DNA from: Eledone cirrhosa
Taxonomy: Eukaryota
Length of the DNA stretch: 64,000 nucleotides
Reading direction: 5' to 3'
Assembly (NCBI GenBank): GCA_964016885.1
Contig: CAXHJY010001410.1
Coordinates: 1 to 64,000, forward strand
In this document: positions 1-64,000 of the stretch, piece after piece
Layout of the letters: every line of letters begins with the position of its first letter
Position numbering within the stretch: the stretch's first letter is position 1
The notes under the pieces: generated by a model
The model's database searches: none
What the model was told of the DNA's origin: nothing
Seen by the model: the letters and a program-made list of their open reading frames with translations, nothing else
Program-made: the position numbers and the translations under genes

Positions 1-224
1 TCTACAAGATTTTGATATCTATTTTAAGAACAATACATCAACATCAGTATTAGTGACCATTTACGGCTGGTTTGAACAAATAGTGGTGAGAGAATTCTGG
101 TCGGATACGGCTGGTTTAAATGCTAAAGCGTTAATGGCCGGCTTTGCCATATTCAAATAACTAGCAATAGTTTATTGTTCTTTTTGGCTGAATACAATAA
201 ATGTAATCTGAGTTTTTTTAATAT

Positions 225-420
225 TAATAATTGTTTCTACTTTAGGCACATGGCCAGCAATTACGCAGTGCATTACTGGTACTTTATTTTTTATCGACCC
301 TGTAAGGATGTAGGCAAAGTCAACCTCGGCGGCATTTGAACTCAGATCGTAAAGGGACGTAACTATGCTGGAAAGCATGGCGTCCGACCCTCTACCGATA
401 CTGCCAATCCACCGCCCCTT
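225..420 (-). mobile_element. tRNA-derived SINE family B; other copies at ~9572-9762(-), 21718-21890(-), 26688-26808(-), 30078-30255(-), 42733-42910(+), 45155-45340(-)
   Basis: GAGTTCAAAT B box, CTTTGCCTTTCATCC..GGGGTCGATAAAATAAAGTACCAG core, AGTAGAAACAATT end; flanking TAATATTAATAAT duplication here. Confidence 0.85.
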
Positions 421-533
421 TTCTAATATTAATAATGATATTTGATTCGTTTGCAATTATGCAAACAGCCTCTTTAAGCCATGTCAGTAGAATGAACACT
501 TCATTCTTGCTCTTATGTTGCCATGTAAACAGA

Positions 534-579
534 ACTGCAGACACTAATGTTTCTGGGTCTCACCCTTCATCAGTATAGT
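534..579 (-). ncRNA. Degenerate minimal type I hammerhead ribozyme motif
   Basis: actata-CTGATGA-a GGG tgaga CCC a-GAAA-cattagtg-TC-tgcagt; stem I imperfect. Confidence 0.55.
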
Positions 580-1094
580 ATACTGCTTACCTGCCAACTG
601 TCAGAGCTAGTGAAAATATATATTTTCTGAAATACACAGTGACTGATCGGCCTGATTTGCATATTAGCAGACTGGCTGATCAGTCAGATCTGCATATTAG
701 TAGATCCACTGATCAGCCAGATTTGCATATCAGCAGACGGGGCAGTCAATTTCCTGTATATGAGCGATAAATGGCCGGCTTTGCCACATTCAAATAATTA
801 AAAAATAAATGAAATTTATTGCTCTACATAGCTGAATACAATAAATGTAATCTGAGATTTTTAAGCCTTAATAATAATATTCGATTAGTTTGCAATTATG
901 CAAACAGCCTCTTTAAACCATTTCAGTAGAACGACCCCATCATTCTTGCTTAAAAAGAGGCTGTTTGCATAATTGCAAACGAATCGAACATTATTAATAT
1001 TAAAAAAACTCAGACTACATTTATTGTATTCAGCCATGTTGAGCTGTTGAGCGATAAACTATTTGTTATATACACCAGCAGTAATATAAACTTA

Positions 1095-28819
<27,725 letters not shown>

Positions 28820-28969
28820 GCTTGGTGCGACACACAGTCATAGACTGAATGAGTTAATTGAACAAGTGCCCGTGTAGCGGTGTGAGGCAGGGAACCTATT
28901 GTGGTAGCAGACCACACTGATAGAGGAAGGGAGGGAGGAGATGAAACTGTGTGTGTGAGTATGCAAACG

Positions 28970-28971
28970 AT

Positions 28972-29014
<43 letters not shown>

Positions 29015-29272
29015 CACATATATATGTTAATATGTATATATATATATACACACATACACATGTAAATATATACACACACATACATACACATATATATATA
29101 TTTGTTTATATATATATAAACGTATGTATGTGAGTGTGTATATGTTTTTATATATATATATATATAAGCATATACATATATATATATGTGTGTATATATA
29201 TATATATACACACATATATAAATATATACACTCACACACACACACATATATGTGTGTGTGTATATATATATA

Positions 29273-29320
<48 letters not shown>
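28970..29320. repeat. (TA)n/(CA)n/(TG)n compound microsatellite
   Basis: Direct inspection. Confidence 0.9.
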
Positions 29321-29322
<2 letters not shown>

Positions 29323-29458
29323 AAGTTTAACAAGGTTCATTGATTAATCATTGAATAAAGTTTCACAATAGATTAGAAGCACTCAACAGTTAGGTTTTCT
29401 GGAGTTATTAATATTACTTCAAAATATTAATAAATATAGACATTCATGTGATCAAATA

Positions 29459-29523
29459 TATTTTATTATACATATTTCAGAGGTACTGAGCTATTTCATC
29501 ATACGTCCTCATCAGATAAAATA
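29459..29523 (-). ncRNA. Minimal type I hammerhead ribozyme motif
   Basis: tattttat-CTGATGA-ggacgta...gtacctct-GAAA-tatgta-TA-ataaaata; 8-bp stem I. Confidence 0.75.
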
Positions 29524-29599
29524 AATTGATGTCTGACATACCTCAATTTATTTTATCTGATGAGGACGTACTGATGAAATAGCTCAGTACTTCTGAAAT

Positions 29600-29983
29600 C
29601 ATCATCATCATCATTTCATTTTACGTCCACTTTTTCCCTGCTTTCAAGGGTGGGACGGGAACTGATTCTGGCTTGATTTCTACAGCTGGATGCCCTTCCT
29701 AACACCAACCTCATTTACAGTGAGTGCTGGGTGCTTTTTTGCCGTGGCACCTCCACGACCACTTTGCAGTGGAATGATAGGGACCCCAGTCCCTATCATC
29801 TCATTTCTACAGCTGAGTAAACTGGAGCAATGTGAAATAAAGTGTCTTGCTCAAGGAAACTACACATCACCCGGTGAGAATTGAACTCACAACCTTTCGA
29901 TTGCAAGGCCAATGCTCTAACCACTAAGCCATGTGCCTCCATTGCAAGGCCAATGCTCTAACCACTAAGCCATGTGCCTCCAT
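29600..29983 (-). mobile_element. SINE family A with a duplicated 5' head (~41 bp)
   Basis: Same consensus; ATTGCAAGGCC...GTGCCTCC occurs twice. Confidence 0.88.
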
Positions 29984-30345
29984 TTATATGTATAATAAAA
30001 TATATTTGATCACATGAATGTCAATATTTATTAATATTTTGAAGTAATATATATATATATATATACTGTATATATCAATAATTGTTTCTACTTTAGGCAC
30101 AAGGCCAGAAATTACCCAGTGCATTACTGGTACTTTATTTTATCGACTCCGTATGGATGAAAGGCAAAGTTAACCTCGACGGGATTTGAAAAGGGACATA
30201 ACTATGCTTGAAAGCATGGCGTCCGACCCTCTACCGATACTGCCAGTCCAATCATTAATGGTAACACCTTTTTCCATTCAGAGGGTTTTTTGTAAAATCT
30301 CAACTTACCGACTAATTCTAACACACACCCACACACTTGGGCTTT

Positions 30346-30678
30346 CTTTGACTGTGGCCATGCTGGGGCACTACCTTCTTTTGCCAGTTTCATTAATTAG
30401 ACCATGGCCATGCTAAAGCATTACTTTATTCTTTTTCCTGGTTTCACTCATTTGACTGTGACCATGCTTGGGCACTACCTTCTTTTACTGGTTTCACTCA
30501 TTTGACTGTGGCCATGCTGGGGCACTACCTTCTTTTACTGGTTTCACTCATTTGACTGTGGCTATGCTGGGGCACTTACCTTCTTTTACTGGTTTCACTC
30601 ATTAGACTGTGGCCATGCTGGGGCACTACCTTCTTTTACTGGTTTCACTCATTTGACTATGGCCATGCTGTGGCACTG
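30346..30678. repeat. 50-bp tandem repeat (~6 units)
   Basis: TTTGACTGTGGCCATGCTGGGGCACTACCTTCTTTTACTGGTTTCACTCA repeated. Confidence 0.92.
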
Positions 30679-30899
30679 CTATATTTTATATATTTGTTTT
30701 TAATACTGGTTGCCCTCATTAGATTGTGACCATCTGGACAACCCTTCACTCTGACGTTTAGTTGTTTTGGAAGTGCAACATTCTTCCTCCTGACTTTGGG
30801 TTTCAAATTAAAACTTGGCACACACCAGATGATGGTCAGTCCAACATTCCACACCTCGTAATACACAAACCAATGTGATATCCCTGACATCACGTTTCC

Positions 30900-31800
30900 T
30901 TGTTAAAACAAAGTCAATAAGGTGCCACTTTTTTTAACCTGGATGCATCCAAGTTGTCTTATATTTGTCTTTCTGCTGAAAGAGCGTGTTCCCAACAACA
31001 AGATCCATCTCAGCGCACATCTGCAACAGAAGTAGGCCATTGTTATTGCACTTACCTACTCCATGTTTGCCTATCACACTCCAAGCTTCCCAGTCATTAC
31101 TCACACGTAACACGTGCATTAAAATCACCAAGGTTGACAATCTTGTCTGCATAAGGTATACCATGGATGACTTCTTTCAAAGACATGTAGAAAGCTAGTT
31201 TTTCATCATCACTGGCACACATAGTGGGAGCGTACACACTGCCCAGAGTCACAAAGCAGTTTTGAATCAGAGGGACTCTCATGGACATTATCTAATCATT
31301 GAGGGCGGTGAATTGGCAGTATCAGTCGAGGGTTGGACGCCATGCTTTCTAGCATAGTTACGTCCCTTTACGGTTTGAGTTCAAATCCCGTCGAGGTTAA
31401 CTTTGCCTTTCATCCTTACGGGGTCGATAAAATAAAGTACCAGTAGTGTACTGGGTAATTGCTGGCCTTGTGCCAAAAGTAGAAACAATTATCTAATCAT
31501 TGAATCCCCAAGGAAGATTTTCCAGCTTTGAGACGATTCCATTCCTGACAGCAAATATGACCCCTGCCTCTCTCCTACAACCCTCTGCTCCACCACTCCA
31601 ATAGAAGGTATATCCTCCCTTCTGTCCTGTGAATTGACCCTCACCAGCTAATCTCAATTCTGAAAGAGCAATGATGTCCATGCTATAGCGATCGAGTTCC
31701 CTCGACACCAAAGCAGATCTTCTTTCAGGCAGTTTCACTGGACTGGGAATCAAGTCAACTTCTTACATTCCAGCATCCAATATTCAGAGGTTTGAACCTC
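30900..31800 (-). mobile_element. Decayed RTE-clade LINE, APE endonuclease region
   Basis: ERRSALVSRELDRYSMDIIALSELR, YTFYWSG, SVYAPT, LGDFNARV, NGLLLL, NTLF..KTTWMHP, with frameshifts and stops. Confidence 0.88.
31303..31490 (+). mobile_element. SINE family B inserted in a LINE endonuclease domain, 16-bp target-site duplication
   Basis: ATTATCTAATCATTGA at 31287-31302 and 31488-31503. Confidence 0.92.
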
Positions 31801-32503
31801 TTTGCAGTTGTAAGATGATGACCAGGCCTACGCTGCGGTGCCATGGGACACCTGCCGGGCCAGACCCCTTCACAATAAGTTCCAGAGCCCTTACTGCCAT
31901 TGACTTCAAGACCATCATTTGTCATTTTAGAGTTTGGTGCACTTTTAGGTTATGGCCAGCCACACGGACCTTAACATATTCTGAACAAGCAATGCCTGAG
32001 TTTTGAAGGTTTTTTTAAGTGGGGCAGGCCTTGCACTCGACCAATCCCACTCTCTGAGCATTGAAAACACTACCCGAAAAGGAGGATGCTTTTAAGAGTT
32101 TCCCTCTCTTAGAAAGGCATTGTGACAACAACAGGGGGCCTTTCACTCCCAGGTGGGAGAGAAAATACTATTTGGATGGCTGTTGACTCTGCTGAGTTCC
32201 TCCGAGTCTTCTTGTATTTTATTCCACAGCGTGTCCAAATATGACCCACCTCACCAAACATGCTTGGTGGGGGTTGGACAATATACATATATATGCATGC
32301 ATGCATACACACATATATGTACAGAACTGTTATGGTGGCGGTGTTGGTGGTAGTACTAGTGGGGGGGGGGGGTGTTTGTGGTGGAGTGGTCGTGGTGGTG
32401 GTAGTTGTGGTGGCAGTGTTGAGGATAGTTGTGGTGGTGGGGGAGTCTGACAGATCTGTTTCAAGTGACCAAGAACAACCAAAATAAGTTCTGAAGTTTC
32501 AGT

Positions 32504-32840
32504 ATCATCATCATCATCATCATTTTACGTCCGCTTTTCCCTGCTTGCAAGGGTCAGACAGGAACTGATTCTGGCTTGATTTCTACAGCTGGATGCCCTT
32601 CCTAACACCAACCTCATTTACAGTGAGTGCTGGGTGCTTTTTTGCCGTGGCACCTCCACGACCACTTTGCAGTGGAATGATAGGGACCCCAGTCCCTATC
32701 ATCTCATTTCTACAGCTGAGTAAACTGGAGCAATGTGAAATAAAGTGTCTTGCTCAAGGAAACAACACATCACCCGGTCCGAGAATTGAACTCACAACCT
32801 TTTGATTGCAAGGCCAATGCTCTAACCACTAAGCCATGTG
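32504..32840 (-). mobile_element. SINE family A
   Basis: Same consensus with (CAT)n tail on the plus strand. Confidence 0.88.
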
Positions 32841-33049
32841 ACAAAAGACAAGGGATACAGTGACACAGCATGGCCACATCCCAATGAACCAACCCAGTGT
32901 AAAAGAAAACAAAAACAGAAAAAAAATCCACAAATATACGATCGCAAATACAAGCAGCCGAAATGAGGTTCCTCCAAAAAGTCTTTGGAATAATGTTATT
33001 TGATAGAGTGTGTAGCTCAGAGAGTTGCTCCTGGTAGAACCGCTACTCC

Positions 33050-34060
33050 GAATTGAGAGATCACAGCTCTGATACTACAGACATGTGGTTAGAATGTCTC
33101 AGGAAAGAATCCCTGAATTGAAGGATCACAGCTCTGATATTACAGACATGTGGTTAGAATGTCTGAGGAAAGAATCTCTGAATTGAGAGATCACAGCTCT
33201 GATACTACAGACATGTGGTTAGAATGTCTGAGGAAAGAATCTCTGAATTGAGAGATCACAGCTCTGATACTACAGACATGTGATTAGAATGTCTCAGGAA
33301 AGAATCCCTGAATTGAGAGATCACAGCTCCGATAATACAGACATGTGATTAGAATGTCTCAGGAAAGAATCCCTGAATTGAGAGATCACAGCTCTGATAC
33401 TACAGACATGTGGTTAGAATGTCTCAGGAAAGAATCCCTGAATTGAGAGATCACAGCTCCGATAATACAGACATGTGGTTAGAATGTCTCAGGAAAGAAT
33501 TTCCGAATTGAGAGATCACAGCTCTGATACTACAGACATGTGGTTAGAATGTCTCAGGAAAGAATCCCTGAATTGAGAGATCACAGCTCTGATACTACAG
33601 ACATGTGGTTAGAATGTCTGAGGAAAGAATCTCTGAATTGAGAGATCACAGCTCCGATACTACAGACATGTGGTTAGAATGTCTGAGGAAAGAATCTCTG
33701 AATTGAGAGATCACAGCTCCGATAATACAGACATGTGGTTAGAATGTCTCAGGAAAGAATTTCCGAATTGAGAGATCACAGCTCTGATACTACAGACATG
33801 TGGTTAGAATATCTCGGGAAAGAATCTCTGAATTGAGAGATCACAGCTCTGATACTACAGACATGTGGTTAGAATGTCTGAGAAAAGAATCTCTGAATTG
33901 AGAGATCACAGCTCTGATACTACAGACATGTGGTTAGAATGTCTCAGGAAAGAATCTCTGAACAGAGATCACAGCTCTGATACTACAGACATGTGGTTAG
34001 AATGTCTCAGGAAAGAATCTCTGAATTGAGAAATCGCAGCTCTGATTCTATGGTCATGTG
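33050..34060. repeat. 65-bp minisatellite (~15 units) inside an RTE LINE remnant starting near 32935
   Basis: GAATTGAGAGATCACAGCTCTGATACTACAGACATGTGGTTAGAATGTCTCAGGAAAGAATCCCT repeated. Confidence 0.95.
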
Positions 34061-34246
34061 TCGTTCCTCAGAAATATGGTACCTTTGTTAAGTTATGTTC
34101 CAAACTCAAATTTAATAATGAGAAAGTTAGTTATATTACAAAGAGTCAAAGCATTTATATTTATTTAAAAAAACCTCCATCTTAATTTTAAGCAAGAACC
34201 TTTGTTAAGTTATGTTCCAATATAATAACAAAAGGGTAAAAGAAAT

Positions 34247-36342
34247 TTAATCAGATTTTTTCGAAAGCCCACACATATCCATGGAAATATCCCACATTTT
34301 TTGGGACAATGCTTTGTCCTTGGTCAATGGAGAGACCATCTGCGATAGAGCAACATTCTCGAAAAAACATCCACTGATGTTTTCCAAACTGGGGTCAACT
34401 GCCATGTAGATAACAGTGAGGGCCCCGTCGTGTGTTGTGCGACCAATCTTTGTGGATAACCAGCCCATGAAGTGAAGGACCCAACTCCACGGGCTGCCAC
34501 TGGAATACCATATCTCTGAAGAAACATAACCGGGACACAAACTGTTGGCGGTTACGTTATACTCCCGTAATTTCTCAGTGAGGGTCTTAGTGTGCCAAAT
34601 TTGGGCCAGTTTACTAAGAGCGTACCCATACAAATAAGGATATTTAACACAAATACTTGATGGGCTGTTGTTTGATTGACAAGAAAAATCTGGTGCTTTC
34701 TTGACTACCAAATGTCGCATTGAACTCACATTAATTATACGACTTGGTGCGGATTTCTTGAGCAGATCCAACAAGAGATAGGTGAGCAGAAATGGTCCAA
34801 CATAGTTCACACCGAACACACTGTTATAACCTTGCTTTGTTATCTTCTCTGGGTGTACAGCGAGACCTGCATTGTTTATCAACACATCCAGTTTCGGTTC
34901 TGTATTAAGTATCTGCAATAAAAAAAAATATTAACTTTTAACATCCAGGAATGGTTTTAGCAGAAAATATCTAAAAACGTATTCATTAATTCAAATGTTT
35001 ATAGTCTTTACAAGCAGACAGATTGCAGTGGAAATTTGTAGTATTAAATCTGTAGTGATAAGAACTCACCTTGATCACTTACACCTCTCTAAGACAATGT
35101 CACTGGATCGAGATCTGCCATTGCATACAAACCTACAGTCAGTAGGCACCTCTTAACTCAATGTACACCCCACACACCCTACCTACCCTCCCTCTCCCGT
35201 TCAATCCACTGTGTCAGTGACACAACATTCCACACTGTAATGTGGTCATGTAGGAGACACGGTAAAAAGGCTCCCAGTCCACACTGTAATGTGGTCATGT
35301 AGGAGACACAGTAAAAAGGCTCCCAGTCCACACTGTAATGTGGTCATGTAGGAGACACAGTAAAAAGGCTCCCAGTTCACACTGTAAAGTGGTCATGTAG
35401 GAGACACAGTAAAAAGGCTCCCAGTCCACACTGTAAAGTGGTCGTGTAGGTGTCACAACAAAAAGTACCCAGTCCACACTGTAAAGTGGTCATGTAGGTG
35501 TCACAACAAAAAACACCCAGTCCACACTGTAAAGTGGTCATGTAGGTGTCACAACAAAAAGTACCCAGTCCACACTGTAAAGTGGTCATGTAGGTGTCAC
35601 GACAAAAAGCACCCAGTCCTACACTGTAAAGTGGTCATGTAGGTGTCACAACAAAAAGTACCCAGTCCACACTGTAAAGTGGTCATGTAGGTGTCACGAC
35701 AAACAGTACCCAGTCTACACTGTAAAGTGGTCATGTAGGTGTCACGACAAAAAGCACCCAGTCCACACTGTAAAGTGGTCATGTAGGTGTCACAAAAAAA
35801 ACCACCCAGTCCACACTGTAAAGTGGTCATGTAGGTGTCATGACAAACAACACCCAGTCCACACTGTAAAGTGGTCATGTAGGTGTCACAAAAAAAACCA
35901 CCCAGTCCACACTGTAAAGTGGTCATGTAGGTGTCATGACAAACAACACCCAGTCCACACTGTAAAGTGGTCATGTAGGTGTCACAAAAAAACCCACCCA
36001 GTCCACACTGTAAAGTGGTCATGTAGGAGACAGCAAAAAGCACCCAGTCCACTTTGGAAAATACTTTGAAAGGAAGTTGTCCCAGAAATGGGAACACAAA
36101 TGGAATAAAACAAGTTTCATGTAAATTGAAGCACAGGTTCCCGAGATATGGGGTTTTTCCAGGTACCTTCATAAACAGAGAGAGAGAGATAGGGAGGAAG
36201 AGATGGTGGTTGTGAGAGAGTATATTGAAAGAGAGACATAGAGTGAGGGAGAGGAGACAGAGAAGGAGAATGGCAGAGAGAGAGAGAGAGAGAGCTGGTG
36301 GTGTTGTGTCTATATATCTATATATATATATGAGTGAGAGTC

Positions 36343-36399
<57 letters not shown>

Positions 36400-37141
36400 G
36401 TGTGTGTGTGTCTATGACCAGTGTATATAGACCACAGACACCCACATATATATATATACACATACATACATACGTATATATATATGTATACACACACACA
36501 TATTTATATATATATACATACACACATATATATATATATATACGGGCCTTCCAGTTTCATTTCACATTATATATATGTCTGTGTATATTTTAATTATTTA
36601 AAAATTATTTTTAAGTGAACATGATTTTAAAAAAATATTTTGAAGTGAACATGACCCAACGGGTCACAGGTGGTCTAGTTTATATATATATATATATATA
36701 TAAAATATTTAAAAAATAATGAATAAAACAATGAAACAGTTCCTTATATTAAACAAAAAAAGTTCATTATTTAACGATCGTTTCTAGGATATATATGTGT
36801 TAGAATTGGCATGCATATTCAACAGATCTATGTACAAAATTATACAAAATTATACAAACTATCAAAATTAAATATACATACCAACACATATATATGCCGT
36901 CTTCAGAAATAATGATGATGATAGTAATAATGTAAACGATCGTTAAATAATGAACTTTTTTTGTTTAATATAAGGAACTGTTTCATTGTTTTATTCATTA
37001 TTTTTTTAATATTTTATCTTGACTCTGTATTCCGTTTATCTTTCACCGAAAGTGATTTTTCATTGCATCTCTTCTTTCCATGATATACATTGAGTTCTTC
37101 ATACGGATTGGACACTACCGTAAACTCTTGGTAGATTTATC

Positions 37142-37191
<50 letters not shown>

Positions 37192-38223
37192 GTATTTCCG
37201 TAGGAAAGGTAAAGGAAAAGAGATTGCTCTATGTAGGCTACAGAGCTTTTATTACTATCATCATCATCATCATCATTTTACGTCCGCTTTTCCCTGCTTG
37301 TAACGGTGGGACGGGTCTTATTCAGCACAGCATCTCTCCACTTGTCACGGTCCTTCGTCATCTCCACCGTGAGCTTCAATGATCTGAGGTCTGTTCTCAC
37401 CACCTCCGCCCATGTTTTTCGTGGTCTACCTCTACCACGTCTTGCTTCAACTGGCATTTCCTGGCACTTCTTCACCCATCAGTCATCCTCCATGCGCATC
37501 ACATATCCATACCACCTCAGTCTCCTGTCCCGTACACTACATTCTATCCCTCTCAGACACAGTTTCTCTCTCAACACATCACATGTCCATACCACCTCAG
37601 TCTCCTGTCCCGTACACTACATTCTATCCCTCTCAGACACAGTTTCTCTCTCAACACATCACATATCCATACCACCTCATCTCCTGTCCCGTACACTACA
37701 TTCTATCCCTCTCAGACACAGTTTCTCTCTCAACACATTTATGCTGGGTCGTTCACGCACATTTACACTGCACATCCAACGGAGCATGCTTGCCTCATTT
37801 CTCTGCAGCCGTCGCATATCCTCTGCAGTTGCTGCCCATGTCTCACTACCATGCAGCATCGCGTTCCTCACACAGGCATCATACTACTGGCCTTTCGTAC
37901 GCAGGGAGAAACCCTTCTTCGTCAACAGAGGAAGCAGCTCCCTAAACTTCTTCCAACCCGTCCTTCTTCTAGATACTATGGCCTCGGAACACCCCCTCCC
38001 ATGCTAATCTGATCTCCTAGGTACCGGAGGCTATCCACAAATTCTATAGCGCCCTCCTGCATTTGAAAAATGTGTCTATCAATGCGACTTCTACTGTCTT
38101 ATTTCCCTGTACATCTACTGCATACATATTTCTCCCTACCTGTTAGTTTGCCTGCTATCCCGCTCCATCTCTTGTGTACCCAGGATCTGCATTTTATAGA
38201 ATTTATGCCTATATTTATTACTA

Positions 38224-38276
<53 letters not shown>

Positions 38277-38548
38277 CTATTATTACTATATATATATATA
38301 TATTTAGTTATGTAATAAACATAAGATAATTAAGTCCTAATAAGATAATTATTTCATTTACCAGTGGTTTCTTGAAGGCAGGTATTTATATCTGCCTTCA
38401 GTCGTCAGAATGAAGAGAGATATAAATATCTGCCTTCAAGAAATCACTGGTAAATGAAATAATTATCTTATTTTGTTTATTACATAACTAAATATACATA
38501 TATATATATATATATAGTAATAATAATAAAATTGAAGACTAAAATCCA

Positions 38549-38584
<36 letters not shown>

Positions 38585-38962
38585 AAGATGAAATAAAAGA
38601 TGGTATAAGAGTTCCATATATTTTATTATACGTATTTCGAATACAAAATCATCCTGGGACAGATATTGTGTTCTCTTCAGATAAAATAAGGTATAATATG
38701 AGGCATAATAGCACTTGTTTATAGGAAAGTGCTAAGTCTACATAAAATATATATATATTTATCTGACGAGGACGTACTGAAAAAACAGCACAGTACCTCC
38801 GAAATATATATAATAAAACATATATTTTGATTATGTGAACGTCTACATTTATTAATATTTTGAATAATATTAATAACTCCAGAAAACTTCTTTGTAGAGT
38901 GCTTTTAATCTATTGTTAAACTATATTCATTGAGTAATCAATGAACCATATTAATCTTTGGT

Positions 38963-38997
<35 letters not shown>

Positions 38998-39358
38998 ATT
39001 ACAATACAAAACTTACCTGCTTAGCACACTGTCGTACACTGTCCAGGTCAATTAGATCTAACTGAACAATGCTGACCATTTTGGGATCCACACCTGTAGC
39101 GACGAGGATTTCATCAGCTGCACCCCTCGCTTTAGTCAGGTTCCTACAGGCCATTATCACCCTGGACCCGCGAGACAGAAGGTTCTCGGCCGTTACCTTT
39201 CCGATTCCCGACGATGCTCCTGTGATTAAAACAGTCTTACCGTCCATTCTAGCTTGGCCGTCGTATTTCAGAGGTTTACAATGTAAGGACCAGAATTTCC
39301 GTGCAAAGGAAAAACCGATGGCTGCCATGAGCGACAGACCTAAACACAGCAAGAGCAT
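34247..39358 (-). CDS. Retinol dehydrogenase 11/12/13/14-like classical short-chain dehydrogenase/reductase, 335 aa; exons 39358-39017 and 34912-34247
   Basis: Hydrophobic N-terminal anchor, VLITGASSGIG (TGxxxGxG), VIMACRN, LDL, LINNAG, FGVNYVGPFLLT, RIINVSS, YALSK (YxxxK), PG motif; phase-0 GTAAGT...CAG intron; TAA stop. Confidence 0.95.
35229..36055. repeat. 47-49-bp minisatellite (~17 units)
   Basis: Same family, reverse orientation. Confidence 0.95.
36700..37015. mobile_element. Fold-back element with hammerhead
   Basis: ~75-bp terminal inverted arms; hammerhead spans the left arm and loop. Confidence 0.75.
36765..36914 (-). ncRNA. Type I hammerhead ribozyme motif with long stem II
   Basis: cattattt-CTGAAGA-cggc atatatatgtgtt...aacacatatatat ccta-GAAA-cgatcg-TT-aaataatg; 8-bp stem I, palindromic stem III. 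Confidence 0.72.
37258..38215 (-). mobile_element. RTE-clade LINE 3' fragment with an internal 3x80-bp tandem (37499-37737)
   Basis: MLHGSETWA..LQRNEASMLRWMC, RLRWYG, RGRGRPRKTW; (TGA)n tail. Shorter relatives at ~21345-21640, 40975-41133 and 44960-45140. Confidence 0.88.
38298..38500. mobile_element. Fold-back element with hammerhead, in (TA)n
   Basis: Inverted arms of ~80 bp; left arm has the full core and right arm only the stem II 3' side and GAAA. Confidence 0.75.
38353..38414 (-). ncRNA. Minimal type I hammerhead ribozyme motif
   Basis: ttcatt-CTGACGA-c tgaaggcag...ctgccttca a-GAAA-ccactgg-TA-aatgaa; 9-bp stem II, 6-bp stem I. Confidence 0.78.
38619..38688 (-). ncRNA. Minimal type I hammerhead ribozyme motif
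   Basis: tattttat-CTGAAGA-gaacacaatatc...gattttgtattc-GAAA-tacgta-TA-ataaaata; G-C closing pair of stem II, perfect palindromic stem III. Confidence 0.83.
38758..38817 (+). ncRNA. Minimal type I hammerhead ribozyme motif
   Basis: tttat-CTGACGA-gga c gtactg...cagtac c tcc-GAAA-tatata-TA-ataaa; same family as 29459-29523. Confidence 0.8.
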
Positions 39359-39987
39359 TATTATTTCTGTGGTTCAGGTAGAATTTGCGGTAGTTCGTGA
39401 CCAGGTCACAGAGAGTGCGACGAAAAAATAAGAGAAATTAAGAACTTGCGTGTGTGTGTATTTTTACATGAGTGGGTGTATGCATTTTTATATGTAAGTA
39501 TGCATGTGTGTGTGTGTATGTTTACATGAGTGAGTGTATGTGCTTATGTATATATATTTGTGTGTGTGTGTTTACATGAGAGAGTGTAATGAAAGTAAGC
39601 GTGTTTATGTGTTTGTATATGTAAGTAAGCGTGTGTGTATGTTTATGTATATATTTGTGTGTATGTTTACATGAGTGAGTGTATCGACCAACGCCTTAAT
39701 AACAAATAATACGTATTATTCCTAACCAACTGAGCTCCTCACGTTTCAACTGTTTCAATTCTGATTCATATATCATATATATATATTATATATATATTGT
39801 CAAAGACCCCTTCACAGACCGTTGACAAAGTCGAAATAATTAATTGATCTATTAATTGCCCCACTGGCACGCCATCAAATCCAGTCCGTGGTGTATCACA
39901 AAGGTCCGTTTGTGTTGTTAATTAATTCAGGTGTACCGACTCTGCGAGCGGTTTGTTCTAGTTCTAATACAAACAATAGCAGTATAT

Positions 39988-40018
<31 letters not shown>

Positions 40019-40299
40019 GGGTGTATATATGTGAGTAGAGAGAGAGATTATTTATTTAAATTATTGACGTATTGTTTTATTGATATTTTTTATCTGTTTG
40101 TCCCGAATCTTCCTTTATCGATTTTTTATCGTATGGTTGATTGTAGACTTGTTCTATATGTGACGGTATTTTAACGATAGTTATAGCTCTGATTCATCTG
40201 AATTATTGAGCCCTCTGCCGCTCATTTCGAATCTTGTTTATCGTGAACTCGTGCGCCGATTTTTCGATACTCGATCTTTCTAATGTATACATATATATA

Positions 40300-40385
40300 T
40301 ATATTGGGTGGTTAAGTATGAAATTGTAGAAAACATTTACAAACTTTGATTTTTCTACAAATTTCATACTTGACAACCAATATAT
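40300..40385. repeat. Short hairpin/MITE-like element flanked by TA
   Basis: TATTGG..AAGTATGAAATTGTAGAAAA / TTTTCTACAAATTTCATACTT..CCAATA. Confidence 0.55.
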
Positions 40386-41133
40386 GTAGATATATAGAGG
40401 GGGAGCGAGAGTGAGGTGTATATATGTGTGAGTGTAGAGAGAGATGGAGATTATATGTATATATAATATATGTGTGTGTGTGTGTGTGTGTGAGAATATA
40501 CGTAAGCCGGGCGTTATTTTATAGGGGGATTATACCTTATAAGACTGTCAGGTGACGTCTACTATCTGTGTGTGTTTATATAAATGTGTCTACACATATA
40601 TATATATTATGTCAGGTTGCTCTCGAGTGCTACTGGTAACATGTAACCCAGTAAAACCTGTTTCATTGTCGGCGGTTTAGACGCCGCGAACCTGACAAGC
40701 TAGCTTGATGGGGTGGGTAATATTCGGACACCCTGTAGGATGAAATACAAGACCCGGCAAAGGGCGAAGGAACTCAGACGAGTCAATGGCCATACAACTA
40801 GTATACCCCCCCCCCCCCCCCCCCCCTCCATCACCTGGTAGTGAAAGGTCCCCAATTGTTGTCATAACACCTTTCTAGGAGAGGGAAACTCTGGAGAAAA
40901 ACACCCGCGGCTTCGGAAGCATCCGATGATGTTTCTATATTGTCACTTTAATCTGTTGTTTATACACACACACAGACATGAGAGCAGACATCAGATCGCT
41001 GAAACTCACCGAGGTGATGACGAAGGACCGTGACAAGTGAAGAGACGCTGTGCTGAATAGAACCCGTCCAACCCTTGCAAGTAGGGAAAAGCGGACGTAA
41101 AATGATGCTGGACGTAAGATGATGATGATGATG

Positions 41134-41165
<32 letters not shown>

Positions 41166-41256
41166 CAAGTTTTGGTACCTTTGAAATATATATAATAGAA
41201 TAAATATGGTTTTAAATATAGTTTCCATTTATTAATATCATTGATATATATATATA

Positions 41257-41510
41257 TCAATGATATTAATAAATGGAAACTATATTTAAAACATATTTAT
41301 TCTATTATAATGATATTAATAAATGGAAACTATATTTAAAACCATATTTATTCTATTATAATGATATTAATAAATGGAAACTATATTTAAAACCATATTT
41401 ATTCTATTATAATGATATTAATAAATGGAAACTATATTTAAAACCATATTTATTCTATTATAATGATATTAATAAATGGAAACTATTTAAAACCATATTT
41501 ATTCTATTAT
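41257..41510. repeat. 51-bp tandem (~5 units) of a hammerhead-element tail
   Basis: AATGATATTAATAAATGGAAACTATATTTAAAACCATATTTATTCTATTAT repeated; inverted copy at 41190-41245. Confidence 0.9.
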
Positions 41511-41518
41511 ATAGATTT

Positions 41519-41556
<38 letters not shown>

Positions 41557-41595
41557 ATGATATTAATAAATGGAAACTATATTTAAAACCATATT

Positions 41596-41656
41596 TATTC
41601 TATTATATGTATTTCAAGGGTACCAAAACTTTGGTACGCTATCATCAGATAAAATA
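41596..41656 (-). ncRNA. Minimal type I hammerhead ribozyme motif (partly degenerate)
   Basis: tattttat-CTGATGA-tagc gtaccaa agtt ttggtac cctt-GAAA-tacata-TA-atagaata. Confidence 0.68.
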
Positions 41657-41845
41657 CAAAGTTAGTTTTATAAATATTGACATATCCAGGAATGAGACCT
41701 TAATGGTTAAAGTTTCACCTGGATGTTGAATTACCAACAAATTGAATATCCCTTTGCTTATATATATATATATATATCCAGTAGGTGTAACTCGATGTTT
41801 AGGTTCACTTCTGTGATGATGTGTAGAGCTATACAGAGTGTAAAA

Positions 41846-42093
41846 TATAGAAAGGATAAAAAGGACGATTGATTATTCCTTCATTGCATTTATTGATAGG
41901 TGACACGTGTTTCACCACTGATCAGCTCAAGGTTCGATCTATATCGATCCTACCTGACTCAATAATCGGCAGCTCGACGATTATTGAGTCGGGTAGGATC
42001 GATATAGATCCAACCTTGAGCTGATCAGTGGCGAAACGCGCCTCACCTATCAATAAATGCAATGAAGGAATAATCAATCGTCCTTTTTATCCT

Positions 42094-42100
<7 letters not shown>
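41846..42100. repeat. Near-perfect ~250-bp palindrome carrying half-hammerhead (GAAA-CACGTG-TC) and AATAAA
   Basis: Arms of ~120 bp around a ~10-nt loop at ~41968-41977. Confidence 0.85.
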
Positions 42101-42157
<57 letters not shown>

Positions 42158-42517
42158 AAGATAAAATAAAAAATGGTTATTTATAAGAGTTCCATATTTT
42201 ACTATATGGAACTCTTATAATCATTTTTTATTTCATCTTTATTATATATACTCCAGTTCTACCATCTGTCGAGTGCTACTTATCTGATATAGGCATAGTT
42301 TTATTGTTCTACTGTTCTACAATATTAATCACCTTGAAGGCATAGCATAATTTAACTTTGTATCCTTGAAATATGTATAATGAAATAAATATGGTTTTAT
42401 AAATATAGTATCCATTTGTTAATATCGTATATCTACTCCAAATACTTGTCGAGTGCTTTATATCAGTTATAAAAATATTTGCTTGTTGTATCCCAACAAT
42501 TTAAATAGAACTTTTGC

Positions 42518-42557
<40 letters not shown>

Positions 42558-43211
42558 TCTATCTGCTGTTGAAATGACTTTGCAAAATTATTGTTGACTT
42601 GTTGAGATAAAGAAGGTTACCAAATGACAGTTATGATGGGAGATAAGATATTGTTGAGATATAAGATTATGCTCATACATATAATTAATAACACATACAC
42701 ACATATATATATATATAACACACACATACATGAATTGGCAGTATCGGTAGAGGGTCGGACGCCATGCTTTGATGCATAGAGTTACGGCCCTTGCCATTCT
42801 GAGTTCAAATTCCGCCGAGGTTAACTTTGCCTTTCATCCTTACGGTAAAATAAAGTACCAGTAATACACTGGGTATTTGCTGGCCTTGTGCCAAAAGTAG
42901 AAACAATTATTATACACACAGTGATATCATTATCATCGATTAACGTCCATCTTCCTCGCTAGCATGGGTTAGACAGGTCCTATTTTGAGGCAAGTTGTGT
43001 TGGGTGACCGTGTCTCGTTCAAATGGCTGGTTTTCTAGGGCTGGATGCCCTTCCTAACGCCAACCACATATAGACAATAATACACACATAAATAAACAGT
43101 AACAACCACGCCACTCACACACACACAGACATATAGCAACAGAAACACAGACATTAACAGTAGCACATACATACACACAGACACATATACCAATACTTAT
43201 GCATGGAGATA

Positions 43212-44170
43212 TAATAATAATGAAACTTATTGTGTACAGTGCTCAGGTGCACTACAACTCATCAAAGGTGCATGTATAGTACATAGAATAATGTACAAAT
43301 GTCAGGAAAGTGAACAGTGTATGAGTCATGATATACATGTGTGTGTGTATGGAGGGGGATATCAGGTGTAGTGTTGGTGAATTTCAGGAGGCATGGAGGT
43401 TTTAAAGGATGCAGTGTCTCGACAGCTAACAACTGATGCAGGTAGTTTGTTCCATGGAGGTTTTAAAGGATGCAGTGTCTCGACAGCTAACAACTGATGC
43501 AGGTAGTTTGTTCCATTGAGGTTTTAAAGGATGCAGTGTCTCGACAGCTAACAACTGATGCAGGTAGTTTGTTCCATGGAGGTTTTAAAGGATGCAGTGT
43601 CTCGACAGCTAACAACTGATGCAGGTAGTTTGTTCCATGGAGGTTTTAAAGGATGCAGTGTCTCGACAGCTAACAACTGATGCAGGTAGTTTGTTCCATT
43701 GAGGTTTTAAAGGATGCAGTGTCTCGACAGCTAACAACTGATGCAGGTAGTTTGTTCCATGGAGGTTTTAAAGGATGCAGTGTCTCGACAGCTAACAACT
43801 GATGTAGGTAGTTTGTTCTATGGAGGTTTTAAAGGATGCAGTGTCTCAACAGCTAACAACTGATGCAGGTAGTTTGTTCCATGGAGGTTTTAAAGGATGC
43901 AGTATCCCAACATCTAACAACTGATGCAGGTAGTTTGTTCCATGCTTCAGCAACTCGGAGTGTGTAAAGATGTTTCTGAAAGTCATGGGAGCTGTGCTGT
44001 TTTTTGACTTTGTAGACATGCCCACGTGTGTTAGACACATGGAATTCTAAAAGGTATTCAGGGTTGTTGTTGGCAAGATGGTTAATAATTTTGTGGGTGT
44101 CTACCAAGTCAGTTGCCAGACATCGGAGCTTCAAAGTATCCATGCCCAGGGAAGCAAGGCGTTCAGAATA
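43212..44170 (-). mobile_element. CR1-clade LINE 3' fragment with ~9 copies of the 61-bp unit (43392-43944)
   Basis: DLVDTHKII..NTRGHVYKV..RVAEAWNKLP..ASFK. Confidence 0.85.
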
Positions 44171-44327
44171 TATATCATCATCGTTTAATGTCTATCTTCC
44201 ACGCTAGCATGGGTTAGACGGGAATTGTCCCACTTCAGGCAAGATTGATCGGGTGGCCATGTCTCGCTCGTATAGGACTGTATCTGGCAGGTTTTCGACG
44301 GCTGGATGCCCTTCCTAACACCAACCA

Positions 44328-44835
44328 CATTTACAGTGTGGACTGGGAGCCTTTTTACCATGTTTCCTACACAATCACTTTACAGTGTGGACTGGGGGCC
44401 TTTTTACTGTGTCTCCTACATGACCACTTTACAGTGTGGACTGGGAGCCTTTTTACTGTGTCTCCTATATGACCACTTTACAGTGTAGACTGGGAGCCTT
44501 TTTACTGTGTCTCCTACATGACCACTTTACAGTGTGGACTGGGAGCCTTTTTACTGTGTCTCCTACATGACCACTTTACAGTGTGGAATGGGGAGCTTTT
44601 TACCGTGTCTCCTACATGACCACTTTACAGTGTGGACTGGGAGCCTTTTTACTGTGTCTCCTACATGACCACTTTACAGTGTGGACTGGGAGCCTTTTTA
44701 CTGTGTCCTACATGACCACTTTACAGTGTGGACTGGGAGCCTTTTTACTGTGTCTCCTATATGACCACTTTACAGTGTGGACTGGGGGCCTTTTTACCGC
44801 ATCTCCTACACGATCTCTATAGTGTGGACTGGATG
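44328..44835. repeat. 48-49-bp minisatellite (~10 units)
   Basis: Same family, preceded by the SINE A 3' half. Confidence 0.95.
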
Positions 44836-45656
44836 TTCTGTGGTACCAACATAACTTTACAGAGAAAGGGTGGTGTGGGCAGAAGTGGGAGGATGAAGTA
44901 GGGGTAGTGGGTTGGGGTGTATATTTGGTTAAGAAGTGCCTACTGAGCGTAGGTTTAACTTTGTATGGAAGGGAAGGCGGGTCTTCTGTATTACTGTGTA
45001 GCACCAAAGATCTTGATCCAGTGACATTGTCTTAGAGAGGTGCAAGTGTGTAAGGTCGGAATTTATCAGATCATCCCAGGTTTTTCTGGGTCTACCTACT
45101 CCATAACTACCATCAATTTTGATCGCCCTGCACTTAAATATAATACATAGAAATATAATTGTTTCTACTTTTGGCACAAGGCCAGCAAATACACCAGTGT
45201 ATTACTGGTACTTTATTTTATCGACCCCGTAAGGATGAAAGGCAAAGCTAACCTCGGCGGGATTTGAACTCAGAATGGCAAGGGCCGTAACTCTATGCGT
45301 CAAAGCATGGCGCCCAACCCTCTACCGATACTGCCAATCAGAAATATAATACCAGTCAAGTACTGGGGTCAATTTATTCCTCTATATCTCTTTCCCTCAC
45401 TATCCTTCTCTGGAAGAAAGCTGCTATATTCAGACCTGGAGAGGAGATGGACTCCACTGAGTTTTAAAATACCCTAGGAACACTTTATGTCAATATGACA
45501 CACTCACGACTCTCTTGAGAGTTACGGACCCATCTATACAAATATAATACCAGTCCAGTACTGGGGGTCAATTCTTCCTATCTCTTCTAAGTAACAATTC
45601 AACTAATCTTGTTATATGGAAGTGAAACATGGACACTTTCATCCAAACAACAAAAG

Positions 45657-48600
45657 CACCTTGATGGCACCTACACTACTGCTACTACTACTACCCCTAC
45701 TACCTTGATGGCACCTACACTACTGCTACTACTACTACCCCTACTACCTTGATGGCACCTACACTACTGCTACTACTACTACCCCTACTACCTTGATGGC
45801 ACCTACACTACTGCTACTACTACTACCCCTACCACCTTGATGGCACCTACACTACTGCTACTACTACTACCCCTACTACCTTGATGGCACCTACACTACT
45901 GCTACTACTACTACCCCTACTACCTTGATGGCACCTACACTACTGCTACTACTACTACCCCTACTACCTTGATGGCACCTACACTACTGCTACTACTACT
46001 ACCACTACCACCTTGATGGCACCTACACTACTGCTACTACTACTACTACTACTACTACCTTGATGGCACCTACACTACTGCTACTACTACTACCCCTACT
46101 ACCTTGATGGCACCTACACTACTGCTACTACTACTACCCCTACCACCTTGATGGCACCTACACTACTGCTACTACTACTACCCCTACTACCTTGATGGCA
46201 CCTACACTACTGCTACTACTACTACCACTACTACCTTGATGGCACCTACACTACTGCTACTACTACTACCCCTACTACCTTGATGGCACCTACACTACTG
46301 CTACTACTACTACCACTACTACCTTGATGGCACCTACACTACTGCTACTACTACTACCCCTACTACCTTGATGGCACCTACACTACTACTACTACTACCA
46401 CTACTACCTTGATGGCACCTACACTACTGCTACTACTACTACCCCTACTACCTTGATGGCACCTACACTACTGCTACTACTACTACTACCTTGATGGCAC
46501 CTACACTACTGCTACTACTACTACCACTACCACCTTGATGGCACCTACACTACTGCTACTACTACCACTTTGATGGCACCTACACTACTGCTACTACTAC
46601 TACCACTACCTTGATGGCACCTACACTACTGCTACTACCACTACTACCTTGATGGCACCTACACTACTGCTACTACTACTACTACTACTACCTTGATGGC
46701 ACCTACACTACTGCTACTACTACTACCACTACCACCTTGATGGCACCTACACTACTGCTACTACTACTACCACTACCTTGATGGCACCTACACTACTGCT
46801 ACTACTACTACCACTACCTTGATGGCACCTACACTACTGCTACTGCTACTACTACCTTGATGGCACCTACACTACTGCTACTACTACTACCCCTACTACC
46901 TTGATGGCACCTACACTACTGCTACTACTACCACTTTGATGGCACCTACACTACTGCTACTACTACTACCACTACCTTGATGGCACCTACACTACTGCTA
47001 CTACTACTACCCCTACTACCTTGATGGCACCTACACTACTGCTACTACTACCACTTTGATGGCACCTACACTACTGCTACTACTACTACTACTACCACCT
47101 TGATGGCACCTACACTACTGCTACTACTACTACTACCACTACCTTGATGGCACCTACACTACTGCTACTACTACTACTACTACCACCTTGATGGCACCTA
47201 CACTACTGCTACTACTACTACCACTACCACCTTGATGGCACCTACACTACTGCTACTACTACTACCCCTACTACCTTGATGGCACCTACACTACTACTAC
47301 TACTACTACCACTACTACCTTGATGGCACCTACACTACTACTACTACTACTACCACTACTACCTTGATGGCACCTACACTACTGCTACTACTACCACTTT
47401 GATGGCACCTACACTACTGCTACTACTACTACCACTACCTTGATGGCACCTACACTACTGCTACTACTACTACCACTACTACCTTGATGGCACCTACACT
47501 ACTGCTACTACTACTACCCCTACTACCTTGATGGCACCTACACTACTACTACTACTACTACCACTACTACCTTGATGGCACCTACACTACTGCTACTACT
47601 ACTACCACTACTACCTTGATGGCACCTACACTACTGCTACTACTACTACCCCTACTACCTTGATGGCACCTACACTACTGCTACTACTACTACCACTACT
47701 ACCTTGATGGCACCTACACTACTGCTACTACTACTACCCCTACTACCTTGATGGCACCTACACTACTGCTACTACTACTACCCCTACTACCTTGATGGCA
47801 CCTACACTACTGCTACTACTACCACTACCACCTTGATGGCACCTACACTACTGCTACTACTACTACCCCTACTACCTTGATGGCACCTACACTACTGCTA
47901 CTACTACCACTACTACCTTGATGGCACCTACACTACTGCTACTACTACTACCCCTACCACCTTGATGGCACCTACACTACTGCTACTACTACTACCACTA
48001 CCACCTTGATGGCACCTACACTACTGCTACTACTACCACTACTACCTTGATGGCACCTACACTACTGCTACTACTACTACCACTACCTTGATGGCACCTA
48101 CACTACTGCTACTACTACTACTACCTTGATGGCACCTACACTACTACTACTACCCCTACTACCTTGATGGCACCTACACTACTGCTACTACCACTACTAC
48201 CTTGATGGCACCTACACTACTGCTACTACTACTACTACCTTGATGGCACCTACACTACTACTACTACTACTACCACTACCACTTTGATGGCACCTACACT
48301 ACTGCTACTACTACTACTACCACCTTGATGGCACCTACACTACTGCTACTACTACTACCACTACCACCTTGATGGCACCTACACTACTGCTACTACTACC
48401 ACTTTGATGGCACCTACACTACTGCTACTACTACTACCACTACCTTGATGGCACCTACACTACTGCTACTACTACTACCACTACCACCTTGATGGCACCT
48501 ACACTACTGCTACTACTACTACCACTACCACCTTGATGGCACCTACACTACTGCTACTACTACCACTTTGATGGCACCTACACTACTGCTACTACTACTA

Positions 48601-51600
48601 CCCCTACTACCTTGATGGCACCTACACTACTGCTACTACTACTACTACCTTGATGGCACCTACACTACTGCTACTACTACTACCACCTTGATGGCACCTA
48701 CACTACTACTACTACCACTACCTTGATGGCACCTACACTACTGCTACTACTACTACTACTACTACCTTGATGGCACCCTACACTACTGCTACTACTACTA
48801 CCACCTTGATGGCACCTACACTACTACTACTACCACTACCTTGATGGCACCTACACTACTGCTACTACTACTACTACTACTACCTTGATGGCACCCTACA
48901 CTACTGCTACTACTACTACTACCTTGATGGCACCTACACTACTGCTACTACTACTACTACTACTACCTTGATGGCACCTACACTACTGCTACTACTACTA
49001 CTACCTTGATGGCACCCTACACTACTGCTACTACTACTACTACCTTGATGGCACCTACACTACTGCTACTACTACTACTACTACTACCTTGATGGCACCC
49101 TACACTACTGCTACTACTACTACTACCTTGATGGCACCTACACTACTGCTACTACTACTACTACTACTACCTTGATGGCACCTACACTACTGCTACTACT
49201 ACTACTACCTTGATGGCACCCTACACTACTGCTACTACTACTACTACCTTGATGGCACCTACACTACTGCTACTACTACTACTACTACTACCTTGATGGC
49301 ACCCTACACTACTGCTACTACTACTACTACCTTGATGGCACCTACACTACTACTACTACTACTACTACTACCTTGATGGCACCTACACTACTGCTACTAC
49401 TACTACTACCTTGATGGCACCTACACTACTGCTACTACTACTACTACCTTGATGGCACCTACACTACTACTACTACCACTACTACCTTGATGGCACCTAC
49501 ACTACTGCTACTACCACTACTACCTTGATGGCACCTACACTACTGCTACTACTACTACTACCTTGATGGCACCTACACTACTGCTACTACTACTACCCGT
49601 ACTACCTTGATGGCACCTACACTACTGCTACTACTACTACCCCTACTACCTTGATGGCACCTACACTACTGCTACTACTACTACTACCTTGATGGCACCT
49701 ACACTACTGCTACTACTACTACCACTACCTTGATGGCACCTACACTACTGCTACTACTACTACCACTACCACCTTGATGGCACCTACACTACTGCTACTA
49801 CTACTACCCCTACTACCTTGATGGCACCTACACTACTGCTACTACTACTACCCCTACTACCTTGATGGCACCTACACTACTGCTACTACTACCACTACTA
49901 CCTTGATGGCACCTACACTACTACTACTACTACTACCACTACTACCTTGATGGCACCTACACTACTGCTACTACTACTACCACTACTACCTTGATGGCAC
50001 CTACACTACTACTACTACCACTACTACCTTGATGGCACCTACACTACTGCTACTACTACTACCACTACCACCTTGATGGCACCTACACTACTGCTACTAC
50101 TACCACTACTACCTTGATGGCACCTACACTACTGCTACTACTACTACCCCTACTACCTTGATGGCACCTACACTACTGCTACTACTACCACTACTACCTT
50201 GATGGCACCTACACTACTGCTACTACTACTACCCCTACTACCTTGATGGCACCTACACTACTGCTACTACTACTACTACCTTGATGGCACCTACACTACT
50301 GCTACTACTACTACCACTACCACCTTGATGGCACCTACACTACTGCTACTACTACCACTACTACCTTGATGGCACCTACACTACTGCTACTACTACTACC
50401 CCTACTACCTTGATGGCACCTACACTACTGCTACTACTACTACTACCTTGATGGCACCTACACTACTGCTACTACTACTACCACTACCACCTTGATGACA
50501 CCTACACTACTGCTACTACTACTACCACTACCACCTTGATGGCACCTACACTACTGCTACTACTACTACCACTACCACCTTGATGACACCTACACTACTG
50601 CTACTACTACTACCACTACCACCTTGATGGCACCTACACTACTGCTACTACTACTACCACTACCACCTTGATGGCACCTACACTACTGCTACTACTACTA
50701 CCCCTACTACCTTGATGGCACCTACACTACTGCTACTACTACCACTACCACCTTGATGGCACCTACACTACTGCTACTACTACTACCCCTACTACCTTGA
50801 TGGCACCTACACTACTGCTACTACTACTACCCCTACCACCTTGATGGCACCTACACTACTGCTACTACTACTACCACTACCACCTTGATGACACCTACAC
50901 TACTGCTACTACTACTACCACTACTACCTTGATGGCACCTACACTACTGCTACTACTACTACTACCTTGATGGCACCTACACTACTGCTACTACTACTAC
51001 CACTACCACCTTGATGGCACCTACACTACTGCTACTACTACTACCACTACTACCTTGATGGCACCTACACTACTGCTACTACTACTACCACTACTACCTT
51101 GATGGCACCTACACTACTGCTACTACTACTACCCCTACCACCTTGATGGCACCTACACTACTGCTACTACTACTACCCCTACCACCTTGATGGCACCTAC
51201 ACTACTGCTACTACTACTACCACTACCACCTTGATGGCACCTACACTACTGCTACTACTACTACCCCTACTACCTTGATGGCACCTACACTACTACTACT
51301 ACTACCCCTACCACCTTGATGGCACCTACACTACTACTACTACTACTACCCCTACCACCTTGATGGCACCTACACTACTGCTACTACTACTACCCCTACT
51401 ACCTTGATGGCACCTACACTACTGCTACTACTACTACCACTACTACCTTGATGGCACCTACACTACTGCTACTACTACTACCACTACCACCTTGATGGCA
51501 CCTACACTACTGCTACTACTACTACCACTACTACCTTGATGGCACCTACACTACTGCTACTACTACCCCTACTACCTTGATGGCACCTACACTACTGCTA

Positions 51601-54600
51601 CTACTACCCCTACCACCTTGATGGCACCTACACTACTGCTACTACTACCCCTACCACCTTGATGGCACCTACACTACTACTACTACTACTACCACCTTGA
51701 TGGCACCTACACTACTGCTACTACTACTACCACTACCACCTTGATGGCACCTACACTACTGCTACTACTACTACCCCTACTACCTTGATGGCACCTACAC
51801 TACTGCTACTACTACTACCACTACCACCTTGATGACACCTACACTACTGCTACTACTACCACTACTACCTTGATGGCACCTACACTACTGCTACTACTAC
51901 CACTACCACCTTGATGACACCTACACTACTGCTACTACTACCACTACTACCTTGATGGCACCTACACTACTGCTACTACTACCACTACCACCTTGATGAC
52001 ACCTACACTACTGCTACTACTACCACTACCACCTTGATGGCACCTACACTACTGCTACTACTACTACTACCTTGATGGCACCTACACTACTGCTACTACT
52101 ACTACTACCTTGATGGCACCTACACTACTGCTACTACCACTACCACCTTGATGGCACCTACACTACTGCTACTACTACTACCACCTTGATGGCACCTACA
52201 CTACTGCTACTACTACTACTACCTTGATGGCACCTACACTACTGCTACTACTACTACCACTACCACCTTGATGGCACCTACACTACTGCTACTACTACTA
52301 CCACTACTACCTTGATGGCACCTACACTACTGCTACTACTACTACCACTACTACCTTGATGGCACCTACACTACTGCTACTACTACTACCCCTACCACCT
52401 TGATGGCACCTACACTACTGCTACTACTACTACCCCTACCACCTTGATGGCACCTACACTACTGCTACTACTACTACCACTACCACCTTGATGGCACCTA
52501 CACTACTGCTACTACTACTACCACTACCTTGATGGCACCTATACTACTGCTACTACTACTACTACCTTGATGGCACCTACACTACTGCTACTACTACTAC
52601 CCCTACCACCTTGATGGCACCTACACTACTGCTACTACTACTACCACTACCTTGATGGCACCTATACTACTGCTACTACTACTACCACTACTACCTTGAT
52701 GGCACCTACACTACTGCTACTACTACTACCCCTACCACCTTGATGGCACCTACACTACTGCTACTACTACTACCACTAACTTGATGGCACCTACACTACT
52801 GCTACTACTACTACCACTACTACCTTGATGGCACCTACACTACTACTACTACCCCTACTACCTTGATGGCACCTACACTACTGCTACTACTACTACCCCT
52901 ACCACCTTGATGGCACCTACACTACTGCTACTACTACTACCACTAACTTGATGGCACCTACACTACTGCTACTACTACTACCACTACTACCTTGATGGCA
53001 CCTACACTACTACTACTACCCCTACCACCTTGATGGCACCTACACTACTGCTACTACTACCACTACCACCTTGATGGCACCTACACTACTGCTACTACTA
53101 CTACCACTACCACCTTGATGGCACCTACACTACTGCTACTACTACTACCACTACCACCTTGATGGCACCTACACTACTGCTACTACTACCACTACCACCT
53201 TGATGGCACCTACACTACTGCTACTACTACTACCACTACCACCTTGATGGCACCTACACTACTGCTACTACTACTACCACTACCACCTTGATGGCACCTA
53301 CACTACTGCTACTACTACCACTACCACCTTGATGGCACCTACACTACTGCTACTACTACTACCCCTACTACCTTGATGGCACCTACACTACTGCTACTAC
53401 TACTACCACTACCACCTTGATGGCACCTACACTACTGCTACTACTACTACCACTACCACCTTGATGGCACCTACACTACTGCTACTACTACCACTACCAC
53501 CTTGATGGCACCTACACTACTGCTACTACTACTACCCCTACTACCTTGATGGCACCTATACTACTGCTACTACTACTACCACTACTACCTTGATGGCACC
53601 TACACTACTGCTACTACTACTACCCCTACTACCTTGATGGCACCTACACTACTGCTACTACTACTACCACTACTACCTTGATGGCACCTACACTACTGCT
53701 ACTACTACCACTACCACCTTGATGGCACCTACACTACTGCTACTACTACTACCACTACCACCTTGATGGCACCTACACTACTGCTACTACTACTACCACT
53801 ACCACCTTGATGGCACCTACACTACTGCTACTACTACTACCACTACCACCTTGATGGCACCTACACTACTGCTACTACTACTACCACTACCACCTTGATG
53901 GCACCTACACTACTGCTACTACTACTACCACTACCACCTTGATGGCACCTACACTACTGCTACTACTACTACCCCTACCACCTTGATGGCACCTACACTA
54001 CTGCTACTACTACCACTACCACCTTGATGGCACCTACACTACTACTACTACTACCACTACCACCTTGATGGCACCTACACTACTGCTACTACTACTACCA
54101 CTACCACCTTGATGGCACCTACACTACTGCTACTACTACTACCACTACCACCTTGATGGCACCTACACTACTGCTACTACTACTACCACTACCACCTTGA
54201 TGGCACCTACACTACTGCTACTACTACCACTACCACCTTGATGGCACCTACACTACTGCTACTACTACTACCCCTACTACCTTGATGGCACCTACACTAC
54301 TGCTACTACTACTACCACTACCACCTTGATGGCATCTACACTACTGCTACTACTACTACTACTACTACCTTGATGGCACCTACACTACTGCTACTACTAC
54401 CACTACCACCTTGATGGCACCTACACTACTGCTACTACTACTACCACTACCACCTTGATGGCACCTATACTACTGCTACTACTACTACCACTACCACCTT
54501 GATGGCACCTATACTACTGCTACTACTACTACCACTACTACCTTGATGGCACCTACACTACTGCTACTACTACTACCACTACTACCTTGATGGCACCTAC

Positions 54601-57459
54601 TACTACTACCACTACTACCTTGATGGCACCTACACTACTGCTACTACTACTACCACTACTACCTTGATGGCACCTACACTACTGCTACTACTACTACCAC
54701 TACCACCTTGATGGCACCTACACTACTGCTACTACTACTACCACTACTACCTTGATGGCACCTACTACTACTACCACTACTACCTTGATGGCACCTACAC
54801 TACTGCTACTACTACTACTACTACTACCTTGATGGCACCTACACTACTGCTACTACTACTACCACTACTACCTTGATGGCACCTACTACTACTACCACTA
54901 CTACCTTGATGGCACCTACACTACTGCTACTACTACTACCACTACTACCTTGATGGCACCTACTACTACTACCACTACTACCTTGATGGCACCTACACTA
55001 CTGCTACTACTACTACTACTACTACCTTGATGGCACCTACACTACTGCTACTACTACTACCACTACTACCTTGATGGCACCTACTACTACTACCACTACT
55101 ACCTTGATGGCACCTACACTACTGCTACTACTACTACCACTACTACCTTGATGGCACCTACACTACTGCTACTACTACTACCACTACTACCTTGATGGCA
55201 CCTACTACTACTACCACTACTACCTTGATGGCACCTACACTACTGCTACTACTACTACCACTACTACCTTGATGGCACCTACACTACTGCTACTACTACT
55301 ACCCCTACTACCTTGATGGCACCTACACTACTGCTACTACTACCACTACTACCTTGATGGCACCTACACTACTGCTACTACTACTACCCCTACTACCTTG
55401 ATGGCACCTACACTACTGCTACTACTACTACCCCTACTACCTTGATGGCACCTATACTACTGCTACTACTACTACCACTACCACCTTGATGACACCTACA
55501 CTACTACTACTACTACTACCACTACCACCTTGATGGCACCTACACTACTGCTACTACTACTACCCCTACTACCTCGATGGCACCTACACTACTGCTACTA
55601 CTACCCCTACTACCTTGATGGCACCTACACTACTGCTACTACTACCCCTACTACCTTGATGGCACCTACACTACTGCTACTACTACTACCACTACCACCT
55701 TGATGGCACCTACACTACTGCTACTACTACTACCCCTACTACCTTGATGGCACCTACACTACTGCTACTACTACTACCCCTACTACCTTGATGGCACCTA
55801 CACTACTGCTACTACTACCACTTTGATGGCACCTACACTACTGCTACTACTACTACCACTACCTTGATGGCACCTACACTACTGCTACTACTACTACCCC
55901 TACCACCTTGATGGCACCTACACTACTGCTACTACTACTACCCCTACCACCTTGATGGCACCTACACTACTGCTACTACTACTACCACTACCACCTTGAT
56001 GACACCTACACTACTGCTACTACTACTACCACTACTACCTTGATGGCACCTACACTACTGCTACTACTACCCCTACCACCTTGATGGCACCTACACTACT
56101 GCTACTACTACTACTACTACCTTGATGGCACCTACACTACTGCTACTACTACTACTACTACCTTGATGGCACCTACACTACTGCTACTACTACTACCCCT
56201 ACTACCTTGATGGCACCTACACTACTGCTACTACTACTACCACTACCTTGATGGCACCTACACTACTGCTACTACTACTACTACTACCTTGATGGCACCT
56301 ACACTACTGCTACTACTACTACTACTACCTTGATGGCACCTACACTACTGCTACTACTACTACCACTACCTTGATGGCACCTACACTACTGCTACTACTA
56401 CTACCCCTACCACCTTGATGGCACCTACACTACTGCTACTACTACTACCCCTACCACCTTGATGGCACCTACACTACTGCTACTACTACTACCACTACCA
56501 CCTTGATGACACCTACACTACTGCTACTACTACTACCACTACTACCTTGATGGCACCTACACTACTGCTACTACTACCCCTACCACCTTGATGGCACCTA
56601 CACTACTGCTACTACTACTACTACTACCTTGATGGCACCTACACTACTGCTACTACTACTACCCCTACCACCTTGATGGCACCTACACTACTGCTACTAC
56701 TACTACTACTACCTTGATGGCACCTACACTACTGCTACTACTACTACTACTACCTTGATGGCACCTACACTACTGCTACTACTACTACCCCTACTACCTT
56801 GATGGCACCTACACTACTGCTACTACTACTACCCCTACCACCTTGATGGCACCTACACTACTGCTACTACTACTACTACTACCTTGATGGCACCTACACT
56901 ACTGCTACTACTACTACTACTACCTTGATGGCACCTACACTACTGCTACTACTACTACCCCTACTACCTTGATGGCACCTACACTACTGCTACTACTACT
57001 ACCCCTACCACCTTGATGGCACCTACACTACTGCTACTACTACTACTACTACCTTGATGGCACCTACACTACTGCTACTACTACTACCCCTACCACCTTG
57101 ATGGCACCTACACTACTGCTACTACTACTACCACTACCACCTTGATGGCACCTACACTACTGCTACTACTACTACCCCTACTACCTTGATGGCACCTACA
57201 CTACTACTACTACTACCACTACCACCTTGATGGCACCTACACTACTGCTACTACTACTACCCCTACTACCTTGATGGCACCTACACTACTGCTACTACTA
57301 CTACCACTACCTTGATGGCACCTACACTACTGCCACTACTACTACCACTACCACCTTGATGGCACCTACACTACTGCTACTACTACTACCACTACCACCT
57401 TGATGGCACCTACACTACTGCTACTACTACTACTACTACTACTACCTTGATGGCACCTA

Positions 57460-57510
<51 letters not shown>

Positions 57511-57680
57511 CTTGATGGCACCTACACTACTGCTACTACTACTACCACTACCACCTTGATGGCACCTACACTACTGCTACTACTACTACTACTACTACTA
57601 CCACTACTACCTTGATGGCACCTACACTACTGCTACTACTACTACTACTACTACTACCACTACCACCTTGATGGCACCTA

Positions 57681-57716
<36 letters not shown>

Positions 57717-60700
57717 CACTACTACCTTGATGGCACCTACACTACTGCTACTACTACCACTACCACCTTGATGGCACCTACACTACTGCTACTACTACTA
57801 CTACCTTGATGGCACCTACACTACTACTACTACTACTACCACTACCACCTTCATGGCACCTACACTACTGCTACTACTACTACCACTACCACCTTGATGG
57901 CACCTACACTACTACCACTACTACTACCACTACCACCTTCATGGCACCTACACTACTGCTACTACTACTACCACTACCACCTTGATGGCACCTACACTAC
58001 TGCTACTACCACTACTACCTTGATGGCACCTACACTACTGCTACTACCACTACTACCTTGATGGCACCTACACTACTACTACTACCCCTACTACCTTGAT
58101 GGCACCTACACTACTGCTACTACTACTACCACTACCACCTTGATGGCACCTACACTACTGCTACTACTACTACCACTACTACCTTGATGGCACCTACACT
58201 ACTGCTACTACTACTACCCCTACTACCTTGATGGCACCTACACTACTGCTACTACCACTACTACCTTGATGGCACCTACACTACTGCTACTACCACTACT
58301 ACCTTGATGGCACCTACACTACTACTACTACCCCTACTACCTTGATGGCACCTACACTACTGCTACTACTACTACCACTACTACCTTGATGGCACCTACA
58401 CTACTGCTACTACCACTACTACCTTGATGGCACCTACACTACTACTACTACCCCTACTACCTTGATGGCACCTACACTACTGCTACTACTACTACCACTA
58501 CTACCTTGATGGCACCTACACTACTACTACTACCCCTACTACCTTGATGGCACCTACACTACTGCTACTACTACTACCACTACCACCTTGATGACACCTA
58601 CACTACTGCTACTACTACTACCACTACCACTTTGATGGCACCTACACTACTGCTACTACTACTACCACTACCACCTTGATGGCACCTACACTACTGCTAC
58701 TACTACTACCCCTACTACCTTGATGGCACCTACACTACTGCTACTACTACTACCTTGATGGCACCTACACTACTACTACTACTACTACCCCTACTACCTT
58801 GATGGCACCTACACTACTGCTACTACTACTACCACTACTACCTTGATGGCACCTACACTACTGCTACTACTACTACCACTACCACCTTGATGGCACCTAC
58901 ACTACTGCTACTACTACTACCACTACCACCTTGATGGCACCTACACTACTGCTACTACTACCACTACCACCTTGATGGCACCTACACTACTGCTACTACT
59001 ACTACCACTACCACCTTGATGGCACCTACACTACTGCTACTACTACTACCCCTACCACCTTGATGGCACCTACACTACTGCTACTACTACTACCACTACC
59101 ACCTTGATGGCACCTACACTACTGCTACTACTACCACTACCACCTTGATGGCACCTACACTACTGCTACTACTACTACCACTACCACCTTGATGGCACCT
59201 ACACTACTGCTACTACTACTACCCCTACTACCTTGATGGCACCTACACTACTGCTACTACCACTACCACTACCACCTTGATGGCACCTACACTACTGCTA
59301 CTACTACTACCCCTACCACCTTGATGGCACCTACACTACTGCTACTACTACCACTACCACCTTGATGGCACCTACACTACTGCTACTACCACTACCACTA
59401 CTACCTTGATGGCACCTACACTACTGCTACTACTACTACTACCTTGATGGCACCTACACTACTGCTACTACTACCACCACCACCTTGATGGCACCTACAC
59501 TACTGCTACTACTACTACCCCTACCACCTTGATGGCACCTACACTACTGCTACTACTACTACCACTACCACCTTGATGGCACCTACACTACTGCTACTAC
59601 TACTACCACTACCACCTTGATGGCACCTACACTACTGCTACTACTACTACTACCTTGATGGCACCTACACTACTGCTACTACTACTACCACTACTACCTT
59701 GATGGCACCTACACTACTGCTACTACTACTACCACTACTACCTTGATGGCACCTACACTACTGCTACTACTACTACCACTACCACCTTGATGGCACCTAC
59801 ACTACTGCTACTACTACTACCACTACCACCTTGATGGCACCTACACTACTGCTACTACTACTACCACTACCACCTTGATGGCACCTACACTACTGCTACT
59901 ACTACCACTACCACCTTGATGGCACCTACACTACTGCTACTACTACTACTACTACCTTGATGGCACCTACACTACTGCTACTACTACTACCACTACCACC
60001 TTGATGGCACCTACACTACTGCTACTACTACTACCACTACCACCTTGATGGCACCTACACTACTGCTACTACTACCACTACCACCTTGATGGCACCTACA
60101 CTACTGCTACTACTACTACCACTACCACCTTGATGGCACCTACACTACTACTACTACTACCACTACCACCTTGATGGCACCTACACTACTACTACTACTA
60201 CCACTACCACCTTGATGGCACCTACACTACTACTACTACTACCACTACCACCTTGATGGCACCTACACTACTGCTACTACTACTACTACTACCTTGATGG
60301 CACCTACACTACTGCTACTACTACTACCACTACCACCTTGATGGCACCTACACTACTGCTACTACTACCACTACCACCTTGATGGCACCTACACTACTGC
60401 TACTACTACTACTACTACCTTGATGGCACCTACACTACTGCTACTACTACTACCACTACCACCTTGATGGCACCTACACTACTGCTACTACTACTACCAC
60501 TACCACCTTGATGGCACCTACACTACTGCTACTACTACCACTACCACCTTGATGGCACCTACACTACTGCTACTACTACCACTACCACCTTGATGGCACC
60601 TACACTACTACTACTACTACCACTACCACCTTGATGGCACCTACACTACTACTACTACTACCACTACCACCTTGATGGCACCTACACTACTACTACTACT

Positions 60701-63700
60701 ACCACTACCACCTTGATGGCACCTACACTACTGCTACTACTACTACTACTACCTTGATGGCACCTACACTACTACTACTACTACTACCACTACCACCTTG
60801 ATGGCACCTACACTACTACTACTACTACCACTACCACCTTGATGGCACCTACACTACTGCTACTACTACTACTACTACCTTGATGGCACCTACACTACTG
60901 CTACTACTACTACCCCTACTACCTTGATGGCACCTACACTACTGCTACTACTACTACCCCTACTACCTTGATGGCACCTACACTACTACCACTACTACCT
61001 TGATGGCACCTACACTACTACTACTACTACTACCACTACAACCTTGATGACACTTACACTACTACTACTACTACTACCCCTACTACCTTGATGGCACCTA
61101 CACTACTGCTACTACTACTACCCCTACTACCTTGATGGCACCTACACTACTGCTACTACTACTACCCCTACTACCTTGATGGCACCTACACTACTACCAC
61201 TACTACCTTGATGGCACCCTACACTACTACTACTACTACTACCACTACAACCTTGATGACACTTACACTACTACTACTACTACTACCCCTACTACCTTGA
61301 TGGCACCTACACTACTGCTACTACTACTACCCCTACCACCTTGATGGCACCTACACTACTGCTACTACTACTACCCCTACCACCTTGATGGCACCTACAC
61401 TACTACTACTACTACTACCACTACCACCTTGATGGCACCTACACTACTGCTACTACTACTACCCCTACCACCTTGATGGCACCTACACTACTGCTACTAC
61501 TACCACTACTACCTTGATGGCACCTACACTACTGCTACTACTACTACCACTACTACCTTGATGGCACCTACACTACTGCTACTACTACTACCCCTACTAC
61601 CTTGATGGCACCTACACTACTGCTACTACTACTACCCCTACTACCTTGATGGCACCTACACTACTGCTACTACTACTACCCCTACCACCTTGATGGCACC
61701 TACACTACTGCTACTACTACCACTACCACCTTGATGGCACCTACACTACTGCTACTACTACTACCACTACCACCTTGATGGCACCTACACTACTGCTACT
61801 ACTACTACCCCTACCACCTTGATGGCACCTACACTACTGCTACTACTACCACTACCACCTTGATGGCACCTACACTACTGCTACTACTACCACTACCACC
61901 TTGATGGCACCTACACTACTGCTACTACTACTACCCCTACCACCTTGATGGCACCTACACTACTGCTACTACTACTACTACCTTGATGGCACCTACACTA
62001 CTGCTACTACTACTACCCCTACTACCTTGATGGCACCTACACTACTGCTACTACTACTACCACTACTACCTTGATGGCACCTACACTACTGCTACTACTA
62101 CTACCACTACTACCTTGATGGCACCTACACTACTGCTACTACTACTACCCCTACCACCTTGATGGCACCTACACTACTGCTACTACTACTACCCCTACTA
62201 CCTTGATGGCACCTACACTACTACTACTACCACTACCACCTTGATGGCACCTACACTACTGCTACTACTACTACCCCTACTACCTTGATGGCACCTACAC
62301 TACTGCTACTACCACTACTACCTTGATGGCACCTACACTACTGCTACTACTACTACCCCTACCACCTTGATGGCACCTACACTACTGCTACTACTACTAC
62401 CACTACTACCTTGATGGCACCTACACTACTGCTACTACTACTACTACCTTGATGGCACCTACACTACTGCTACTACTACTACTACCTTGATGGCACCTAC
62501 ACTACTGCTACTACTACTACCACTACTACCTTGATGGCACCTACACTACTGCTACTACTACTACCCCTACTACCTTGATGGCACCTACACTACTGCTACT
62601 ACTACTACCCCTACCACCTTGATGGCACCTACACTACTGCTACTACTACTACCACTACTACCTTGATGGCACCTACACTACTGCTACTACTACTACCCCT
62701 ACTACCTTGATGGCACCTACACTACTGCTACTACTACTACCCCTACTACCTTGATGGCACCTACACTACTGCTACTACTACTACCCCTACCACCTTGATG
62801 GCACCTACACTACTGCTACTACTACTACCACTACTACCTTGATGGCACCTACACTACTGCTACTACTACTACCCCTACTACCTTGATGGCACCTACACTA
62901 CTGCTACTACTACTACCCCTACCACCTTGATGGCACCTACACTACTGCTACTACTACTACCACCTTGATGGCACCTACACTATTGCTACTGCTACTACCA
63001 CTACCACCTTGATGGCACCTACACTACTGCTACTACTACCCCTACTACCTTGATGGCACCTACACTACTGCTACTACTACTACCCCTACTACCTTGATGG
63101 CACCTACACTACTGCTACTACTACTACCCCTACCACCTTGATGGCACCTACACTACTACTACTACTACCACTACCACCTTGATGACACCTACACTACTAC
63201 TACTACTACTACCCCTACTACCTTGATGGCACCTATACTACTGCTACTACTACTACCACTACTACCTTGATGGCACCTATACTACTGCTACTACTACTAC
63301 CACTACTACCTTGATGGCACCTACACTACTGCTACTACTACCCCTACCACCTTGATGGCACCTACACTACTGCTACTACTACTACCCCTACTACCTTGAT
63401 GGCACCTACACTACTACCACTACTACTACCCCTACCACCTTGATGGCACCTACACTACTGCTACTACTACTACCCCTACTACCTTGATGGCACCTACACT
63501 ACTGCTACTACTACTACCCCTACTACCTTGATGGCACCTACACTACTGCTACTACTACTACCACTACCACCTTGATGACACCTATACTACTGCTACTACT
63601 ACTACCCCTACTACCTTGATGGCACCTACACTACTGCTACTACTACTACCCCTACTACCTTGATGGCACCTACACTACTGCTACTACTACTACCACTACC

Positions 63701-64000
63701 ACCTTGATGACACCTATACTACTGCTACTACTACTACCCCTACTACCTTGATGGCACCTACACTACTGCTACTACTACTACTACCTTGATGGCACCTACA
63801 CTACTGCTACTACCCCTACTACCTTGATGGCACCTACACTACTACCACTACTACTACCCCTACCACCTTGATGGCACCTACACTACTGCTACTACTACTA
63901 CCACCTTGATGGCACCTACACTACTGCTACTACTACTACCCCTACTACCTTGATGGCACCTACACTACTACTACTACTACTACCCCTACTACCTTGATGG
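45657..64000. repeat. Giant compound satellite: constant CCTTGATGGCACCTACACTA plus variable (CTA/CCA/CTG)n, modal unit ~44 bp, >400 units, runs off the window
   Basis: Direct inspection; unit lengths vary mostly in steps of 3. Confidence 0.98.

Follow-up and report, generated by a model that had tools for sequence, protein, structure and literature searches.

Type I hammerhead ribozymes are known from several kinds of animal repeat, and the closest described counterpart of the locus reported here is the Hydra clade of Penelope elements. In the consulted parts of Craig et al. (PMC8557442), this clade is marked by a CxCx5C linker, by CxxC/CxH around E and N and by having no CCHH-type CxxC, and according to the supplement of that paper nearly all Hydra families target (TA)n and carry hammerheads, with an octopus family listed. 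5' truncation, inverted copies and one-sided tails are treated in the same parts as general to Penelope elements. As to activity, the consulted sections of an earlier study report a lone minimal motif without cleavage and dimers with little (PMC4209133), and cleavage of an anole motif depended on the element protein, and insertion in vitro did not require the motif (PMC11167929). A literature search combining octopus and hammerhead ribozyme found only Craig et al. (PMC8557442), in the parts consulted, to bear on the subject, and the word 'ribozyme' is absent from the main text of an O. vulgaris repeat paper.

The window (the whole stretch of DNA analysed, 64,000 nt at positions 1 to 64,000 of the forward strand of Eledone cirrhosa contig CAXHJY010001410.1, assembly GCA_964016885.1) carries a short-chain dehydrogenase/reductase gene on its minus strand (Table 1). 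Its two coding exons are separated by an intron with GT..AG ends (34913-39016, 4,104 nt), and the spliced frame is open over 335 aa, with TGxxxGIG and YxxxK motifs. A preliminary description had placed four hammerhead motifs in the single intron of this gene, which holds for the coding region, UTR introns being possible. A DNA search of the genome with exon 1 for a paralogue or second haplotype gave one match, the window itself, and contigs from four runs of one study showed repeat pile-ups over the intron, without a usable empty-site allele. Positions 35200-36050 of the same intron are occupied by a tandem repeat of ~48 nt that is very common in the genome, and the window ends in a 19-kb C-rich satellite (45000-64000). 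Exon-like peptides are found on the minus strand at 6863-21154, which we take to belong to a checkpoint-kinase-2-like gene; one piece of this region was scanned without a Pfam match.

Table 1. Hammerhead motifs, repeat stubs and host exons, numbered by position in the window
Feature	Position	Strand	Description
Hammerhead E (fifth)	29459-29523	-	outside the intron; 87% D-like; TATGTA palindrome; within its own hairpin
Host coding exon 2	34247-34912	-	Pfam adh_short
Family A stub	36700-36917	-	3' end of Hydra-type Penelope element with hammerhead A
Hammerhead A	36764-36915	-	stem I 9 bp; palindrome CGATCG; site GUU; cut 36773/36772
Second arm of A	36934-37140	+	inverted, 5'-truncated, one-sided tail; from alignment to copies
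Family B tail	37187-37250	-	now ~1,050 nt from the B body
Decayed LINE 3' fragment	37257-38200	-	between B body and B tail; 9-nt repeat at both sides
Family B stub	38303-38495	-	inverted arm 38408-38472 and hammerhead B; 65-bp hairpin, 92% paired
Hammerhead B	38353-38414	-	stem I 6 bp; palindrome CCACTGG; site GUA; cut 38359/38358
Family C stub	38574-38745	-	hammerhead C; G10.1-C11.1; without its own inverted arm
Hammerhead C	38619-38688	-	stem I 8 bp; palindrome TACGTA; site AUA; cut 38627/38626
Family D stub	38758-38965	+	5' truncation within stem I; head-to-head orientation with C; antisense to host gene
Hammerhead D	38758-38817	+	stem I 5 bp; palindrome TATATA; site AUA; cut 38812/38813
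Host coding exon 1	39017-39358	-	short-chain dehydrogenase/reductase; Pfam adh_short; single DNA match in the genome

The motifs were searched with a pattern descriptor requiring, in order, stem I, CTGANGA, stem II, GAAA, a palindrome, TH and stem I'. Four complete type I layouts were found in the intron (A, B, C and D), and five matches in the whole window (A-E). The descriptor was tuned so that all four intronic motifs pass, A and B with C opposite A at 10.1/11.1, and it reproduced the four motifs at the places, strands and cut sites first described for them, with three on the pre-mRNA strand (A, B and C) and D antisense. In each of the four, CUGANGA, GAAA and NUH stand in type I order with a closing stem I. 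The preliminary description had proposed a comparison with dinucleotide shuffles, and no similar density was seen there: the descriptor matched in 0 of 1,000 shuffles of 36700-38965, and locally shuffled whole windows gave 0 matches in 20. A looser scan, with the palindrome and stem II rules dropped, yielded 22 matches per 600 kb of random genome and 4 matches in 12 Mb of shuffles; since 19 of the 22 genomic matches were palindromic, against 0 of the 4 shuffled ones, the palindrome is an independent signal.

The covariance-model check that had also been proposed went the other way. A search of Rfam with the whole window and with 38280-38900, at E values up to 10, returned no hammerhead family (motif A being covered by the whole-window search only), and the matches returned instead were microRNA-like hairpins below the gathering score. 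We read this silence as a limit of those models, given the clearly passed shuffle test; all 5 of the 5 hammerheads in the window were missed. Rfam also gave partial tRNA-like matches at 29874-29931 and in four other places of the window, which are probably SINE heads. Chance matches in AT-rich palindromic DNA would account for the Rfam result and would suit D, with its (TA)-like palindrome and stem I of 5 A/T base pairs, but this reading has a negligible probability and is already refuted by the shuffle tests and by motif retention across family copies: an intact motif was retained at 15 of 18 loci of family A, at 13 of 19 of family C and at all 19 of family D. The position of the hammerhead is, moreover, fixed downstream of the element coding frames.

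The stem III palindromes are 8-9 nt long and self-complementary at 8/8 or 8/9 positions, and none is predicted to fold as a monomer. A G10.1-C11.1 pair is present in C and D, whereas A and B have C/A in its place, family-wide. The motifs had been described as sequence-distinct, and they do belong to four different repeat families, although C and D share a stem I flank and a TAYRTA-type palindrome. The palindromes of C (TACGTA), E (TATGTA) and D (TATATA) form a series that would fit CpG decay of a single ancestral palindrome, and neighbouring members of this series still pair via G-U. The base of stem II also shows C/A in a third family, seen at L108:6814-6892 and L121:2241-2322 and in L019 and L020, whose palindrome is CTAATTAG and whose stem II carries compensatory changes. 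A literature search on the C/A opposition found nothing relevant; the layout is, however, listed for PLE-X1_cBra in File S2 of Craig et al., among the consulted parts of that work (PMC8557442), and with this precedent the opposition in A and B was dropped as a candidate new core variant.

Each motif lies in a short repeat stub whose boundaries were taken from alignment to genomic copies (Table 1). Stem II of hammerhead A is long, with a 100-nt insert that is found family-wide, and 84 nt of A's inverted arm pair at 99% with 36700-36783, a segment that spans the GAAA, the palindrome and the cut site of A. Between the B body and the B tail, about 1 kb away, there is a LINE fragment, which suggests successive insertions. 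Judging from its peptide, we take this ~940-nt fragment to be RTE-like; it contains an internal 80-nt triplication (37497-37738). A further abundant repeat with (TA)n flanks is represented at 38510-38550 by a 40-nt end, and occurs in loci L066, L110, L122, L140, L144, L208 and L210 as well. First-look candidate copies numbered 208 for A, 1,396 for B, 1,471 for C and 1,873 for D, and the 40 copies scored per family were roughly 85-98% identical, with the D stub 97-98% identical to its best copies. For B, an earlier pattern with a longer stem I (1 match) was replaced by a 23-mer, which has 577 exact genomic matches against 0 for the reversed control. (TA)n flanks occur in the window and among the family copies; the 3' flank of D is here (TG)n.

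In longer copies, homology extends 5' of the stubs, through the full 1,450 nt examined in A and C and over 800-890 nt in D and B, and coding frames are met upstream. For family A these are frames of 658 aa in loci L081 and L082, which share the strand of the hammerhead, lie 2.7 kb upstream of it and sit inside inverted pairs several kb apart. In family C, L005 has the endonuclease end 0.86 kb upstream, and L006, L008, L016 and L088 agree. For D, our reading of the locus table places the endonuclease end upstream and in the same orientation at 16 of 25 loci, with a distance of 1.2 kb in L163. B has the weakest coding link of the four families, with a frameshifted RT and endonuclease that end 1.7 kb upstream in L207 and are collinear with L210 and L208, and a coding end closely upstream in just 2 of 14 long regions. 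Inside the window itself no RT/GIY-YIG coding frame was found. Pfam searches of seven element frames gave one weak GIY-YIG match and a PDB sequence search with the element proteins gave none, while the Atlas neighbours of the A protein were HTH_animal, RVT_1 and GIY-YIG clusters at 0.94-0.97. The CxCx5C linker and the order CxxC..E..N..CxH, with no CxxC within GIY-YIG, were found in A, B, C and D; the sole CCHH-type match, in L086, belongs to a neighbouring, different element. DKT was seen only in B (L207) and RWK was not found in the copies examined, which are 5'-truncated. By these motifs, rather than by a tree, the four families are assigned to the Hydra clade as candidate members. In L219, ~5.1 kb upstream of the B motif, DKT, RT and endonuclease are found together in an open frame of 621 aa that belongs to another Hydra-like family.

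We conclude, with a probability of about 0.85, that each of the four motifs marks the 3' end of a different repeat family, that Hydra-type Penelope proteins are encoded in longer copies of these families, and that the motifs are likely silent passengers. The preliminary description had correctly recognised Penelope-type dimer hammerheads of several families, but it had called the families non-autonomous, and all of them trace to elements that encode RT and endonuclease. It had also brought in retrozymes. No tandem array was found over any hammerhead and no second full same-strand copy of any motif in the intron, and a retrozyme identity is ruled out by the absence of tandem arrays together with the coding frames upstream in longer copies. 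Some short forms of B and D might nevertheless have spread as non-autonomous units, and not by repeated truncation of long elements. Most of the top B matches are compact fold-back units, an inverted arm lies within 600 nt in 14 of 29 D and 10 of 23 B copies, and short copies appear commoner than coding ones; the top B matches were, however, picked by a query that itself contains the fold-back, the inversion junction differs among copies of B and among copies of D, as independent events would give, and 5' homology reaches coding frames in other copies. We regard such a mode of spread as unlikely, and truncation of coding elements as the preferred account.

Compared with the Hydra clade, including Hydra-1_Obim, as presented in the consulted parts of Craig et al. 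(PMC8557442), the elements have the same order of RT then GIY-YIG, the same CxCx5C linker, no CCHH-type CxxC, and CxxC and CxH around E and N, and they likewise insert at (TA)n, carry a sense hammerhead with palindromic stem III near the 3' end, and show 5' truncation with an inverted arm and one-sided tail. Against the same parts of that paper (PMC8557442), differences are seen in the long stem II insert of A, in 3' untranslated parts of 0.9-2.7 kb, which take the elements beyond the 'generally under 3 kb' of that paper, in tails of roughly 60-120 nt versus 30-40, and in number, with at least 12 motif families and ~70,000 motifs (extrapolated) here versus one listed octopus Hydra family. Metazoan Penelope type I hammerheads, as described in the consulted sections of PMC4209133, share with those found here the core, the palindromic 15.2-16.2 region, a predicted dimer function, numerous families in one genome, copies that are mostly single and truncated, and pairs on opposite strands; the stem III palindromes here differ from them in being 8-9 nt, and A and B in having C/A and not G10.1-C11.1. 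Non-LTR retrozymes, so far as the consulted portions of two accounts describe them (PMC7229834; Li et al. 2026, bioRxiv 10.64898/2026.07.22.740005), also carry type I hammerheads in animal repeats, are Penelope-linked and are partly intronic, but they are non-coding head-to-tail repeats of 150-450 nt, whereas the copies here are stubs left by coding elements, either single or inverted. A sense-strand hammerhead in an intron is shared with the conserved amniote examples, as presented in part of PMC6765202. The motifs of the dehydrogenase intron belong to high-copy repeats without a stable stem III. Amniote intronic hammerheads, in contrast, occur in small numbers, are conserved and have a stable stem III.

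How unusual the cluster is was judged against the genome at large. Sixty random 10-kb pieces (L090-L149) contained 14 intact motifs, or 1 per 43 kb, and as the pieces were drawn from 19 large contigs, over ranges that were partly truncated, the total of ~70,000 motifs per 3.0-Gb genome (95% interval 38,000-117,000) is an extrapolation. At least 10 stem/palindrome families are represented among the motifs of these random loci, and positions 10.1/11.1 vary widely (GC, GT, AT, TA, CA, TT, AA). Near known copies, motifs of other families are 3.5-fold enriched, with 18 in 219 kb (21 counted minus 3 same-family variants) versus 5.1 expected; duplicate loci were removed before counting, which left 69 loci for the enrichment and 95 for the maximum-density scan. 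With four families in 2.05 kb, the cluster lies above every sampled locus, the densest having at most 3 motifs and 2 families among the 95 hit-centred 3.1-kb loci, and 3 motifs in any random 10-kb piece. By a rough Poisson calculation, the genome would be expected to hold ~1 such cluster if the average rate applied and ~35 if the local rate did. The 2.7 kb of the cluster hold 11 (TA)6+ runs, versus 1.6 per kb elsewhere. The pile-up of motifs is real, lies in the upper tail and would fit a shared (TA)n target sequence; the hotspot of the preliminary description survives in that sense, though against a background that is itself very high. Short partial matches to hammerheads C and D also occur upstream of the dehydrogenase gene, at 42357-42387 and 41175-41197.

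A density above all sampled loci, with D ending 51 nt from the 5' splice site, could be taken to mark a selected regulatory device of the host gene. This is very improbable, as all the motifs are ordinary copies within large families (85-98% identity), 86% of the intron is matched by repeats that occur in the 600-kb random-DNA sample, and the sense motifs are predicted to be misfolded. The predicted cost of opening the ribozyme fold in context is 29 kcal/mol for A, 51 for B, 10-15 for C and 18 for D, in equilibrium predictions that ignore kinetics, proteins and any dimer gain beyond ~6-10 kcal/mol. Hammerhead E, in a region that is one long self-hairpin (29459-29605), is locked by a predicted ~57 kcal/mol. 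The different palindromes had been expected not to cross-dimerise, and those of A, B and C indeed give 4/8 pairs or a length mismatch when set against one another; the palindrome of C pairs 8/8 with the TATGTA type, of which the copy in E lies beyond the stop codon, in its hairpin. In A and B the antisense arm (84 bp and 65 bp, respectively) precedes the ribozyme in pre-mRNA order, and antisense D is predicted to pair with the core of C. The inverted arms, overlooked in the preliminary description and predicted to lock A and B on the pre-mRNA, provide a further argument against cutting of the nascent transcript. Locked copies made up 1 of 16 in A, 10 of 23 in B, 3 of 18 in C and 14 of 29 in D, in samples that are biased. 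The silence in cis suspected in the preliminary description is likely on equilibrium folding, and by the same modelling the sense motifs are probably silent in the host pre-mRNA. That three of the four motifs are sense shows that a purge of sense copies is not seen here.

Such an arrangement could have arisen in a few steps. The element endonuclease would nick (TA)n, and reverse transcription would stop early, leaving a stub of 170-440 nt, often with an inverted second arm; four elements probably landed in succession where the intron is rich in (TA)n. In parent elements, tandem RNA of the element itself is presumably what the hammerhead cuts, either as a palindrome dimer or with the element protein, as published work on such motifs suggests (PMC4209133; PMC11167929). 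A lone copy is predicted to be unable to close stem III and to lack a matching partner in the intron, and the antisense arm, transcribed first, is predicted to then pair with the ribozyme.

At least one sense motif, most plausibly C, might still cut the pre-mRNA at a low rate, in trans with an RNA carrying a TAYRTA palindrome or with the element protein, and so lower dehydrogenase output. C has an intact core, G10.1-C11.1 and an 8-bp stem I, and is without its own inverted arm; its palindrome pairs fully with TATGTA-type motifs, TAYRTA families are the commonest class among the sampled loci, and protein-assisted cutting has been published for one element (PMC11167929). Its fold would, however, cost 10-15 kcal/mol in context against ~6.5 gained by the palindrome duplex, its core is paired by antisense D, pairing in trans must outrun the splicing of a 4-kb intron, and published rates are low in the sections of PMC4209133 consulted. 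We consider this outcome improbable, and low-level cutting of C as such, in trans or with protein help, equally or slightly more so. At the lower end of that estimate stands a broader proposal: with tens of thousands of dimer-dependent hammerheads that share a few palindromes, host pre-mRNAs might sense Penelope activity, with unlocked sense copies like C being cut when element RNA or protein rises, and inverted arms might serve as safety catches that let the host tolerate intronic sense copies. Silent passengers remain the preferred reading.

The elements belong to a group that has already been described, and what is new is four more families, in an arrangement largely explained by target preference. 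The ~70,000 intact layouts (extrapolated), with the five in the window missed by Rfam, may be of some use as a side result. The inverted arm is typical of the insertions and is predicted to lock the ribozyme, which offers a testable reason why genes tolerate them. If cutting of host pre-mRNA in trans or with protein help were true, transposon activity would be tied to host gene output genome-wide.
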